IMG/VR virus record: IMGVR_UViG_3300017763_000007
Length of the DNA: 64,000 nucleotides
Direction: 5' to 3' (one strand)
DNA from: a virus
Part shown: in pieces, positions 1 to 64,000 of the stretch
How the letters are laid out: the number at the start of each line of letters is the position of its first letter
Numbering within the stretch: the first letter of the stretch is position 1
Made by a program: the position numbers and the translations under genes
The notes under the pieces: model-generated
Told to the model about the DNA's origin: nothing
Seen by the model: only the letters and a program-made list of their open reading frames with translations
The model's database searches: none

Positions 1-411
1 CTTAGTCGATTAGAAAATCTTATTGGTAAAGATATAAATTTATATGATAATGCTTACTCTCCTGATAGAGGATCTAAAGCAATTAGATATACTCTTTTGA
101 TTGATCAATGGAATACTGATTCATTTGATATGCCAGATGATTTATATTATAAACTAAAAAAAATACTTCAGTATCAATATGATTATTGGCCTAAAGTATT
201 TGGTTGTCTTCCTGAGCAGTGGGGAACCCCTATAGACTACAAGAAAAATCAAAGTTTACCTATAGGAAGAATTGAACACGAAGGTAATTTTGTTCCTGAA
301 GAAAATCGTGAACTAATTGATGGTGAATATTATTGGAAAGATTTCGATAATACATTTCTGCTTGATGGAATGGATGATTTTTTTACTAAATTTGAGGTTG
401 TAAGTAAGTGA
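1..411 (+). CDS. hypothetical protein, 5'-truncated by window edge
   Basis: Frame 1 is open from base 1 (LSRLENLIGK...) to TGA at 409-411; the track ORF 97..411 is only its C-terminal part. Confidence 0.6.
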   Translation, partial: LSRLENLIGKDINLYDNAYSPDRGSKAIRYTLLIDQWNTDSFDMPDDLYYKLKKILQYQYDYWPKVFGCLPEQWGTPIDYKKNQSLPIGRIEHEGNFVPEENRELIDGEYYWKDFDNTFLLDGMDDFFTKFEVVSK

Positions 412-1092
412 TCAACAACACTTAGATGGTTTTTCTGGTTGTGGTCCTGTAGATCCTTCAGCAAAAGGATCTAATGGAGAAGGAATTCCAGTTTTATTGC
501 AATCATCCAAAGGATTGTCTGCAACATATTGAATATACTTGTCGTTAGCATCTCGCTTCAAAATTTCAGTTACACGTTTGTCATACCATGCAACTGGGAT
601 ACCAATGTCTAAGTGTTTTAGATACTCTTCTTTGTAAAGATATAAGAGTTCGTAACTAAGAAAAGTTGGGTTGGGGAATTTGGGCATTTGATCCAAGAAA
701 TACTTGGTGGTTAGTTCACCCCTCAACCGCTGTTGTTGATTACGAAGTATGTTTTGATCACGACCAATTACAACTATTTTAGTTTTGATCCCCATATTTT
801 CGGCAGACTTGCAAAACTGCAATACGTTTGGACACCAGTGGGTCCCTTTTTCTTTGATGCCGAGGGGGACGCTAATAGAGGTAAAGTAATATTCCGACTG
901 AGACCAATCGAAAGATTGCAATTTATTGGGGTCTCTCCAATATTCTGCAAAAGGTTCTGCAAATCTATGTGCTTCCCAATAATTGGTCAGCAAAGATTTC
1001 CACCCATAGACATCATCGTGCAATGAAAAGATTTTTGACCATAGATGGTTTCCCGATCCTTGAGGCCCAGTTAGTACAACGAGTGTCTTCAT
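412..1092 (-). CDS. P-loop/sulfotransferase-fold protein
   Basis: N-terminal LTGPQGSGNHLW resembles the 5'-PSB loop; VIGRDQNIL resembles the 3'-PB strand. Confidence 0.55.
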   Translation of the reverse strand: MKTLVVLTGPQGSGNHLWSKIFSLHDDVYGWKSLLTNYWEAHRFAEPFAEYWRDPNKLQSFDWSQSEYYFTSISVPLGIKEKGTHWCPNVLQFCKSAENMGIKTKIVVIGRDQNILRNQQQRLRGELTTKYFLDQMPKFPNPTFLSYELLYLYKEEYLKHLDIGIPVAWYDKRVTEILKRDANDKYIQYVADNPLDDCNKTGIPSPLDPFAEGSTGPQPEKPSKCC

Positions 1093-1123
1093 ATTATGGT
1101 AACCTTCCTACTAATTATAACAC

Positions 1124-1130
1124 CTAAATA
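1124..1130 (+). promoter_or_regulatory. T4-type late promoter (CTAAATA)
   Basis: Variant of TATAAATA upstream of a structural gene; the same heptamer recurs before many late genes in the window. Confidence 0.65.
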
Positions 1131-1139
1131 CTCCTACGC

Positions 1140-1186
1140 GAGAGTATATACTCTCAGTATCTAACTAGATGATCGCTACATAGCGA
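1140..1186. repeat. three consecutive palindromes/inverted repeats in a leader
   Basis: GAGAGTATATACTCTC (1140-1155, perfect), ATCTA-AC-TAGAT (1159-1170), TCGCTA-CA-TAGCGA (1173-1186). Confidence 0.85.
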
Positions 1187-1194
1187 CTACGTGA

Positions 1195-2361
1195 ATGTCA
1201 TCTCCGAATATTAGGGTCAAACGCTCAGCGATTGCTGGCAAGGTCCCACACTATCCAACAAGCCTAGAACTTGGCGAATTTGCAATCAACACAGCGGACG
1301 GCAAAGTCTTTATTGCCGCTGGTGTTGGGGCAGGTGTTACTGTACGCGAAGTTGGTATAAGCACCGGCAACATTCTTAGTGGTATCGCTACGATTACCAC
1401 GCTTGAAGCAACAAATTTTAGTGTAAGTAATACTATCGTTGGTATTTCCAGCGGTGCAAACAAGGTAGATACTGCAACTGACGGTGGTAACCAATGGCAC
1501 CACGTTGGATTTTTAGACAATAGAACTGGATATCAAAAGATAAAGACCAACGGTCTTACTTACAACCCCAACACTGGCAAACTCTATGCTGGTATTGGTA
1601 GTTTTGGTAAGGTCTCTGGTGAAGCAACAGTTTCTCAACTACGAGTCACTGGAATTGCCACTGTAGGCACAATCAATGCTGATGAATTTGTTGGTGATGG
1701 TTCTGGTCTTACCAACGTCAGCGTTGGTTCTGCCACATCTATTTCATCTGGAACCACAACTGCCACTCAAGGTCAGACGGCGTTCACATCACCTGGTGCT
1801 CACAATGATGGAAATAAACAACTTACTGTAGAAGCATATATCAATGGTATTCGTCAACGTAGAGGTACTGACTTTAGTACATCATCTACAAGTACGGTTA
1901 CCTTGACAGAAGGTGCTACAGTCGGGGATGATGTTCAAATTCAAGTTCATTACGGGCACACTCTCGATCAAGAATCCTTTACTGCAACACAAGGTCAAAC
2001 AGAATTCCCAATCTCAGGTGATGTTGCTGCACAGAAAAACTTCAAAATATTTTTGAATGGTATAAAGTTACGAAAAACTACAGACTTCACCACGGGAACA
2101 ACTATTGTTCTTGCAACTGGTTGTACGATTGGGGATCAAATTGATATCTGTGGGGACACTTCAGAAGATCAATATACTGCAACTGAAGGGCAGACAACAT
2201 TTATTCCTAGCGATTCAAATATTACCAACATAAACGCTCAAGTATATCTAAATGGGGTTTTACTTCGAGCAGCAGATTGGTCATTTGGAGATACTATTGT
2301 ATCAATTACTAATGGCACAACTGTAGGTGACGAGATAGATGTCGTTGTAAGACGTAACTAA
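1195..2361 (+). CDS. tail fibre/baseplate-associated structural protein with three C-terminal repeats
   Basis: N-terminal IRVKRSA...LELGEFAINTADGKVF typical of cyanophage fibre proteins; three ~60-aa TATxGQT..(Y/F)xNG..D(F/W)..GD repeats. Confidence 0.7.
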   Translation: MSSPNIRVKRSAIAGKVPHYPTSLELGEFAINTADGKVFIAAGVGAGVTVREVGISTGNILSGIATITTLEATNFSVSNTIVGISSGANKVDTATDGGNQWHHVGFLDNRTGYQKIKTNGLTYNPNTGKLYAGIGSFGKVSGEATVSQLRVTGIATVGTINADEFVGDGSGLTNVSVGSATSISSGTTTATQGQTAFTSPGAHNDGNKQLTVEAYINGIRQRRGTDFSTSSTSTVTLTEGATVGDDVQIQVHYGHTLDQESFTATQGQTEFPISGDVAAQKNFKIFLNGIKLRKTTDFTTGTTIVLATGCTIGDQIDICGDTSEDQYTATEGQTTFIPSDSNITNINAQVYLNGVLLRAADWSFGDTIVSITNGTTVGDEIDVVVRRN

Positions 2362-2364
2362 ATA
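2358..2364 (+). promoter_or_regulatory. late promoter (CTAAATA)
   Basis: Motif immediately upstream of gp13. Confidence 0.65.
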
Positions 2365-2384
2365 GAAAAAAAGTCTTGGAATAA

Positions 2385-3230
2385 ATGGCGAACCCATCTA
2401 CAAGACAGGAGTTAGTCGGTTACGCTAGGCGTCAACTAGGTGCTCCAGTCCTTGAAATCAACGTTGCTGATGAGCAAATTGAAGATCTGATGGATGATGC
2501 CATTCAGGTTTATCAAAATCGCCATATGGATGGCGTAGAATTGATGTACCTAAAGCATAAGATCACGCAGGACTTTCTCGATGCTACTCGTGCTAGGGCA
2601 GAAGATAAGTCAACTGGTATCACTACCAGTACCGGTACAGCAAATATTACTGGAATTGGCGTTACCACCTTTAGTTTTGAGGAGAACCAGAATTTCATCC
2701 AGGTTCCTGACGCGGTTATTGGGATCGAAAGAGTTTTCAAACTGGACAATCGTCTAATCTCGACGAACATGTTCAACATCAATTATCAGTTGATGCTGAA
2801 CGACGTGTATTTTTTCAGTTCAATGGAACTGATGGGATACACAATGACTAAAAGATATTTGGAAGACCTGGATCATATTTTACATCCTGAAAAAGCAATC
2901 CGTTTCAATCGTCGGCAGAACAGACTCTATCTGGATGTTGATGGTAATAGTATGCAGGAGAATGATTACATCATTATCCGTTGCTATAGGGTTTTGAACC
3001 CCAACGACTTCCCAAAAGTATATAACGATATCTTCCTGAAACGTTACTTTACTGCTCTTCTCAAAAAGCAGTGGGGACAAAACCTAATCAAGTTCCAAGG
3101 TGTGAAATTGCCAGGTGGTGTTGAGCTGAATGGCAGACAAATCTATGAAGATGCTCTTGGAGAAATCCAAGCATTGGAAGATAAGATGGCACTTGAATAT
3201 GAACTTCCTCCGCTGGATCTGATTGGATAA
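2385..3230 (+). CDS. gp13: neck protein gp13
   Basis: RQLGAPVLEINVADEQIEDL and KKQWGQNLIKFQGVKLPGGVELNG motifs; synteny. Confidence 0.93.
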   Translation: MANPSTRQELVGYARRQLGAPVLEINVADEQIEDLMDDAIQVYQNRHMDGVELMYLKHKITQDFLDATRARAEDKSTGITTSTGTANITGIGVTTFSFEENQNFIQVPDAVIGIERVFKLDNRLISTNMFNINYQLMLNDVYFFSSMELMGYTMTKRYLEDLDHILHPEKAIRFNRRQNRLYLDVDGNSMQENDYIIIRCYRVLNPNDFPKVYNDIFLKRYFTALLKKQWGQNLIKFQGVKLPGGVELNGRQIYEDALGEIQALEDKMALEYELPPLDLIG

Positions 3231-4624
3231 TGGCACTAAACCCCTTCTTTCAACAAGGCACACCTGCTGAACAAAACCTCGTACAAGATCTGATAGACGA
3301 ACAGATCAAAATGTATGGGGTAGAATTCGTTTATCTGCCTCGCATTTTTGTCAACACTAAAACTATTATGAGGGAGGTAACTTCTTCTAAGTTTACCAAA
3401 TCGTTTCCTATTGAAGGGTATATTGAATCTTACGAAGGTTTTGATGCTGGATATAATTTACTAACAAAATTTGGAGTTCGTACCACTGCAGAGATGAAGG
3501 TTGTCATCTCTCAAACTCGCTATCTAAATTATATCACACCGTTGATGAGTGGTGCTCGTGGATTGACAAATGCACCTATACGTCCTTATGAAGGTGATCT
3601 TTTATATTTTCCGTATAGAGATCTCTTGATGGAGATCAAGTATGTTGATGATGTTAGTAACTTCTATCAACTACGTAAAAACTATACGTACACTCTGACT
3701 GTTGAACCGTTCGAGTATGAGGATGAAGTCATCCAAACTGGAGTCGGTGTAATTGATGATGACTTCAAGACTGCTGGTTACAATGCCACATTTGTTTTAC
3801 TAGATGTTGGAACCACTGCATCAGCAACTGTAGGACTTGCCACTGGTATTCGTTACATTGATCTATTGAATGGTGGTACCGGTTGGAGTGCTGCCCCTAC
3901 AATCAAAATCTCTCCCCCTGTAGGAGGAGGAACAACTGCAACTGCAGTTGCTATCACTAGCACTACAGGTAATAGTCAATTCAAATCAACTTATATTAGT
4001 GACATCTTTATCACTAATCCTGGTGTAGGTTACACTGCAGCTCCCACTATTCAATTCATCTCTGAGGATGGTCGAGGATCTGGTGCAGTCGCAAGAGCTG
4101 CTATCTCTACCACTGGAGGTATTGGTCCAGTTACTATAGGTAATGTTGGATCAGAGTATATTCAATCTGATCCTCCATCAATTACTTTCAATGCACCTCC
4201 TTCTGGGGGACATATTGCCAAGGCACTTGCAGTCGTAGATACATTAGGTCGCTTGAATACTATTCGTATCACTGATGCTGGTTCTGGATACACTTCTACA
4301 CCCACAATTACTGTGGGGGCAGCAGGCACAGTTGGGGTTGGTACTTTCAATTATGGAGAAGTTATCAAGGGTCAATCCAGTTTCAGCACTGCATTTGTTA
4401 CTTCTTGGGATGCCCCAAATCTTACCCTCAAAGCACGCAATCTGAGTGGCGACTTCCTTGTGGGAGAACTCATCGTGGATAACGAAGGAAGTGCGTATCG
4501 TCTAAATACCATCGATTATAATGATGACGACTTCGCTCCTAGTTATAACTCGGGAGATACTATTCAGAACGAAGCAGATAGCATCTTAGATTTTACAGAG
4601 AAAAACCCCTTTGGTGAAGTGTAA
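3230..4624 (+). CDS. gp14: neck protein gp14 (with Gly/Thr-rich insertion)
   Basis: EQNLVQDLIDEQIKMYGVEFVYLPR start and DFTEKNPFGE end; synteny. Confidence 0.92.
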   Translation: MALNPFFQQGTPAEQNLVQDLIDEQIKMYGVEFVYLPRIFVNTKTIMREVTSSKFTKSFPIEGYIESYEGFDAGYNLLTKFGVRTTAEMKVVISQTRYLNYITPLMSGARGLTNAPIRPYEGDLLYFPYRDLLMEIKYVDDVSNFYQLRKNYTYTLTVEPFEYEDEVIQTGVGVIDDDFKTAGYNATFVLLDVGTTASATVGLATGIRYIDLLNGGTGWSAAPTIKISPPVGGGTTATAVAITSTTGNSQFKSTYISDIFITNPGVGYTAAPTIQFISEDGRGSGAVARAAISTTGGIGPVTIGNVGSEYIQSDPPSITFNAPPSGGHIAKALAVVDTLGRLNTIRITDAGSGYTSTPTITVGAAGTVGVGTFNYGEVIKGQSSFSTAFVTSWDAPNLTLKARNLSGDFLVGELIVDNEGSAYRLNTIDYNDDDFAPSYNSGDTIQNEADSILDFTEKNPFGEV

Positions 4625-5670
4625 TGGTTGGCAATTACTTTTACAATGAAACAATTCGGAAAACCGTAATTGCTTTCGGCACACTATTCAATAATATCAG
4701 CGTCAAAAAATATGGCACTGACGGACAAAGTATTAGTCAAATCAAAGTTCCCATTGCATACGGACCTATTCAAAGGTTCCTTGCACGGATTGAACAGCAA
4801 CCAAACTTTGATGACAATATTGCTATCAGTCTACCTAGATTGTCGTTTCAGTTGACATCATACGTCTACGACGCAAGTAGAAAAGCATCTCCTATTCAAA
4901 AGTTTACAATGCTGTCACCGACAGCAAAGTCTAAAGTAAAGAAGATGTATATGCCTGTCCCATATGACTTGGGATTTAGGTTGAGCTTTGCAGCAAAACT
5001 GCAGGACGATGCACTACAAATCATTGAGCAAATTTTACCATTTTTCCAACCTTCTTACAGCGTGACTATCAACATGCTTGAAGGAGTAAGTGAGAAGCGT
5101 GATGTTCCTTTTACTCTAACAAACGTTGGGTTTGTTGATGAGTATGAGGGAGACTATTCAACACGCAGATTTATACAATATGATCTTGATTTCGTAGCGA
5201 AGACGTATTTCTATCAAGAAGTGCCTACGGACGAAAATGGAATTATCAAAAAAGTTCAAGTGGATTATTCTTCCGCTCTGCGTGCTCCAAGGGAACAGAG
5301 ATACACCGTTGTTCCCCAAGCAGCCAAAGATTATAATGACGATCAATCGGGAAAAATTACTGCCGCCGTCGATAAAATAAAAACTCTTATCAAGGTAGCA
5401 AATGGATCACAGTACACAGTGGGTGCATACATTGAAATAAACAATGAAGTCATGCGAATCAAAGAAATTGATTCTAATAATTTGATTGTTCAAAGAGGTG
5501 TATATAATACAAATATTGTTGCTCATGCAGAAAACGATGTAATCAATCTGGTAAATAGTGTTGATAATGACCTAATTGAATTTGGGGATACATTCGGTTT
5601 CAGTGAATCTAGATCATTCTTTGATGCAGATGGAAAATCGTTTAGTCCCAAAACTGGTACTGATGTATGA
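4624..5670 (+). CDS. gp15: tail sheath stabilizer gp15
   Basis: YFYNETIRKTVIAFGTLFNNI, KVPIAYGP, QIIEQILPFFQP. Confidence 0.93.
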   Translation: MVGNYFYNETIRKTVIAFGTLFNNISVKKYGTDGQSISQIKVPIAYGPIQRFLARIEQQPNFDDNIAISLPRLSFQLTSYVYDASRKASPIQKFTMLSPTAKSKVKKMYMPVPYDLGFRLSFAAKLQDDALQIIEQILPFFQPSYSVTINMLEGVSEKRDVPFTLTNVGFVDEYEGDYSTRRFIQYDLDFVAKTYFYQEVPTDENGIIKKVQVDYSSALRAPREQRYTVVPQAAKDYNDDQSGKITAAVDKIKTLIKVANGSQYTVGAYIEINNEVMRIKEIDSNNLIVQRGVYNTNIVAHAENDVINLVNSVDNDLIEFGDTFGFSESRSFFDADGKSFSPKTGTDV

Positions 5671-6074
5671 GTCAAAATTTTGATGCTATCGACAAAGCAC
5701 TAGAAACTAAATCTGAGATTGTAAAAGAAACAAAAGCAATCGCAAAGAAACTGAGACCTGACGACGGCGATAAGGATTATGAATACTCTCGTGCCCAACT
5801 CTATAACTTAGTTGAGAAGGGGCAAGAAGCAGTAAATGGCATCCTTGATGTCTGTATGGATACTCAGCATCCTAGAGCATATGAAGTTGCTGGTCAGTTG
5901 ATCAAACACGTCGGTGATGTCACTGATAAGATCGTTGACTTGCAGAAAAAAATGAAGGATCTGAATGCAGAGGAAGGTCCCAAAAACGTCACTAACAATG
6001 CCTTGTTTGTAGGTAGCACAAGTGAACTACAGAAAATGATCAAGAAAGGACTACTAAATAATACGGACAATTAG
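5667..6074 (+). CDS. gp16: terminase small subunit gp16
   Basis: DYEYSRAQLYNLVEKG, HPRAYEVAGQLIK, NNALFVGSTSELQK. Confidence 0.93.
   Translation: MSQNFDAIDKALETKSEIVKETKAIAKKLRPDDGDKDYEYSRAQLYNLVEKGQEAVNGILDVCMDTQHPRAYEVAGQLIKHVGDVTDKIVDLQKKMKDLNAEEGPKNVTNNALFVGSTSELQKMIKKGLLNNTDN
6054..6060 (+). promoter_or_regulatory. late promoter (CTAAATA)
   Basis: At the end of gp16, upstream of the 6082 ORF. Confidence 0.6.
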
Positions 6075-6081
6075 TATCACT

Positions 6082-6849
6082 ATGTCTTTCAGGAAACCTA
6101 TCTACGAAGCGCCTGGTGATGCGTTCGCTCGCATGAGTGATGACCAGTTCAAAGATTACCAGAATAAAAATCCTGGTGCTGCACAAAAGGCGGCACAGGT
6201 AAGGAAGCAAGCACAAGCACGTGCCAATAAATCCAACAACACATCTACCAATACACCAGCAAAATCTTCAGGAAAGAAGGAGGTAGGAACCAGTGCCCTT
6301 GCCAAGCGTGGCGGTCTTGTCAAAAGTAATTCACAAGGCAATCAGTCTAATAAGGTTGGTGGCTCTAGTGGTAGCAAGCGTGTTGGTGCTGCTGGGGGCA
6401 AGGCAGTAGACATGGGTGTGAAGAAGGTGAAGGTCCGTGATGTAACTCCTGGACAAAAGAAAATTTCTGGTTCTTCTTCTTCATCGGATTCCGTTTCAGG
6501 AGGACAAAAGAAACTTTCTAGTGCTGGATCGAATCAAAACCGTCCCCCTTCTGGGGCAGGTACTGATAGAGTTGCTCAAGGTGGTGCACTTGCGAAGAGA
6601 GCACCTGAGAAAAAGACTGGCGGACCTACCAATTACACCGCAAAGAAAAATTATGTCAAGGCGAAGAGAGTTGCTGGCAAACTTGGTGCTGCAGCACAAG
6701 TTGCAGGAAAGGCCGCAGTTGTTGCAGGAAAAGTTGGTAAGTACGCAATTGGAAACACTGCGGCTGCTTTTGGCAAGTCTAGTTGGAAGAAAGAATCTAA
6801 AGAACTAAAGACATTCAGTCAGTTCATGATTGAGAGTCGAGGAAGGTAA
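6082..6849 (+). CDS. basic low-complexity K/G/A/S-rich protein, possible internal head protein
   Basis: ORF between gp16 and gp17; composition; C-terminal KTFSQFMIE motif. Confidence 0.65.
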   Translation: MSFRKPIYEAPGDAFARMSDDQFKDYQNKNPGAAQKAAQVRKQAQARANKSNNTSTNTPAKSSGKKEVGTSALAKRGGLVKSNSQGNQSNKVGGSSGSKRVGAAGGKAVDMGVKKVKVRDVTPGQKKISGSSSSSDSVSGGQKKLSSAGSNQNRPPSGAGTDRVAQGGALAKRAPEKKTGGPTNYTAKKNYVKAKRVAGKLGAAAQVAGKAAVVAGKVGKYAIGNTAAAFGKSSWKKESKELKTFSQFMIESRGR

Positions 6850-6852
6850 TTT

Positions 6853-8511
6853 ATGGCTGGGAGTGACGTATATCTTGGTAATCCCAATCTAAAAAAGGTA
6901 AACACTAAGCAAGAGTTTACCGAAGAAAATATCATCGAATTTGTTCGATGTAAAAATGACCCTGTTTATTTTACAGAAAAGTACATAAGAATTGTCAACG
7001 TGGACGAAGGTCTTGTCCCGTTCAACATGTATAAGTTTCAAAAGAAACTTATCAGAAATTTTCATAAGCATAGATTCAATATATGCAAGATGCCTAGGCA
7101 GACTGGAAAGTCTACCACTGTTGTATCGTTTCTTCTCCACTACGCGATCTTCAATGATAACGTCAACATCGGAATCCTCGCAAACAAAGCGGCAACAGCT
7201 AGAGATCTCCTCGGCAGATTACAACTGGCGTACGAAAACCTGCCGCGCTGGATGCAGCAAGGCATCATAGCTTGGAACAAAGGATCTATGGAACTGGAAA
7301 ACGGTTCTAAGATCATTGCTGCATCTACCTCAGCATCTGCTGTTCGAGGTATGTCTTTCAACATCATCTTCCTGGACGAGTTTGCGTTTGTGGCAAACCA
7401 CTTGGCAGATGATTTCTTTGCGTCGGTATATCCTACAATCTCATCTGGTAAATCTTCCAAAGTAATTATTGTATCTACGCCTCATGGCATGAACCACTTC
7501 TACAGGATGTGGCATGATGCTGAGCGTGGTAAGAATGAATATGTTCCCACGGAAGTGCACTGGTCTGAAGTGCCAGGAAGAGATGCTAAGTGGAAAAAGC
7601 AAACCATTGCTAACACGTCAGAGCAACAGTTCAAGATTGAGTTTGAGTGCGAATTCCTAGGATCTGTTGATACTCTGATAGCAGCATCAAAACTGAAAGC
7701 ACTGGTCTTTGAAGACCCAGTGAAAAGGAATGGCAAGTTATCTCTATATGAAACTCCACGTGAAAAACATGAGTACGTTATTACAGTTGACGTTGCACGT
7801 GGTGTAGGCAAAGACTATAGCACGTTCTGTGTTTTTGATATCACAGAGTATCCATATAAAATTGTCGGTGTTTATAGGGACAATGAAATCAAACCCATGA
7901 TCTTCCCATCAATTATTGAGGAAGTGGGTAGGGCATACAACAACGCACATGTCCTGGCAGAGGTCAATGACATTGGTGACCAGGTGGCATCTATTTTGTT
8001 CTATGACTTGGAGTATGAAAACCTGTTGATGGTTGCAATGCGTGGGCGTGCAGGTCAGCAAGTTGGTTCTGGGTTCTCTGGTGTCAAGACTCAGTTGGGT
8101 GTAAAGATGAGTCAGGTCACCAAGAAGGTGGGTTGCTCTAACCTCAAAACTCTGGTTGAGGATGACAAACTAATCATCTGCGACTACAACATCATTGCAG
8201 AATTGACAACGTTTATCCAGAAAAAGCAGTCGTTTGAGGCAGAGGAAGGTTGTAATGATGATCTTGCTATGTGCCTGGTTATCTTTGCCTGGTTAGTTGC
8301 TCAAGATTATTTCAAGGAGATGACGGACCAGGATGTTCGTAAGAAAATATATGAAGAACAGAAGAATGCTATTGAGCAAGACATGGCACCTTTCGGTTTT
8401 GTATGCGACGGATTTGATGAGATGGGTGGGGAGACTGTTGAGTCAGATGGTACGATTTGGAAGACTGATGAGTATGGAGATCGCTCTTACATGTGGGAGT
8501 ACCATTCCTAA
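6853..8511 (+). CDS. gp17: terminase large subunit gp17
   Basis: Walker A MPRQTGKST, Walker B IIFLDEFAF, nuclease VDVARG and CNDDLAM. Confidence 0.97.
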   Translation: MAGSDVYLGNPNLKKVNTKQEFTEENIIEFVRCKNDPVYFTEKYIRIVNVDEGLVPFNMYKFQKKLIRNFHKHRFNICKMPRQTGKSTTVVSFLLHYAIFNDNVNIGILANKAATARDLLGRLQLAYENLPRWMQQGIIAWNKGSMELENGSKIIAASTSASAVRGMSFNIIFLDEFAFVANHLADDFFASVYPTISSGKSSKVIIVSTPHGMNHFYRMWHDAERGKNEYVPTEVHWSEVPGRDAKWKKQTIANTSEQQFKIEFECEFLGSVDTLIAASKLKALVFEDPVKRNGKLSLYETPREKHEYVITVDVARGVGKDYSTFCVFDITEYPYKIVGVYRDNEIKPMIFPSIIEEVGRAYNNAHVLAEVNDIGDQVASILFYDLEYENLLMVAMRGRAGQQVGSGFSGVKTQLGVKMSQVTKKVGCSNLKTLVEDDKLIICDYNIIAELTTFIQKKQSFEAEEGCNDDLAMCLVIFAWLVAQDYFKEMTDQDVRKKIYEEQKNAIEQDMAPFGFVCDGFDEMGGETVESDGTIWKTDEYGDRSYMWEYHS

Positions 8512-8518
8512 AGTCCCA

Positions 8519-8541
8519 CTAAATAAGCAATTCCATAAATA
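8519..8541 (+). promoter_or_regulatory. tandem late promoters (CTAAATA 8519-8525, ATAAATA 8535-8541)
   Basis: Two motif copies upstream of gp18. Confidence 0.65.
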
Positions 8542-8575
8542 TCTCTAGTCATCGTAGGGACAACAGGGAGTTAGA

Positions 8576-10756
8576 ATGGCACTTCGATTAGCATCTCCGG
8601 GTATTTCTATACGGGAAGTTGACCTAACTCGTGGTGGCGTTGATTTTACAACCAACGTCGTAGCAGGTTTTGTCGGTCCCTTTCGGAAAGGACCCGTAAA
8701 CGAGATTACTCGTATCAATAACGAGAAAGAACTCGTTGATGTTTTCGGGCAACCGGGAATTGGAAAGTCAGATTATCATTATGAGGTTTTTCTTTCCGCA
8801 TCACACTTCCTCTCATATGGAGGAAAATTAGATGTGGTACGTTGCAAGGGTGGAGACCTTGTAAACGCAAACGCAGCGGCTGGTTACGCTCATACCACCA
8901 ACCTTTTGGTTGAAAATGAGGACGATTATTACAACAATCAAGCAGACGATCTTCACTGGTACTTTGCTGCTAAGAACCCTGGTGCTTGGTCAAACCAAGT
9001 AAAAGTCGCAGTTATTGATAACTTCGCTGACCAGACTGTTACCCCTACACTTCAAACTGGTACCATTGCATCCAACGTGACCGTTGGTATGGGTGTTACT
9101 CAACATCTGACAGGGAAAACTGTTGGATTGGGCACGGTGACTGATGCAACAGGCATCCTGAAAGGTATCGTTACTGCCAAGACTGCCACAACAATCGACA
9201 TCCGAGTTGTTAGCACGGTTGTTGCAGGAACTGAAACTGTTGTTGATTATCAGCAAAACTCCCAACGTGAGTTCAAGACTGGTAGTCCCCTGAACTTTGT
9301 AAACAGTTCCGGAAACACTGTTGCCATGGGGCAAACAGCGTCTTCTGTGGATTGGTATAACTCCCAGAACATTCTGACCAGCGTTGCTGACGGTGGTACT
9401 GATCTGGTGACCTTGCCTTGGCGTTCTGTTCTGAACCGCCCTCAGACCAACAACTATACTTCAAACCGTGATGGCAACAATGATGCCCTTCACATTGTAG
9501 TTGTTGATGCTGGTGGTCAAGTAACTGGTGATGTAGGTTCCGTTCTGGAGAAGTTCAGTAACCTGTCTAAGTCCAGTGACGCTGAAGTTGCTGGTGGTCG
9601 TCAGATTTACTACAAGAATTACATTGCTGAGAACTCTGAGTTCCTCTGGGCAGGTGTTTCGCTGGTGAACGGCACCGACAACTTCAACAACACGTCACCT
9701 ATTGCTTCTGGATTTAGTGCTGGGTTTGCACCTATCACTTCTGGTGCTGGTGCTTGGGGTCAAGAATCTAAAGACCTCAAGTTCAACCTGGTAGGTAACG
9801 TCAAGTATACCTTACTGGGTGGTCTAGACTACACCGGTATCGGAGTATTTGATGCACCTCTAGGAGACATCCTAACTTCTTATAACAAGTTTGCCGATCC
9901 TGTAGACAGCGACATTCGCTTCCTCCTTCAGGGTGGTGCCTTCAAGAGTAAAGAAGAAGAGCAGGCAAAAGCAAACAAGATGATCCAAATCTGCGAATTG
10001 CGGAAGGATTGCATCGCGTTTATTTCACCCTGCCGGAGTTCTCAAGTCAATGTGACTGAGTCTTCTGACAAACTGAAGAACACTCTTGAGTTCTTCTCAC
10101 CTATTACCTCCAGTTCATACGCCGTCTTCGACTCTGGTTACCAGTACGTATACGACCGCTTCAATAAGCAGTTCGTCTACATGCCGATTTCTGCTGACAT
10201 TGCTGGTCTTTGTGCACGGACTGACCGGGATAATTTCCCATGGTTCTCTCCTGCAGGTCAGGCACGTGGTGGTCTGAACTTTGCCATCAAACTGGCATTC
10301 AACCCAGGGCAAGATTCCCGAGATCAGCTCTATTCAAACCGGATCAACCCTGTCATCTCTCAACCTGGTGGCGGTATTATCCTGTTCGGAGACAAGACGG
10401 GTCTTTCCTTCGAGAGTGCGTTTGATCGCATCAACGTTCGTCGCCTCTTCATCACCCTGGAGAAAGCGATTGAGAACGCTGCTAAGTCTCAACTCTTTGA
10501 ACTCAATGATGCTGGAACTCGTTCCAACTTCATCAACATTGTCGAACCTTTCCTCCGCGACGTGCAAGCGAAGCGTGGTCTAACCGACTTCCTGCTCGTC
10601 TGCGATGAGACGAACAACACCCCCGAGGCAATCGACCGCAATGAGTTTATTGCTGACATCTACCTCAAACCCGCCCGCTCGATCAACTTCATTGGTCTGA
10701 CGTTTGTTGCTACCCGCACTGGCGTTAGCTTTAGCGAAGTCGTCGGCACCGTCTGA
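8576..10756 (+). CDS. gp18: tail sheath protein gp18
   Basis: LASPGISIREVDLT start; PWFSPAG, GDKT, RINVRRLF, KPARSINFI. Confidence 0.97.
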   Translation: MALRLASPGISIREVDLTRGGVDFTTNVVAGFVGPFRKGPVNEITRINNEKELVDVFGQPGIGKSDYHYEVFLSASHFLSYGGKLDVVRCKGGDLVNANAAAGYAHTTNLLVENEDDYYNNQADDLHWYFAAKNPGAWSNQVKVAVIDNFADQTVTPTLQTGTIASNVTVGMGVTQHLTGKTVGLGTVTDATGILKGIVTAKTATTIDIRVVSTVVAGTETVVDYQQNSQREFKTGSPLNFVNSSGNTVAMGQTASSVDWYNSQNILTSVADGGTDLVTLPWRSVLNRPQTNNYTSNRDGNNDALHIVVVDAGGQVTGDVGSVLEKFSNLSKSSDAEVAGGRQIYYKNYIAENSEFLWAGVSLVNGTDNFNNTSPIASGFSAGFAPITSGAGAWGQESKDLKFNLVGNVKYTLLGGLDYTGIGVFDAPLGDILTSYNKFADPVDSDIRFLLQGGAFKSKEEEQAKANKMIQICELRKDCIAFISPCRSSQVNVTESSDKLKNTLEFFSPITSSSYAVFDSGYQYVYDRFNKQFVYMPISADIAGLCARTDRDNFPWFSPAGQARGGLNFAIKLAFNPGQDSRDQLYSNRINPVISQPGGGIILFGDKTGLSFESAFDRINVRRLFITLEKAIENAAKSQLFELNDAGTRSNFINIVEPFLRDVQAKRGLTDFLLVCDETNNTPEAIDRNEFIADIYLKPARSINFIGLTFVATRTGVSFSEVVGTV

Positions 10757-10775
10757 TCAATAGGAGAATCAACTA

Positions 10776-11411
10776 ATGGCTTTAGATAGGAACATTTTTT
10801 CCATACCAAACAACGAACGATCTATTGACTCGTTCAAGTCTCGTCTGACGGGCGGCGGTGCTCGCGCTAATCTCTTTGAGGTTGAGATGGACTTCCCTTC
10901 GGGAGTCGGCATCTTTGATGAAGACATCGAAGACACCACATACCGGATGATGATCAAGGGAGCACAACTCCCTGCATCAAACATCCAGGAAGTGATCGTC
11001 CCCTTCCGGGGTCGTCAACTCAAAGTTGCTGGGGATCGCCGTTTCGATCCTTGGACCATCACTGTAATCAACGATGGTGACTTCAAAATTCGCGAAGCAT
11101 TTGAGCGGTGGTCAAACTTTATCACCAAAGTGTCTGATGGTTCTGGAACTGTCAACCCCAGTGAGTATTATGCTGACTGGACTGTGAACCAATTGGGTCG
11201 TGCAAGCACTAACCTCAATGTTCAGGGTAAGGACAACCCCGCACAACTTCCTGTACTGCGTCGCTACTCAATGAAGGGTTGCTGGCCTAGTGCTGTTGGT
11301 GCTGTTGAGTTGTCTTATGACTCTGCAGATACCATCGAAGAGTTCCAGGTTACACTACAGGTTCAGTGGTGGGCTGCTTATGACGGCAATAACAGTGGTT
11401 CTGTGGTCTGA
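10776..11411 (+). CDS. gp19: tail tube protein gp19
   Basis: GGARANLFEV, PFRGRQLKVAGDRRFDPWTITV. Confidence 0.96.
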   Translation: MALDRNIFSIPNNERSIDSFKSRLTGGGARANLFEVEMDFPSGVGIFDEDIEDTTYRMMIKGAQLPASNIQEVIVPFRGRQLKVAGDRRFDPWTITVINDGDFKIREAFERWSNFITKVSDGSGTVNPSEYYADWTVNQLGRASTNLNVQGKDNPAQLPVLRRYSMKGCWPSAVGAVELSYDSADTIEEFQVTLQVQWWAAYDGNNSGSVV

Positions 11412-11417
11412 TAAATA
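11411..11417 (+). promoter_or_regulatory. late promoter (ATAAATA)
   Basis: Upstream of gp20. Confidence 0.6.
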
Positions 11418-11445
11418 TATCGATTAGACCAACTACCCTATTATT

Positions 11446-13104
11446 ATGACCAAACTTTTTGGTTTTTCAATTGATGATGAATCAAAAAAGTCGAAAGGTG
11501 TAATCAGCCCTGTCGCTCCTAACAAGGAAGACGGATCTGATTACTACCTTTCTTCGGGTTTTTATGGACAGTATGTTGATATTGAAGGTGTCTTCAGGAC
11601 CGAGTTTGATATCATCAAACGCTACAGGGATATGTCCCTGCATCCAGAATGCGACACTGCTGTAGAGCACGTAGTCAATGAGGCAATTGTCTCAGACCTA
11701 AATGATTCCCCCGTGGAAATTGACCTTGACAACCTTCAAGTCGGTCAATCTCTCAAGAATGTTATTCGTGATGAGTTCAAGAATGTAAAAGATCTTCTTG
11801 AATTTGATAAAAAGTCGCACGAAATTTTCCGCAACTGGTATGTGGATGGGCGACTGTACTACCACAAGGTAATCGACGTACAGAAACCTGACGAAGGTAT
11901 CAAAGAGATTCGATATATCGACGCCCTCAAAATCAAGTTGATGAGGGTCAAACCTGCAGACAAGAGTAAAGGCATTCCTGACATGCCTATGCCTGACAAC
12001 TCTGCAATTAGTGTTACCAAAGATACTAAGATTCAAGAATTTTATACTTACTACCCTGCAGGTGTAGCACAGAAGTATGGTTCTGTTGCAGGTAAGGGCG
12101 TACGAATCGCTAAGGATTCTATCTGCCATATCACCTCTGGTCTTATTGATCGCAATAAAAAACTTACTCTTTCTTACCTACACAAGGCAATCAAGGGTCT
12201 GAACCAACTACGGATGATCGAGGACTCCCTCGTTATCTACCGTTTGTCGCGTGCACCTGAACGTCGTATCTTCTACATCGACGTTGGCAACCTACCAAAG
12301 GTCAAGGCAGAACAGTATCTGCGTGACGTGATGAGTCGTTACCGGAACAAGTTGGTGTATGACGCTAACACTGGTGAGATCAAAGATGACAAGAAGTTCA
12401 TGTCCATGTTGGAAGACTTCTGGTTGCCTCGCCGTGAAGGTGGTCGTGGAACAGAAATCACCACACTTCCTGGAGGTCAGAATCTAGGTGAACTTGCTGA
12501 CATTGAATACTTCCAGAAGAAACTATATCGTTCATTGAACGTTCCTGAGTCTCGCATCGCTGGTGATAGTGGATTCAACATGGGTCGCTCTAGTGAGATC
12601 CTTCGTGACGAACTGATGTTTAGTAAGTTTGTGGGTCGTCTCCGCAAGCGTTTCTCTGCACTGTTCCTTGATCTACTGAAAACTCAGTTGATTCTCAAGA
12701 ACATTGTTACTCCCGAAGATTGGGAGAAGATGGCAGAGCATATTCAGTTTGACTATCTGTATGACAATCACTTTGCAGAACTCAAAGAAACTGAGTTGAT
12801 GAATGAAAGGTTGAACGTCATGGTTCAAATTGAACCTTACATCGGTACCTACTACTCACGTGATTATGTGAAGCGTAAGATCTTACGTCAGACCGACGAA
12901 GAGATTCTTGAAATGGAACAGGAGATGGAAGAGGAGAATGCAACAGGAGTAGGAGTGCCGTTAGAAACTCAAAATGCGATCATGCAAGGTCAGATTGAGA
13001 ACGGTCAGATTGGCAATAATCAGAACGGTCAATCGGGCAAAGTCCCTACCGATCCTAAGGATGGAGATGCGCCCCTTCTAGATATCAAGAAAGCCAAGAT
13101 ATAA
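11446..13104 (+). CDS. gp20: portal vertex protein gp20
   Basis: YRLSRAPERRIFYIDVGNLPK, EDFWLPRREGGRGTEITTLPGGQNLG. Confidence 0.97.
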   Translation: MTKLFGFSIDDESKKSKGVISPVAPNKEDGSDYYLSSGFYGQYVDIEGVFRTEFDIIKRYRDMSLHPECDTAVEHVVNEAIVSDLNDSPVEIDLDNLQVGQSLKNVIRDEFKNVKDLLEFDKKSHEIFRNWYVDGRLYYHKVIDVQKPDEGIKEIRYIDALKIKLMRVKPADKSKGIPDMPMPDNSAISVTKDTKIQEFYTYYPAGVAQKYGSVAGKGVRIAKDSICHITSGLIDRNKKLTLSYLHKAIKGLNQLRMIEDSLVIYRLSRAPERRIFYIDVGNLPKVKAEQYLRDVMSRYRNKLVYDANTGEIKDDKKFMSMLEDFWLPRREGGRGTEITTLPGGQNLGELADIEYFQKKLYRSLNVPESRIAGDSGFNMGRSSEILRDELMFSKFVGRLRKRFSALFLDLLKTQLILKNIVTPEDWEKMAEHIQFDYLYDNHFAELKETELMNERLNVMVQIEPYIGTYYSRDYVKRKILRQTDEEILEMEQEMEEENATGVGVPLETQNAIMQGQIENGQIGNNQNGQSGKVPTDPKDGDAPLLDIKKAKI

Positions 13105-13107
13105 ATA
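13100..13107 (+). promoter_or_regulatory. late promoter (TATAAATA)
   Basis: Perfect T4 late consensus. Confidence 0.75.
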
Positions 13108-13133
13108 ACCTTTAGCGTTTCTACTACTTCATA

Positions 13134-13358
13134 ATGGATACTGATCAGCTTCTCGATATGATGGGTTCTAAGGAATCCACTCCCAGTGAAATTCATGATG
13201 CCATCAAAACTCTGTTGACTCAAAAGTCAGCAGACAAAGTTGGGGAAGTTACTCCTGCTGTTGCGGCAGGTATTTTTGGAGATACTTCAGGCGAAGATGC
13301 TCCAGCAAATGAAGTAGAGACTGAGACTGAAACTGAAACCGAAGAGGAGTCCGAGTGA
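13134..13358 (+). CDS. small acidic prohead core protein (gp67-like position)
   Basis: Position after the portal gene; acidic ETETETEEESE tail. Confidence 0.6.
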   Translation: MDTDQLLDMMGSKESTPSEIHDAIKTLLTQKSADKVGEVTPAVAAGIFGDTSGEDAPANEVETETETETEEESE

Positions 13359-13915
13359 TGCAAGCACTGAAACTTGTAGCCGACCATGGTGAACTGTCAA
13401 GTAATGATGCAACCACGGTTGCGTCCAGTGCCGTCACTATTCAAAGTGGTCTGTTATATCTGGCATGTAGTTCTGAGAAAAAAAGTGGACACATCTCTGT
13501 GTGTAACACTATCGCAGAAGCTGGCATCGGATCGTTTCATATCGAGAAAGGACATGGGTTCCTCTATCGTTATGGTCACCCGGCACATGCCAAGATTATT
13601 GGTGTCACTAAAGGTACATCGACGGTCATGGCGATCGATTTTCCAGACACAAAAATCAAGGTAGGAGATTTCGTAACTATGACCGGCGCTGCTGTCGGTG
13701 CATATAACAGCACTTTGGCACACGTTGAAGTCACTGCGATTTCTGATCCTCAGTCATATAATGCTTACTCTAAGACCATTACGGTCGATGCTGACACAGC
13801 ATCATTAGGAGATTTTACTGGAACTGCAGAGATTTCTAAGTCCGTCATTGTGCGACTTGCTCCCGAAACTTCTGATGGTTGCACTATGCATGTACACGAG
13901 GTCAATCTAGCATGA
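13358..13915 (+). CDS. conserved cyanophage head-region hypothetical protein
   Basis: ORF coupled between the core protein and gp21. Confidence 0.65.
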   Translation: MQALKLVADHGELSSNDATTVASSAVTIQSGLLYLACSSEKKSGHISVCNTIAEAGIGSFHIEKGHGFLYRYGHPAHAKIIGVTKGTSTVMAIDFPDTKIKVGDFVTMTGAAVGAYNSTLAHVEVTAISDPQSYNAYSKTITVDADTASLGDFTGTAEISKSVIVRLAPETSDGCTMHVHEVNLA

Positions 13916-14559
13916 AACTTATCTCAGAAGAAATTGAAGCAGTAGATATTCTTACCGAAGAAAAAGACGGTAAGAAAACTCTCTATATTCAAGGACCTTT
14001 CCTTCAAGCAGAAGTTGTAAACCGGAATAAGCGGTGCTATGGCCTCGGCACTATGGTCAAAGAGGTTGCTCGTTACAACGAATCTTACACCAATAAAGGT
14101 CGTGCCCTTGGTGAACTGGGTCACCCAGATGGTCCCCAGATCAACCTGGATCGAGTGTCCCATAAGATTGTGTCTTTGACCCAAGAAGGTAATAACTTTG
14201 TAGGTAAGGCACAAATTTTGTCTACCCCTATGGGCAAGATCGCTGAGTCCCTCATTAGTGAGGGTGTAAAACTTGGCGTTTCCTCTAGGGGAATGGGATC
14301 CATTACTCAGCGTGATGGTATCAGTTATGTTGGCGAAGATTTTATGCTCGCCACCGCTGCTGATATTGTTGCCGATCCTTCTGCTCCCGACGCTTTTGTG
14401 GACGGAATTATGGAAGGGAAAGAATGGGTCTGGGAAGGCGGTATGCTTCGCGAAAAGTCTTGTAAGGCAATCGAAGAGAGTATAAATACCGCTGTAGATG
14501 AAGGAGTGCTTGAGGCACACAAGTTGCGCCTTTTTGCACAATTCCTTTCAGATCTATAA
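13912..14559 (+). CDS. gp21: prohead protease gp21
   Basis: GELGHPDGP, LGVSSRGMGS, DIVADPSAPDAFV; start set at ATG 13912. Confidence 0.96.
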   Translation: MKLISEEIEAVDILTEEKDGKKTLYIQGPFLQAEVVNRNKRCYGLGTMVKEVARYNESYTNKGRALGELGHPDGPQINLDRVSHKIVSLTQEGNNFVGKAQILSTPMGKIAESLISEGVKLGVSSRGMGSITQRDGISYVGEDFMLATAADIVADPSAPDAFVDGIMEGKEWVWEGGMLREKSCKAIEESINTAVDEGVLEAHKLRLFAQFLSDL

Positions 14560-14563
14560 AACT

Positions 14564-14570
14564 CTAAATA
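14564..14570 (+). promoter_or_regulatory. late promoter (CTAAATA)
   Basis: Upstream of gp22. Confidence 0.65.
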
Positions 14571-14606
14571 ATAACAGCAATAACTAGGACTTACGGAAAC
14601 TAACCG

Positions 14607-15698
14607 ATGGCTGAAGCGAAACAAACACTAGATGAAATGGAGAACCAGGTTACTAAAGGTGCAGCTAAAGCGGATCCTATGCCAAAGGCTCCCAACTACG
14701 TGCCTGATAACGCCGCGATCGAAGATCTCGGTGGACCAACTCCTACTAATTCCAGACCAGATGACGACAGCAATAAGCTGAAGACACCTGGCGCATCCTT
14801 TGCCCAATCAGGCGACGTTCAATTTAGGAACGCTGCTGGCAAAGTTCAACTTCCAGGACCTGCTGCTCTGAAGAGCACTGGTTATGGAAAAGGTGCCAAC
14901 GAAGAAACCGAATCCGAGGAAGAGGTGGTTGCAGAAACCCCCGAAACCAAAGATCCTGTTGTTGCTGAAGAAGAGCAAGTCGAAGCCATCGATATCGATG
15001 TGTCTGAAGACGTTGCTGCTCTGCTCGAAGGAGAAGAACTCTCTGCCGAGTTCCAAGAAAAGACCGCTACAATCTTTGAAGCTGCTGTACGTAGCAAGAT
15101 TGATCAAGTGGCAAGCACTCTGGAAGCTCAGTTCAGCGAAGCATTTGACCAAGAGGTCGCTAGCTTCAAGACTGAGATGACCGAGCGTGTTGATTCATAC
15201 CTAGAGTTCGTTGCGAACGAGTGGATCAACGAGAATGCGCTGCAGGTCGAATCAGGAATCCGAGGTGAACTTTCGGAATCCTTTATGACGGGTCTCAAGA
15301 CCCTTTTTGAAGAACATTATGTTGAAATCCCTGAAGATAAATATGATGTCTTAGAAGCGATGACTTCTAAGTTAGATGAAATGGAGACAAAACTCAACGA
15401 ACAGATCGACAGCAACGTCGCATTGACTCAGCGACTGTCGGCGTCTGTTTCTGACAACATCCTCGATGAAGTAAGTGAAGGTCTGGCACTGTCCCAAAAG
15501 GACAAGCTTTCGGAACTCTCTAAAGGTGTTGAGTTTGAAAGTGAAGAACAGTACCGGGAAAAGCTCGCTACTTTGAAGGAATCGTATTTTACGAAACCTG
15601 TAGTTGAGTCCCAAGAAGTTAGCAGCGAAGAGAGCATCGTCGAAGATCATTCTCCGGCAATGAATGCATATCTCAGTGCTCTAACTAAGTTCCAATAG
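14607..15698 (+). CDS. gp22: prohead core scaffold gp22
   Basis: Acidic coiled-coil protein; EFQEKTATIFEAAV, LKTLFEEHY; lies before gp23. Confidence 0.92.
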   Translation: MAEAKQTLDEMENQVTKGAAKADPMPKAPNYVPDNAAIEDLGGPTPTNSRPDDDSNKLKTPGASFAQSGDVQFRNAAGKVQLPGPAALKSTGYGKGANEETESEEEVVAETPETKDPVVAEEEQVEAIDIDVSEDVAALLEGEELSAEFQEKTATIFEAAVRSKIDQVASTLEAQFSEAFDQEVASFKTEMTERVDSYLEFVANEWINENALQVESGIRGELSESFMTGLKTLFEEHYVEIPEDKYDVLEAMTSKLDEMETKLNEQIDSNVALTQRLSASVSDNILDEVSEGLALSQKDKLSELSKGVEFESEEQYREKLATLKESYFTKPVVESQEVSSEESIVEDHSPAMNAYLSALTKFQ

Positions 15699-15738
15699 TA
15701 TTAGAACAACACCCCCAACACCCTAATAGGTATACCCA

Positions 15739-17145
15739 ATGTTCAATTCTGGATCCCTCCAGAAGAAGTGGGCACCTCTGCTAGAGGCCGAAGGACTTGA
15801 TTCAATCAAGGACAACCACCGCAGAGCTGTAACAGCCCAACTTCTCGAAAACCAAGAACGTTTTCTCCGTGAGGAGCGTGCATTCCTGAGCGAAGCACCC
15901 CCTACGGTCAACACAGATCCCGGCGGCGCAGGCGTTGCTGGTTTTAGTGGCGGCGCTGGTGCCGCTGGTCCTGTCGCAGGTTTCGACCCTGTGCTGATCA
16001 GCTTGATCCGTCGCTCCATGCCCAACCTGGTCGCTTATGACCTCGCTGGTGTTCAGCCGATGAACGGTCCTACTGGACTGATCTTCGCAATGCGTTCACG
16101 CTACGACAATCAGTCTGGCACAGAAGCATTCTTCAACGAGCCCGATTCGGCATTCTCCGCACAGAACTCTGCTGCCAGCTTGGCACAGGGTGACTACACC
16201 GGAGCAACTGATGGTGGCACTGCTGTTGGTTTCGGTACGACCGCCCAAGGTGGTAGCAACCCATCCATCCTCAACGGTGGTGCAGACAACGCTTACAGCA
16301 CTGGACAAGGTTTCAACACCCAAGCTTCTGAAGCACTGGGCGATGGTTCCTCGAACGACTTCCGTGAGATGGCGTTCAGCATCGAGAAAGTCTCGGTGAC
16401 CGCCAAATCACGTGCCCTGAAGGCCGAGTACAGCCTTGAGCTTGCTCAAGACTTGAAGGCAATTCACGGTTTGGATGCCGAAGCGGAACTCGCCAACATC
16501 CTCAGCACTGAAATCCTTGCTGAGATCAACCGCGAGATCATCCGTACGATCTACAAGTCCGCCGAAGCTGGTGCTCAAACAAACACTGCCACAACTGGCG
16601 TGTTCGACCTTGACACCGACAGCAACGGTCGTTGGATGGTTGAGAAGTTCAAAGGAATGATCTTCCAACTGGAGCGTGATGCTAACGCCATCGCACAAAG
16701 AACTCGTCGCGGGAAGGGTAACATCCTCCTTTGCTCCGCTGATGTTGCTTCTGCCCTGACCGCCGCTGGTCAACTGGACTACACCCCCGCCCTGTCATCC
16801 AACATGAATGTTGATGACACCGGCAACACCTTCGCTGGTGTGCTCAACGGTCGCTATCGCGTCTACATTGACCCGTTTGCTGCTAACCTGAGTGCTGATC
16901 AGTATTACGTGATGGGCTACAAGGGTTCTAACCCTTATGACGCCGGTCTGTTCTACTGCCCTTACGTGCCCCTGCAGATGGTTCGCGCCGTTGGTCAGGA
17001 CACCTTCCAGCCAAAAATCGGATTCAAGACTCGCTACGGCATGGTCGCGAACCCCTACGCCGAAGGCACCACACAGGGTCTCGGACGTATCACTGCTGGT
17101 TCCAACCGCTACTACCGTCGCGTCAAGGTCCAAAACCTCATGTGA
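15739..17145 (+). CDS. gp23: major capsid protein gp23
   Basis: FDPVLISLIRR, GVQPMNGPTGLIFAMR, FYCPYVPLQM, FQPKIGFKTRYG. Confidence 0.98.
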   Translation: MFNSGSLQKKWAPLLEAEGLDSIKDNHRRAVTAQLLENQERFLREERAFLSEAPPTVNTDPGGAGVAGFSGGAGAAGPVAGFDPVLISLIRRSMPNLVAYDLAGVQPMNGPTGLIFAMRSRYDNQSGTEAFFNEPDSAFSAQNSAASLAQGDYTGATDGGTAVGFGTTAQGGSNPSILNGGADNAYSTGQGFNTQASEALGDGSSNDFREMAFSIEKVSVTAKSRALKAEYSLELAQDLKAIHGLDAEAELANILSTEILAEINREIIRTIYKSAEAGAQTNTATTGVFDLDTDSNGRWMVEKFKGMIFQLERDANAIAQRTRRGKGNILLCSADVASALTAAGQLDYTPALSSNMNVDDTGNTFAGVLNGRYRVYIDPFAANLSADQYYVMGYKGSNPYDAGLFYCPYVPLQMVRAVGQDTFQPKIGFKTRYGMVANPYAEGTTQGLGRITAGSNRYYRRVKVQNLM

Positions 17146-17165
17146 TCACGGATCACATACTTTAC

Positions 17166-17193
17166 AGAGACTCCTTCGGGGGTCTCTTTTTTT
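17166..17193 (+). terminator. rho-independent terminator after gp23
   Basis: AGAGACTCC-TTCG-GGGGTCTCT stem followed by a T run. Confidence 0.9.
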
Positions 17194-17635
17194 ATGTGTA
17201 TGTAATTACAATCTTTCTATGCTGAGTTTTCTTATCACAGCAGAAGTAATATGTTGCTTTTCCATCTAGTAGACCAGTTGCTCTAGCAATGAGATCCATA
17301 GCAGCAAGTCTATCCGCTTCAGGACCTGCTTCAGGTTGCTCTCTATGCTTCTTCCACATGTCAGCAACCATATCTACAGGTTCTGGTGTCTGATAAGGTG
17401 GTGACGGTTGTGATTGCCACTCGTCTAGTTTCTCTTGTGTAGTATCTGCAATACGAAAAGGAGTACCGTCCTGAATAAACTCTTCGTTCATTTCTTGAAA
17501 TGTTTCTGGCGTGATCTTCATATTATTTTTCATCAACCAACATGGTTTGCAAAGAGGAACCATCATCAACTGAGGACACTGATTCGCTGGAGTTAGTTTA
17601 CCACAGGAACTACATTCTGTCTCCCACATTTTCAT
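17192..17635 (-). CDS. hypothetical protein with N-terminal Cys motifs (CxxC...CxxC)
   Basis: ECSSCG...LCKPCW; ATGA-coupled to the upstream ORF. Confidence 0.55.
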   Translation of the reverse strand: MKMWETECSSCGKLTPANQCPQLMMVPLCKPCWLMKNNMKITPETFQEMNEEFIQDGTPFRIADTTQEKLDEWQSQPSPPYQTPEPVDMVADMWKKHREQPEAGPEADRLAAMDLIARATGLLDGKATYYFCCDKKTQHRKIVITYT

Positions 17636-17931
17636 AATGTTCTATTCAATCTAGTTTCTGCTTGATCTGGGAAGTCTCTAGGTCTACTGTCAGTTGCGTT
17701 ATCAGTCTTAGGAGAACCCTCGTTCGCCTTCATAGTATGCTGATAGTTTGGTCGTGGGTATCTCATATAGAATGGATCAGGCATCCAGTATGTTACCTGC
17801 CATTCTTGTTCGGGACATAGTTCAAGATGCTTCTCTACACTATGAGAGAAACTGCCGAGTTGAATATAACCATCGTGAGTGATACATCTGCCGTTACCAG
17901 CATCAACCACGAACATCATCTTGCTACTCAT
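17632..17931 (-). CDS. conserved cyanophage hypothetical protein
   Basis: Coupled ORF in a minus-strand operon. Confidence 0.6.
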   Translation of the reverse strand: MSSKMMFVVDAGNGRCITHDGYIQLGSFSHSVEKHLELCPEQEWQVTYWMPDPFYMRYPRPNYQHTMKANEGSPKTDNATDSRPRDFPDQAETRLNRTL

Positions 17932-18077
17932 AGCAGTTCTTGCTCTGGGTTGAGATTTTTTACAAATTGCACAGGGTCTTGCTCAGACTTGTGTACCCAA
18001 TGATAACGCATGCATTCAAACATGGGATCCCACATTGTAACACACGTGTAATCAGATTTTTTATTTTCAGTCGTCAC
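17928..18077 (-). CDS. small hypothetical protein (49 aa, MTTENKKSDYTCVTMWDP...)
   Basis: Translated by hand; GTG start downstream of a TATAAATA; TGA overlaps the next ATG. Confidence 0.6.
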   Translation of the reverse strand: MTTENKKSDYTCVTMWDPMFECMRYHWVHKSEQDPVQFVKNLNPEQELL

Positions 18078-18089
18078 GATTTTTGACTT

Positions 18090-18097
18090 TATTTATA
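18090..18097 (-). promoter_or_regulatory. late promoter (TATAAATA)
   Basis: Perfect consensus on the minus strand, 12 nt before the GTG start. Confidence 0.75.
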
Positions 18098-18161
18098 GTA
18101 ATGTAAAAAAGATAGAAATGTTAGTAAATAAAGACAAAGTTACCTAGATAGTATTAGGATT

Positions 18162-18241
18162 AGGAGGACCTATGAAATGAAACCCTCAACTATTTTATGT
18201 TTCTTACTATGAGTTCACCTTACACAATTTTATATGCATAA
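18162..18241 (+). other. SD plus chain of overlapping mini-ORFs (MK*, MKPSTILCFLL*, MSSPYTILYA*)
   Basis: AGGAGG 18162-18167; ORFs 18172-18180, 18177-18212 and 18209-18241, each overlapping the next start codon. Confidence 0.5.
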
Positions 18242-18413
18242 CATAATCTCTCGCAACATTTTATCCGAGTGGGGTAGATTAGAACGATCTGTAGAATCTT
18301 TAGAAGAAACAGACACACAGATAGAGAAAATCAACGACTACTTTGAATGTATTATTGAATGTGAGGACGGTGCGTCTGCCTGTAAACGAATATGTAAAGA
18401 GATCTTAGTATAG
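18234..18413 (+). CDS. small Cys-motif protein (59 aa, MHNIISRN...YFECIIECEDGASACKRICKEIL)
   Basis: Translated by hand; CxxxC-x6-CxxxC; followed by a terminator. Confidence 0.7.
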   Translation: MHNIISRNILSEWGRLERSVESLEETDTQIEKINDYFECIIECEDGASACKRICKEILV

Positions 18414-18427
18414 GCATCGACAACCTG

Positions 18428-18457
18428 AACCCCCTCTTGAGTTAGAGGGGGTTTTTT
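18428..18457 (+). terminator. rho-independent terminator
   Basis: AACCCCCTCT-TGAGTT-AGAGGGGGTT followed by TTTT. Confidence 0.85.
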
Positions 18458-18489
18458 GGTATAGTAAATAGGGTAACGTCATTGCAACC

Positions 18490-18690
18490 ATGAAAGACCA
18501 GAACGCTATTTTGTCTTCAGAAAGCAAACAGGTCAAATGGAACCGTGGATTAGACCTCTTTATTGAATCAGTTTTGAAACCGGATTCAACACTTAGGGAT
18601 TGTGCTCACAACCAGCAATGCTATAATGAACTAATGGATGTCAGGAAAGACGTTCTTGAATACCTGAAATCTAAACGTTGGCATGCCTAA
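18490..18690 (+). CDS. conserved cyanophage hypothetical protein
   Basis: Clean ORF; KWNRGLDLFIESV motif recalled from cyanophages. Confidence 0.65.
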   Translation: MKDQNAILSSESKQVKWNRGLDLFIESVLKPDSTLRDCAHNQQCYNELMDVRKDVLEYLKSKRWHA

Positions 18691-18847
18691 AAATTCAGTA
18701 ACTAGGGAAGAGTTGATCACCCGAGTTCTCAAACTAAAAACAGAATTGTATGATGGTTCTTGGTCCGCTAAAAACAGGGACTGGCACGAAGGTGGACATA
18801 CTTCTTTGAATAAAGTCCTTGATATATTAGAAGAGTATCGCCTCTAA
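18683..18847 (+). CDS. small hypothetical protein (54 aa)
   Basis: Translated by hand: MPKNSVTREELITRVLKLK...LEEYRL; overlaps the previous stop. Confidence 0.6.
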   Translation: MPKNSVTREELITRVLKLKTELYDGSWSAKNRDWHEGGHTSLNKVLDILEEYRL

Positions 18848-18850
18848 ATA
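18844..18850 (+). promoter_or_regulatory. late promoter (CTAAATA)
   Basis: Upstream of gp3. Confidence 0.6.
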
Positions 18851-18871
18851 ACTCGATGCTGCAACTAGGTT

Positions 18872-19450
18872 TTGGAAACCGGTGTTAGAGGTGCTACTCC
18901 TCCATATAAACTAAACGAACCTACGAACAGGAACTTCCTGAGTGTCGTTGGGTTCGATTTTATTTTGAATCGTTGCCCTAAGGTTAGTTTTTACTGTAAC
19001 CAGGCAAATATTCCAGACATTACTTTAGGAGTAGCACAACAGACAACCTATTTGAGAGACATTCCTGTCCCTGGAGACAAACTTCAGTATGGAGATCTGT
19101 CTCTTCAGTTTATGGTTGATGAAAACTGCGAAAATTATTTGCAGATCTATGACTGGATCACGGGACTGGGGTATCCAGAGTCCTTACAGCAGTATGATGA
19201 TCTAAAACGAAACAGCAGGTTCTATCCTACTGAAGATGCTCCATTCAATGAGCGTTCTGATGGAACTTTGATTGTCTTGAACAGTGATTATAACCCAGCG
19301 GTGAAAATCAAATTCAAGGAAATGTTCCCGATCAGACTGTCAGGCATACCTTTCAGTGCTATTGAGACAGAAGAACGTTACTTTACAGCATCAGTAACCT
19401 TCAAGTATACTATTTTTGATATGATTGATGTCCTTGGAAAGAAAGTCTAG
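18872..19450 (+). CDS. gp3: tail completion/sheath stabilizer gp3
   Basis: NRNFLSVVGFDF, PKVSFYCNQANIP, FMVDENCENY; TTG start is forced by an upstream in-frame TAG. Confidence 0.85.
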   Translation: METGVRGATPPYKLNEPTNRNFLSVVGFDFILNRCPKVSFYCNQANIPDITLGVAQQTTYLRDIPVPGDKLQYGDLSLQFMVDENCENYLQIYDWITGLGYPESLQQYDDLKRNSRFYPTEDAPFNERSDGTLIVLNSDYNPAVKIKFKEMFPIRLSGIPFSAIETEERYFTASVTFKYTIFDMIDVLGKKV

Positions 19451-19886
19451 TCCTCTTAGTCTCGAAAACATCCAAGAGATGTGGACTAATGATGCCAAAA
19501 TGAATCAGGATGAATTGGATACGGAGTCACTCAAGATTCCCCAATTACATGCCAAGTATTATGGACTATATAATACAATCCTACTGATGAGGAAACAAAA
19601 CGAACAAATTTACAGTTCGTTGTTGCTTCAAAGGAGAAATTTTTACACTGGTAAGGCAACTGCTGCTGTATATGAAGCAGAACCATTCCCTTACAAGATC
19701 AGAGATAAGGATGACCTCAAGTTATATCTTGAGTCTGACGAGAAGTTATCCAAAACGAGACTAAAAATTGAATACTTTGATTCAATGCTGAAATACTTGG
19801 AAGAAATTCTAAGGCAAGTAACGAATCGTACGTATCAAATCAAAAATGCCATCGAATGGCGGCCATTCTCTTCTGGTTATGGCTGA
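19428..19886 (+). CDS. uvsY: recombination mediator UvsY
   Basis: ESLKIPQLHAKYY, NRTYQIKNAIEW. Confidence 0.9.
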   Translation: MSLERKSSPLSLENIQEMWTNDAKMNQDELDTESLKIPQLHAKYYGLYNTILLMRKQNEQIYSSLLLQRRNFYTGKATAAVYEAEPFPYKIRDKDDLKLYLESDEKLSKTRLKIEYFDSMLKYLEEILRQVTNRTYQIKNAIEWRPFSSGYG

Positions 19887-21327
19887 TCTTATCATAAAAA
19901 AGAAGAATGAAGTATATCTTATCATAGAATGTGACCCACATATACAGCATGAACTTCAAGACCAGTTTACTTTCGAGGTTCCTGGTGCAAAATTCATGCC
20001 TCAATACAGAAGTAAGTATTGGGACGGTAAAATTAGATTATTCAATGTTCAGAAAGGAGAAATCTACGTAGGTCTTCTGGATAAAGTTTGTCAATTTTGT
20101 AAAAGATATAATTATACCTTTGAATTCAAAGACTCAAAGCACTATGGTCTACCCTACCAAGAAGATCCCGGTATTTCTGTACGAGGAGTACAGGATTGGT
20201 TGGGGGTAATCTCCAAATATACTCCTAGAGACTATCAAGTTGATGGTGTCTACGACGCCTTGAAAAGAAAACGACGATTGATTATTTCCCCGACCGGTTC
20301 GGGCAAGTCTTTGATGATCTACGCTGTTGTGCAGTATCATGCTGCCCATCAAAGAAAGATCTTGGTCATTGTTCCTACCACATCCCTGGTAGAACAGATG
20401 TATAAAGACTTTGATGACTATGGATTGGATGCTGATAAAGAGTGTCATAGAATCTATGGTGGTAAAGATATGAACAGCGACAAGACTGTTATTATATCAA
20501 CTTGGCAATCAATTTACAAACTAGATAAGAAATGGTTTAGGCAATTTGACGTAGTTATTGGTGATGAAGCACATAACTTCAAGTCTAAATCTTTGGTAGG
20601 CATCATGACCAAGATGCATGACACTGCTTATCGTTATGGGTTTACTGGTACATTAGATGGTACCCAAACTCACAAATGGGTATTAGAAGGATTGTTTGGT
20701 CCCTCGTATAAAATTATCAATACAAAAGAACTTCAAGATGCGGGGTACTTAGCAAAACTGAACATCAAAGTTCTTCTTCTCAAGCATAAGCAAACTCCAT
20801 TCGAGACCTATGAAGATGAAGTGCAGTATCTAATTGGTCATGAAAAAAGAAATAAGTTTATAAAAAACCTAGTCCTAGACATAAAAGGCAACACATTGAT
20901 TCTGTTTAGTCGGGTTGCCGCACATGGAGAGGTTCTTTTCAACCTCATAAATACTGGTGACCGAAAGGTATTTTTTATTCATGGAGGTGTTGATGTCGAA
21001 GAACGGGAATCAGTCCGTGCAATTGCAGAGACTGAAAACGACGCCATCATCATCGCTTCTTTCGGAACTTTTTCAACAGGTATCAATATAAAGAACTTAC
21101 ACAACGTGGTCTTTGCATCACCAAGTAAGTCTCGAATCAGGACACTTCAATCAATCGGGAGGGTGCTACGGAAGAGTGATTCTAAAGTGAATGCAACTCT
21201 ATACGATATAGCAGATGATTGTAAGAAGGGTCAAAAAACAAACTACACGCTGAACCATCTTATAGAACGTATCAAATACTATAACGAAGAAAAGTTCAAC
21301 TATGACATCATCCAAATCAAGCTCTGA
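19879..21327 (+). CDS. uvsW: RNA-DNA/DNA-DNA helicase UvsW
   Basis: WDGKIRLF, SPTGSGKS, GDEAH, GFTGT, QSIGRVLR. Confidence 0.96.
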   Translation: MADLIIKKKNEVYLIIECDPHIQHELQDQFTFEVPGAKFMPQYRSKYWDGKIRLFNVQKGEIYVGLLDKVCQFCKRYNYTFEFKDSKHYGLPYQEDPGISVRGVQDWLGVISKYTPRDYQVDGVYDALKRKRRLIISPTGSGKSLMIYAVVQYHAAHQRKILVIVPTTSLVEQMYKDFDDYGLDADKECHRIYGGKDMNSDKTVIISTWQSIYKLDKKWFRQFDVVIGDEAHNFKSKSLVGIMTKMHDTAYRYGFTGTLDGTQTHKWVLEGLFGPSYKIINTKELQDAGYLAKLNIKVLLLKHKQTPFETYEDEVQYLIGHEKRNKFIKNLVLDIKGNTLILFSRVAAHGEVLFNLINTGDRKVFFIHGGVDVEERESVRAIAETENDAIIIASFGTFSTGINIKNLHNVVFASPSKSRIRTLQSIGRVLRKSDSKVNATLYDIADDCKKGQKTNYTLNHLIERIKYYNEEKFNYDIIQIKL

Positions 21328-21751
21328 CAATCCGTATGACGAGTTCATAGCAGCAGTCAAGCTGGTTTCTGGTGAAGAGATTCTTTCTATGGTTATGGTT
21401 ATTGCAGATGATGACGATAAAATCATTTTTGATAATCCTATTATCTGTGAAGAGATCCGTTCAAGAGGAGGTAAAGGTACTCCAGTAGGTTATAAGTTTG
21501 AACCTTGGATGAGATTGACAGATGAAGAAGTCTTCATTGTAGATATGGATCGTATTATTACTATCTCTGAAATAAAGGATGAAGATGTAATCAATACCTA
21601 TAAGAACATTATTGCTTCAGGGTTCACTAGAGAACATCCTGAACTCTCTAAGGAGATGGGGTTTATAAACACTGTAGAGAAAGCAAGAGATATCCTTGAA
21701 GAACTCTATAAGGCAGAAGATGCCTCTAAAGATCCTAAAGATGCTTTATAG
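21302..21751 (+). CDS. conserved T4-like hypothetical protein (Sm-like, KLVSGEEI)
   Basis: Motif and position between uvsW and gp55. Confidence 0.65.
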   Translation: MTSSKSSSDNPYDEFIAAVKLVSGEEILSMVMVIADDDDKIIFDNPIICEEIRSRGGKGTPVGYKFEPWMRLTDEEVFIVDMDRIITISEIKDEDVINTYKNIIASGFTREHPELSKEMGFINTVEKARDILEELYKAEDASKDPKDAL

Positions 21752-21829
21752 TATTCTATAGTAAGCTATATCTTCCCGATCAACCCTGACAGAGTTAGTC
21801 TATATGCATTCTGCAGTCTTGTCAAGCTG

Positions 21830-21838
21830 TGCTATACT
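21830..21838 (+). promoter_or_regulatory. extended -10 promoter (TGcTATACT)
   Basis: TGn-TAnnnT in the intergenic region before gp55. Confidence 0.5.
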
Positions 21839-21860
21839 ATGAACATGAAGATCCAATAAG

Positions 21861-22331
21861 ATGACCAGAAAACGTTCTGAACACTACGTAAATAACAAAG
21901 AGTTTCTTGTTGCGATCATTGCTTACAAGCAAGAGATCTCTGATGCAGAGGTACTTGGCAAACCAAAACCTCGTATTACAAACTACTTGGGTGAATGCTT
22001 CTTGAAGATTGCGACGCACCTATCGTACAAACCAAACTTTGTCAACTACATGTTCAAAGATGATATGGTTTGTGATGGTATTGAAAACTGTGTCCAATAC
22101 ATCAACAATTTCAACCCAGAGAAGTCCAAGAACCCTTTCGCTTACTTCACTCAGATTATTCACTACGCTTTCTTGCGTAGGATCCAGAAGGAGAAGAAGC
22201 AGTTAGAGATCCGTCAGAAGATCATTGAGCGATCAGGGTTTGATGAAGTGTTCTCTGCTGATGACAACAGCAGAAACTCCGAATACAATTCCATCAAAGA
22301 TGCAGTTCAGTACAGGAACAACTACCGATGA
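21861..22331 (+). CDS. gp55: late transcription sigma factor gp55
   Basis: HYVNNKEFL, DGIENC, NPFAYFTQIIHYAFLRRIQKEKKQ. Confidence 0.96.
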   Translation: MTRKRSEHYVNNKEFLVAIIAYKQEISDAEVLGKPKPRITNYLGECFLKIATHLSYKPNFVNYMFKDDMVCDGIENCVQYINNFNPEKSKNPFAYFTQIIHYAFLRRIQKEKKQLEIRQKIIERSGFDEVFSADDNSRNSEYNSIKDAVQYRNNYR

Positions 22332-22582
22332 ACATTCTTTTTGAAAAGTGTGAAAAGGAAAAGGCAGAAGACAAGAGTCTTCCTTACACTGCCTATCTGG
22401 TCACATACAAAGTCGAGGGAGTTGAGACATACGACATCGCTACCTGTGGTAAAACTACAGATCTGTTTGACCACTATTACGACACCTATAAAGAAAACTT
22501 TATTAGGTTTGACCAAGCACAAGGTAGGGTCAGTCCTAAACTTTACGGGTATAAATCCCCAGAAGCTTCTAAGAAAAAGTAA
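22328..22582 (+). CDS. conserved hypothetical protein
   Basis: Coupled ORF after gp55. Confidence 0.6.
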   Translation: MNILFEKCEKEKAEDKSLPYTAYLVTYKVEGVETYDIATCGKTTDLFDHYYDTYKENFIRFDQAQGRVSPKLYGYKSPEASKKK

Positions 22583-23214
22583 TGGCTTTTCTAGTCCATA
22601 ATCTGCCACCCATATCGGTCAAGGTTAGGAAAGAATTTCTTTATGATCATGAGTATGGACATGGAGAATTTACTGAAGGTATCTGGGTAAGCGTCAAGAG
22701 TGTTCAGTACAAAGCACTTTACTTTGAAACTATGCTTCCTGAGTACGGTGCTTTATTTGATAAATTACCACTAAGTGCATTTGTTTGGAAAAAAGATCAT
22801 GGCGATCTTTCACTAGATACGCTACAATTGTGGGACTGCTTTGATTACAATCTTACTGTAATTGAAAAACCTATACTCTCACGTTGTGAGTTCTTTGGTA
22901 AAGACAAGCAGATGCATCCTGGTGAATACATGTTCACCATAGATACTTGCCACAGCGAGTCATCTACACTAGATACTGGGTTCAGTCAAGATGATTCTGA
23001 GCACAAGTCTTTCAACATCATTAGACTTGACAACGGGCAATTTGCTGCTCAACCAAACAATCGTGTCATCTGGAAAGACATGAGTCTTATTCCAGCAGAC
23101 ACACAAATGCCAGACTTCAAAGTTTGCTCTCAAAACTACCGAGTTGAAAACTCGGATAAGTGGACAGTAGGACACTCTGAAGAATGGATGTACAAAACAG
23201 AGGACGGAGCATGA
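22582..23214 (+). CDS. conserved cyanophage hypothetical protein
   Basis: NLPP...GALFDKLPLSAF...GQFAAQPNNRVIW. Confidence 0.7.
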   Translation: MAFLVHNLPPISVKVRKEFLYDHEYGHGEFTEGIWVSVKSVQYKALYFETMLPEYGALFDKLPLSAFVWKKDHGDLSLDTLQLWDCFDYNLTVIEKPILSRCEFFGKDKQMHPGEYMFTIDTCHSESSTLDTGFSQDDSEHKSFNIIRLDNGQFAAQPNNRVIWKDMSLIPADTQMPDFKVCSQNYRVENSDKWTVGHSEEWMYKTEDGA

Positions 23215-23414
23215 AAATTCTCACTCTTGAGGATTACGAAAAGGCTGGTGAATTATTCTGGCCAAAGTATTGGTACGTTTCCAAGGAACTTGGTGAAGGT
23301 GCTAAAGCAGAAGACATCCTGAAAGTCATGGAGTCTCTTGGTGGTGTTGCACTGAAACTTGCAGCAGAAGACAAAGACGGACCCTTTGGTTTCAACAAAA
23401 CAAATGATCAATGA
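23211..23414 (+). CDS. conserved hypothetical protein
   Basis: ATG 23211, coupled on both sides. Confidence 0.6.
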   Translation: MKILTLEDYEKAGELFWPKYWYVSKELGEGAKAEDILKVMESLGGVALKLAAEDKDGPFGFNKTNDQ

Positions 23415-24451
23415 AAGTTGCTATCATCACAGACCAGCACTTTGGATTCAAGAAAGGATCTAAACTGTATCATGAATACTTTCTAAAATTCTATGAAGAA
23501 ACTTTCTTTCCTATGTTGGAAAGAGAAGGTATCAAAACTGTACTTGACCTTGGAGATACTTTTGACAACCGTAAAGGTGTTGATTTATATTCTCTGGACT
23601 GGGCGAAAAGAAATTATTTCGACCGTCTTCGAGATATGGGGATATCTGTGGTTTCTGTTGTGGGCAATCACACCGCCTTCTATAAAAACACTAATGACAT
23701 CAATACTATCGATCTACTCTTACGAGAGTACGATAACGTTCGTATTATTGGCGACTGCGAAGAATTAGATATTGGTGGTCTTCCTGTACTATTCATTCCT
23801 TGGATCAATCAGGAGAACAAAGAAGACACATATAAGAAGATCAAAGAATCCAAAGCAAAAGTTGCTATGGGTCATTTAGAACTCAATGGTTTTGTTGCTA
23901 CTCAAGGTCATGTTATGGAACATGGCAACGACATTGAGGTCTATAAAAAGTTTGATCGTGTTTTGTCTGGTCACTTCCACACCAGGTCAAGCAACGGACA
24001 GATCTATTACATCGGTAACCCCTATGAAATGTTCTGGAGTGATGTGAATGATAAGCGTGGTTGTGTGATCTTCGATACCGAAGACCTCACCATGAAGAAC
24101 GTAGATAATCCAAACACTCTATACAAGGTGATCAAGTATTCTGACACCCCTCGTCAGTTGTTCAAGTTCAGTGAGTATTCAGGAAAGATCGTCAAGGTAG
24201 TTGTATTCAAGAAGAGTAGTGATAAGGAATACGATCGCTTTATGGCAGCACTTGCCAAAGCAAACCCAGTTGAGATCAAGGTTATTGAAAAGTCAGAGTA
24301 TATCTTTATGGATGCTGACTTCGCTGAACAGACAGAAGATACGATGACTCTTTTGAATAAGTACGTAGATGAATTAGAGACAAATCTAAATAAATCTAAG
24401 ATCAAAGATATACTTACTGAGGCATATCAATTAGCGTGCGAGGGCATCTAA
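23411..24451 (+). CDS. gp47: recombination endonuclease subunit gp47 (Mre11-like)
   Basis: ITDQHFG, LGDTFD, VGNH, GHFH metallophosphoesterase motifs. Confidence 0.95.
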   Translation: MKVAIITDQHFGFKKGSKLYHEYFLKFYEETFFPMLEREGIKTVLDLGDTFDNRKGVDLYSLDWAKRNYFDRLRDMGISVVSVVGNHTAFYKNTNDINTIDLLLREYDNVRIIGDCEELDIGGLPVLFIPWINQENKEDTYKKIKESKAKVAMGHLELNGFVATQGHVMEHGNDIEVYKKFDRVLSGHFHTRSSNGQIYYIGNPYEMFWSDVNDKRGCVIFDTEDLTMKNVDNPNTLYKVIKYSDTPRQLFKFSEYSGKIVKVVVFKKSSDKEYDRFMAALAKANPVEIKVIEKSEYIFMDADFAEQTEDTMTLLNKYVDELETNLNKSKIKDILTEAYQLACEGI

Positions 24452-24709
24452 GTGCACATAATCACCCCAATCGAAACTAAAAACGAAGGAGCATTTGCTG
24501 TCGTTGATGAATCGGGTGAGAAAGTTGTATTCTTTTTTGTAGAACGTGACGATGCAGAAAGATATGTTATGATGTTAGAAAGTAATGGACTCGAATCCGA
24601 AATGGAAATCGTAGACATTGCTGACAAAGCTGCTATTGCAGCATGTGAACGAACGGGTACTAAGTACGCGATCATCAATAAGAATGACCTTGTAATCCCT
24701 ATTGAATGA
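24452..24709 (+). CDS. conserved hypothetical protein
   Basis: ORF filling the gp47-gp46 gap. Confidence 0.6.
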   Translation: MHIITPIETKNEGAFAVVDESGEKVVFFFVERDDAERYVMMLESNGLESEMEIVDIADKAAIAACERTGTKYAIINKNDLVIPIE

Positions 24710-26415
24710 TTCTTTTCAAAGAAATTCGTTATAAAAATTTTTTATCATCTGGTAATCAATTTACTAAAATCAGTCTAGACGCAAGCAAGGACACCTTGAT
24801 TGTTGGTCAGAATGGTGCAGGTAAAAGTACGATCCTTGATGCACTGACTTTCTCGCTGTTCAGTAAACCTTTTCGTAAGGTGAACAAACCGCAATTAGTC
24901 AACAGTGTCAATGAACGTGACTGTCTGGTAGAAATTGTATTTGTAATTGGTACGACTGAATACAAGGTAGTTCGCGGAATCAAACCTAATATTTTTGAGA
25001 TCCATAAAGACGGATCTAAATTGAATGAAGATTGTGATGCCAAGGAGCAGCAGCAATTTCTTGAGAAGCAGATTCTCAAACTGAACTACAAATCATTTAC
25101 CCAGATCGTCATCCTGGGTAGTGCTAGTTTTGTACCGTTCATGCAACTCTCTGCAGCACACCGTAGGGAGGTCATAGAAGACCTCCTAGACATCTCTGTG
25201 TTCTCTTCTATGTCTGAGATCATCAAAGGGCGTCTGAAGGACTCCAGGGATGACCTGAAGGTGCTAGAGTTGAAGATGGATTCTGTAGCAGACAAAATTC
25301 TGATGCAGAAACGGTTCATCAAAACCCTGGAGGAGTCCTCTCAGAATGATATCACTGCCAAACAGGAGGAGATCCAGTTACTGGATCAAGAGTCAGGCGA
25401 CTACCAAATCAAGATTGCGGATCTCCTGGAAGAGAGTGAAGACCTTCAGACTGCAATCGAAGGATTTACTTCTTCAGGTGATACTGTAAAAAAACTAAAT
25501 CAATTCAAAGCAAAACTTCAAACGAAAGAACTTAGTTCATCAAAAGAGATCAAGTTCTTTGAAGAAAATACGGTATGCCCTACATGCACTCAGACCATTG
25601 ACGATTCATTTAGGGTAAATAAGATTGAACATCTCCAGCAACTTCTAATAAAGCACGTTGATAGTCTTACTCAAATTGAGCAAGCAATCACTGCTGAGGA
25701 GGAGAAAGAACAACAGTTTCTTACTCTGCAAAAGGAGATCACTACCATCACGCATGAAATTTCTCAGTTCAATCTTAGAATCTCTAATTCAAGGAAACGA
25801 AAGTCAACTCTGGAATCAGAAATTCAAAACCTTACCGATAGCATTGAGAACCGATCTACTGAAGACGACAAACTATCAGAATACAAGGAGAAACTTCGAG
25901 GGGTATTACAGAAGCTAGAAGATACTAATAATACGTTTGACTATTTGACTCAAGGTAATCTACTGCTGAAAGACGATGGCGTAAAGAGTTCGATCATTAG
26001 GAAGTATCTTCCGATGATCAACACACTCGTCAACGATTACTTGCAGCGGATGGATTTCTATATCAACTTCACGCTAGACGAGGAGTTCAACGAGAAAATC
26101 CAGACCCCTGTCCATGAGAAGTTCTCGTATGCATCTTTTAGTGAAGGGGAGAAGATGAGGATTGACCTCGCTCTCTTGTTCACCTGGAGGGAGATTGCAC
26201 GTCTGAAAAACAGTGTCGTCACTAACCTACTAATCATGGACGAAGTCTTTGATTCCTCTCTTGATGGGTTCGGTACCGAAGAGTTTTTGAAAATTGTTCG
26301 CTTTGTGATAAAGGATGCTAATGTGTTTATCATTTCTCATAAGAATGAGTTGTTTGATAAATTCAACCATAGTCTTGAATTCAAGAAAATTGGTGGGTTT
26401 TCCCAACTAGCTTGA
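24706..26415 (+). CDS. gp46: recombination endonuclease subunit gp46 (Rad50-like)
   Basis: GQNGAGKST, CPTC hook, FSEGEKMRIDL, IMDEVFDSSLD. Confidence 0.96.
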   Translation: MILFKEIRYKNFLSSGNQFTKISLDASKDTLIVGQNGAGKSTILDALTFSLFSKPFRKVNKPQLVNSVNERDCLVEIVFVIGTTEYKVVRGIKPNIFEIHKDGSKLNEDCDAKEQQQFLEKQILKLNYKSFTQIVILGSASFVPFMQLSAAHRREVIEDLLDISVFSSMSEIIKGRLKDSRDDLKVLELKMDSVADKILMQKRFIKTLEESSQNDITAKQEEIQLLDQESGDYQIKIADLLEESEDLQTAIEGFTSSGDTVKKLNQFKAKLQTKELSSSKEIKFFEENTVCPTCTQTIDDSFRVNKIEHLQQLLIKHVDSLTQIEQAITAEEEKEQQFLTLQKEITTITHEISQFNLRISNSRKRKSTLESEIQNLTDSIENRSTEDDKLSEYKEKLRGVLQKLEDTNNTFDYLTQGNLLLKDDGVKSSIIRKYLPMINTLVNDYLQRMDFYINFTLDEEFNEKIQTPVHEKFSYASFSEGEKMRIDLALLFTWREIARLKNSVVTNLLIMDEVFDSSLDGFGTEEFLKIVRFVIKDANVFIISHKNELFDKFNHSLEFKKIGGFSQLA

Positions 26416-26445
26416 CACCTCTAAAGAAATGGTGTACTCTAAATA
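26412..26445 (+). promoter_or_regulatory. overlapping sigma70-type (TTGACA-17-TACTCT) and late (CTAAATA) promoters
   Basis: TTGACA 26412-26417, TACTCT 26435-26440, CTAAATA 26439-26445. Confidence 0.5.
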
Positions 26446-26519
26446 AGTATTCGTGCCTAGTCACGAATATTTACCAGCGTGGTCTGTCGAACCACTTCCA
26501 TCTACGGGATATTTCCGTA
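26445..26519 (+). ncRNA. candidate structured 5' leader (three hairpins)
   Basis: AAGTATTCGTG/CACGAATATTT, GTGGT/ACCAC and TACGGGA/TTCCGTA stems. Confidence 0.4.
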
Positions 26520-26534
26520 AGTAAACTAACAACC

Positions 26535-26906
26535 ATGATCAAGTCTTTTCTCGCAGCCTCTGCTGCTCTGTTCGCTTCAGCCGGTGCAGCATTTGCTGGA
26601 CCTTATGTCAACGTAGAAACCAATGCCTCCTGGACGGGTGCGGACTACTCTTCTGCGACCACGGATTTTCACGTGGGGTACGAAGGACTCCTGGGCGACT
26701 CTGCTTCATACTACGTTCAAGGCGGAGCTAGCTACGTCTCGCCCGATGGTGGCGACACCGATACAGTTCCTTCAGGTAAGGCAGGTGTCAACTTTGCTGC
26801 CACTGAGGCAGTAGGCGTCTATGGTGAAGTTTCCTTCATCGGATCTGGTGATGACGACATCGACCGTGGATACGGTGGTAAACTCGGAGTCAAGTACAAC
26901 TTCTGA
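26535..26906 (+). CDS. small outer-membrane beta-barrel protein (cyanobacterial type)
   Basis: Signal peptide MIKSFLAASAALFASAGAAFA, alternating beta strands, C-terminal KYNF aromatic signature. Confidence 0.8.
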   Translation: MIKSFLAASAALFASAGAAFAGPYVNVETNASWTGADYSSATTDFHVGYEGLLGDSASYYVQGGASYVSPDGGDTDTVPSGKAGVNFAATEAVGVYGEVSFIGSGDDDIDRGYGGKLGVKYNF

Positions 26907-26937
26907 TCAGAAGTAAAGTACAACTTCTAGTTTTACA

Positions 26938-26962
26938 GGGGGTCTTCGGACCCCCTTTTTTT
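26938..26962 (+). terminator. rho-independent terminator
   Basis: GGGGGTC-TTCG-GACCCCC-TTTTTTT. Confidence 0.92.
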
Positions 26963-26969
26963 CTAAATA
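26963..26969 (+). promoter_or_regulatory. late promoter (CTAAATA)
   Basis: Directly after the terminator. Confidence 0.6.
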
Positions 26970-26991
26970 GCCTCGAATATTATAGTCTGTC

Positions 26992-27642
26992 ATGGTTATC
27001 CCTCAAACAGGGAGTCAACTATCACCCAAACAGGCACCTGAGAAGCGAAGTTCATCTTTGAAATGGTTTGCCTTAGGGCTTGGTGGATTACTTGGCGTTT
27101 CTCATCTTGCCATGATTGGTATGCTTGTAGGTAACAAGCAGATGGTTTACCCCAATCTCAATCTTCCCGTAAGTGACTATACTTCTTATGAAGCGGAAGT
27201 AGGACCTCAAGGTTATCGGGTCAAGTACAACTCCAATGATCCAAAAACTCTGAGTAGAGTTCAGGAATTAGATGTGGATAAGTTTTCTCAACGACCTGGA
27301 GGAATTTTTGGTGGCGGAAGTCCACGGAAGTATTCTGAGAAACGTACTCAGAGAAGCATAGAAGAATATACAATGGAAGGCACTCTCAACATGCAGAATG
27401 AGGGTGGTCTCCCAAAGATTACTGCAGCATCAGACCTGAACGTCGCGTGTATCGAGGCGGTCGGTGGTGGCAAGAGCCAAGGAAAACTCCTGGGTGCTAG
27501 TGTTGGTGCTGCTGCTGCTCCCGCTTTTATGGGCATTCCTATTGTTGGACCGCTCTTAGGTGGTATCGTTACTATGTTCTCCTCTGATAAAGCAGCAGAA
27601 ATCGGTGGTAATGTGGCAGAAAACTTCTCGGATGACTGCTAA
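26992..27642 (+). CDS. membrane protein with N-terminal TM and C-terminal glycine-zipper-like helices
   Basis: FALGLGGLLGVSHLAMIGML; GKLLGASVGAAAAPAFMGIPIVGPLLGG. Confidence 0.65.
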   Translation: MVIPQTGSQLSPKQAPEKRSSSLKWFALGLGGLLGVSHLAMIGMLVGNKQMVYPNLNLPVSDYTSYEAEVGPQGYRVKYNSNDPKTLSRVQELDVDKFSQRPGGIFGGGSPRKYSEKRTQRSIEEYTMEGTLNMQNEGGLPKITAASDLNVACIEAVGGGKSQGKLLGASVGAAAAPAFMGIPIVGPLLGGIVTMFSSDKAAEIGGNVAENFSDDC

Positions 27643-28498
27643 TCTGCATATCAATGCAGGGGCAGCGTACTCAGGTACAAAACCCCTGTGCTATAGCATT
27701 GAAAAAACTGGGTATGCACCTATGGGGGAGGATCGGAAAACAGAACCGAACCTCCTTTACTATTTGTCCCTTCAAGAGTCAGAGGCACAGTGGTACTGGG
27801 AGTCTCAGCACAGTCATAGGACCCAATCCTACATCAAAAAGAATTACACACTCTCTGACTACATTGAGTATGTGAAGAATAGAAATGGGTTGTTAGATTT
27901 TTCTAATAGCAATCAAGCATTACCTGATTATTTTCTGAAAGATATCGCTCCAATACTTCAAGAAGAATTCAATGTTACTGTCACGCTAATCTGGAGAGAC
28001 CCTGTTAGGAGATCTTATTCTCAACTCTCAGATATCTATCAAAAGAAAACTGGCAAGAAACAAACTCCTCAGTGGAAAATTCATAAGACATCTAATCTCA
28101 AAAAAGATCTAGCGGAAAGGCGTAAGTGGAGAGAAGTTTCTGAGAAATTTCCTACTAGCATTTCTTTTTGGAAACACTGTGTCGAGAATAGAGACTGGCA
28201 TATCTGTGACTATGCAGAAATCTATAAACGCTGGCAGTGCTTTGATAATGTTCAACACCTAATCATGGAGGACTTGTGGTCATGTGATTCTGAACTGCTT
28301 CTGTTGGAAGAACTTCTTGATCACCCTGTTGGTGTTCTATATGACAATGCTTACTGTTCTGCTGGGATTGCTGAAGGTCATCAACAGACTGACATGGAGG
28401 TTTTGAGTGAAGAGGATATTGCCTGGGGTCGAGATCAAATGTCATGGGTATACAATAATTTCAAAGACAGTTTTGGTTACATCCCGTCTTCGTGGTAG
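27632..28498 (+). CDS. sulfotransferase-fold protein
   Basis: INAGAAYSGTKPL (5'-PSB-like) and IWRDPVRRSYSQ (3'-PB-like); start set at ATG 27632. Confidence 0.65.
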   Translation: MTANLHINAGAAYSGTKPLCYSIEKTGYAPMGEDRKTEPNLLYYLSLQESEAQWYWESQHSHRTQSYIKKNYTLSDYIEYVKNRNGLLDFSNSNQALPDYFLKDIAPILQEEFNVTVTLIWRDPVRRSYSQLSDIYQKKTGKKQTPQWKIHKTSNLKKDLAERRKWREVSEKFPTSISFWKHCVENRDWHICDYAEIYKRWQCFDNVQHLIMEDLWSCDSELLLLEELLDHPVGVLYDNAYCSAGIAEGHQQTDMEVLSEEDIAWGRDQMSWVYNNFKDSFGYIPSSW

Positions 28499-28507
28499 TC
28501 TGTAATT

Positions 28508-28699
28508 ATGAAAAAGCATCTTATAGTCTTCCTAACAAATCCAGGAACGCTAACTTCCCTTCTGATGCTGGGAACGTTAGCGTTTATTGGTGCGGCACAT
28601 AACCATGCCCATCACACTATGGAAGTAGATGCGGACTCATATGTCTTGAAGTGGTGCAGCAAGCATCCAAAAAAATGCACGTACAACCGTGACTATTAG
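28508..28699 (+). CDS. small membrane hypothetical protein
   Basis: TM segment followed by HNHAHH; seen in cyanophages (recalled). Confidence 0.55.
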   Translation: MKKHLIVFLTNPGTLTSLLMLGTLAFIGAAHNHAHHTMEVDADSYVLKWCSKHPKKCTYNRDY

Positions 28700-28702
28700 G
28701 TG

Positions 28703-28731
28703 TTGACAAAACTTTATGTTTCCTATATACT
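28703..28731 (+). promoter_or_regulatory. sigma70-type early promoter
   Basis: TTGACA-17 nt-TATACT upstream of hli. Confidence 0.85.
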
Positions 28732-28758
28732 ATGTGAAGAATCATTACGGAGTGTATC

Positions 28759-28977
28759 GTGACTGTAACAACTGAAGATGGTGGACGGACAAACATGTTC
28801 GCCAGAGAACCACAAATGTACATCTCTGAAACCGATGCACAACGTTATGGTTACGAGACATATGCAGAAAAAGCAGAGAAGTTGAATGGACGGACTGCTA
28901 TGGTTGGATTTGTTGCTGCTGTTGTCTCTTATGCTTTCAGTGGTAGCGTATTCTTTTTTGGTGCGTTCGGATTCTAA
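28759..28977 (+). CDS. hli: high-light inducible protein
   Basis: AEKLNGRTAMVGF chlorophyll-binding motif; MFAREPQM N-terminus. Confidence 0.92.
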   Translation: MTVTTEDGGRTNMFAREPQMYISETDAQRYGYETYAEKAEKLNGRTAMVGFVAAVVSYAFSGSVFFFGAFGF

Positions 28978-29192
28978 TGATTGAACTTCTCACTTATTAT
29001 GTGATTGGCGGTGCCCTTATTATTGGACCACCTGCAATCTTCCTGATCATTGCCATGATGGGAGCAATCCAAAATACGAAAGGTCGTATGGTTGGATACA
29101 AAGACCACAAAACTTATGGTGACATCTCATTTTATGAGAACGCACCATCGGATCAAACTAAATTTTACCTCACACTAGGAGAAAACTCATGA
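28977..29192 (+). CDS. small membrane hypothetical protein
   Basis: Coupled ORF with one TM helix. Confidence 0.55.
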   Translation: MIELLTYYVIGGALIIGPPAIFLIIAMMGAIQNTKGRMVGYKDHKTYGDISFYENAPSDQTKFYLTLGENS

Positions 29193-29296
29193 ACGAAAAC
29201 GCAGAACGCATCAACGGTTGGGCAGCAATGCTCGGAGTCATCGCAGCAATCGGTGCATACGCAACCACTGGGCAAATCATTCCTGGCATTTTTTGA
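29189..29296 (+). CDS. hli: high-light inducible protein (35 aa)
   Basis: Translated by hand: MNENAERINGWAAMLGVIAAIGAYATTGQIIPGIF. Confidence 0.93.
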   Translation: MNENAERINGWAAMLGVIAAIGAYATTGQIIPGIF

Positions 29297-29379
29297 TGGG
29301 ATTCTTTGCAGTAGCATTATTCATGCTGATTCCAATTGTTGCTGCAGCATCAATGACCCCAAAGAAAAAAAATTCATGA
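29296..29379 (+). CDS. very small membrane peptide (27 aa)
   Basis: MGFFAVALFMLIPIVAAASMTPKKKNS; TGATG and ATGA coupling on both sides. Confidence 0.45.
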   Translation: MGFFAVALFMLIPIVAAASMTPKKKNS

Positions 29380-29513
29380 GTATAGAATGGGCACAGACAA
29401 CTATTTTTTTATTGGCACCATTCTTTTTTATGCTACTTTTGATTGATACTGAGGATGACGATGGTCCACCAGACGGTGGACTAATGACACCAGTGTTTCA
29501 GGGGACTACTTGA
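29376..29513 (+). CDS. small picocyanobacterial-type membrane protein
   Basis: TM helix followed by DDDGPPDGGLMTP. Confidence 0.6.
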   Translation: MSIEWAQTTIFLLAPFFFMLLLIDTEDDDGPPDGGLMTPVFQGTT

Positions 29514-29528
29514 TTAGTCCCTTTTTTT
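29502..29528 (+). terminator. rho-independent terminator
   Basis: GGGACTA-CTTGAT-TAGTCCC-T7. Confidence 0.8.
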
Positions 29529-29557
29529 GTGCTATGATTTAGCCAGTAAACTTCATT

Positions 29558-30244
29558 ATGAAACTCCGAGATACTATGAGACTGTCAGAAAAGACTCTAA
29601 AGATCCTGCAGAACTTTACGACGATCAATCAGTCTCTCTTCTTCAAAGAAGGCAATAAACTGCGAACAATTTCTGTCATGAAGAACGTTCTGGCAGAAGC
29701 AGAGATCGACGAATACATCCCTCGCGACTTTGCAATCTACGATCTACCTCAGTTTTTGAATACACTGTCTCTGTACAGGTCTCCTGAGGTGGACGTTTCT
29801 ACTAACACATCTCATGCCATTATCAAGGACGGTAATAACCGGGCAAAATTCTTCTTCTCTGATCCTAGTGTGATCGTTGCTCCTCCTGAAAAGGAGATGC
29901 AATTGCCTAGTGAAGATGTTTCTTTTGCGCTGACTGAAGCAGATCTGATCCGGATTCTAAAGTCTTCTTCCATCATGCAACTTCCCGATATGTCGGTAGT
30001 TGGTGAAGATGGGGTTGTAAAACTTGTGGTGTCTGATAGGAAAAACGATACATCTAACGAGTATTCAATTGAAGTTGGTCAGACTGACCGAGTGTTCTCT
30101 TTCAATTTCAAGATTGAGAACATCCGTTTGATTCCTAAGGACTATCAAGTTCTTATTTCTTCTAAGAATCTTGCGAAGTTCACCAACAACGATTATAAAC
30201 TTACCTATTTTATCGCTCTCGAACCAGACTCTTCCTGCGACTAA
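29558..30244 (+). CDS. gp45: sliding clamp gp45
   Basis: LSEKTLKILQNFTTINQS, FAIYDLPQFL, YFIALEPDS. Confidence 0.95.
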   Translation: MKLRDTMRLSEKTLKILQNFTTINQSLFFKEGNKLRTISVMKNVLAEAEIDEYIPRDFAIYDLPQFLNTLSLYRSPEVDVSTNTSHAIIKDGNNRAKFFFSDPSVIVAPPEKEMQLPSEDVSFALTEADLIRILKSSSIMQLPDMSVVGEDGVVKLVVSDRKNDTSNEYSIEVGQTDRVFSFNFKIENIRLIPKDYQVLISSKNLAKFTNNDYKLTYFIALEPDSSCD

Positions 30245-30247
30245 ACC

Positions 30248-30511
30248 ATGGTTACTTCACACGGACATTGGTTAGGTCAACTTGCTCTAGCATTAGAGAA
30301 TCTTGATTGGCCTAACGATGCAGAGATTCTGGTTGAAATTGGTGGCACTCAAGTAAGTGGCATTGAACAACCAGAAGGTTACAATGAGAAGTGGGCATCT
30401 CCATTTGGTCAGCGTAAGTACAACAAAGATGCCTTCATTGTCATCAAACAAAAAGAAACTGTAATTTCTAGTAATCCACCAGCACCGAAAGAATCTGATG
30501 AGTCAAAATGA
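30248..30511 (+). CDS. hypothetical protein
   Basis: Clean ORF in the operon. Confidence 0.55.
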   Translation: MVTSHGHWLGQLALALENLDWPNDAEILVEIGGTQVSGIEQPEGYNEKWASPFGQRKYNKDAFIVIKQKETVISSNPPAPKESDESK

Positions 30512-30656
30512 AAACTTCTTTTGTGAAGTTGATCAAGATGGAATTTTGACTTTCCCTGAAGAACTCCTTGAGAAAACTGGTTGGAAAGAAGGAGACGTGT
30601 TAGAGTGGACTCCTAATGATGATGGGTCTTTTTCTTTGAGGAAACAGAATGCGTGA
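30498..30656 (+). CDS. small AbrB/MazE-like protein (52 aa)
   Basis: Translated by hand: GILTFPEELLEKTGWKEGDVLEW...RKQNA. Confidence 0.6.
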   Translation: MSQNENFFCEVDQDGILTFPEELLEKTGWKEGDVLEWTPNDDGSFSLRKQNA

Positions 30657-31593
30657 TGAATTCCTTTGGGTAGAAAAGTATCGCCCTAAAACAATTGATG
30701 ACTGCATCCTTCCTAAGTCAATAAAGACGACTTTTACGGAGTTTGTAAATAGTGGTGAGCTTCCTAATTTGTTGCTCTCGGGTCCTCCTGGAATAGGTAA
30801 GACGACAGTAGCAAAGGCGTTGTGCCTTGAACTTGGAGCTGACTACTATGTCATCAACGGATCAGATGAAGGACGGTTCCTTGACACGGTTCGTAACCAA
30901 GCAAAGAATTTTGCTTCAACTGTGTCTCTTACGTCTGAATCTAGGCACAAGGTCATCATCATCGATGAGGCAGATAATACTACACATGATGTACAACTCC
31001 TACTCCGAGCTAACATCGAGGCGTTCTACAACAATTGTAGGTTCATCTTTACGTGCAATTACAAGAACAAAATTATTGAACCTCTCCACAGCCGATGTGC
31101 GGTGGTCGATTTCGGAATTACAGGGAAAGACAAACAACTGATTGCTGCTGGGTTCTTCAAGAGGTTGACTCAGATTCTTGAGTTAGAGGGTGTTGAGTAT
31201 GAACCAAAAGTTGCAGTAGAACTTATCAAGAAACACTTCCCTGATTGGAGACGTGTATTGAATGAGTGTCAAAGATATGCAACTAGTGGTAAAATAGATA
31301 CAGGAGTCCTAGCAGACTTTAGTAATGTACAGGTCAATGAACTAGTTTCTTATATTAGTAAGAAGCAGTATCCTAATGTACGGAAGTGGATCGTTCAAAA
31401 TTTAGATAACGATCCTAATACTATCCTCAGAAAATTGTATGACTCAATCTATGAGCATATGAAACCAAAGTCTATCCCTGAGGCGGTACTAATTATTGCA
31501 AAATATCAGTACCAGTCTGCGTTTGCAGCAGATCAGGAGATCAATCTCCTAGCAGCAATGACTGAAATTATGGTCAACTGCGAATTCAAGTAA
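30649..31593 (+). CDS. gp44: clamp loader subunit gp44
   Basis: LWVEKYRP, GPPGIGKTT, IIDEAD, LHSRC, PDWRR. Confidence 0.96.
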   Translation: MRDEFLWVEKYRPKTIDDCILPKSIKTTFTEFVNSGELPNLLLSGPPGIGKTTVAKALCLELGADYYVINGSDEGRFLDTVRNQAKNFASTVSLTSESRHKVIIIDEADNTTHDVQLLLRANIEAFYNNCRFIFTCNYKNKIIEPLHSRCAVVDFGITGKDKQLIAAGFFKRLTQILELEGVEYEPKVAVELIKKHFPDWRRVLNECQRYATSGKIDTGVLADFSNVQVNELVSYISKKQYPNVRKWIVQNLDNDPNTILRKLYDSIYEHMKPKSIPEAVLIIAKYQYQSAFAADQEINLLAAMTEIMVNCEFK

Positions 31594-31606
31594 TCTAATC
31601 AGTTCA

Positions 31607-32503
31607 ATGAAGTGTCTTGTAACAGGCGGTGCTGGATTCATCGGATCCCATATCGTCTCACGTCTTCTTCGTGATAATCATGAGGTCGTAGTCATTGACA
31701 ACGAATCAGCGGAAGCAAATGATTCTTTCAACTGGTACGTCAGTGATGTAGAAAATCACGTAGAAGATATTCGTGATATCGAAGCATGTCGCCCTATCTT
31801 CAAAGGTGTTGAGGTTGTGTTCCATTTGGCAGCACACTCTCGAATCCAACTGGCAATGGCAAATCCTTCTGATTGTGTTACCACAAACGTCATAGGGACT
31901 TGCAACATGCTTGAACTTGCACGAGAAGTAGGTGTGAGTAGGTTTGTCAATTCTTCTACTTCTTCTTCGTATGGTTTGAACAATCAACCTCCCCTGATGG
32001 AGTTCATGCCTAGTGATTGTTTGAATCATTATTCAGCAAGCAAGGTATCTGCAGAGAAGTTCTGTTACATGTACTATCGTCTGCATAAATTGCGGACAGT
32101 ATCTCTCCGGTACTTCAACGTTTACGGTCCTCGTCAACCTTTGAAGGGACCATATGCACCTGTCATTGGTCTGTTCCAAGAACAGAAACGTCGTGGTGAA
32201 CCTATGACCATTGTTGGTGATGGTGAGCAACGTCGTGACTTCACACATGTTGATGATGTGGTTGAGGCAAACATGTGTGCTATGAATAATTTGATTTCTA
32301 TTGAATCAATCAACATCGGCACAGGAACTAATTACTCTATGAATCAAGTTGCTGACATGATTGGCGGCGATAGAGTTTATATTCCAGAACGTAAAGGTGA
32401 ATCTAGAGAAACTCTTGCGGATATCTCAAGAGCTAAATCTATGCTAGGATGGGAACCTAAGATTACATTAGAAGATCAACTTACAAATCATGGTCAACTT
32501 TGA
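31607..32503 (+). CDS. NAD-dependent nucleotide-sugar epimerase/dehydratase
   Basis: TGGAGFIG, YSASK, RYFNVYGP, RDFTHV. Confidence 0.92.
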   Translation: MKCLVTGGAGFIGSHIVSRLLRDNHEVVVIDNESAEANDSFNWYVSDVENHVEDIRDIEACRPIFKGVEVVFHLAAHSRIQLAMANPSDCVTTNVIGTCNMLELAREVGVSRFVNSSTSSSYGLNNQPPLMEFMPSDCLNHYSASKVSAEKFCYMYYRLHKLRTVSLRYFNVYGPRQPLKGPYAPVIGLFQEQKRRGEPMTIVGDGEQRRDFTHVDDVVEANMCAMNNLISIESINIGTGTNYSMNQVADMIGGDRVYIPERKGESRETLADISRAKSMLGWEPKITLEDQLTNHGQL

Positions 32504-33008
32504 CAATATCAATCTTGAGGAGTTCTTTGGTTGCGTTGATGCAACTAATACTCCTCAGATGAAGTCAAACGCTTTCAAGACAATTCGTACCTGGTTACAA
32601 GAAAATTCATTCGCTAAGTGGAGTGATGGACAACTAGATTACGTTGGTGACTACATGGATGGAGTAGACTTCACCTCTGCTGAACATAACTACGAGATGA
32701 AAGGAACTCTCGGTATGTTCAATAAGAATGGCAGCACCAAGAGTGTTGTGTTGAAGAACTTCCGAAACGATGTAAAATTTGTAGACAAGACTTTTGACTA
32801 CATGCTTTTAGTGGATACTAAGAACATGTCTATCGCAGTCACTGATTGGGAAACTGTTGAGAAACGTACCTACTACACTCCATCTTCCCCCACTGCCAAG
32901 TTCAAACTAGAACCTGGAGACTATACTATGTTGGCAGAGAACGTCACTCCCTCCACCAAGAGCACTACAGCAGACGAACTCCTCAACAACTTTGAACATA
33001 TTCTTTGA
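32490..33008 (+). CDS. hypothetical protein, possible PD-(D/E)xK nuclease
   Basis: GVDF...YEMKG motif; coupled (TGATG) to the methylase. Confidence 0.45.
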   Translation: MVNFDNINLEEFFGCVDATNTPQMKSNAFKTIRTWLQENSFAKWSDGQLDYVGDYMDGVDFTSAEHNYEMKGTLGMFNKNGSTKSVVLKNFRNDVKFVDKTFDYMLLVDTKNMSIAVTDWETVEKRTYYTPSSPTAKFKLEPGDYTMLAENVTPSTKSTTADELLNNFEHIL

Positions 33009-33829
33009 TGGCACTCGCTAAAACTCCTCTTCGTTATCCCGGTGGCAAATCACGTGCAACTACACAAATCTACAATCATCTGCCTCGCCTGTCTGGTTAT
33101 AGGGAGTATCGTGAATGTTTCTTGGGTGGAGGATCAATGGCGATCTTCATCACACAAAAATACCCTACCCTCCCCGTTGTCTGCAGTGACCTCTACGAAC
33201 CCTTAGTCAACTTTTGGGTCCATCTTCGCGACGACGGGATGAAGATGGCAGTGGATCTTCTAAAACTAAAGCGACAGCACGACAATCATGAGTCTGCTCG
33301 TGAACTATTCATTGAATCTAAGAGACTACTAAATGATGAATCCAATAATGACTCTCTACTGCGTGCTGTCAGTTTTTATATTGTCAATAAGTGCTCTTTT
33401 TCTGGTCTCACCGAGTCGTCCTCCTTCAGCAAACAAGCAAGTGTCTTCAACTTCAGTGAGCGGGGCATCATGCGACTGCCAGCAACCTCTAAAATAATTC
33501 GTAACTGGACTATCTTGCACCAGTCTTACGAGAAGTTGTTGGAAGGAGATGACGCTTTGGTATACCTTGACCCTCCCTACGACATCAAGGATAACCTGTA
33601 TGGTAAGAAGGGTGGTATGCACAAGGGATTTGATCATGATAAGTTTGCTCGTGACTGCTGCTGGTCTAACAACGATTGCATCATTAGTTACAACTCAGAT
33701 CAACTAGTTCAAGAACGATTTGAAAATTGGAAGGCGGCAGAGTTTGATCTTACATACACCATGAGATCAGTTGGTGAGTATATGAAAAATCAAACAGACA
33801 GAAAAGAGTTGCTACTTATGAACTACTAA
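33008..33829 (+). CDS. dam: DNA adenine methyltransferase (D12/Dam class)
   Basis: PLRYPGGKS, FLGGGS, YLDPPY. Confidence 0.92.
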   Translation: MALAKTPLRYPGGKSRATTQIYNHLPRLSGYREYRECFLGGGSMAIFITQKYPTLPVVCSDLYEPLVNFWVHLRDDGMKMAVDLLKLKRQHDNHESARELFIESKRLLNDESNNDSLLRAVSFYIVNKCSFSGLTESSSFSKQASVFNFSERGIMRLPATSKIIRNWTILHQSYEKLLEGDDALVYLDPPYDIKDNLYGKKGGMHKGFDHDKFARDCCWSNNDCIISYNSDQLVQERFENWKAAEFDLTYTMRSVGEYMKNQTDRKELLLMNY

Positions 33830-33851
33830 AAAGGTACCTAGATAGTAATGC

Positions 33852-34163
33852 ATGATTGAACTTATGCTTTCTACAAAATATCGCCTGTGTCTTGAGGGTA
33901 TCTGTAGAAAGATTGTACAAGGCGAAGAAGTTCCTTTGGATGACATGATCTGGGCAAACAAGATGTCCAAAGCAAACACCACTGCTAGAACGTGGTTGAA
34001 TCGTGCCAGGAGAGAAGTAATGAATCCTGGTGATGGTTTTTACAATGACATGAACTTGGGATCACCAGACCCATCAGATCACAAAACTGCATTTGGTGAT
34101 GCAGATGATATAATGGAGTGGTTCCGTGAAGATCGTAGCGATGACTGGAGACAAAGAGACTAG
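33852..34163 (+). CDS. conserved cyanophage hypothetical protein
   Basis: MLSTKYRLCLEGIC; DDWRQRD end. Confidence 0.65.
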   Translation: MIELMLSTKYRLCLEGICRKIVQGEEVPLDDMIWANKMSKANTTARTWLNRARREVMNPGDGFYNDMNLGSPDPSDHKTAFGDADDIMEWFREDRSDDWRQRD

Positions 34164-34596
34164 TCTCAAGGCATGGTTCAAGAAACTTTCAACACCTAGT
34201 CAGATATTTGGTGGGATGCCACCATGCCCTTTTGCTAAATCTGCCCTTCTAAAAAATAAGGTTGAGGTAATTGACTACGTAGACTTCCCGCAGATTGTGG
34301 GATACATGGCAAAGAAATGGAATAAAGAGGTAGTTATATTTGTGATGCAGGACCAGAGTGCTGTGTGGATAACAGATCTGGCAGAAAAATGCAATAGGGT
34401 TTACCCAGAGTTTTTATTCTTAGAAGAACACCCTGACCTTGTAGAGAAAGTAGGTGGTCTTCATTTGAATAGTGGACTTGTTCTCCTCCTAGTACAGAAA
34501 AGAAATGAGTTGGAGGAAGCTAGGGATGAACTGAAGAAAACTGATTATTATGATAAGTGGACAAATGAATTGAAGGAAAGAATTTTCAATCGATAG
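34126..34596 (+). CDS. hypothetical protein (PCPFAK motif)
   Basis: GGMPPCPFAK, FLEEHPD. Confidence 0.6.
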   Translation: MKIVAMTGDKETSLKAWFKKLSTPSQIFGGMPPCPFAKSALLKNKVEVIDYVDFPQIVGYMAKKWNKEVVIFVMQDQSAVWITDLAEKCNRVYPEFLFLEEHPDLVEKVGGLHLNSGLVLLLVQKRNELEEARDELKKTDYYDKWTNELKERIFNR

Positions 34597-34600
34597 ATAC

Positions 34601-34620
34601 TGTGTTACAATGTGGGATCC
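34601..34620. repeat. exact 20-nt inverted copy of 18025-18044
   Basis: TGTGTTACAATGTGGGATCC at 34601-34620 equals the reverse complement of 18025-18044. Confidence 0.9.
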
Positions 34621-34629
34621 TAGCTTCTA

Positions 34630-34773
34630 ATGGAAACACCGGCAGACTTGTGGCAAGACATGGCAACCCTCAACGCACTATATGAGGAGTTATGCTGGGA
34701 CCCTGAAGTAGTTCTAGAATTTATTCCTGACTACGAAAACGACTGTATTATTATTCGCAAACAGAATGCCTGA
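34630..34773 (+). CDS. small protein (47 aa), AbrB-like C-terminal half
   Basis: Translated by hand: LYEELCWDPEVVLEFIP...RKQNA. Confidence 0.6.
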   Translation: METPADLWQDMATLNALYEELCWDPEVVLEFIPDYENDCIIIRKQNA

Positions 34774-35149
34774 ATTGAAGGATTGGTTGAAGTCAATCAA
34801 CGAAACCAAGACTAACCTTATTGATGATGATCCTCAATTAGAATCGAAGTATCTTCCATACATTGTCAATCGATGTTTGTCTGGTCACATTGATTCGTTG
34901 ATGTATGCCAACGAGATGAATATAAATCACTGCCTTGATTATAAGTTACAATACGACTTTTTACTAAATACTCTGAGATCTAAGAAGAGATTCTCTCCTT
35001 GGGTCAGGAAAGATGAGCTAGTGAATCTCCAGATTGTCAAAAAATACTACGGTTATTCTGACGAAAAGGCGAAGCAAGTGCTCCCTCTTTTATCTAACGA
35101 ACAGTTAGACATTATTCGACAAAAACTTGAGACCGGAGGGTTGCAATGA
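34766..35149 (+). CDS. gp62: clamp loader subunit gp62
   Basis: ELKDWLKSIN, YLPYIVNRCLS, YYGYSDEKA. Confidence 0.93.
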   Translation: MPELKDWLKSINETKTNLIDDDPQLESKYLPYIVNRCLSGHIDSLMYANEMNINHCLDYKLQYDFLLNTLRSKKRFSPWVRKDELVNLQIVKKYYGYSDEKAKQVLPLLSNEQLDIIRQKLETGGLQ

Positions 35150-35583
35150 ATAGTGGAGAACCGATTTACGAATGGTCCCCTGCAAAGATGATTGAAGTGG
35201 TTCTGCAAGAACCAGATGATTTCCTAAAAGTCCGTGAGACACTGACAAGGATTGGAGTTGCATCACGCAAGGAAAAGAAACTTTATCAGTCTTGTCACAT
35301 CCTGCATAAGCAAGGAAGATATTTTATCGTTCACTTCAAAGAGTTGTTTGCTCTAGATGGAAAGAGAGCAAACTTGACTATCAATGATGTGCAACGTCGC
35401 AATCGTATTGTCAACCTATTAGTTGATTGGGGATTGGTCTTGATCTCTGAAGAGAATCTTGCAAATATTGTAGACGTTTCACCTTTGAATCAAATCAAAG
35501 TAATCTCTTTCCGTGAGAAAGGTGAGTGGTCACTAGAGACTAAGTACAATATTGGTAAAAAGAAAACCCAAGAGACTGAGTAG
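35146..35583 (+). CDS. regA: translational repressor RegA
   Basis: DDFLKVRETLTRIGVASR, LYQSCHILHKQG. Confidence 0.96.
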   Translation: MNSGEPIYEWSPAKMIEVVLQEPDDFLKVRETLTRIGVASRKEKKLYQSCHILHKQGRYFIVHFKELFALDGKRANLTINDVQRRNRIVNLLVDWGLVLISEENLANIVDVSPLNQIKVISFREKGEWSLETKYNIGKKKTQETE

Positions 35584-35586
35584 TGT

Positions 35587-35621
35587 TATAAATATGTGTG
35601 GATGCCTTCGGGGTCCACACA
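35587..35621 (+). promoter_or_regulatory. late promoter TATAAATA plus cUUCGg leader hairpin
   Basis: TATAAATA 35587-35594; TGTGTGGA..CC-TTCG-GG..TCCACACA 35595-35621. Confidence 0.75.
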
Positions 35622-35651
35622 AAAAACATCTGCCTTTACAGGAGATCTACT

Positions 35652-36080
35652 ATGTCTAACATCGAGAAATTTCGTGCAGCCGGTCTGCCGGATCTAATTG
35701 ATCGCATCAATAAGAATTCGCTTGGTTGGGATACATCATTCAATCAATTTTGGGAGTCCAACAGTGTTGGTAACTATCCTCCATACAACATCATCCAACT
35801 TAGTAACCACGAGACACGCCTAGAGATTGCACTGGCGGGGTTCAAGAAGGAAGAAGTCAAAGTTTACTCTGAGTATGGCAAACTTGTCGTTGAAGGTAAG
35901 CATAATTCTGAGTCACAGGGTGAATATGTGCACCGTGGTCTTGCCAATCGTAGCTTTGAGCGTGCTTGGACACTCAGCGAGGACGTAAAAATTGATAGTG
36001 TTACTTTTGAAGATGGACTTTTGATCGTAACACTAAAGAAAATTGTGCCCGATCATCATGCCCGACAAGAGTACCTCTAA
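35652..36080 (+). CDS. hsp20: small heat shock protein Hsp20
   Basis: NYPPYNI, EIALAGF, HRGLANRSF, DGLL; AGGAG SD before ATG 35652. Confidence 0.95.
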   Translation: MSNIEKFRAAGLPDLIDRINKNSLGWDTSFNQFWESNSVGNYPPYNIIQLSNHETRLEIALAGFKKEEVKVYSEYGKLVVEGKHNSESQGEYVHRGLANRSFERAWTLSEDVKIDSVTFEDGLLIVTLKKIVPDHHARQEYL

Positions 36081-36083
36081 ATA
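36077..36083 (+). promoter_or_regulatory. late promoter (CTAAATA)
   Basis: Upstream of the nucleotidyltransferase. Confidence 0.6.
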
Positions 36084-36105
36084 ATACGATGACAGTCGTA
36101 ATTTA

Positions 36106-36846
36106 GTGTACAAGAGAGTCCTCCACCATATAAAAGCGTCAGATCTGCGGGAAACTGCAGGTCTGACTCTGCGTTTTAGGGATGACTTGAATCCTAGGTT
36201 TTGGATTGGTGCTAAACTCAAACCAGAAGTGCGCCGTGCACTGATGAATTTCGCAAAAGCGTTCGCAGACTTTGTTGATCTAGAAGATTCTGCAATCCAA
36301 GACGTGATTATGTTGGGTGGCAATGCTGGATACAACTACACTCAGTACAGCGATATTGATGTTCACCTTGTCATTGACCCAAAACTTATACCACAATGTG
36401 ATCCGGATCTAATCTCGGATTATTTTATGGACAAGAAGACGTTATGGGAACTAACTCATGATGTCAAAGTCTATGGAGCACCTGTAGAACCATATATCGA
36501 ACGTCCTGGGATTACTAGAAAGGTAAGTCAAGGTGTCTATAGTGTTCTAAAGAATAAATGGGTGCAAGAACCACAAAAATTTGATGGTGATATTGATGAG
36601 TTTGAACTGACTAAGAAGACAAACAACCTGAAGAACAAGATTGACATCTTGATTCAGACAGAAAAACCTGAGGCACTCAAGTCAATCGTCAAGAAACTTC
36701 GTGCCGCACGTTCATCCTCGCTTGATAAGTATGGGGAGTATGGGTTTGAGAACCTTGTTTTCAAAGAGTTGCGGAATTCTGGGTATATTGATAAGATACG
36801 TAAGTCCATGGTACAATTGAAGAACAGGAGATTATCGCTTCCATGA
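36106..36846 (+). CDS. Pol-beta-superfamily nucleotidyltransferase-like protein
   Basis: LGGNAGYNYTQYSDIDVHLV fits hG[GS]-x(9-13)-DhD. Confidence 0.7.
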   Translation: MYKRVLHHIKASDLRETAGLTLRFRDDLNPRFWIGAKLKPEVRRALMNFAKAFADFVDLEDSAIQDVIMLGGNAGYNYTQYSDIDVHLVIDPKLIPQCDPDLISDYFMDKKTLWELTHDVKVYGAPVEPYIERPGITRKVSQGVYSVLKNKWVQEPQKFDGDIDEFELTKKTNNLKNKIDILIQTEKPEALKSIVKKLRAARSSSLDKYGEYGFENLVFKELRNSGYIDKIRKSMVQLKNRRLSLP

Positions 36847-37112
36847 TCCAAATTTTAGTATTGAAGAATGATTTGGTTCTGATCTCACGAGTAGAAGAGA
36901 TTGGTACTGAATTGGGGGAACCCGACTGTAAACTCATCAAACCGTACAAGGTTGTCTTGCATGATGGTGGGTGTACTGATAACGTAACTTACGAATCATG
37001 GCCAGAGTTTACAGAGCAGAAGGAATTGATGATTCACTCTGATAGTATTCTGACTATAGTTGAACCTAACAAGCATCAACTTGAAAAATACCAGCAGGTC
37101 ACTGCTGAATGA
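36843..37112 (+). CDS. conserved hypothetical protein upstream of the DNA polymerase
   Basis: GEPDCKLIKPY; synteny. Confidence 0.65.
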   Translation: MIQILVLKNDLVLISRVEEIGTELGEPDCKLIKPYKVVLHDGGCTDNVTYESWPEFTEQKELMIHSDSILTIVEPNKHQLEKYQQVTAE

Positions 37113-39604
37113 GATTTTACACTAACGTGCAGATGGTCGGCAACGACTTTCTGGTTCGTGGGTATGAAAACGGTAGTCCTATCAAAACCAGAGAGAGCTA
37201 TCAACCTACATTATTTGTTCCATCACGTAAGAAAACTCATTTCAAAACACTGGACGGCAAGTATGTCCAGAGCATTCAACCAGGTACAGTCAGGGATTGC
37301 CGTGAGTTCTACAAAACTCATGGTGACGTAGATAACTTCGATATCTACGGTAATAATCGGTACGTATACCAGTACATATCTGATAAGTATCCAGAAGACG
37401 AGATCAAGTTCGACATCAAAAAGATGAAGGTGGTCACCATCGACATCGAGGTGTCTGCTGAGAAAGGATTTCCTACAGTAGAGAACTGTGATGAGGAAAT
37501 GCTTTGCATTACCCTACAGAATTACGCCACTAAGCGTATTCTTACCTTTGGCGTTGGTGCATATAATAATACTGACCCTATGGTCAAGTATGTTCAGTGT
37601 AATGATGAGTATGATTTACTCCAACACTTCATTACATACTGGCAAAGTGACACTCCTGATGTGGTAACCGGGTGGAACTGTCAGTTGTACGACATTCCGT
37701 ACCTATGTAAGCGCATCACACGTGTGCTTGGTGAAAAGGTAATGAAAAAAATGTCTCCATGGGGTCTAGTGACTGCCGAAGAGATGTTTATCATGCATCG
37801 TGAGCGTCTTGTTTATGACATTGCAGGTGTTACAGTCCTTGATTACATGGACTTGTACAAAAAATTCACCTATAAGGCACAAGAAAGTTATAGATTAGAC
37901 TACATCGGTGAAGTTGAACTTGGTGAGAAGAAATTAGACCACTCTGAGTACGATAGTTTCAAGGATTTTTATGCTAACGACTGGCAAAAGTTTGTCAGGT
38001 ACAACATCCAAGACGTGAGATTGGTTGACTCCCTTGAGGAGAAGATGAAACTGATTGAACTTGCCATCACTATGGCATATGACGCCAAGGTGAACTTCAC
38101 AGACGTGTTCTATCAGGTACGGATGTGGGACATGATCATCTATAACGACCTGAAGAAAAAAGGTATCGTTATCCCACCTAAAGCAGATGAAGTAAAGAAC
38201 GAAAAGTATGCTGGTGCTTATGTAAAAGAACCAAAACCTGGCATTTATGAGTGGGTTGTGAGTTTTGACTTGAACTCATTGTATCCACACCTCATCATGC
38301 AGTACAACATCTCTCCTGAGACGCTGTTAGATGAGAGATATCCCTCTGTCAGCGTCGATAAACTACTGAATAAGGAAGTAGACCTGTCGGGTCTTGAGGA
38401 CGTTACTGTGTGCCCTAATGGCGCTATGTTTACCACTAAAACACGTGGGTTCCTGCCCAAATTGATGGACAGGATCTACAGTGAACGGGTGGTCTTCAAG
38501 AAAAAGATGATCCAAGCAAAGAAGGAGTATGAAAAAACTCCTACAAAGGCGTTGGAGAAGGAGATTGCCAGGTGTAATAACATTCAGATGGCAAAGAAGA
38601 TCCAACTAAACTCTGCTTATGGTGCCATTGGCAACAACTATTTCCGGTATTACAAACTAGAGAACGCTGAGGCGATTACTCTGGGGGGTCAGTTCAGCAT
38701 CCGTTGGATTGAAAACCGGATGAATCTATATCTAAACAAATTACTCAACACCAAAGACCATGACTACGTTATTGCTTCCGATACTGACAGTATCTATTTG
38801 TGTCTTGATCTACTTGTCAATAGTGTATTTGATGTACAAAAAGTTTCTAAAGAGAGGATTGTTGATTTCATCAACGACGCCTGCGAGAAGCGATTTGAAC
38901 CATACATATCGAAATGCTACGAGGAACTCTCGTCCTATGTGAATGCTTATGATCAGAAGATGTTCATGAAGAGAGAAACTATCGCTGAACGTGGCATTTG
39001 GACTGCTAAGAAGCGATATATCCTCAACGCATGGGACATTGAAGGTGTGAGGTTTGCTGAACCAAAACTCAAGATCATGGGTATCGAAGCAGTCAAGTCA
39101 TCTACACCTGCACCTTGCCGTCAGATGATCAAAGATGCTTTGAAGATCATCATGAGCAAAACTGAGGATGATGTGATCGATTACATCGATAAGTCACGTC
39201 GTGAGTTTAGAAAAATGGATCCTGCTGCGGTTGCATTCCCCCGATCATGCAATAATCTGGACAAATATAAGAGTACATTGTCCATTTATGGGAAGGGTAC
39301 ACCTATTCATGTCCGAGGTTCATTGCTTTATAACCACTACCTGAAGAAGCATAAGTTAGACTCTAAATATAATGCTATCAACAATGGCGACAAGGTAAAG
39401 TTCTGCTATTTGACCAAACCCAACCCAACTCAAGAGAATGTGATCTCTTTTGTGGGCGATTTTCCAAAAGAACTGGGTCTAGCAAACTATGTTGACTACA
39501 CGTTGATGTTTGATAAATCATTTGTTGAACCGCTCAAGGCGGTTCTGGATGCTATCGGCTGGTCAGTTGAGAAAACCGCAACGCTGGATCTTTTCTTTGT
39601 CTGA
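37109..39604 (+). CDS. gp43: DNA polymerase gp43 (family B)
   Basis: DIEV exonuclease motif, SFDLNSLYP, KIQLNSAYG, SDTDS, KKRY; no intein or intron. Confidence 0.98.
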   Translation: MRFYTNVQMVGNDFLVRGYENGSPIKTRESYQPTLFVPSRKKTHFKTLDGKYVQSIQPGTVRDCREFYKTHGDVDNFDIYGNNRYVYQYISDKYPEDEIKFDIKKMKVVTIDIEVSAEKGFPTVENCDEEMLCITLQNYATKRILTFGVGAYNNTDPMVKYVQCNDEYDLLQHFITYWQSDTPDVVTGWNCQLYDIPYLCKRITRVLGEKVMKKMSPWGLVTAEEMFIMHRERLVYDIAGVTVLDYMDLYKKFTYKAQESYRLDYIGEVELGEKKLDHSEYDSFKDFYANDWQKFVRYNIQDVRLVDSLEEKMKLIELAITMAYDAKVNFTDVFYQVRMWDMIIYNDLKKKGIVIPPKADEVKNEKYAGAYVKEPKPGIYEWVVSFDLNSLYPHLIMQYNISPETLLDERYPSVSVDKLLNKEVDLSGLEDVTVCPNGAMFTTKTRGFLPKLMDRIYSERVVFKKKMIQAKKEYEKTPTKALEKEIARCNNIQMAKKIQLNSAYGAIGNNYFRYYKLENAEAITLGGQFSIRWIENRMNLYLNKLLNTKDHDYVIASDTDSIYLCLDLLVNSVFDVQKVSKERIVDFINDACEKRFEPYISKCYEELSSYVNAYDQKMFMKRETIAERGIWTAKKRYILNAWDIEGVRFAEPKLKIMGIEAVKSSTPAPCRQMIKDALKIIMSKTEDDVIDYIDKSRREFRKMDPAAVAFPRSCNNLDKYKSTLSIYGKGTPIHVRGSLLYNHYLKKHKLDSKYNAINNGDKVKFCYLTKPNPTQENVISFVGDFPKELGLANYVDYTLMFDKSFVEPLKAVLDAIGWSVEKTATLDLFFV

Positions 39605-39613
39605 TGCTATAAT
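39605..39613 (+). promoter_or_regulatory. extended -10 promoter (TGcTATAAT)
   Basis: Perfect TGn-TATAAT. Confidence 0.65.
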
Positions 39614-39632
39614 CAAACTACTCTGAGACCTT

Positions 39633-39803
39633 ATGGACCTTCCCATTACCGATAAAGAACTCAAAACCATTGTCGATGCTCTGCGTCTTGGTGGTGACAC
39701 TTCTCTTTATCAAAAATTGAATACCATCCACCAAATCCGTAAGGATAATCCTGGTGGTCCGTACAAAAAAATTGCTAGAGAGCAGTTCGGTTACGTTATC
39801 TAA
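39633..39803 (+). CDS. small hypothetical protein (56 aa)
   Basis: Translated by hand: MDLPITDKELKTIVDALRLGGD... Confidence 0.6.
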   Translation: MDLPITDKELKTIVDALRLGGDTSLYQKLNTIHQIRKDNPGGPYKKIAREQFGYVI

Positions 39804-40261
39804 TGTTTTTTGAAAAAGTGAGCCTGGTGACAGGCGGATTTGACCCTATTCATAGTGGTCATTTGCATTATTTTGATTGTGCTAAAGATTATTCAGACTA
39901 CCTGGTGGTAGGTTTGAATGGCGATCCCTGGTTGAAACGTAAAAAGGGTCAGTATTTTCAGTCTTGGACTGAGCGTGCTGACATCGTTCGCCATTTGGAT
40001 ATGGTTGACGCTGTGGTATCATGGGACGACGCTGATGACAGTGCCTGTGGTGCTATTGCTAAGTCCTTAGAGATTGCAGAGACAGTTGTCTTCTGTAATG
40101 GTGGTGATCGTGGTGTCGATAACACCCCAGAACTCCAACGGTATAAAGATGACCCACGTGTTATCTTTGAATGGGGTGTTGGGGGACAAGAAAAAATGAA
40201 TAGCAGTTCGTGGATTCTCCACGGATATTTTGAGAGGCAACGCAAACTACTGGGTATTTGA
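39803..40261 (+). CDS. cytidylyltransferase (RfaE/TagD-like)
   Basis: TGGFDPIHSGH (intact HxGH), NGGDR, NSSS. Confidence 0.9.
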   Translation: MFFEKVSLVTGGFDPIHSGHLHYFDCAKDYSDYLVVGLNGDPWLKRKKGQYFQSWTERADIVRHLDMVDAVVSWDDADDSACGAIAKSLEIAETVVFCNGGDRGVDNTPELQRYKDDPRVIFEWGVGGQEKMNSSSWILHGYFERQRKLLGI

Positions 40262-40262
40262 C

Positions 40263-41273
40263 ATGGACTTTTTCAAAGACATCATCAAGGAGATTGGAGA
40301 TGACTTCACAAAACTCGCATCGGATGTTGACGATACGGAGCGATTTGTTGACACTGGTTCTTACATTTTCAATGCCCTTGTTAGTGGCAGCATTTATGGG
40401 GGAATTAGTGGTGACAGAATCACCGCTATTGCAGGTGAAACCTCAACAGGAAAAACGTTCTTCTCCCTCGCCGTAGTCAAAGATTTTTTAGAGAAGAACC
40501 CTGATGGTGGGGTTATGTATTTTGATACAGAATCTGCTATCAAGAAGAACATGCTGGAGGCACGTGGTATTGACCTGCAAAGGTTTGGTCATGTGCAGGT
40601 TGTAACGATTGAGCAGTTCCGGAACCGAGCACTAAAGATTGTAGACAAATACCTAAGCATTCCTGAAGGTGAGCGTAAACCTATGATGTTTGTCCTAGAT
40701 TCTCTAGGCATGCTTTCCACGGAAAAGGAGATCAGGGATGTCCTTGACGACAAGCAAACTCGCGACATGACTAAAAGTCAACTTGTCAAAGGTGCTTTCC
40801 GCATGCTCACACTCAAACTAGGTCAAGCACATGTACCGCTCATTGTCACCAACCATACTTACGATGTCATCGGAGCTTACGTACCAACTAAGGAGATGGG
40901 AGGGGGTTCTGGACTCAAGTATGCAGCGAGTACGATCATCTATCTCAGCAAAGCAAAAGAAAAGGATGGAACGGAAATCGTTGGAAACATTATCAAGGCT
41001 AAGGCAGTCAAGTCACGTCTAAGCAGGGAGAATAAAGTTGCGGCTATACGTCTTTATTACGATGAGCGTGGTCTTGATCGATATTATGGTCTTCTTGAAC
41101 TCGGTGAGAGCACTGGGGTAATCAAGAAAGTCGGAAATCGATATGAGATTGACGGTAAAAAGGTGTATGCTAAAGAGGTATACGCCAACCCTGAAAAGTA
41201 TTTCACGGAAGACCTTATGTCTCTGCTTGATGATGCGGCACAGAAAGAGTTCACTTACGGTGGGGGTGAATGA
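40263..41273 (+). CDS. uvsX: RecA-like recombinase UvsX
   Basis: AGETSTGKT, FDTESA, LDSLGML, MGGGSGLKYAAS. Confidence 0.96.
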   Translation: MDFFKDIIKEIGDDFTKLASDVDDTERFVDTGSYIFNALVSGSIYGGISGDRITAIAGETSTGKTFFSLAVVKDFLEKNPDGGVMYFDTESAIKKNMLEARGIDLQRFGHVQVVTIEQFRNRALKIVDKYLSIPEGERKPMMFVLDSLGMLSTEKEIRDVLDDKQTRDMTKSQLVKGAFRMLTLKLGQAHVPLIVTNHTYDVIGAYVPTKEMGGGSGLKYAASTIIYLSKAKEKDGTEIVGNIIKAKAVKSRLSRENKVAAIRLYYDERGLDRYYGLLELGESTGVIKKVGNRYEIDGKKVYAKEVYANPEKYFTEDLMSLLDDAAQKEFTYGGGE

Positions 41274-42658
41274 CCGAAAGGATCCCGCTAACGATCCTCA
41301 GCAATCTGGTCACAGATGAAAACTATGCACGGCAGGTACTGCCGTTCATAGAACCCGATTATTTTGAAGAAAGGACTGATCGGGTAGTCTTTGAGCAGGT
41401 TGCTTCTTTTCTATCTGAGTATGATGCTCTTCCTAGTAAGGAGGTTCTTCATATTGAGATTGAAAAACGGACAGATATTACTCAAGACGAGCACACCACG
41501 ATCACTCAGTTGGTGTCTTCTCTTGAAGAAAGTGAGTCTGAGTCTAAGTGGTTACTTGACACTACTGAATCGTGGTGTAAGCAACGTGCTATCTACCTAG
41601 CACTAATCAAAAGTATCCAGGTTGCTGATGGTGCTGATGAAAATCTTGCTCCCGATGCAATTCCTGGTATTCTTTCCGATGCTCTTGCTGTCGGGTTTGA
41701 TCAAAGTGTTGGACATGATTACCTGGATGATGCCGAGGCTCGCTATGAGTATTATCATCGGGTTGAGAATAAAATTCCTTTTGATCTTGAATATCTCAAT
41801 AAGATTACTTCAGGTGGACTGAGTGACAAGACTCTCAACATTGCTTTAGCTGGCACTGGTGTTGGTAAGTCTTTGTTCATGTGTCACGTCGCTGCTAGTG
41901 TTCTTCTCCAAGGAAAAAATGTTCTATACATTACCATGGAGATGTCTGAAGAGAAAATTGCAGAGAGGATTGACGCTAATCTTCTCGATGTCAACATTTC
42001 AGATATACAGAATGTACCTGAACAAATTTTCAAAAAGAAAATTGCAAAGATTGTATCCAAAACAACTGGTCATCTGATTGTCAAAGAATATCCTACTGCT
42101 TCCGCACATGTAGGACATTTCCGTGCATTACTTCAGGAGTTGAAGTTGAAAAAATCTTTCATTCCTGATATAATATTTGTGGACTATCTCAACATATGTG
42201 CTTCATCTCGATATAGAGGTGCTGCAAACGTGAATTCTTATTCTTATGTCAAAGCAATCGCAGAAGAACTCCGGGGGCTCGCGGTCGAAACCGCTGTCCC
42301 AGTGGTCTCAGCTACGCAGACTACTCGCTCTGGTTTTTCTAGTTCAGACCCTAACCTTACTGATACTTCTGAATCATTTGGCCTTCCAGCTACCGCTGAT
42401 CTTATGTTCGCTTTGGTTTCTACCGAAGATATGGAACGACTTAGCCAAATAATGGTCAAGCAGTTGAAGAATCGTTACAACGATATCAACATGCATAAGC
42501 GGTTTGTCGTGGGGATTGACCGTGCTAAGATGAGATTGTACGACTGCGAACAGACAGCACAGGAAGACCTGGTTGACGACATCGTAGAAGTACAACACAC
42601 GTCGAAAGACGACAACACAAAATCCAAATCAAAATTCGACGACTTCAAATGGGAGTAG
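41270..42658 (+). CDS. gp41: replicative helicase gp41
   Basis: AGTGVGKS, FVDYLNI, SESFGLPATAD, KQLKNRY. Confidence 0.97.
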   Translation: MTERIPLTILSNLVTDENYARQVLPFIEPDYFEERTDRVVFEQVASFLSEYDALPSKEVLHIEIEKRTDITQDEHTTITQLVSSLEESESESKWLLDTTESWCKQRAIYLALIKSIQVADGADENLAPDAIPGILSDALAVGFDQSVGHDYLDDAEARYEYYHRVENKIPFDLEYLNKITSGGLSDKTLNIALAGTGVGKSLFMCHVAASVLLQGKNVLYITMEMSEEKIAERIDANLLDVNISDIQNVPEQIFKKKIAKIVSKTTGHLIVKEYPTASAHVGHFRALLQELKLKKSFIPDIIFVDYLNICASSRYRGAANVNSYSYVKAIAEELRGLAVETAVPVVSATQTTRSGFSSSDPNLTDTSESFGLPATADLMFALVSTEDMERLSQIMVKQLKNRYNDINMHKRFVVGIDRAKMRLYDCEQTAQEDLVDDIVEVQHTSKDDNTKSKSKFDDFKWE

Positions 42659-43050
42659 ATTTTTCTAATTACCAACGTTTTGTAAACGGTGTTACTAGCA
42701 CTGAATCACAAGATTCTGATGCTTTCATCTACCGTCTGCAAGAACTTGGTGGTGAAATTGCAATCCAACGTCTTCTAACTGCTGCTGTAGGCATCTCTGC
42801 TGAAGGTGGTGAGTTTACGGAGATCGTAAAGAAAATGATTTTCCAAGGCAAACCTGCTAATGAAGAGAACTTGTATCACCTAAAGAGAGAATTGGGTGAT
42901 GTGATGTGGTATGTGGCACAAGCATGTATGGCACTGGATGTGGACATGGATGAAGTGCTAGATATGAACATCAAGAAACTGGAAGCACGTTTCCCTGAGG
43001 GGCATTTCAGTGAGTTCTATTCAGAGAATCGTAAAGATGGAGACATCTAA
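42649..43050 (+). CDS. mazG: MazG-like nucleotide pyrophosphohydrolase
   Basis: EGGEFTEIVKK, ELGDVMWY. Confidence 0.92.
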   Translation: MGVDFSNYQRFVNGVTSTESQDSDAFIYRLQELGGEIAIQRLLTAAVGISAEGGEFTEIVKKMIFQGKPANEENLYHLKRELGDVMWYVAQACMALDVDMDEVLDMNIKKLEARFPEGHFSEFYSENRKDGDI

Positions 43051-43726
43051 CCTTTGTATTACCTGCATCAAAATTGGAGACAAATTTGATGCAGAATATG
43101 TAAACAAACTCTACGACATGGTGCATCGCCAAATCGATGTACCATTTTTTTGTTTTACTGATAACCCCAGTGGCATCAAAGAAGGTGTTACTGTGGTTGA
43201 GATTGATGTTACTGAATATTCTCAATGGGAGAATTGGTGGCCAGCATGGTGGAAGATCAATATGTTTGTCCGTCCTGAAATACAGGACTTCAAACGTAAA
43301 ATTTTCTTTGATTTAGATGTAATCATCCATGGAGACATCACCAAGATTTTAGAAAGTAATAGTCCATTTGCTCTGGTCTATTCTTCTTGGAAAGGATTGC
43401 CTTTTCAAGTCAAAAACCCAACCAAATCGATGTTCAATTCCAGTGTAATTGCATGGGATGATGCAAAGCACATCTATGATCACTGGATGCAGGATGCCAA
43501 GGGGTTTGTTGCTAAGTATGCTGGCACTGATGACTTCTACCACAACGAAAAGATCAAAAGATATCGTCTCCCTCCCATCATCTATTCATATAGGGATGGT
43601 TGTGCTCCACGTCAAGAAAATTCTTTAGAGTTTAGACCGTCGATGGGACTTGCTATTCTCCATCAGCACCCCAAGAACCATGAACTAGACCCAAATATAC
43701 ATATTATTGCTAGGTATTGGGGATAG
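43037..43726 (+). CDS. GT-A glycosyltransferase-like protein
   Basis: CIKIGDKF..YVNKL, CFTD, WWKINMF, FFDLD (DxD). Confidence 0.75.
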   Translation: METSNLCITCIKIGDKFDAEYVNKLYDMVHRQIDVPFFCFTDNPSGIKEGVTVVEIDVTEYSQWENWWPAWWKINMFVRPEIQDFKRKIFFDLDVIIHGDITKILESNSPFALVYSSWKGLPFQVKNPTKSMFNSSVIAWDDAKHIYDHWMQDAKGFVAKYAGTDDFYHNEKIKRYRLPPIIYSYRDGCAPRQENSLEFRPSMGLAILHQHPKNHELDPNIHIIARYWG

Positions 43727-43728
43727 TA

Positions 43729-44826
43729 ATGGCAAAAATTGATCCAAAGCATCTCAAGAAATATACTGTCAAGTGGATTCTTTCTAATGAACCACTTGAT
43801 TTTTTTATGAGAATTGCTAAGTCATTCGAGCATCATATGGATCGCCGTATGCCTGGTAGAGTCAATTTTGAAATTATGTCTGCTCAAGAGTATGCAGTCA
43901 AGTATAATGGTGGAGTTGAGATTGATCATGATGATGTTCTTAGACTGTTGAAAGAAAATGAAATCCAACTAGCAGATTTTCCTGCACCTTTGTTTGCACA
44001 AAAGATCAAAGAGCGTTATCAGAATCGTCAAACTAAGGGAAAAGATTTAGATTTTGTTGAAAGTGATTGGTCAAGCATTGAAATGCCATTTCTTTTTAGA
44101 AATGAAACGCATGCCACTGCGTTTATGCAATCTAAAATGGGTGAAGAACTTATTTACTATCGTAATCAGTTGAAAGTAAAACCTATGGCAATGGTGTCTT
44201 GGGGTGGATCTAAATTGATTGCTGGGGACAAACCCTATACATCACCTGAGGATTTTGAAGGTAGTAAAGTTAGTCTCCAATACCATACTGCAGTATCAGA
44301 GAAAATTTTTGAGTCTTTGGGTGCTGAGGTCACTGATTCTGACGCTGATGCATATGAGACAGACATGCCCTCCTTTGATATGTCTAAGAAGGTGGTTACT
44401 GAACTGAATCACAGCATCAATACCAATATCATTCTTGCATCTCATCAGTTTTGGAGGAATGTAATCAAGTGTGAGTGTGATTACAGAGAGCATACTAAAG
44501 AAGAAGAGGATGCTTGTCTAAGAAAACAATTGAAACGTGCATGTAATGAAGCAACACGTGACAGAGACGTGTGGAATGATGAAATGACTGCTAAGTTTAG
44601 GCAAGAATGTGAGTCAAGAGGCATTGAGTTACATCAGGTATCTGACTCCACTCCTTTCAAAGAAAAGACTGCTTCTGTATATGATCAGTTTGTAAAATTC
44701 TTTTATGACGAACAGTTTATTGACAGTGAAAGTGAGGTTGTCAAGCATGACCTCAGAACAAGAGTGAATGATTTGTCTGACAACAGTAGAAGTGCTTGGT
44801 GTGACGACCTTACTATTGACCAATGA
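43729..44826 (+). CDS. TRAP transporter substrate-binding protein (DctP-like), no signal peptide
   Basis: EMPFLFRNETHA..F..S..GEEL, GG.K....KP..SPEDFEG.KV, FESLGA pattern of the DctP family. Confidence 0.7.
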   Translation: MAKIDPKHLKKYTVKWILSNEPLDFFMRIAKSFEHHMDRRMPGRVNFEIMSAQEYAVKYNGGVEIDHDDVLRLLKENEIQLADFPAPLFAQKIKERYQNRQTKGKDLDFVESDWSSIEMPFLFRNETHATAFMQSKMGEELIYYRNQLKVKPMAMVSWGGSKLIAGDKPYTSPEDFEGSKVSLQYHTAVSEKIFESLGAEVTDSDADAYETDMPSFDMSKKVVTELNHSINTNIILASHQFWRNVIKCECDYREHTKEEEDACLRKQLKRACNEATRDRDVWNDEMTAKFRQECESRGIELHQVSDSTPFKEKTASVYDQFVKFFYDEQFIDSESEVVKHDLRTRVNDLSDNSRSAWCDDLTIDQ

Positions 44827-45125
44827 ACGAAATTATTGATTCAATTATCGAGATCTATCGATCAACTCCTGAGGGTAATCGTAGGATGACAAGGAAGAGG
44901 CAGATGAATAGTTTCTGCCGATTTGTATTGATGATTACTGACACCGATAAATACAAGCAGTACCGAGCACCTTTGATGGTGTGGGTCCAGAAGTATCAGG
45001 ATCAAATTTACAGCAAACTAAGTGAAGAAGTTCTCGACCTTCATATCCGAAGCCCGCGTAACCAAAGCATCGCAAGAAGCGAAGCGTTTGGGACTCGTCG
45101 GGGACGGTCACGGCGATTGGTATGA
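44823..45125 (+). CDS. hypothetical protein
   Basis: Coupled ORF; its C-terminus overlaps the next gene by 104 nt. Confidence 0.5.
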   Translation: MNEIIDSIIEIYRSTPEGNRRMTRKRQMNSFCRFVLMITDTDKYKQYRAPLMVWVQKYQDQIYSKLSEEVLDLHIRSPRNQSIARSEAFGTRRGRSRRLV

Positions 45126-45918
45126 CCGCCAAGGAAACCTAAAGGCAAAAACTGTCCAGGGTTTACTTCAAATGTATTCATCCTCTGCTGGGGATGAGGA
45201 TGGACTTGGCACGTCAGGATCTAAAGCAGCATCGGTTGTAGCAAAAAGGACTACCGGTGATGGTGAAGACTATGCTAGGAAGGTAGCAACAGGTGGACCG
45301 TCATCTGCGGAACCTAATCCTAACTCTGCCAATGGACAAGCAAAAGCAGCACTCCAACAGGTCAGTCGGGATAACCCCCTTACAATTGCCTTTGATAAGT
45401 TTGACTCTGACGAGGTAACTGCTAATATACTGTCCACTGTGGAAGAAGTTTCCGGTGGCACTTACTACTACGTGTTCCCTAGCAGGGAAACAAACATTCA
45501 AGAGCTAAAAAATGCATATCCTGAGATTGGCGATGCCTTCGTTGATGACGCAAACGCAGAGACCATCTACGATGTCCTCTCCTCCCTCTATGAAAACGGT
45601 TTTGACGCGATTAGTATCGTTGTACGACAGTCAAGAGCAAAAGAAATCTCAGAGTTAGCACTCAAAGGAAACGGTCAACTATACAATTTTGTAATGTTGA
45701 ACGTCATCCCTGTGGATGAGCGTAGTATCCGTGAACAGTATATTTCTGGTGACATTTTCCAGAATGGATCCGTTATTGAGTCCAACGGAAAGGTGGGTCA
45801 AGTATTCCGTAGAGGTGCTAATCACCTGATTTGTATGGGTGAAGATAAAAAAATCTTTAGAGCATGGATTTCTGACTCTAGGCAAGTAGATAAGTTTCTC
45901 TTACCCCAAGACTTTTGA
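45022..45918 (+). CDS. degenerate cyanophage cytidyltransferase-like protein with capsid-targeting-like N-terminus
   Basis: MKKFSTFISE|A; LTIAF..., TIYDVL, NGQLYNF and RRGANHLIC match my recollection of the family, but HxGH is absent. Confidence 0.6.
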   Translation: MKKFSTFISEARVTKASQEAKRLGLVGDGHGDWYDRQGNLKAKTVQGLLQMYSSSAGDEDGLGTSGSKAASVVAKRTTGDGEDYARKVATGGPSSAEPNPNSANGQAKAALQQVSRDNPLTIAFDKFDSDEVTANILSTVEEVSGGTYYYVFPSRETNIQELKNAYPEIGDAFVDDANAETIYDVLSSLYENGFDAISIVVRQSRAKEISELALKGNGQLYNFVMLNVIPVDERSIREQYISGDIFQNGSVIESNGKVGQVFRRGANHLICMGEDKKIFRAWISDSRQVDKFLLPQDF

Positions 45919-45922
45919 CTCA

Positions 45923-45929
45923 CTAAATA
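45923..45929 (+). promoter_or_regulatory. late promoter (CTAAATA)
   Basis: Upstream of the 45957 ORF. Confidence 0.6.
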
Positions 45930-45956
45930 ATTGAACGGTAAAGCTACGTTCGTAAG

Positions 45957-47531
45957 ATGAGTAACCCTTGGGCACAGACGTATGATGATTTGCGTCGTCC
46001 TTATCTCGAAGAGAAGAAAGCAAAGAAAGATTATGATGGCGACGGCAAAGTAGAAAGCGGTTCAAAGGAACACGCTGGTGCCGTTCATAATGCTATCCAA
46101 CGTGCCAAGGGTGGCAAAGCGGACGGCAAGGACACCCGTAAAGAAGCATTCAGCATGGCTGCTGACCCTGAGAAACGGGCACTACCTCGTCCTACTAAGA
46201 AGGCAGAGAATAAAAAAAGTATGAGCATGAGGTCTCGTGCTGTAAAGGCAGTGGGCACTCAGCGTCGCCAAGATAAGGAAGTTGGTATTTCTGGGGAGAA
46301 AAACCCAAGAGCACACCGTAAAGAAAGTGTCTGGGCTGGTAATTATCAAGGTCCTCTTTATGCTCCTTGGACTGCCGTCGAAGAAGGTAAGAAAGGTCTC
46401 TGGGCAAACATTCATGCCAAGCGTAAGCGTGGTGAGGCACCTGCCAAGAAAGGTGACAAGGACTACCCAAAGACTTTGAACGTCGAAGGTAATGTGGAAG
46501 AGGGTTACAAAGAACTCTCAAGAGATAAGAGAAACAAGATGTTCCGTAAGGCAGGTAACCTGTCACGTACAGCACTACAAGGTGGTGACAAAGGAACTGA
46601 GGCACACAAGAAGTCTGGTAAGATTGTCAAGGCACTGAACAAGGATGCTGAAAAGAATAATAGAAACGATGTGAAGAAAGAGGAAACTGCCGTTCAAGAA
46701 GGCAGCATGTCAGCAGCACGTAAAAACGTTGGTGCTTCTACTTGCTGGAAAGGTTACAAGGCAAAAGGAACCAAGACCAAGGGTGGTCGCACTGTCCCCA
46801 ATTGCGTCAAGGAACATTCTGATTGGCGTGAGGAAATGGGGGACGACGGTTTTTTTTCCGAAGCCGCTAAGCGTCAAAACGATTTAGACATCAAGACGAG
46901 CGGCATCAAAAACAAAATCGAGATCAACCCTGAACTCAAGACTGAGGGTGCGTGCTCCGATAAACCCATGGAACGTCTGAAGACTGACCGTGATGGTTAT
47001 CGTGTTACTCAAAAAGATGCCGATGCTGCTAAGGCACGGATCATGGCGAAGACAAAGAAGAAGCGGGAGCAGGCAAAAGAAAACATCATGAAGGGACCTC
47101 TCCTTCCTGGTGAAGCACGTAAGGTATTCCCCAAGGGTGCTGCACCTAAATCGACTGGTGCAAAACTGCCTCTTCAAACGGCATCATACAATCCGATGCT
47201 TGACTCTGTAGAAGCACAAGCACTCCAGATGATTGAGCGTACTCGTTACGCCAAGGAAACTGGAAAGGATCATAAGACTGGGAAAGCATCTGAGAAAGGT
47301 GGAACCCGTGATGGTAAGAGTGCCTTTGATAAAGTCAGTCGCAATATGCGGAAGACTGGTGGCATGATGTCCTCTCGTGGTAAAGCGATCCAACCGCAAG
47401 GTAAAAAGAAGGATAAAGGTGCTAAAGGTTATCAAGGACAAACTCCTGTAGATAAGATCAAGGGTCAACTCGCCAAGAAGAGAGCACCAAAACCAAACCC
47501 ATACAAACCACGTGCTGGGGAGTCTGATTGA
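45957..47531 (+). CDS. large basic modular protein, probable internal virion protein
   Basis: Lys-rich modules separated by (L/V/I)xE sites; CWKGYK...VPNCVKE module. Confidence 0.65.
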   Translation: MSNPWAQTYDDLRRPYLEEKKAKKDYDGDGKVESGSKEHAGAVHNAIQRAKGGKADGKDTRKEAFSMAADPEKRALPRPTKKAENKKSMSMRSRAVKAVGTQRRQDKEVGISGEKNPRAHRKESVWAGNYQGPLYAPWTAVEEGKKGLWANIHAKRKRGEAPAKKGDKDYPKTLNVEGNVEEGYKELSRDKRNKMFRKAGNLSRTALQGGDKGTEAHKKSGKIVKALNKDAEKNNRNDVKKEETAVQEGSMSAARKNVGASTCWKGYKAKGTKTKGGRTVPNCVKEHSDWREEMGDDGFFSEAAKRQNDLDIKTSGIKNKIEINPELKTEGACSDKPMERLKTDRDGYRVTQKDADAAKARIMAKTKKKREQAKENIMKGPLLPGEARKVFPKGAAPKSTGAKLPLQTASYNPMLDSVEAQALQMIERTRYAKETGKDHKTGKASEKGGTRDGKSAFDKVSRNMRKTGGMMSSRGKAIQPQGKKKDKGAKGYQGQTPVDKIKGQLAKKRAPKPNPYKPRAGESD

Positions 47532-48340
47532 TGAAAAGTTTTAGAAAATTCCTTGAAGATGTAGAACTTACTGATGCATATGGTGAGACTTTTGCTGTCA
47601 TTCATGACGTAGTAAAAGTTGAACCATTGAAACGTGCTAAATTTCCGAACGCCCCATTCCGTGAGGATGATGTAAACGAGGTAGAGGAAGGTTTCAAGAC
47701 TCAGTATGGTAAGAAAGATAAGATGGCTCAGTCTTCTGAAAGGAAGACCTTGGGTCGTCGTTCTTCTACCAAAGATGGGTCTAAACCCACTGGTTATGAA
47801 TCTCCAAAAGAGTTTCGTGACAAGTCTATGCCTCTCCGTAAATTCCGTGATCGGTTTCAAAAAGAAGGTATTGTTACTGGTGCATTAGCAGGTGCTGCAT
47901 TAGTTGGTGGTGTTGCTTCTATCATGAATAATGCAAGGAAAGCTGCAAGTAAAGATAATCACAGTGATAAATCAGTTGGTAAACCAACTCTTCAGGGTGT
48001 AGCATCTGGGATTAGAAATAGAAATGCTGCTTTGCAAAAGGCAATGAACAATTCTTTTGATCCTATTTCTGCTGGTGTTGCTACGTATCTTGAAGGAGCA
48101 TCCTGGACAAAAAAGTCCGGTAAGAATCAGGAAGGTGGTCTCAATGAAAAAGGACGCAAGTCCTATGAGAAAGCAAACCCTGGTTCAGACCTAAAAGCAC
48201 CCACGAAAACTAAGGGGAATCCTCGTCGTTCTTCGTTCTGTGCACGCATGAAAGGGATGAAAAAGAAGTTGACTTCTAAGAAAACTGCATCTGATCCAGA
48301 CAGCAGAATCAATAAGTCACTTCGTAAGTGGGATTGCTGA
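47531..48340 (+). CDS. probable internal virion protein
   Basis: MKSFRKFLE N-terminus; C-terminal GKNQEGGLN...RRSSFCARM...RKWDC module. Confidence 0.65.
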   Translation: MKSFRKFLEDVELTDAYGETFAVIHDVVKVEPLKRAKFPNAPFREDDVNEVEEGFKTQYGKKDKMAQSSERKTLGRRSSTKDGSKPTGYESPKEFRDKSMPLRKFRDRFQKEGIVTGALAGAALVGGVASIMNNARKAASKDNHSDKSVGKPTLQGVASGIRNRNAALQKAMNNSFDPISAGVATYLEGASWTKKSGKNQEGGLNEKGRKSYEKANPGSDLKAPTKTKGNPRRSSFCARMKGMKKKLTSKKTASDPDSRINKSLRKWDC

Positions 48341-48369
48341 ATATATAGTGTGATGTTGCTATGTAACTG

Positions 48370-48570
48370 ATGGCTTTTTTACTTCCAATCGCATCCAAAA
48401 TTCTTATGGATGCTGTCGCTAAGATCCCCGAGAACGAGGAACTGGGCGAACTGATGATCAATGTTTGCGTCACTATCCTTCGCAAGGCGGTTGCAATGAC
48501 TAAGACCGAGATGGATGATATCCTCCTCGAACAAGTTGTTGCTGCTATCAAAGTAAAGGACGACGCCTAA
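48370..48570 (+). CDS. conserved hypothetical protein
   Basis: LLPIASKIL...TEMDD. Confidence 0.6.
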   Translation: MAFLLPIASKILMDAVAKIPENEELGELMINVCVTILRKAVAMTKTEMDDILLEQVVAAIKVKDDA

Positions 48571-48571
48571 C

Positions 48572-48578
48572 CTAAATA
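48572..48578 (+). promoter_or_regulatory. late promoter (CTAAATA)
   Basis: Upstream of 48606. Confidence 0.6.
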
Positions 48579-48605
48579 TCTAAACGACTAACCAACGAGA
48601 AACAC

Positions 48606-49172
48606 ATGGCACTTTGGGGAGCATCTGACGCAGACGAATCTAAACCCAAGAATTTGACTGCGACAGAAAAGAAAGAAGTTTATGCTACTGATGCAGGTTG
48701 GGTCCTTCGAGGCGGGTCTGCTCTCACTGGTTGTGATAATACTGATGCCACCCCTGAGGTGCTTGTTGCAATCAGTGGACTAGCAGTTTCTGTTGGTTCT
48801 GCTGATATTACTAACATCGATCTTATTACTTCATCCTTCAGCAAAGCTGCTGGTGGTACGTTGTCTGTTCGTGTTACGTTCAACGAAGAAGTGGATGTTA
48901 CTGGTACTCCTCAACTCGAAGTTGCCAACGATACCAATAGCAACCATACCCTTTCCTATCTTTCAGGTACGGGTACCTATCGTCTCCTGTTCACGCTCGC
49001 CATTGCTGCTGGCAATGCCGCAACTGATGCAGATGACGTTCTGTCCATCGGTGCTGATGCTGTTTCCTTGAATGGTGGCACGATCAAGGACAAAGGTACG
49101 AGCACTGTCTCTACCATCACAAACTCCGCCGCAATTGGTACCGCTGCAGGGTCAATTACTGTAGTTGCATAA
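48606..49172 (+). CDS. structural protein (Ig-like)
   Basis: MALWG start; VTFNEEVDVTGTP and YLSGTGT..L.F beta-sandwich pattern. Confidence 0.6.
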   Translation: MALWGASDADESKPKNLTATEKKEVYATDAGWVLRGGSALTGCDNTDATPEVLVAISGLAVSVGSADITNIDLITSSFSKAAGGTLSVRVTFNEEVDVTGTPQLEVANDTNSNHTLSYLSGTGTYRLLFTLAIAAGNAATDADDVLSIGADAVSLNGGTIKDKGTSTVSTITNSAAIGTAAGSITVVA

Positions 49173-49179
49173 CTTCTAA

Positions 49180-49554
49180 ATGCGATTTGATGAACTAAAT
49201 GATGATAACTATTTGCTCTTCGCTATAAAATATTACGAAAATCCTCTTGCGGCAACAATGGAGGATTTTCAAAATGATATGAGGCGGTTCAAATATATCA
49301 AAAGATTATTCAAAAAATATTTGAATCAGGGAGGTGAACTAAAGTATCATCTGATCCTGAATCATCTCATTATTTGTTTCAATATCTTCGATGAAGGCGC
49401 TGTTCCTTTGTTATTCTACAAAATAGATCGTGAGTATTGGTCAATGCTCAAAACGTTTCTTATATTTTTGAATAGAATTCCAGAGTACCCAAAATCTGGA
49501 CTAGATGATCTAGAGATTGATGATGAAGTATACTCTATACTAAATTCGATCTGA
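49180..49554 (+). CDS. conserved T4-like hypothetical protein
   Basis: FAIKYYENP, RFKYIKRL, LILNHLII. Confidence 0.75.
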   Translation: MRFDELNDDNYLLFAIKYYENPLAATMEDFQNDMRRFKYIKRLFKKYLNQGGELKYHLILNHLIICFNIFDEGAVPLLFYKIDREYWSMLKTFLIFLNRIPEYPKSGLDDLEIDDEVYSILNSI

Positions 49555-49736
49555 TGGATGACGCCAAGCTTCAAAGGATTCTAAATATTCTACGAGAGGA
49601 TGTCCCCACGAATAGTATTTCGGGGGGAAAGATTGCAGGTTCTCAAGAAGCTGGTGACGATCCTCCGGTGCGGAGGAAAAAAAAGAAATACGCTTACCTA
49701 GGACCACGTTCACGTAAAACTTGGATGCCGAAGTGA
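49554..49736 (+). CDS. small conserved protein
   Basis: LREDVPTNSISGGKIAG motif. Confidence 0.6.
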   Translation: MDDAKLQRILNILREDVPTNSISGGKIAGSQEAGDDPPVRRKKKKYAYLGPRSRKTWMPK

Positions 49737-50113
49737 ATCAAGACCAAGTCAATACCGCTATCCTAGAGAGATTAGAAAAGGTTGTTGAATCTTTGCAGGA
49801 TAATTCTGTAAAGATGGGTCAACTCCTTGCTGTCCATAACGAAAAACTTTCAAAACAGGATGAGATTGATTCTGTTTTGTTTCATAAAATTGATGAACTT
49901 CGTGCTTTCACTCAAGAGGAAACAAAGAAGATCAAACATGGGTGTGAGCGTGATATTCGTCTAGTTGATTTGCGTCTCCGGTCAATTGAGAAGAAGATGT
50001 GGAGCATCGCTGGTGCTCTTACGATCATTAGCATCGCTGTCTCCCCTATTGGGGTAAGATTTTTTTCTCTATTGACACCTCAGTCCACTAGTGCTATGGT
50101 GACAGCGAAGTAA
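49721..50113 (+). CDS. coiled-coil protein with C-terminal TM
   Basis: LAVHNEKL; TM WSIAGALTIISIAV. Confidence 0.65.
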   Translation: MDAEVNQDQVNTAILERLEKVVESLQDNSVKMGQLLAVHNEKLSKQDEIDSVLFHKIDELRAFTQEETKKIKHGCERDIRLVDLRLRSIEKKMWSIAGALTIISIAVSPIGVRFFSLLTPQSTSAMVTAK

Positions 50114-50124
50114 GACACGGTAAC

Positions 50125-51096
50125 GTGCTCCACATTGATGCCAAATACATTGGGTTGGTATCAGCTCGTCTCGACAAGTTCAAACGTGTAAAGGATCATC
50201 TATACACGTTTCGGTGCCCTTATTGTGGGGACTCCAAGAAGAACAAGAATAAGACACGAGGATACATATACCAAGTAAAGACTGACTACAACTTCAAGTG
50301 CCATAACTGTGGTGAGTCAAGGTCTTTTACATATTTCCTGAAAGACAGGGACCGTCAACTGTACGATCAGTACATTCTTGAGCGGTATAAGGAAGGGATC
50401 ACTGGCATTGGATCAGTTGCTCCTAACTTTGTGTATACAGGTAAAAAACCAGTCTTCAAAACGAAGATGGACTTACCTAGAGCAACTGAAAATGCAGATT
50501 CTGTAAGGTATTTGACCAAACGTGGTCTAGATCCAAAGGATTATTTCTACGCTGAAAAGTTTCAGAGGTTCTGCAACACATACAAACCTACGTATGACAA
50601 CATTACACGTGATCATGCACGTATTGTCATACCAATGTACAGTGAGAGTAAAAAACTAATTGGGTTTCAGGGTAGGGCGTTGGACAATTATGTGCAACCT
50701 AAATATCTCACCATGATGCTTGATGAGGAACATCCAAAGATCTACGGGTTAGATAAAATTGACAAAAAAGAGACCGTCTACGTCACAGAAGGACCATTTG
50801 ACTCCACTTTCCTTGGGAACTCTATCGCTATGTGTGGTAGCGATGTTGACCTTGGCACTATGGATTATAAGTTCGTATTCGTCTATGACAACGAGCCCCG
50901 TTCCAGGGAGATCGTCTCTAAAATTGCTAAGACCATCGCAAAGTCGTATCCGGTAGTTATTTTTCCATCATCAGTTCATGAAAAGGATTTGAATGACATG
51001 CATCTTGCTGGACAGGATGTCCAAAATCTGATAGAATCTAATACCTACAAAGGATTAGAGGCGACATTGAAACTTCAAACGTGGAAACGGGTATGA
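50125..51096 (+). CDS. gp61: DNA primase gp61
   Basis: RCPYCGDS..FKCHNCG zinc finger, GFQGR, TEGPFDS, YDNEPR. Confidence 0.96.
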   Translation: MLHIDAKYIGLVSARLDKFKRVKDHLYTFRCPYCGDSKKNKNKTRGYIYQVKTDYNFKCHNCGESRSFTYFLKDRDRQLYDQYILERYKEGITGIGSVAPNFVYTGKKPVFKTKMDLPRATENADSVRYLTKRGLDPKDYFYAEKFQRFCNTYKPTYDNITRDHARIVIPMYSESKKLIGFQGRALDNYVQPKYLTMMLDEEHPKIYGLDKIDKKETVYVTEGPFDSTFLGNSIAMCGSDVDLGTMDYKFVFVYDNEPRSREIVSKIAKTIAKSYPVVIFPSSVHEKDLNDMHLAGQDVQNLIESNTYKGLEATLKLQTWKRV

Positions 51097-53387
51097 GCAA
51101 CGGCACCAAGGTAGTAAAGCGTAACGGTTCTATTGAACCTTTAGACCTTGATAAGATGCATTTGATGGTAGAGAAAGCATGCGAAGGACTCGCTGGCGTC
51201 TCTGCATCTCAAGTAGAAATTCAATCAGGCATTCAGTTCTTTGATGGTATCAGCACTGCTGAGATCCAAGGAATCTTGATCAAATCTGCTTCGGATCTTA
51301 TTTCTCTGGAAGTACCTAACTACCAGTTTGTTGCTGCTCGTTTGCTCCTGTTTTCCATCCGTAAACAACTTTACGGTTTGATTGATGACATTCCACCTCT
51401 GCAGGGACACATTTCTAAGTGTGTTGAGATGGGTGTTTACGATGCAAACATCCTAGATAAGTATGACAGTAAAGAGATCGCAATACTTGACACCTATATT
51501 GACCACGACCGTGACTATCTGTTTACTTTTGCCGGTCTCCGTCAAGTAGTTGATAAGTATCTGGTCCAAGATCGTAGTAATGGGGAAGTCTTTGAGACTC
51601 CTCAGCAAATGTATATGATGATTTCGGCAACTCTGTTTGCTAACTACCCCCAAGAGACTCGCCTGTCATATGTCAAACGGTACTACGACGCAATCAGCAA
51701 ACACAAGATCAACATCCCAACGCCCATCATGGCAGGCGTCAGAACACCCCTTCGACAATTTGCTTCTTGCGTTCTTGTTGATGTTGCTGACACCCTCGAT
51801 AGTATCTTTAGCTCTGATATGGCTATTGGCAAATACGTTGCACAAAGGGCGGGTATCGGTATCAACGCAGGTGCAATCCGTGGCATCAACGCTAAAATCC
51901 GAGGCGGAGAGGTTCAACACACAGGTGTTATCCCCTTCCTCAAAAAGTTTGAATCAACTGTACGATGCTGCACACAAAACGGTGTCCGAGGTGGGTCAGC
52001 GACTGTCCACTTTCCAATCTGGCATCAAGAGATAGAGGACATCATTGTTCTCAAGAACAACAAAGGCACAGAAGACAATCGGGTACGAAAACTTGACTAC
52101 TCAATCCAAATTTCAAAGATTTTCTACGAACGTTTCATCCAGAATGGAGAGATTAGCCTCTTCTCACCGCATGACGTACCGGGTCTGTATGATTCCTTTG
52201 GTACTGACAGGTTCGATGATTTATATGTGGAGTTTGAACGAGATGAGTCTGTTCCAAGAAAGACTATCGGGGCACAGGACCTAATTCTAAACATCCTGAA
52301 GGAGAGAGCAGAGACTGGTCGTATTTACATCATGAATATCGATCATTGTAATACTCACTCTTCGTTTACTGATAAGGTGTCGATGAGTAACCTTTGTCAG
52401 GAGATTACACTTCCCACAGACCCCATTGATCACATCGATGGAGCAGGTGAAATTGCTCTTTGTATCCTGTCTGCTATCAACGTAGGTACAGTGCGATCTG
52501 ACACTGAACTGGAAGATTATTGTGAGTTAGCTGTTCGTGCTTTGGATGAACTGATTGAGTATCAAGAGTATCCTGTCAAAGCAGCAGAAATCAGCACAAA
52601 AGCACGTCGCTCACTGGGTATTGGGTTCATTGGTCTGGCACACTATCTTGCTAAACTTGGATACAACTATGATAGTCAAGAGGCATGGGATGCAGTTCAT
52701 CAACTGACGGAATCATTCCAGTATTATCTTCTCAAAGCGTCTAATAAATTGGCAGAAGAGAAGGGTGCATGTGGATACTTCGATCGGACTAAATATTCTC
52801 ACGGTCAACTACCAATAGATCATTATAAGAGTGACGTTGACGAGATTACAACTGCTGAATTGCAACATGATTGGGATAGTCTTAGGGTATCTATCTCCGA
52901 GCATGGACTACGGCACTCAACACTGTCCGCACAGATGCCTTCGGAGAGCAGTTCCGTTGTGTCAAATGCCACCAACGGAATCGAACCCCCGCGTGATTGT
53001 CTGTCCATCAAGAAAAGCAAAAAGGGGCCTCTCAAGCAGGTTGTTCCCCAGTATCAACGCCTGAAGAATCAGTACACTCTTCTCTGGGAAATGAAAGGTA
53101 ACCGAGGTTACATCAATGTGGTTTCTGTTATGCAGAAATTCTTTGATCAAGCAATCTCTGGTAACTGGTCGTACAACCCCATTGACTATGACAACAACGA
53201 AGTCCCGGTGTCTGTCATGGCGAATGATCTTCTAACCACATACAAGTATGGCTGGAAGACTTCTTATTACCAAAATACAAATGACCTCAAGTCGGACGAG
53301 ATGGAAGAACCGGCAGTAGATCTTGCAAGTTTAGTTGCTAGTATCCAAACTGAAGACGAAGAAACCTGTGAATCCTGTGCAATTTAG
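51093..53387 (+). CDS. nrdA: ribonucleotide reductase class Ia alpha subunit
   Basis: ATP cone, PTPIMAG, SCVL, SNLCQE, MPSESSS, C-terminal CESC. Confidence 0.97.
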   Translation: MSNGTKVVKRNGSIEPLDLDKMHLMVEKACEGLAGVSASQVEIQSGIQFFDGISTAEIQGILIKSASDLISLEVPNYQFVAARLLLFSIRKQLYGLIDDIPPLQGHISKCVEMGVYDANILDKYDSKEIAILDTYIDHDRDYLFTFAGLRQVVDKYLVQDRSNGEVFETPQQMYMMISATLFANYPQETRLSYVKRYYDAISKHKINIPTPIMAGVRTPLRQFASCVLVDVADTLDSIFSSDMAIGKYVAQRAGIGINAGAIRGINAKIRGGEVQHTGVIPFLKKFESTVRCCTQNGVRGGSATVHFPIWHQEIEDIIVLKNNKGTEDNRVRKLDYSIQISKIFYERFIQNGEISLFSPHDVPGLYDSFGTDRFDDLYVEFERDESVPRKTIGAQDLILNILKERAETGRIYIMNIDHCNTHSSFTDKVSMSNLCQEITLPTDPIDHIDGAGEIALCILSAINVGTVRSDTELEDYCELAVRALDELIEYQEYPVKAAEISTKARRSLGIGFIGLAHYLAKLGYNYDSQEAWDAVHQLTESFQYYLLKASNKLAEEKGACGYFDRTKYSHGQLPIDHYKSDVDEITTAELQHDWDSLRVSISEHGLRHSTLSAQMPSESSSVVSNATNGIEPPRDCLSIKKSKKGPLKQVVPQYQRLKNQYTLLWEMKGNRGYINVVSVMQKFFDQAISGNWSYNPIDYDNNEVPVSVMANDLLTTYKYGWKTSYYQNTNDLKSDEMEEPAVDLASLVASIQTEDEETCESCAI

Positions 53388-54555
53388 AAAAACTTCCGCC
53401 GACAAGAGTATGTCTGTCAAAGGCATGACTGTGTTCAATGATACTCACGTGGACACTAAGACTCAACCAATGTTTTTTGGGGCACCTCTGGGTGTTCAAC
53501 GATACGACTCATACAAGTATCCGGTCTTTGAAAAACTGACTAATCAGATGCTTGGATACTTCTGGCGTCCTGAAGAAGTGTCTCTTCAGAAGGACCGTGG
53601 AGACTATAAGACTCTGCGTCCTGAGCAGAAGCACATCTTCACATCTAACCTGAAGTATCAGATTCTTCTGGACTCTGTGCAGGGTCGTGGTCCTGGTATG
53701 GCATTCTCTCCATACTGTGCTCTTCCTGAGTTGGAAGGTGCTATGAATGTGTGGCAGTTCATGGAGATGATCCACTCACGTTCTTACACTTACATCATCA
53801 AGAACATCTATCCAGATCCTGCTGAGGTCTTCGATACCATCCTGGATGATGAACGTATCCTGGCACGTGCTAAGAGTGTCACCAAAGCATATGATGACTT
53901 CTTAGAAGTAGCAAATGAGTGGGGTGCTGGTAACATGTGGACAGCAGACTATGCTGATTCACCTACTGCCGTCTACACCCGTAAGGAACTGAAGCGTCGC
54001 TTGTATCTGGCAATACAAAACGTCAATATCCTTGAAGGTATTCGTTTCTATGTGTCTTTTGCTTGTTCGTTTGCCTTTGGTGAACTGAAACTGATGGAAG
54101 GATCTGCCAAGATTATTTCTTTGATTGCACGAGATGAGAACCAGCACACTGTGTTGACTCAACAAATTATCAAGGCATGGCAGAAGGGTGATGATCCTGA
54201 GATCGTGCAGATCATCAAGGAAGAAGAGCAAACTGTCATTGATATGTTTGCCAATGCAGTGGCAGAGGAGAAGGAGTGGGCACAGTATCTGTTCAAGGAT
54301 GGCAGCATGATTGGTCTCAACGACAAACTCCTCGTCAAGTATGTGGAGTGGATCGCTAATAAGCGTATGCGTGCGATCGGTTTGAAACCCCTATACGACG
54401 CTCCAATCCATTCTAATCCTCTTCCTTGGACTGAGCACTGGATCTCTTCTAAGGGTCTTCAGGTCGCCCCACAGGAGACGGAGGTGGAGTCCTATGTTGT
54501 TGGTGGTATCAAGCAGGATGTTCAGAAGGATTCGTTCAGTGGATTCCAACTCTAA
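53377..54555 (+). CDS. nrdB: ribonucleotide reductase class Ia beta subunit
   Basis: FWRPEEV, EMIHSRSY, EGIRFY, RDENQH, APQETE; exact start uncertain (GTG 53377 or ATG 53410). Confidence 0.96.
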   Translation: MQFRKTSADKSMSVKGMTVFNDTHVDTKTQPMFFGAPLGVQRYDSYKYPVFEKLTNQMLGYFWRPEEVSLQKDRGDYKTLRPEQKHIFTSNLKYQILLDSVQGRGPGMAFSPYCALPELEGAMNVWQFMEMIHSRSYTYIIKNIYPDPAEVFDTILDDERILARAKSVTKAYDDFLEVANEWGAGNMWTADYADSPTAVYTRKELKRRLYLAIQNVNILEGIRFYVSFACSFAFGELKLMEGSAKIISLIARDENQHTVLTQQIIKAWQKGDDPEIVQIIKEEEQTVIDMFANAVAEEKEWAQYLFKDGSMIGLNDKLLVKYVEWIANKRMRAIGLKPLYDAPIHSNPLPWTEHWISSKGLQVAPQETEVESYVVGGIKQDVQKDSFSGFQL

Positions 54556-54577
54556 TTGGAGAAAAGAATATCCGAAG

Positions 54578-54712
54578 ATGAAGAGACTGTCTTTGAGGGA
54601 AATGGAACTCCTCAAGAATGGACCAGACAGTCTCGCATCTGCGTGGAGACTTCAAGCAATGTATAAAAATTATGAGGAATTGAAAGATGAAACGGGTGCA
54701 ACTAACAACTAA
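54578..54712 (+). CDS. small hypothetical protein (44 aa)
   Basis: LLKNGPDSLASAWRLQAM. Confidence 0.55.
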   Translation: MKRLSLREMELLKNGPDSLASAWRLQAMYKNYEELKDETGATNN

Positions 54713-55154
54713 CTTTTATAAAAGAGTTCAAGGTTATTGGTCCCTAGATCTCGCTACATGTCATAAAGAAGCATTTGAGATGCTGAATGACATAGACAGT
54801 CCACTATTGTTGGAACTATACGCTTACTCTAATGATCATTATGTTGCTAAGAATTGGAGTGGTAAAACTCTAGGTGAATGGTGGTGGGATAATCGATCAC
54901 CTGAGTGGGCATATAAGTTTATGAATGATATGCATAATCTTTACTATGAATTTAGTAAAAGAACCTTAGTTCAGGATGGAGTGACTTATAGATTGTCTTA
55001 TGTTGATATGCACCCTGGGAATGTTTTAGTAAACCAGCATGGTGTCCCAAAGGTTATTGATTATGATTCTATAGGTTGGGTCCGAGAAAAAAATATTACA
55101 TACTATCAGGCAAAAGCTACATATGCTATATCACACTTCCTAGAATTAGAATGA
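54687..55154 (+). CDS. minimal kinase-like (PKL fold) protein
   Basis: YVDMHPGNVLV catalytic loop and KVIDYD Mg-binding motif. Confidence 0.65.
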   Translation: MKRVQLTTNFYKRVQGYWSLDLATCHKEAFEMLNDIDSPLLLELYAYSNDHYVAKNWSGKTLGEWWWDNRSPEWAYKFMNDMHNLYYEFSKRTLVQDGVTYRLSYVDMHPGNVLVNQHGVPKVIDYDSIGWVREKNITYYQAKATYAISHFLELE

Positions 55155-55882
55155 AATTTTATTTTGATGGGGACTCTTTCACTTATGGTGGTAGTCTAGA
55201 CAAGGTAGGTGCAGTTGCAGAAGAAGTTAGGTGGTCTAAGTTAGTATGTGATCACTTTGGTGCTGAAGAAATAAACTTATCTACTGGTGGTGCTAGCAAC
55301 GATGCAGTTATGAGGCATACGTTCGGTCAACCCACTACTGAGGTTCATGACTTTTATTTTTTTCAAACCACTATTCCTAGTAGAGGTGAGATTTTTGACC
55401 CTAGAAAACATAGATGGGAATACCCAGTAACCGGGGCAGAAACCGGCAACGAGGGGTGGATAAAATATGGTCTGAATGAGGATGTAGAAACCAGATGTAT
55501 GGAACGATGGGGACCTATAGAAGGACCAAAGTTTATACAGTGGATGCGGTTTGGATTTAGTAGAGTCCATAATGAACATTATGGGAGGACTAAAGAAACT
55601 ATTACATACAATGCATTGAAGGCTTACGTTGCATCTATAGGTCGAGCAAGAAGATCTTTCTTTAGTACGTTAGTGCGTTTTGAAAAAGAAAAACCATGTA
55701 CTGATAATAAGTATGATCTGTATCACATAAACAAAATACACAACTGGCCTAAGCATAAAGTTGTACCACCAGAACTATTGGTATATGATAAAATACCCAA
55801 CGATGGACACCCTTCTGTAGAAGGGCATAAGACAATAGCAAAATACGTTATAGATATAGTAACTGAAAGAATCAAAGATTGA
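55151..55882 (+). CDS. SGNH/GDSL hydrolase-like protein, paralog 1
   Basis: DGDSFTYG, GASND, DGHPSVEGH. Confidence 0.75.
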   Translation: MKFYFDGDSFTYGGSLDKVGAVAEEVRWSKLVCDHFGAEEINLSTGGASNDAVMRHTFGQPTTEVHDFYFFQTTIPSRGEIFDPRKHRWEYPVTGAETGNEGWIKYGLNEDVETRCMERWGPIEGPKFIQWMRFGFSRVHNEHYGRTKETITYNALKAYVASIGRARRSFFSTLVRFEKEKPCTDNKYDLYHINKIHNWPKHKVVPPELLVYDKIPNDGHPSVEGHKTIAKYVIDIVTERIKD

Positions 55883-56571
55883 AGTTTTATTTTGACGGTG
55901 ATTCATTTACATATGGTGGGGGCCTCAAAAAAGTATTAGGTATAGATCCAGAAGATGTAAGGTGGTCTAAGTTAGTATGTGATCACTTTGGTGCTGAAGA
56001 AATAAACTTATCTTCTTGTGGTTCTAGTAACGATGCAGTTATAAGGCACATTTTCAGTAAACCTACTAGTGAGGTTTATGATTTTTATTTTCTGCAAACC
56101 ACTATTCCTACTAGAGGTGAGTTTTTTGATCCTAAAACGCAGGGGTGGACAAGATATAGTTTTGGGAAGGGTATGAAGGAGAAATGTATATCTCGGTGGG
56201 GACCTATAGAAGGAGCAAAGTTTATACAGTGGATGGAGTTTGGATTTAGTAGAGTCTATAATGATCATTATGGAAAAACTAAAGAAACTATTGTATACAA
56301 TGCAATGAAAGCATACGTTGCATCTGTGGGTCGAGCAAGAAGATCTTTCTTTAGTACGTTGGTACCTTTTCAATGCACTGATAATAAGTATGATCTGTAT
56401 CACATAGGCAAAAGGGACTGGCCTAAGGATAAACCTATGCCACCAGAACTATTGGTATATGATAAAATACCCGACGATGGGCATCCTTCTGTAGAAGGAC
56501 ATAAGACGATAGCAAAATACGTTATAGATATAGTAAGTGAGCGACTAAGTGATGAGGGTTCAGTCTGCTAA
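55879..56571 (+). CDS. SGNH/GDSL hydrolase-like protein, paralog 2
   Basis: Same motifs; 54-nt identity 55229-55282 vs 55960-56013. Confidence 0.75.
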   Translation: MKFYFDGDSFTYGGGLKKVLGIDPEDVRWSKLVCDHFGAEEINLSSCGSSNDAVIRHIFSKPTSEVYDFYFLQTTIPTRGEFFDPKTQGWTRYSFGKGMKEKCISRWGPIEGAKFIQWMEFGFSRVYNDHYGKTKETIVYNAMKAYVASVGRARRSFFSTLVPFQCTDNKYDLYHIGKRDWPKDKPMPPELLVYDKIPDDGHPSVEGHKTIAKYVIDIVSERLSDEGSVC

Positions 56572-56887
56572 GGCAAAGGGTAGGAGACTACAACAGTGGG
56601 TGAGAGACATGCTCATCGAGATGTTAGAAGTACATCCTGAGGATGTTGAATCTAGATCTATGGGTGCGGGTGGTGAAGACATCATCATGGCACGTGCAGC
56701 TAGACAAAAGTTTCCTTTCTCAGTAGAATGTAAGAACACAGAAAAACTAAACGTCTGGGATGCGTATGACCAGGCATGTGCTAACTCTGGTGATTACGAA
56801 CCAATTCTCTTTATAAAAAAGAATGGCAGGAAACCACTCGCTGTACTCGATGCGGAAAGCTTTATTAGATCCAACCGACATGAATGA
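56552..56887 (+). CDS. PD-(D/E)xK endonuclease (resolvase-like)
   Basis: KAKGRRLQQ, MGAGGED, VECKN. Confidence 0.8.
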   Translation: MRVQSAKAKGRRLQQWVRDMLIEMLEVHPEDVESRSMGAGGEDIIMARAARQKFPFSVECKNTEKLNVWDAYDQACANSGDYEPILFIKKNGRKPLAVLDAESFIRSNRHE

Positions 56888-57116
56888 TTGGAGGTATTCT
56901 GAGGAACGAATGCTACTTCGTGCTGAAGTATTTCGTGCGTTATCTCATCACCTAAATGATCATTGTAGACTCGTCTATGAGTTTTGTCATGACTGGGTGA
57001 GTCAAGGTAATAAAACAACTACTGGAGTCGAGCAAAGATTCCAAGACTTCATCCGTGATTGTGCCGAAACTTTGTACACACTAACCCCTATTGAGGAACA
57101 TGCAGAAAATCATTAG
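56880..57116 (+). CDS. conserved hypothetical protein
   Basis: DWRYSEERM, VYEFCHDWV. Confidence 0.6.
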   Translation: MNDWRYSEERMLLRAEVFRALSHHLNDHCRLVYEFCHDWVSQGNKTTTGVEQRFQDFIRDCAETLYTLTPIEEHAENH

Positions 57117-57306
57117 CATCATGTCGATTTTTTCATTTGCAACTAGTCTTGCTGTTGTCAGCACCGCTGGTTATGTGTATGTAAACAAAGACAATATCAC
57201 AAACAACATCAAAGAGCAGGTCACCAAAGGAATTGAAGATGCAATTGTAGGTCAAATGGATGTTCCTTCTGTACCTGCGACCACTGGAGGCGTTCTTCCA
57301 TTCTAA
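57100..57306 (+). CDS. small membrane-anchored protein
   Basis: N-terminal TM; P-rich C-terminus. Confidence 0.6.
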   Translation: MQKIISIMSIFSFATSLAVVSTAGYVYVNKDNITNNIKEQVTKGIEDAIVGQMDVPSVPATTGGVLPF

Positions 57307-57309
57307 ATA
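57303..57309 (+). promoter_or_regulatory. late promoter (CTAAATA)
   Basis: Overlaps the stop codon, next to ATG 57310. Confidence 0.45.
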
Positions 57310-57816
57310 ATGCCAGTGTCTTTCTGGCGTATGGACGGTAAACCTAAGACTGAGGATAAGAAGGTAGAAGAGGCGAAAGTAGATAAGAATTGGTTGGGTA
57401 AACCAAAGAAAAATAAAGAAGAAGTCAAGGAAGACCAAGAAGATCGAATGCTGGCGTTGTCCACACTCGTTCGTCTTGGTATTCTTATTTGGTCTGGAGG
57501 AATTCTTACTCTTGCCTACATCAAACTACCTCCTGCACTAGGTATTCCAGAACAGAAACTCGATCCAACTTTCATCGCCAGTGTCTTTACTGGGGTTTTA
57601 GCTACCTTCGGGGTTCAGGCAGGTAAAAAAGCAAACGGTGCCAACGGTAGTGCTGGTATCAGTAAGGCAGATATGGAACGTCTTATTGATGCAGCAGCAC
57701 GTACTGCTCCTGCACAAACAATTCGGATTGAACAACAACCGTTGACAATTGGAACACAACCTCCTACTGTGTCCGAAGACGGTGCTCCTCCAGTGGTACC
57801 TCCTAAAAAGTCATGA
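57310..57816 (+). CDS. conserved cyanophage membrane protein
   Basis: LSTLVRLGILIWSGGILT, DPTFIASVFTGVLATFGV. Confidence 0.7.
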   Translation: MPVSFWRMDGKPKTEDKKVEEAKVDKNWLGKPKKNKEEVKEDQEDRMLALSTLVRLGILIWSGGILTLAYIKLPPALGIPEQKLDPTFIASVFTGVLATFGVQAGKKANGANGSAGISKADMERLIDAAARTAPAQTIRIEQQPLTIGTQPPTVSEDGAPPVVPPKKS

Positions 57817-57944
57817 ACCTTGCTGATGTTTTGTTGTGGGTATCAATTCCATTTGTGCTCGCCACTATAGCTTTCGGACTTTATAGGGGCGAGAACTTTT
57901 ATTATGAGAGTGATAAGTACGATGGTAATGGAACCGCACACTAA
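57813..57944 (+). CDS. ndhP: NDH-1 subunit NdhP homolog (43 aa)
   Basis: Translated by hand: MNLADVLLWVSIPFVLATIAFGLYRGENFYYESDKYDGNGTAH; TM plus Y..D.Y.GNG(S/T)AH tail is the NdhP signature. Confidence 0.8.
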   Translation: MNLADVLLWVSIPFVLATIAFGLYRGENFYYESDKYDGNGTAH

Positions 57945-58083
57945 GGAAGAAGTGCAGAAAATGATTGATGCTGCCATGGCAAAGCATAATCGTAATGCTT
58001 CTGCTATTAGTATCGTACTTGGTTCAGTAGCACTTATCGGTTATGCTGATGGGATGCTTCGTATTATTGAGAAACTCAAATGA
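57928..58083 (+). CDS. small membrane protein (51 aa, HNRNA motif)
   Basis: Translated by hand: MEPHTKEEVQKMIDAAMAKHNRNASAISIVLG... Confidence 0.6.
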   Translation: MEPHTKEEVQKMIDAAMAKHNRNASAISIVLGSVALIGYADGMLRIIEKLK

Positions 58084-58535
58084 AAGTTGGAATGATTGGT
58101 CTGGGGCGTAGAGGTGAGGGAATGTCTCGCCGTATGCTCAAAGCAGATATTGAAGTTTGGGGGTATAGTAAAGACTATACAAAATCCTCTGAGCAATATG
58201 ATACTGGATATGTAAGTGGTGTTACCACTTCATTGAAAATTCTGGTTGATAGAGTAAAGAACGATACCAATAAACATGTACGTGTAGGAAAAGTTCCTGG
58301 TATATTTCAACTAGCAATTCCTGAAGAGAAGGTAGACGAAACACTTGATGAGTTGCTGCCATTACTTGAGGAAGGTGATATCATTATTGATTACAGTAGT
58401 GATAACGTAGATAAATGCATTGAACTAGAAAAATATTGTTCTAAGTTAGGTGTCTCTTATCTTTTTGGTGGAGTGTATGGTGCAACTTATGCCGTTGCTA
58501 CTTGCCAGAAAATTTTTGAATCGTTATCTGCATGA
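58080..58535 (+). CDS. gnd: truncated 6-phosphogluconate dehydrogenase-like protein (NAD(P)-binding domain only)
   Basis: KVGMIGLGRRGEGMSRR, EGDIIID, GGVYG, AVATC; only 151 aa. Confidence 0.75.
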   Translation: MKVGMIGLGRRGEGMSRRMLKADIEVWGYSKDYTKSSEQYDTGYVSGVTTSLKILVDRVKNDTNKHVRVGKVPGIFQLAIPEEKVDETLDELLPLLEEGDIIIDYSSDNVDKCIELEKYCSKLGVSYLFGGVYGATYAVATCQKIFESLSA

Positions 58536-58738
58536 ACCCTGCTGAAACTCAGGCATATAACTTTGCAATGTCATCGTTTGCCAGGATGTTTGGAATTAGG
58601 TATACTCAATCCGATGATTCTATACATAAATTTTGTCGCTATTGGGCACTGTCTGGAGAAGTTGCACCTTCAGGTGGTCTTACGAAAGTTGATTTCTATT
58701 TTAGAGATCATTGGGAAATCTGGGGAGGACACCTATGA
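58532..58738 (+). CDS. hypothetical protein
   Basis: Coupled ORF. Confidence 0.5.
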   Translation: MNPAETQAYNFAMSSFARMFGIRYTQSDDSIHKFCRYWALSGEVAPSGGLTKVDFYFRDHWEIWGGHL

Positions 58739-58896
58739 CCCACATCGCACTCAAGGCAGCACACATTGCTGCTGCCACACTCAATAATCCTTTTGGAATT
58801 GGAACACTTAGTCTTGCATTAGTTTTTGTTCCTATTATTGGTATGCATTTCGTTCACAAGTATGGGTGGCAACACTGGGCACCATTTCATAAATGA
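58735..58896 (+). CDS. small membrane protein
   Basis: LNNP..G.LSLALVFVPIIGM..VHKYGWQHWAPF. Confidence 0.6.
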   Translation: MTHIALKAAHIAAATLNNPFGIGTLSLALVFVPIIGMHFVHKYGWQHWAPFHK

Positions 58897-59120
58897 ATCT
58901 GTTATTACGTCCTCTTGATAATGCAAGTGATCCTGTATGGTCAGTGATCATTATGGTGATACTTGCTCTTGCTATGGCATTTTATGTCATCTTATACATA
59001 CTAGGCATTGATCAGAGGGAAAGTGGAGATTCCGGGGATCAATATCAATCCAGTGGGAATCAAACGTCTACAGATCGGGGAACTGAACATCAGGGACACG
59101 GGGATTCGGACCATCCCTGA
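58893..59120 (+). CDS. small membrane protein
   Basis: LLLRPL..DPVWSVIIMV. Confidence 0.55.
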   Translation: MNLLLRPLDNASDPVWSVIIMVILALAMAFYVILYILGIDQRESGDSGDQYQSSGNQTSTDRGTEHQGHGDSDHP

Positions 59121-59793
59121 CTGGGTACAGTCTAGTCCACAAGCAATTCCAATCTATCCACCAGTCACTACACAGGTGGGGACTCCTATTGTCAATATTC
59201 CTGGATGTGTCGAGGCACACAGAGATAGTAGTGAAAATCAAAATCTAAAAAATGAGGATAGAGAAGGCACAGTTGCCTACTGTGACGCTGGAACACCTTC
59301 ATTCAGTCCTATTGATTATGATAAAGACAATTTAGATATCACACAAAAGTCACCACCACCACCTATTATTCCTCCATCTAAAAACCCGGAGGAGCAGAAG
59401 ACACCTGCACAACCTGCCATACCAAAAAGACCCTCATGTAAGGAGGGTGAAAAATATAATGAGGCAAAACGAGTTTGTGAAAGGATAGTGGTTGAGGTTC
59501 CTGAAGAACAACAGATACCATGGACTGAGCAGTATCTCCCACCACTACCACTAGTAACTACTACCGCCGCAATCGCTGTAGTTGCGACGACTTCTGCACT
59601 GCTCGCAAAACCTCTCGCTGATCTTCTTTTGAAAGTGGTGAAACCTGTGACGAAGAAAGTGGTGAAGAAGATTGCTGCAATACGGAAGAAGGAGATCCCG
59701 GTACTATCTTTGTCTGCGAGGAGGGACGAGCAACGGGAACGGAACCAGGCGATTCGGACGTTGAAGTCTGCCCTCCGCCAAAGGAAGAGATAG
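59023..59793 (+). CDS. conserved cyanophage protein with Pro-rich linker and TM
   Basis: GTG after GAGGGA; IPGCVEAH, YCDAGTPSF, ATTSALLAKPLAD. Confidence 0.7.
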   Translation: MEIPGININPVGIKRLQIGELNIRDTGIRTIPDWVQSSPQAIPIYPPVTTQVGTPIVNIPGCVEAHRDSSENQNLKNEDREGTVAYCDAGTPSFSPIDYDKDNLDITQKSPPPPIIPPSKNPEEQKTPAQPAIPKRPSCKEGEKYNEAKRVCERIVVEVPEEQQIPWTEQYLPPLPLVTTTAAIAVVATTSALLAKPLADLLLKVVKPVTKKVVKKIAAIRKKEIPVLSLSARRDEQRERNQAIRTLKSALRQRKR

Positions 59794-60598
59794 GTTGTGG
59801 AATTTTATGTCGGTGTGGTCTGATAACATCAACATTATCTACTACCACATCTGCACAGATGGAAGCATAATATGAACCGGGTCTGAAATAAATTCCAGAT
59901 TTTTTCAATTCTCCGCAATTTTTCAATCTCGCAATCTCAAAGTCCAAACGTTTGTTAGCAATCAACTGTTGCTGCATTTGGATTTGAGTATCTGCTGCTT
60001 GCTTACAACGCTCTTGTAGTCCACCATCAAGTGGGAAAGAGATCGTTGCAGATAAACCAAGACTTGTGCTGTAGTTTCTAGTGTCACCAGTTCTTATGGG
60101 TTTCTGCCAAAGTTCTGATCCAGGACTATCTGGCACCCCATCTCCCTGCATCTCCATAACAGTGATAGGCATATCTGCACCATCTTCATAGGCACGAACC
60201 TCATCACCCTCTGAGTTGGTATATGATCTATCATCATACCAAGATTCCCATGGCCAGTTCTTCACATTTTTTGTAACTTCTACTAGTTGTCCTTCAAAAT
60301 CTCTGTTGTCATACTGAGGTTCCATGTAGTGTGTCTCAAATGGATCCTTTGTATTACGAGCATGAGTAATAAAGGGTGTAATGTTAGCAGTAGGTCCTTG
60401 ACATGCAATACCTCCACCGTATTGATTGGTGATGTAAGGACCTTGTAATACCTGAATAGCTTGGTTCGTAACTGAGCCTGAGCTATTCGCGATTGGAGAT
60501 GCTGTTGCACTTACACCCCCGACATCTGCCGCCAGTGTGGCAGGGGCAGTCGCAAGTTGAGTTAGACATAATACTACTGGGTAAAGATACTTGTGGTG
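59561..60598 (-). CDS. secreted-type protein; coding frame extends 91 codons above the first ATG, with no canonical start
   Basis: Frame open 60781-59561; HHKYLYPVVLCLTQLATAPATLA|ADVGGVSATASPIANSSGSVTNQAIQVLQGPY...; no ATG/GTG/TTG before 60325. Confidence 0.7.
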   Translation of the reverse strand, partial: HHKYLYPVVLCLTQLATAPATLAADVGGVSATASPIANSSGSVTNQAIQVLQGPYITNQYGGGIACQGPTANITPFITHARNTKDPFETHYMEPQYDNRDFEGQLVEVTKNVKNWPWESWYDDRSYTNSEGDEVRAYEDGADMPITVMEMQGDGVPDSPGSELWQKPIRTGDTRNYSTSLGLSATISFPLDGGLQERCKQAADTQIQMQQQLIANKRLDFEIARLKNCGELKKSGIYFRPGSYYASICADVVVDNVDVIRPHRHKIPQPISSFGGGQTSTSESPGSVPVARPSSQTKIVPGSPSSVLQQSSSPLSSSQVSPLSKEDQREVLRAVQKSSQLQRLRR

Positions 60599-61025
60599 TC
60601 GGTTACGCTGGTGACCTCCGTGACCCTTTGGATCACAGTTTGATTTGAGATTCCTGGTCCTCGATATGTCTGAGTGAACTGAAACGCTTCTCCTGGATTT
60701 GTTATTTTGAATGCTGGACTGTTGTTGAAATTCAACGCAGACTGGGTCGATGTTACTTGTCCTTCGACTCCCCCATGGGGGTCACTGTTACTGTTGATGT
60801 ATTTGCAGGTGGAGTTAGAGATTGTCCTCCGTTGTCCACGTTTGTTCCCGTTACTGAGTATTCCCATCCTGTTGAATAATCTATAGAGTTGATCGTTTCA
60901 GATACCTTTGAAGTGGTTTCCGTGTGGCTAGTCATGGAGCCCTGTGTGAAGTTGGGCACTACCGGCACGGAATACACTGGTGAGGCAATACTAAGCAACG
61001 CCAATGTCGCCAGTATTTTATACAT
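60574..61025 (-). pseudogene. secreted-type protein split by a -1 frameshift at a G5 run
   Basis: N-half (signal peptide, VPVVPNFTQGSM) stops at 60753; C-half GGVEGQV...VTDTTSIFTQ is in the -1 frame; one extra G at CCCCCATGGGGG (60770-60781) joins them. Confidence 0.75.
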
Positions 61026-61520
61026 TTACCGAACCGTGATTTCAGTTACTACTTGTCCTGTGGCACTGGTGCCACCGCCGCCTGCGGTCAAACCAATTAC
61101 GCCAGCACTTGTAATAGTACCTGCTAAATCACCAGCAACACCAACAGCAGTGCTAGTTTGATTTGAATAAGCATTCACCGCACCAACAGTAGGAGCTGTA
61201 GTTACGATTGCATCCCCGGCGGTATAAGAAGAACTGAAGGAGAAAGCACTCCCTGCAGTTTGCTGAGTTGCTGTGATTGATGGTGGAGCTGCAACACCAT
61301 TAGACCCAACAGTTCCAAGACCACCTACTACACCTGCTGTGGTGCCGTCTGAGGTGGTCACTCCGTTACCGGAGACACTGAGAGAGTTACCAATCCGCTG
61401 CACATTGGTTGCGGCAGCATCAACTGTCAATTGAACTGATGATGTAATACGGTGTGTCAGGTCTGCTCTAGCAGCACTACCCATACTGAGTAATGCCACA
61501 ATAAAAAGTAATCTTTTCAT
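61026..61520 (-). CDS. secreted-type Gly/Thr/Ser-rich protein
   Basis: Signal peptide MKRLLFIVALLSMGSAARA; DLTHRITSSVQL. Confidence 0.75.
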   Translation of the reverse strand: MKRLLFIVALLSMGSAARADLTHRITSSVQLTVDAAATNVQRIGNSLSVSGNGVTTSDGTTAGVVGGLGTVGSNGVAAPPSITATQQTAGSAFSFSSSYTAGDAIVTTAPTVGAVNAYSNQTSTAVGVAGDLAGTITSAGVIGLTAGGGGTSATGQVVTEITVR

Positions 61521-61582
61521 TGCATACCCTTAGAAATTGTACCTATTTTATATATGATATATAACAAGTGATCTTGATTACT

Positions 61583-62236
61583 ATGAAGATTTTTCTGGAT
61601 ACTGCTGACACCGATATTATCAATCAGTATCTGCCAAGTGGGTTGATTGATGGGGTAACTACTAACCCTACACTCATGCTAAAAAGTGGTAAATGTCCTG
61701 ATGATGTTTATCAAGAACTAGCAGACATGGGTCTCCCTGACATTAGTATGGAAGTGGGTGGTAACGCCATGGAAATGCTTGAAGAAGGAAGACGTTTATC
61801 TACTAAGTTTGGAAAGTGTGCTACTATAAAGGTACCTTGCACACCTGATGGACTTTGGGTATGTAAAGAACTATCACGTGATCTTATTAGAGTCAATGTC
61901 ACTTTGATTTTTGCTGCATCACAAGCAATCCTTGCTGCTAAAGCAGGTGCATATTATGTTTCTCCGTTTGTGGGTCGCTATGATGACAACAGTATTAGTG
62001 GTTTAGAACTTGTCCGTTCTATTTCTGAGGTCTATGCTCGTCAGGGGGTTCGTACTGAAGTCTTAGCAGCATCACTTCGTGATGTGTATAAAGTTTCTCG
62101 TTGTTTCTACAACGGTGCAAGCGTAGTAACCATGCCCCCGGCAGTGTTTGAAAAAATGTTCAATCATGTGCTGACGGATAAGGGACTCGAAATTTTTGAT
62201 CAAAACTTGGAAGAAATTCGTAATGCGAATCATTGA
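61583..62236 (+). CDS. talC: transaldolase TalC
   Basis: IFLDTAD, GVTTNPTL, IKVP, NVTLIF, SPFVGR, LAASLR. Confidence 0.96.
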   Translation: MKIFLDTADTDIINQYLPSGLIDGVTTNPTLMLKSGKCPDDVYQELADMGLPDISMEVGGNAMEMLEEGRRLSTKFGKCATIKVPCTPDGLWVCKELSRDLIRVNVTLIFAASQAILAAKAGAYYVSPFVGRYDDNSISGLELVRSISEVYARQGVRTEVLAASLRDVYKVSRCFYNGASVVTMPPAVFEKMFNHVLTDKGLEIFDQNLEEIRNANH

Positions 62237-62774
62237 CTATCCCGTTTCTCCTGAACTGATTGATCTCTGCGTTCAAGAGATTGAAGCAAAAAAGAAACAT
62301 GACTGCTGGGGTATCAGCAAGTGGAAGTGGGGTGCAACTTTGATGACCTCTTCTATGAAGAGTTTTTGTCTTTCTGCAAAACCTTGTACGGATCTCTACA
62401 AGAGACTTCGTAATGAGACTTCTCCTTGGTTACCGTTTGTTCCTACTGCTATCAACTATCATGTATGGTTGCCTGGGTCTGGAATCAACTGGCATAACGA
62501 TGCTGACTATGTTTATGGTGCCACCCTCCACCTGAAGGACTGGCCACCTGAGCACGGTGGTATTTTTATGTGGAAGGAAAATGGTACTGATGTCCTTCAT
62601 TCAATATATCCAAAGAAAAATACCCTGGTAATCAATGAGGGAGAAGAACGGCATGCTGTCTCTCCTATTGTTGTTAGTGAAAAGGACGCCGGACTAAGAA
62701 TGTCCGTTCAATTATTCTGTACCAAAGAAGCAGCACACCAAGCACGTAGAAGTGGAGGAGGTCGAACGGTCTAA
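62223..62774 (+). CDS. 2OG-Fe(II) oxygenase
   Basis: WHND (HxD), distal H in RHAV, R in RMSVQ. Confidence 0.85.
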   Translation: MRIIDYPVSPELIDLCVQEIEAKKKHDCWGISKWKWGATLMTSSMKSFCLSAKPCTDLYKRLRNETSPWLPFVPTAINYHVWLPGSGINWHNDADYVYGATLHLKDWPPEHGGIFMWKENGTDVLHSIYPKKNTLVINEGEERHAVSPIVVSEKDAGLRMSVQLFCTKEAAHQARRSGGGRTV

Positions 62775-63037
62775 TGGATTTCAAAGTAAAATGTTTGCAA
62801 TGTAATAATGAAATTGAAGACATCGGTAAGTTTTGTACTTGCGGGTGTCCTAATGGTCTTTCGTTTTGTAACGGTAAGATCACTGCTATGGATATGGGAC
62901 TCGTAGTAGAGATCCCCATTCATAAGCAAGAATCCAAGGTACATAAACAAAGTAGTTACCTGTCCCCCGAAGACTTGCTCTTCCAAGAGCAGAGACGGCA
63001 ACGAGACTTCAAGAAATTGTCGTATGACGTACGATAA
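62774..63037 (+). CDS. conserved Cys-motif hypothetical protein
   Basis: VKCLQCN, CTCGCPN, DFEVR-like end. Confidence 0.65.
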   Translation: MDFKVKCLQCNNEIEDIGKFCTCGCPNGLSFCNGKITAMDMGLVVEIPIHKQESKVHKQSSYLSPEDLLFQEQRRQRDFKKLSYDVR

Positions 63038-63040
63038 ATA

Positions 63041-63069
63041 TTGACAGGATCCGCTGGGTCCTTTATACT
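63041..63069 (+). promoter_or_regulatory. sigma70-type promoter with palindromic spacer
   Basis: TTGACA-17-TATACT; spacer AGGATCC-GCT-GGGTCCT. Confidence 0.8.
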
Positions 63070-63090
63070 ATAGACAACTTTACTACCACA

Positions 63091-63318
63091 ATGTCCCGAG
63101 GAGTCTTCCTTTCCAAATTCAAGAACTATACTAAGATCTTGGTAGATGCAGTAGAGGAAAAAACAGATCTTGAATATGAGCATCCTTCTCTGTATGAAAA
63201 TCTAATTTCTCACTACAAAGATCAGGAAGTTTATTTTTACGAAGACCAGGACAAAAATTATAATGTATTGATTGATAAGTTAGAATACGATCTTCTAAAT
63301 TCTGGCGTGTGGGGATGA
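63091..63318 (+). CDS. conserved hypothetical protein
   Basis: Clean ORF after the promoter. Confidence 0.6.
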   Translation: MSRGVFLSKFKNYTKILVDAVEEKTDLEYEHPSLYENLISHYKDQEVYFYEDQDKNYNVLIDKLEYDLLNSGVWG

Positions 63319-63674
63319 AAGAGAATCGCCCCTGGGGTTGGTATGAAACTATTGAAGACGGCGAAGGATACAGAGTAAAAAAAATCCACGTCAATTCAGG
63401 GCAACGTTTCTCACTTCAATTCCATAGAAAAAGATCTGAACACTGGGTCATCATTGATGGTTCAGGTACGGTCACGCTTGGAGACTCTGACTACGAGGCT
63501 AGACCTGGTAGTTGCTTTACCATAGGTATTGAGCAACGGCACCGTGCTACTGCAAGTGAGGAAGGTCTTACTTTTATTGAGGTGCAGAGAGGAGAGTGTA
63601 GTGAAAGAGATATTGTCAGAATAGAGGACGACTATGGTCGTCACATACCAACCTTTTTGGAAATGTTGACATGA
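63315..63674 (+). CDS. mannose-6-phosphate isomerase-like cupin (ManC C-terminal type)
   Basis: RPWGWY, SLQFH..RSEHW, IEVQRG, DIVRIEDDYGR. Confidence 0.9.
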   Translation: MKENRPWGWYETIEDGEGYRVKKIHVNSGQRFSLQFHRKRSEHWVIIDGSGTVTLGDSDYEARPGSCFTIGIEQRHRATASEEGLTFIEVQRGECSERDIVRIEDDYGRHIPTFLEMLT

Positions 63675-64000
63675 CATACATGGTGACTGGCGGTGCTGGT
63701 TTCATCGGCAGTAACTTTTTACATTTTCTCACTGAGAAAACGTCAGAACCTATTGTCGTGCTTGATAATCTCACTTACGCTGGTGACATGAGATTCATTC
63801 CTGTTACAAAGCAGGTAAAGTTTGAGTGGTGTGACATCTCAAATGAAGATCATGTGTTGTTTCTATTTGAAAAATATAAACCTAGAAAGATCTGGCATTT
63901 TGCGGCAGAAAGTCACGTAGATAATAGCATCGCTAACTATCGACCTTTCCTAGAGGCAAATGTTGTAGGTACTATCAATCTCCTCAATGCTTCATTGAAC
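63671..64000 (+). CDS. rmlB: dTDP-glucose 4,6-dehydratase (partial, runs off window)
   Basis: Translated by hand: VTGGAGFIGSNF, DNLTYAG, HFAAESHVDNSI. Confidence 0.9.
   Translation, partial: MTYMVTGGAGFIGSNFLHFLTEKTSEPIVVLDNLTYAGDMRFIPVTKQVKFEWCDISNEDHVLFLFEKYKPRKIWHFAAESHVDNSIANYRPFLEANVVGTINLLNASLN

Follow-up and report, generated by a model that had tools for sequence, protein, structure and literature searches.

A Shine-Dalgarno (SD) sequence, an ATG, no or one sense codon and a stop form a minimal open reading frame (ORF) that is conserved in the leader of a small four-cysteine protein gene of cyanophages. As judged from the aligned leaders, this first element (SD, ATG, zero or one codon, and stop) is the only part of the leader under selection. 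We consider it moderately likely that this conserved SD-led mini-ORF, lying on an unstructured AU-rich leader, holds a ribosome and acts in cis.

The four-cysteine gene and its cassette

The analyzed DNA, referred to here as the window, is a stretch of 64,000 nucleotides from the IMG/VR virus record IMGVR_UViG_3300017763_000007. Its source virus is a T4-like cyanomyovirus, and its closest DNA and protein matches are Synechococcus and Prochlorococcus myoviruses. The window encodes, among others, the major capsid protein (15739-17145), a gp19-like tail tube protein and UvsY (18872-19886), a putative helicase-like ORF (from 19846), RegA (35146-35583; PF01818, E 1e-44) and a family-B DNA polymerase (37109-39604). 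On the minus strand, a 147-amino-acid (aa) ORF at 17192-17635 matches four PHROG families along its length (phrog_4923, 2067/15097 and 618) and looks like small cyanophage modules that have been fused. The starts of two clamp-loader genes (30640-30660 and 34755-34775) have AAACAGAATGCNTGA in common across the initiation codon; given that RegA is encoded just downstream, AAACAGAATGCNTGA could be the RegA operator of this phage.

The gene in question (18234-18413, plus strand) encodes a 59-aa protein that belongs to phrog_665 (E 7.8e-24), annotated in PHROGs as function unknown, and that has the cysteine pattern C39-x3-C43-x6-C50-x3-C54. A tblastn search retrieved full-length homologues from 356 phage records, all of them from cyanophages or marine phages, and IMG/VR holds more than 570 stretches related to the gene. 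In an alignment of 59 distinct proteins, the invariant residues were M1, H2, N3, S6, W13, N34, D35, Y36, C39, I41, C43, C50, C54 and L58, which include all four cysteines and the N-terminus MHN..S. Conservation of the protein begins exactly at Met1 (M1-H2-N3), showing that the annotated ATG is the true start. The AlphaFold2 model, calculated with the 59-sequence alignment, is a helical hairpin (pLDDT 88; helices 7-42 and 48-58), where C39 and C43 are predicted to end helix 1 and C50 and C54 to lie in helix 2, with both CX3C motifs at the hairpin end. A metal or disulfide site made of the four cysteines is plausible on the basis of this model, with which the redox- or metal-binding role suggested in the initial annotation would be compatible. 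The cyanophage protein might be related to the twin CX3C helical-hairpin (small-Tim-like) proteins, which are defined by two CX3C motifs on two antiparallel helices; the spacing between its motifs is only 6-7 residues, and neither a Pfam family above cut-off nor a PDB fold match at E <= 0.001 (Foldseek) was found for it. In the ESM Atlas, only viral hypothetical clusters match the protein.

The neighbor upstream of the gene is divergent. A perfect TATAAATA on the minus strand (18090-18097) constitutes a T4-type late promoter directed at the divergent small genes (phrog_1093 and phrog_1134), ~13 nt from their first possible start at 18077. On the plus strand, direct reading and the aligned homologous leaders point to a candidate promoter region at 18131-18160, composed of a -35-like AAGACA (18131-18136), a degenerate late-promoter-like CTAGATA (18144-18150) and a -10-like TAGGAT (18155-18160). 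The relatives have, at the same position, a late-type motif ((N)ATAAATA, CTATATA or CTAGATA), 4-5 nt and TAGAAT; many also have a TTGACA-like hexamer, located 17-19 nt before TAGAAT. A consensus promoter scan did not call the site at 18131-18160, of which 8 out of 12 positions match. Overlapping early and late promoters, with the late motif NATAAATA, have been described for cyanomyoviruses (PMC2984593). On the other side, an intrinsic terminator (18427-18460, plus strand; hairpin 18427-18454) with an 11-bp stem, 6 GC pairs, a 6-nt loop and a T-run closes the monocistronic cassette. Both the divergent upstream side and the strong downstream terminator that the initial annotation had reported are present. 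The terminator hairpin is overlapped by a sigma-70-like promoter match at 18437-18465 (TTGAGT, 17 nt, TATAGT, with TG), which lies directly 5' of the next small gene (18490-18690, phrog_495).

The location of the gene differs by phage, with psbA as its neighbor in P-TIM40 and positions at 50 kb in P-SSM2 and near the record start in ACG-2014d, yet a promoter region and a terminator of its own always accompany it, and the SD-led module moves with the gene to these differing positions (P-TIM40 and P-SSM2). The unit is a mobile monocistronic cassette of promoter, leader, gene and terminator. When five cyanophage genomes were searched for the pattern, the SD-led minigene module turned up at the four-cysteine gene only, and a generic 5' module common to other genes was rejected on this basis.

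The first element of the leader and its conservation

In the window, the SD sequence AGGAGG (SD1; 18162-18167, plus strand) is located 4 nt before the first ATG (ATG1) of the two-codon minigene ATG AAA TGA (18172-18180, plus strand). This minigene, which is the conserved element, ends 53 nt before the main ATG (18234), and the main ATG has no SD within the preceding 15 nt. Between the two lie a second mini-ORF of 11 codons (MKPSTILCFLL*; 18177-18212, plus strand), which is lineage-specific and has an ATGA overlap with the minigene stop, and a third of 10 codons (MSSPYTILYA*; 18209-18241, plus strand; alternative start at 18197), which has an ATGA overlap with the second. The initial annotation had described precisely this order, i.e., an SD before ATG-AAA-TGA and a chain of ATGA overlaps leading into an SD-less 59-aa ORF, and all of these parts can be read in the window except for the last junction, which is not an ATGA but the 8-nt overlap ATGCATAA between the third mini-ORF and the main start. 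A single SD-led minimal ORF is unremarkable by itself, since the whole window contains 25 instances of an SD followed by ATG, at most one codon and a stop, compared with 18.8 +/- 5.2 in shuffled sequences. The only other strong match to the pattern in the window, at 49260, falls within an ORF.

The evidence for the element comes from the homologous leaders, for which 131 loci were reduced to 83 distinct upstream regions and then to 45 clusters at 75% leader identity. In the common layout, TAGAAT is directly followed by a purine-rich SD, 4-8 nt, ATG, no or one sense codon and a stop. Past this stop, the homologues have an A-rich tract, then a pyrimidine-rich tract and then an AU box, and in most lineages a second SD (SD2, GGAGGT) is found at the main start. 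The upstream SD and ATG are present in 42 of the 45 cluster representatives, with the remaining three having no leader. Grouped by form, the clusters comprise 21 with a two-codon ORF, 11 with a start codon directly followed by a stop (start-stop), 10 with a longer upstream ORF (uORF) and the 3 without a leader, so that an SD with ATG, at most one sense codon and a stop is found in 32/45. The 11 start-stop lineages read ATGTAA, ATGTGA or ATGTAG, where the window instead has one sense codon, AAA; in P-SSM2, ATG ACC TGA occupies the same position as the minigene of the window, and S-RIM12 and Syn33 are further phages with the minigene. Across the family, the first element is positioned 42-65 nt upstream of the main ATG.

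When the leaders were aligned with MAFFT, ATG1 was identical in 62/62 sequences, against a mean column identity of 49%; the positions flanking ATG1 are 33-45% conserved, with 33% for the three just before it. A purine-rich (G) peak is located at -11 to -6 from ATG1 in the 42 cluster representatives. The sense codon of the minigene takes 13 forms, and the stop is TGA in 18 cases, TAA in 12 and TAG in 2. Compared with dinucleotide shuffles of each leader, an upstream ATG with a strict SD occurs in 32/45 clusters (6.1 expected), and a strict-SD minigene of at most 2 codons in 23/45 (1.16 expected), although these statistics overstate independence, because the leader clusters are related by descent. 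An invariant ATG, a free sense codon, interchangeable stops and an SD-ATG distance of ~4-8 nt are the pattern expected from translational selection. This indicates selection for ribosome initiation at ATG1, mostly with immediate termination. The initial annotation had suggested looking for SD + ATGAAATGA upstream of homologues, and the SD and the minimal ORF are indeed kept family-wide around the invariant ATG1; the identities of the sense codon and of the stop vary freely, so the exact ATGAAATGA sequence is not fixed.

On the protein tree, the two-codon form appears in every major clade, the start-stops make up three clades, and each of the ten long forms stands alone at a scattered position. 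The start-stop form arose at least 3 times. The minimal ORF looks ancestral, and the long uORFs look like repeated losses of the stop; examples of the long form are P-SSM4, with a 9-codon uORF, and P-TIM40. Given that long uORFs cross the main start in 10/45 clusters and that 3/45 have no leader, immediate termination is favored but not obligatory, and the element is not essential. A further exception is found in IMGVR_UViG_2974637922_000001 (560-780), where the main ORF follows directly, in frame, on the promoter-proximal SD (GAGGAG) and ATG. The fused product reads MLS-HNLISHNQL..., the ~50-nt leader and the separate main start are gone, and no start of the conserved protein is visible other than this SD and ATG.

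The freedom of the sense codon bears on another property that the initial annotation had named for two-codon minigenes, the sequestration of tRNA. Phage lambda bar is an SD-led two-codon minigene whose toxicity in trans is tied to one codon and its tRNA. The cyanophage element resembles it in being a phage-borne, SD-led two-codon ORF, which in one lineage even reads ATG ATA TGA, but 13 different sense codons occur in it and 11 lineages lack one altogether; with the codon unconstrained or missing, no particular tRNA can be the target. It is therefore highly improbable that the minigene works in trans by trapping tRNA as peptidyl-tRNA, and tRNA sequestration is unlikely to be the conserved function.

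The AU box, TTACTATGAGT in the window (18203-18213, plus strand), contains two invariant columns (A and T) in the leader alignment. Its family consensus is yTTTATTATG, often TTGTTATG, located 23-34 nt before the main ATG (window and L006-L127). About two-thirds of the lineages have an ATG in the box, the frame of which relative to the main ORF is not fixed. No tested model explains the conservation of the AU box; its role might be that of an RNase E site, of an enhancer bound by S1 or of a site for protein binding. A role as the -10 element of an internal promoter, with ATG1/TGAAAC as the -35, was ruled out, as the spacing ranges from ~11 to 26 nt.

The overlap chain and RNA structure

The chain of overlaps in the window had led the initial annotation to a model in which ribosomes loaded at SD1 are passed, via three stop/start overlaps, to the SD-less main start, making the leader translation-sensing. 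Every junction in the window does overlap (ATGA, ATGA and ATGCATAA), an SD is missing at the main start, and L027 and L028 share the first two junctions. The complete chain, however, is confined to the window and two other leaders (L001 and L002), which form a single clade of 93% identity, so that the ATGA relay is not conserved upstream of the homologues. The window belongs to a well-supported clade (98/87) where the main start lacks an SD throughout, in contrast to most lineages, and even among the nearest relatives in L027-L031 the chain breaks at the last step. The terminal TAA needs CAT for His2, and in L027-L029, where the codon is CAC, the uORF continues past the main start; in L030 and L031 the frame differs. 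The last junction is decided only by the choice between CAT and CAC for His2.

Chance accounts well for the numbers: among the 18 leader sequences without SD2 that were tested, 3 chains were found, all in the clade of the window, versus 2.5 expected, and dinucleotide shuffles of the window leader give a full chain from ATG1 to the main ATG in 10-12% of cases. The A preceding TGA, on which the ATGA overlap is based, occurs at about the frequency expected by chance. Moreover, two lineages of the same SD-less clade (L004/L045 and L036) have lost the whole leader but kept an intact conserved gene, showing that the main ORF can be expressed without SD2, minigene or relay and that the leader element is modulatory rather than essential. 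Taken as a selected mechanism, the relay is distinctly improbable. The first codons of the second mini-ORF are homologous, at the nucleotide level, to the starts of the long uORFs of other lineages (ATGAACCC...). By the comparison of these leaders, it is the AT-richness of the leader, and not selection for a relay, that gave rise to the second and third mini-ORFs of the window.

A structured RNA leader, i.e., a riboswitch, a thermometer or an SD-sequestering hairpin, is very improbable as well. In its favor, the minigene is often followed by a tract rich in pyrimidines, which includes CTCC or CCTC in some lineages. This tract shows no excess complementarity to either SD over shuffled tracts (mean z = -0.06 for SD2 and -0.08 for SD1). 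RNAalifold predicted 0 consensus pairs for the aligned leaders, and the leader of the window folds at -11.9 kcal/mol, less stable than its shuffles (z = +0.83). No Rfam family reached the gathering threshold in the window, and a cut-off of E <= 10 around the locus yielded nothing but noise. With no fold, no pairs and no SD masking, the leader is best described as unstructured AU-rich RNA, where the selected signal is translational.

A bypass of the type known from T4 gene 60, from the minigene to the main ORF, was also considered and rejected, as there is neither a nascent peptide nor a pair of matched take-off and landing codons. It is also contradicted by the conserved Met of the main ORF itself and, usually, by its own SD.

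Possible action in cis and relation to known leader mini-ORFs

In the mechanism that we favor, the conserved mini-ORF acting in cis, a strong SD at optimal spacing would recruit a ribosome to an AUG located within ~5-20 nt of the 5' end of the mRNA. The ribosome would dwell at the minimal ORF, initiation and termination being slow steps, and would then depart without traversing the leader. Most likely, the bound ribosome would be a roadblock to RNase E/J, protecting the 5' end and the AU-rich leader against 5'-end-dependent attack; possibly, it would also raise the local supply of ribosomes for the main start ~50 nt downstream. RNase E moves along single-stranded RNA starting at the 5' end, and ribosomes on uORFs hinder it to a degree set by SD strength and persistence (PMC9943677); 5'-proximal ribosome binding stabilizes mRNAs in Firmicutes (PMC3997798). 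The cyanophage leader has all sequence attributes of the class of leader mini-ORFs. It counts against this mechanism that, if transcription begins ~7 nt past the TAGGAT/TAGAAT hexamer, SD1 would be partly outside the mRNA. The effect of the mini-ORF may be either positive or negative.

The closest precedent is the two-codon minigene AUG AAA UAG of LEE1 in enterohemorrhagic Escherichia coli (EHEC; Islam et al. 2012, PMC3262186), an SD-led ORF in a 5' leader that encodes the same Met-Lys dipeptide as the minigene of the window. It acts in cis, its effect varying with the stop and with how far away the main start lies, and it is needed for optimal ler expression in a position-dependent manner, turning inhibitory once moved to 29 nt from the start (PMC3262186). 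The LEE1 minigene is, however, located 124 nt upstream in a bacterial leader of ~170 nt and not at its extreme 5' end, compared with ~50 nt in the window, and its function was established by mutagenesis, whereas the cyanophage element is known here from evolutionary conservation alone. The two-codon mini-ORF of axe-txe also acts positively in cis on downstream expression, and so does the six-codon mini-ORF of LEE4, which blocks RNase E on an AU-rich leader (PMC8708949); LEE4 and axe-txe share with the cyanophage element a strong ribosome binding site (RBS) on an AU-rich unstructured leader, and the occupying ribosome shields the mRNA from RNase E and lifts downstream expression (Lodato et al. 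2012, as described in PMC8708949; Kedzierska and Potrykus 2021). SD binding alone suffices in LEE4, whereas the ATG and mostly the stop are conserved as well in the cyanophage leader; the hosts also differ, being enterobacteria for LEE4 and axe-txe and cyanobacteria for the phage. Similarly, the 5' stabilizers of Firmicutes (STAB-SD, the ermC/ermA leaders and hbs; PMC3997798) have a 5'-proximal RBS that stabilizes a long downstream mRNA, but STAB-SD needs no start codon and these systems counter RNase J1 or RNase Y, in contrast to a cyanophage leader that conserves start and stop.

The form found in 11/45 lineages, an SD-like sequence with AUG and an immediate stop, corresponds to the start-stops that Meydan et al. 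detected in E. coli with retapamulin Ribo-seq (bioRxiv 10.1101/520783), which can encode no product and are presumed to be regulatory. The 14 E. coli start-stops lie inside genes, out of frame, and had a small negative effect (bioRxiv 10.1101/520783), whereas the cyanophage element belongs to a 5' leader and has been kept throughout a virus family, with a two-codon form in the window. The initial annotation had stated that no description of such an arrangement was known, which is too strong, since leader minigenes acting in cis have been described for LEE1 (PMC3262186) as well as for axe-txe and LEE4 (PMC8708949). Going by its sequence features, the cyanophage element is best filed as a phage-borne and unusually well-conserved addition to this known class of leader mini-ORFs.

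Two other regulatory readings have to be weighed against a ribosome held at the mini-ORF. One is that a ribosome sink or attenuator, formed by the upstream RBS, keeps down the level of a small protein harmful in excess, as would fit the start-stop inside yecJ, which cuts expression of its host gene by 16% and represses more when the ORF is lengthened (bioRxiv 10.1101/520783), the inhibitory effect of the LEE1 minigene at short spacing, and the 10 lineages with long uORFs crossing the main start. We nevertheless find a sink rather improbable, as 33-56 nt separate the stop from the main ATG, more than steric occlusion would allow, the search for an SD-masking structure was negative, and bacterial ribosomes initiate internally regardless of upstream events. 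The other is that the minigene RBS, the AU box or both serve as an operator for the translational repressor RegA, giving temporal control of the cassette. RegA is encoded in the window and is a core cyanomyovirus gene (PMC2984593); RegA sites in T4 are unstructured, A+U rich and contain an AUG, with a SELEX consensus that ends in AUGUAA (PMC3014915), and the AU box reads UUGUUAUG in several lineages. The leaders, however, matched the T4 SELEX core at 7.6/11 at best, against 7.1 in shuffles, although the specificity of the cyanophage protein may differ, and neither site overlaps the main RBS, where T4 RegA acts. An operator role is conceivable but unlikely.

Beyond the proposed action in cis, the family-wide selected minimal ORF might also be a sensor of the capacity for translation initiation and termination, possibly together with RegA, that sets mRNA lifetime and timing. 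We consider this unlikely, but if true, the mRNA of a small host-targeting protein would be timed during infection, and no natural start-stop control element would have been defined in a phage before it; hundreds of natural variants would be available. Start-stops and two-codon minigenes recur in ribosome-profiling data, and few of them come with functional evidence. The cyanophage family resembles a natural mutagenesis series: the start never changes, the sense codon varies freely or is deleted, and one stop can replace another; the defined exceptions are lineages with long uORFs, without a leader or with the upstream start fused directly to the main ORF. This series is unusually clean comparative evidence that the loading of a ribosome followed by its immediate release is itself the selected property.

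The comparison also draws attention to a micro-protein that is widespread in cyanophages but often goes without an annotation or carries one in the wrong frame. ACG-2014b, S-CAM8 and P-SSM2 are among many records without any annotation for the four-cysteine gene. In P-TIM40 (KP211958.1), the annotated coding sequence PTIM40_223 (39 aa; L101:531-650) corresponds to the long uORF of the leader, in a frame other than that of the gene, and reads across the true start of the unannotated four-cysteine gene (MKNLLSYNQL...; L101:601-756).

What the first reader, a model, noticed from the sequence alone, without database searches (positions are those of the whole stretch)
43729..44826. Orphan TRAP substrate-binding protein with no export signal and an altered ligand site
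Seen: DctP-like motifs, but the N-terminus (MAKIDPKHLKKYTVKW) has no hydrophobic signal peptide, no DctQ/DctM genes are present in the window, and the segment that usually carries the carboxylate-binding Arg (G.K.R) reads GSKVS. It sits between a glycosyltransferase and the internal-protein block. Inference: a transporter fold repurposed as a cytoplasmic metabolite sensor or sponge (for example for defence signals), or a decayed AMG.
Basis: partly seen in the sequence, partly recalled or inferred. Interest (0 to 1): 0.65.

Follow-up and report, generated by a model that had tools for sequence, protein, structure and literature searches.

The report
Leaderless cyanophage DctP-fold protein, cysteine insert
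A cyanophage carries an intact, selected copy of a bacterial "transporter" binding protein that cannot leave the cell, has no transporter to dock to, keeps changing the residue that normally clamps organic acids, and has gained a strongly conserved cysteine/histidine insert, so it most likely binds something inside the infected cell instead of importing nutrients.

Summary
Window 43729-44826 (+) encodes a 365-aa protein with a confident TRAP solute-binding (DctP) fold. The first strand starts at residue 12, so there is no room for a signal peptide. Neither the window nor a complete 192-kb relative has dctQ or dctM. Ser182 sits where the family's carboxylate-clamping Arg should be.

The "decayed AMG" reading is rejected. 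The gene is intact in about 20 contigs, with dN/dS 0.10-0.41.

New here:
- It is a long-branch subclade inside a large, mostly viral, leaderless DctP clade (at least 501 viral contigs).
- With its sister clade it shares a 13-residue insert, C-x-C-x4-H-x7-C-x8-C, at the start of the hinge helix. This is the most constrained part of the protein.
- The Arg site toggles S/R/H/K among near-identical alleles.
- The gene occupies a cyanophage hot spot. Other phages carry a DUF2061, leaderless DctP and PP-loop enzyme cassette at the same site.

Best reading: a cytoplasmic Venus-flytrap binder, not a transporter part, with unknown ligand. A role as a sponge for defence signals is neither supported nor excluded. 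This scan has found leaderless phage DctPs on other DNA before, and first readers noted this same subclade on another genome. I found no paper describing them.

The parts
43729..44826 (+). Gene for the 365-aa leaderless DctP-fold protein ('DctP1'). The stop codon is included.
43729..43761 (+). The eleven N-terminal residues (MAKIDPKHLKK) before strand 1. They are charged, with no hydrophobic core, so there is no signal peptide.
   Evidence: Model secondary structure shows strand E12-18. Maximum Kyte-Doolittle 12-mer is 0.51. The same N-terminus is seen in all orthologues.
44212..44214 (+). Lys162. It aligns with the first conserved Arg of TRAP SBPs (GSRS/GARS; Arg127 in SiaP, Arg156 in IseP).
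   Evidence: Alignments to 4p1l, 4x8r and 4xfe. It is Lys in all alleles except the 46% clade, where it is Arg. The residue roles come from PMC11668362.
44272..44274 (+). Ser182 (AGT), at the position of the carboxylate-clamping 'selectivity filter' Arg (SiaP Arg147).
   Evidence: alignment; S/R/H/K among orthologues, 4 parsimony changes on 16 sequences; PMC4646407.
44359..44361 (+). Thr211 in the invariant E-T-D. It aligns with the Asn of the D-G-x-E-N motif (SiaP Asn187, IseP Asn217).
   Evidence: Alignment to 4x8r, 'dayETDlPSfD' against 'DGAENNWPSYD'. Invariant in the clade. The equation with SiaP Asn187 rests on my recollection of the motif.
44464..44544 (+). Clade-specific insert and the start of the hinge helix: I-K-C248-E-C250-D-Y-R-E-H255-T-K-E-E-E-D-A-C263-L-R-K-Q-L-K-R-A-C272. 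This is a putative metal-binding element.
   Evidence: It is a 13-residue insertion relative to other leaderless DctPs. It is almost letter-identical in the sister clade, which is 29% identical overall. All four Cys and His255 are invariant. It has the lowest pN/pS of the protein, 0.14 against 0.32-0.48.
44704..44823 (+). C-terminal extension of about 40 residues beyond the usual end of DctP, ending W-C358-D-D-L-T-I-D. Model confidence is lower here.
   Evidence: Cys358 is replaced by His in P0002.
43037..43726 (+). Glycosyltransferase-like gene. Its stop lies 2 nt before the DctP1 start, and it is the constant upstream neighbour.
   Evidence: PHROG 1962, E 2.9e-12. Synteny holds in the 13 of 15 loci whose DNA reaches upstream of DctP1. 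It also flanks the DctP2 cassette in other cyanophages.
44823..45125 (+). 100-aa ORF overlapping the DctP1 stop (ATGA). It is the constant downstream neighbour, and its function is unknown.
40263..43050 (+). uvsX, gp41 helicase and mazG. They form a gap-free gene chain leading into the GT-like gene and DctP1.
44947..44953 (+). ATAAATA, the only match to the late-promoter core between 36 and 49 kb. It lies downstream of DctP1 and about 70 nt before the 45022 ORF.
   Evidence: TATAAATA is absent from this region.

Best explanation
The gene makes a soluble, cytoplasmic Venus-flytrap binding protein with the DctP (TRAP solute-binding) fold. It is not part of a transporter.

It belongs to a large, mostly viral clade of DctP proteins that lost the signal peptide once. 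Within that clade it is a fast-diverged offshoot, here called 'DctP1'. After leader loss, the common ancestor of DctP1 and its sister clade gained a C-x-C-x4-H-x7-C-x8-C insert at the N-terminal end of the hinge helix. I infer that this insert holds a metal ion or is a docking surface, and that it is now the functional core of the protein.

The DctP1 branch then lost the His of the W-x-x-A-H-E-P pocket loop and released the carboxylate-clamping Arg from constraint. That position is S here and R, H or K in other alleles. The other pocket-motif residues stayed fixed.

The window allele therefore probably binds a small molecule that does not need an Arg-carboxylate salt bridge, or binds its ligand weakly enough to act only at high intracellular concentration. 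It would sequester, buffer or hand over that ligand during the replication phase of infection.

Shown: fold, absence of leader and of membrane partners, purifying selection, clade position, insert conservation, variability of the Arg site. Inferred: cytoplasmic location, metal binding, ligand binding as such, and early/middle expression.
For: Fold and family.

No leader, in every orthologue.

No DctQ/M in the window or in the complete relative G001. G001 is a cyanophage, with psbA and psbD.

Selection: pairwise dN/dS is 0.10-0.41 and there are no stops in any copy.

Clade position: an exhaustive HMMER search and a tree place the protein on a 0.84 stem inside a clade of 55 rows, supported at SH-aLRT 97. 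Of those rows, 46 of the 48 classified by N-terminus lack a leader, and the other seven are this clade, its sister and the two cyanophage paralogues, which also lack one. At least 501 viral contigs encode relatives of that clade. The nearest ESM-Atlas clusters are 100% viral.

Insert: it is absent from other leaderless DctPs and nearly identical between two clades that share only 29% identity. It has the lowest entropy and the lowest pN/pS, 0.14. The Cys358-to-His change in one allele is what a metal ligand would tolerate, not a disulfide.

Arg site: it is among the top 20 of 365 columns for number of changes. L008 (Ser) and P0003 (Arg) differ at only 5 residues, one of which is this site. Three of the states are AGT, CAT and AAA, each one step from an Arg codon.

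Role of the Arg: its loss lowers affinity but does not abolish function at high ligand concentration. Only 3% of 6142 DctP sequences lack it, and one of those binds ethanolamine (PMC4646407).

Expression: gap-free coupling to uvsX, gp41, mazG and the GT-like gene, with the only late-promoter-like site downstream.
Against: No ligand, metal or partner has been shown.

NCBIfam's TRAP models score below their cut-offs (41.5 against 50; 36.1 against 175), so the protein is far from working TRAP SBPs and might no longer bind small molecules at all.

Cys263 and Cys272 are 9 residues apart on one helix, so they face different sides and cannot both reach the same ion without a kink.

Expression timing rests on consensus scans only.

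dS is saturated in many of the pairs, so dN/dS values for distant pairs are rough.
Confidence: 0.6

Rival explanations
1. Counter-defence sponge or sensor. The protein soaks up, or reports on, a host immune or stress signalling molecule. The toggling residue at the specificity site reflects an arms race.
For: The gene diverges much faster than its flanks. L010 and L011 differ by dS 0.16 and dN 0.066 in this gene, against dS 0-0.02 in the GT-like gene, mazG and uvsX. Protein identity among orthologues is 46-78% where neighbours are 85-95%. The Arg-equivalent site shows recurrent change. The gene probably sits in the early/middle block. It lies at a hot spot where gene content differs between lineages.
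Against: No known sponge has this fold, and the leading fold matches, all 48 rows listed, are TRAP SBPs. There are no PADLOC matches for it or its neighbours, though that library holds defence genes, not anti-defence genes. The nearest paralogues are tied to a PP-loop enzyme and a DUF2061 membrane protein, which looks metabolic. The best-conserved part is the insert, not the cleft. Uneven dS across adjacent genes fits recombinational allele swapping as well as it fits selection.
Confidence: 0.1
2. The fold is kept, but the job is protein-protein rather than ligand binding. The Cys/His insert and the C-terminal extension would form an interface, for example with the second leaderless DctP, the GT-like protein or a host protein, and the cleft would be vestigial.
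For: The insert is the most constrained segment and the Arg site one of the least constrained. The pocket-loop His of the wider family is lost, AHEP becoming SNEP. Scores against NCBIfam TRAP models are sub-threshold. A second leaderless DctP co-occurs in both genomes long enough to judge, G001 and the L013 contig.
Against: Other residues that align with pocket motifs are invariant across the clade: N20, P22, H128, W158, G159, E210, T211, D212, H228, S229. A dead cleft would not predict that. No partner has been identified.
Confidence: 0.17
3. A decaying or neutral remnant of a host-derived transporter gene (a decayed AMG).
For: The canonical Arg is lost, there are no partner genes, and divergence is faster than in the flanks.
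Against: dN/dS is 0.10-0.41. The frame is intact in every copy across alleles from 46% to 99% identity. There are 136 invariant columns and the insert is under strong constraint. No cyanobacterial locus appeared among the 76 genome loci of this subfamily, so host origin is not supported.
Confidence: 0.03
4. The protein is still periplasmic. It would be exported by an unrecognised route and feed a host TRAP or other membrane transporter.
For: The complete SBP fold is retained. Related proteins with signal peptides exist in bacteria.
Against: Only 11 polar residues precede strand 1. The whole clade around it is leaderless. No DctQ/M is found in the phage. Five conserved cysteines, one of them exchangeable with His, suit a reducing compartment. 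Whether marine picocyanobacteria have DctQM was not tested here.
Confidence: 0.03

Closest known systems
DctP-family TRAP transporter solute-binding proteins (Pfam PF03480), for example H. influenzae SiaP, IseP (8T9T), and 4P47, 4P1L, 4X8R
   Same: The same two-lobe fold with a hinge helix (Foldseek E 2e-19, TMt 0.7-0.8). The Pfam score is above the gathering threshold. Recognisable motifs are retained: the PFLF loop, W-G-G, G-x-K-V-x, E-T-D and N-H-S.
   Different: There is no signal peptide and no DctQ/M. The selectivity-filter Arg is Ser here and varies among alleles. The Asn of the carboxylate triad is Thr and the first Arg is Lys. There is a 13-residue Cys/His insert before the hinge helix and a C-terminal extension of about 40 residues. 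The protein scores below the NCBIfam TRAP cut-offs.
Leaderless, mostly viral DctP clade with N-terminal W-[VL]-x-A-H-E-P. It is undescribed in the papers I could search, but this scan has noted it repeatedly. It includes the cyanophage 'DctP2' of G001 (L002) and of L013/L118.
   Same: The window protein nests inside this clade (SH-aLRT 97). It shares the start of the fold within the first 5-15 residues and the motifs W..xxEP..F.R.A..F and EY..KYN.G. It occupies the same cyanophage hot spot, downstream of uvsX, gp41, mazG and the GT-like gene.
   Different: It is only 25-30% identical and sits on a long stem. AHEP reads SNEP. In the window it is not adjacent to the PP-loop (SGGxDS) enzyme and DUF2061 protein that flank the typical members: the PP-loop enzyme is the +1 neighbour in 41 of 80 loci and DUF2061 the -1 neighbour in 29. 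It has the Cys/His insert. It lies in the replication-gene chain, not behind a promoter of its own.
TRAP SBPs that naturally lack the Arg (about 3% of the family), for example Csal_0678, which binds ethanolamine, and T. pallidum Tp0957, which has Ala and a hydrophobic pocket. Both as cited in PMC4646407.
   Same: Loss of the Arg147 equivalent, implying a ligand that is not a classic carboxylate.
   Different: Those proteins are exported parts of transporters with a fixed replacement residue. Here the residue toggles among S, R, H and K between near-identical alleles, and the protein is leaderless.
Phage small-molecule sponges (Tad1, Tad2, Acb2). I name these from general knowledge; they were not retrieved here.
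   Same: Only the proposed logic is shared: a phage-encoded soluble binder acting inside the cell.
   Different: No sequence or fold relation was detected. The leading structural matches, all 48 rows listed, are TRAP SBPs.

Membership tests
DctP-family TRAP solute-binding protein (PF03480) | Sequence match to the family model above its curated threshold | tested here: met
   PF03480 gives 56.9 bits against 23.4. The stricter NCBIfam models are below cut-off: NF037995 41.5 against 50, TIGR00787 36.1 against 175.
DctP-family TRAP solute-binding protein (PF03480) | Two-lobe TRAP SBP fold with a spanning hinge helix | tested here: met
   AF2 pLDDT 87.5, pTM 0.86. The leading Foldseek PDB hits, all 48 rows listed, are TRAP SBPs, E about 2e-19.
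DctP-family TRAP solute-binding protein (PF03480) | N-terminal signal peptide or lipoprotein signal for export | tested here: not met
   Eleven polar residues precede strand 1. There is no upstream coding room. All orthologues are the same.
DctP-family TRAP solute-binding protein (PF03480) | Partner DctQ and DctM membrane subunits encoded with it | tested here: not met
   No multi-TM ORF in the window. PF06808 and PF04290 are absent from the complete relative G001, while the control genomes matched. The window's own whole genome is not held.
DctP-family TRAP solute-binding protein (PF03480) | Conserved carboxylate-clamping Arg (SiaP Arg147), present in about 97% of members | tested here: not met
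   It is Ser182 in the window and S/R/H/K across alleles. The 97% figure is from PMC4646407.
DctP-family TRAP solute-binding protein (PF03480) | Delivers a solute to a membrane transporter | not testable with these tools
   Needs biochemistry.
Leaderless viral DctP clade (W-x-x-A-H-E-P type) | Falls inside the clade in a tree of the subfamily | tested here: met
   In a quick IQ-TREE of 122 rows, the 55-row clade has SH-aLRT 97. The window clade plus the P0009 clade has 97. This was a quick search without a mixture model, so long-branch artefacts are possible.
Leaderless viral DctP clade (W-x-x-A-H-E-P type) | No signal peptide, with the fold starting within about 15 residues | tested here: met
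Leaderless viral DctP clade (W-x-x-A-H-E-P type) | A-H-E-P loop after strand 1 | tested here: not met
   The window has W-I-L-S-N-E-P. The sister P0009 clade keeps A-H-E-P.
Leaderless viral DctP clade (W-x-x-A-H-E-P type) | Adjacent PP-loop (SGGxDS) enzyme and DUF2061 protein | tested here: not met
   tblastn finds no PP-loop enzyme homologue anywhere in the window. DUF2061 itself was not searched for; the adjacent genes are the GT-like gene and the 100-aa ORF. The cassette lies directly downstream of the 46% orthologue in L013/L017.
Known anti-phage defence proteins (PADLOC) | Match to any model | tested here: not met
   No hits at E 0.01 or better for the protein, its two neighbours, DctP2 or the PP-loop enzyme.

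The most novel reading that the evidence does not exclude
DctP1 is a new kind of phage effector: a metal- or redox-gated Venus-flytrap protein whose ligand specificity is retuned by single-nucleotide switches (Arg, Ser, His, Lys) at the old carboxylate clamp. Cyanophages would use it early in infection to capture a host signalling or defence metabolite. That would make it the first sponge or sensor built on a transporter binding-protein fold.
Probability: 0.1. Interest if true: 0.85.

Novelty: new variant of a known kind. Interest (0 to 1): 0.55.

Why it matters
Solute-binding proteins are textbook extracytoplasmic parts of transporters. A large, selected, mostly viral lineage that has dropped both export and transporter says the fold has a second, intracellular life in infected cells, and that life has not been described in any paper I could find.

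This gene is the most derived form seen so far. The family's near-universal specificity residue has become a polymorphic switch, and a new cysteine/histidine element has become the most constrained part of the protein. That gives concrete, cheap experiments: metal content, ligand screens of the four natural residue variants, and partner pull-downs. These could reveal a new infection-stage function in abundant marine cyanophages.

Tried and rejected
Contexts of the database homologues had to come from the search for related loci instead.
- GenBank phage records gave only weak, unrelated-looking hits for DctP1, DctP2 and the GT-like gene. No cultured phage could be used as a reference.
- Literature searches on cyanophage/phage + TRAP/DctP, on leaderless cytoplasmic SBPs, and on AMG + DctP found no description of such proteins. 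Most 'dctp' hits were the nucleotide dCTP.
- The insert alone (65 aa) matched nothing in the PDB.
- PADLOC gave nothing.
- BFVD held only fragments of phage DctP-like proteins.
- A direct pairwise alignment to a PDB chain id was not accepted.
- Model coordinates are not exposed. Pocket geometry, Cys-Cys distances and mapping of variable sites on the surface could not be done.
- The context of the sister clade P0009 came from a single 5.9-kb locus (small ORFs, a glutaredoxin-like ORF and a radical-SAM-like ORF) and was uninformative.
- Co-occurrence of DctP1 with DctP2 could be judged only in G001 and the L013 contig. The other contigs are 10-28% complete.
- The idea that the GT-like gene is a functional partner was set aside. 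It also flanks the DctP2 cassette and travels with uvsX, gp41 and mazG, so it may be only a syntenic anchor.
- Whether host picocyanobacteria have DctQM was not tested, because no handle to such genomes was available.
Full report
1. WHAT IS THERE

Window 43729-44826 (+) is an open frame of 365 codons. It matches Pfam DctP (PF03480) at 56.9 bits, against a gathering score of 23.4. It matches solved TRAP solute-binding proteins down to E 5.8e-10 with the single sequence and 1e-13 with a profile of its orthologues.

An AlphaFold2 model built on a 124-sequence alignment is confident (pLDDT 87.5, pTM 0.86). The leading Foldseek matches in the PDB, all 48 rows listed of at least 500, are TRAP SBPs: 4P47, 4XFE, SiaP, PA0884, IseP and others, with E about 2e-19 and target-normalised TM 0.7-0.8. 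The DctP fold is therefore real and complete.

2. NO EXPORT SIGNAL AND NO MEMBRANE PARTNERS

The first strand of the fold is residues 12-18. The eleven residues before it, MAKIDPKHLKK, are polar. The only upstream in-frame start adds four residues. The stop of the preceding gene lies 2 nt before the ATG, which is preceded by GGGGA.

All eight database homologues (46-98% identity) and all orthologous loci found (15 viral, 7 metagenomic) start the same way.

No ORF of 90 aa or more in the window has more than two hydrophobic 19-mers, so neither a 4-TM DctQ nor a 12-TM DctM is present. The window's own genome is not held. The nearest held record, G001, is a 192-kb virus rated complete. It carries a 98% ortholog and has no match to PF06808 (DctM) or PF04290 (DctQ), while the control genomes did match. 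G001 also has psbA and psbD. The window's gp41 helicase is 69-75% identical to those of Synechococcus and Prochlorococcus myoviruses. The element is therefore an uncultured T4-like cyanophage.

3. THE LIGAND SITE

In all six residue-level alignments that cover the site (to 4P1L, 4OVQ, 4OVR, 4X8R and 4XFE), the Ser of G-S-K-V-S182 falls on the Arg of G-x-K-[VIF]-R. That Arg is the family's selectivity filter for carboxylates. Only 3% of 6142 family members lack it. Its loss in SiaP abolishes high-affinity binding but not function at high substrate. A natural Arg-less member binds ethanolamine (PMC4646407).

The same alignments put Lys162 on the first conserved Arg, and Thr211 (in an invariant E-T-D) on the Asn of D-G-x-E-N. 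The residue roles are from PMC11668362; the SiaP numbering is from memory.

4. NOT DECAYING

Pairwise Nei-Gojobori dN/dS between seven orthologues is 0.10-0.41. Many distant pairs are saturated in dS. No copy has a stop. 136 of 365 columns are invariant across alleles down to 46% identity.

The gene does evolve faster than its neighbours. Its protein identity is 46-78% where the GT-like gene, mazG, gp41 and uvsX are 85-95%. Between L010 and L011, dS is 0.16 in this gene but 0-0.02 in the flanks. Between the window and L006 the contrast runs the other way, 0.09 against 0.39. The locus is therefore a recombinational mosaic of alleles.

5. WHERE IT BELONGS

An exhaustive HMMER search found 174 relatives at E below 1e-3. 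Nearly all of them share an N-terminal W-[VL]-x-A-H-E-P signature, and about half have no signal peptide.

In a tree of 122 sequences, a 55-row clade is supported at SH-aLRT 97. Of the 48 database rows in it that were scored by N-terminus, 46 are leaderless. The other seven rows are the window's clade, its sister and the two cyanophage paralogues, which also lack a leader. The window's clade plus a sister clade (P0009, 369 aa, 74 members) sits inside on a long stem of 0.84. This was a quick search without a mixture model.

The second DctP of G001 (L002, 318 aa, Arg kept) and of L013 lie in another branch of the same leaderless clade. Patterns from that clade hit at least 501 viral contigs. The nearest ESM-Atlas clusters are 100% viral.

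In genomes, the subfamily, both with and without leader, is concentrated in MAGs of Bdellovibrionota. It also occurs in Elusimicrobia, Myxococcota, Planctomycetota and CPR bacteria. None of the 76 loci is cyanobacterial, so the gene is not an evident host-derived AMG.

6. CONTEXT

All 15 viral loci keep the core synteny as far as their DNA reaches. The full order is uvsX, gp41, mazG, GT-like gene, DctP1, 100-aa ORF, then the lysine-rich block.

In L013/L017 the 46% orthologue is followed directly by four genes, placed before the 100-aa ORF: a DUF2061 mini-membrane protein, a second leaderless DctP, a 378-aa protein and a 335-aa ORF. The 378-aa protein carries the PP-loop motif SGGIDS, and its relatives sit beside leaderless DctPs in bacterial MAG loci too.

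In the 80 best viral loci of the wider clade, a PP-loop protein is the +1 neighbour in 41; 60 of the 62 members of that protein cluster have SGGxDS. DUF2061 is the -1 neighbour in 29. In 13-18 of these loci the cassette sits at this same cyanophage site, after uvsX, gp41, mazG and the GT-like gene (for example L118). These results confirm leads from earlier notes of this scan.

The window itself has neither the PP-loop enzyme nor a second DctP. G001 has its DctP2 46 kb away, between two unrelated ORFs of 348-393 aa, and has no PP-loop homologue. DctP1 is thus an offshoot that now stands apart from the family's usual enzyme partner.

7. WHAT IS NEW IN THIS SUBCLADE

(a) The insert. Relative to other leaderless DctPs there is a 13-residue insertion just before the hinge helix. 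It gives I-K-C-E-C-D-[YF]-x-x-H-T-x-E-E-x-x-x-C-L-R-K-Q-[LM]-K-x-A-C. It is almost letter-identical between the window clade and the P0009 clade, which share only 29% identity overall. The four Cys and His255 are invariant. Residues 236-280 have pN/pS 0.14, against 0.32-0.48 elsewhere, at equal pS. The window clade adds a C-terminal extension ending W-C-D-D, and its Cys is His in one allele. I read this as a probable metal site, or a constrained docking element. This could not be checked because model coordinates are not exposed, and the segment matches nothing in the PDB.

(b) The Arg site as a switch. It is S in the window group and in L008, L179 and L180. It is R in P0003, L012 and P0005. 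It is H in L009-L011, P0004, P0006, P0007, L181 and L182. It is K in the 46% clade. L008 (S) and P0003 (R) differ at only five residues, one of which is this site. On a 16-sequence tree the column needs four changes, which places it among the 20 most changeable of 365. The observed codons AGT, CAT and AAA are each one step from an Arg codon.

The sister P0009 clade keeps both A-H-E-P and an Arg in the G-x-x-V-R segment. The likely order of events is therefore leader loss, then the insert, then release of the Arg and loss of the pocket-loop His.

8. EXPRESSION

From 39803 to 48340 there is no intergenic gap over 50 nt. DctP1 is translationally close-coupled on both sides. No TATAAATA lies in the region. 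The only ATAAATA between 36 and 49 kb is at 44947, downstream of DctP1 and ahead of the 45022 ORF. I infer co-transcription with the replication genes, that is early or middle expression. Consensus scans are weak evidence.

9. MECHANISM AND RIVALS

Best reading (0.6): a cytoplasmic Venus-flytrap binder that works without a transporter. In the window allele its ligand is not held by an Arg-carboxylate bridge, and the Cys/His insert is central to its function.

Rivals:
- A protein-partner role with a vestigial cleft (0.17).
- An anti-defence sponge or sensor (0.10). Allele turnover and the switching site favour this. Nothing direct supports it, and PADLOC gives nothing.
- A decaying AMG (0.03), contradicted by the evidence of selection.
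- Cryptic export to a host transporter (0.03).

10. NOVELTY

Fold and family are known. The leaderless viral lineage is not described in the papers I could search. UniProt-derived names in BFVD only say 'TRAP transporter solute receptor' for fragments from uncultured phages.

This scan has already reported leaderless phage DctPs on other DNA, and first readers flagged this same subclade on another genome. What this report adds is the subclade's place in the tree, the shared insert, the polymorphic Arg site, the hot-spot relationship to the PP-loop cassette, and the rejection of the decay hypothesis.

Noticed in passing
L118:5701-9098 and L013:7154-10668 (viral contigs). This is the same genomic site as window 43727-44823.: Other cyanophages carry a cassette exactly where the window has DctP1: DUF2061 mini-membrane protein, leaderless DctP (Arg kept), a PP-loop (SGGxDS) enzyme of about 380 aa, and an ORF of about 310-335 aa. 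The L013 lineage has both DctP1 and the cassette.
   Followed up: partly
L002:212-1393 (+) and L002:2472-3518 (+), in G001: In the complete relative, the second leaderless DctP is flanked on the opposite strand by two ORFs of 393 and 348 aa. The two ORFs are paralogues of each other and both begin PKFIxFLGxxxSATTPL. They have no Pfam match, and only a faint NCBIfam hit to an O-methyl phosphoramidate transferase family (E 0.005).
   Followed up: partly
L018-L093 (genome-contig loci): The W-x-x-A-H-E-P DctP subfamily is concentrated in MAGs of predatory or host-dependent bacteria: Bdellovibrio, Bacteriovorax, Pseudobdellovibrio, Elusimicrobia, Myxococcota and CPR. There are several copies per genome. 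Copies with a leader sit with an NMT1-type ABC transporter, an AMP-binding enzyme and an MBOAT. Leaderless copies sit with the PP-loop enzyme. Some short 'bacterial' contigs may be mis-binned phage.
   Followed up: partly
L094:1912-9325, L173, L144 (viral contigs): Some large uncultured phages combine several PP-loop enzymes with a leaderless DctP and also with TctC/Bug-type (TTT) binding proteins. Some of the latter have signal peptides.
   Followed up: no
window 43037-45125 compared with L003-L017: Synonymous divergence is very uneven between adjacent genes. For example, L010 and L011 differ by dS 0.16 in DctP1 but 0-0.02 in the flanks, and the window against L006 shows the opposite contrast. 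Alleles of this gene are being swapped by recombination.
   Followed up: partly
window 44947-44953: This is the only ATAAATA (late-promoter-like core) in 36-49 kb. It lies inside the 100-aa ORF, about 70 nt before the GTG of the 45022-45918 ORF that opens the lysine-rich block.
   Followed up: no
window 43037-43726: The GT-like gene has no homologue in cultured cyanophages in the GenBank phage set. Its only hits are about 25% identical, in a Pelagibacter myophage and in Xanthomonas and Stenotrophomonas jumbo phages.
   Followed up: no
L174:1-5868: The sister clade P0009 (369 aa; keeps AHEP, the Arg and the Cys insert) sits among small unknown ORFs, a glutaredoxin-like ORF (CQWC) and an ORF with a radical-SAM-like CxxxCxxC motif. 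It shows none of the synteny seen in the window.
   Followed up: no
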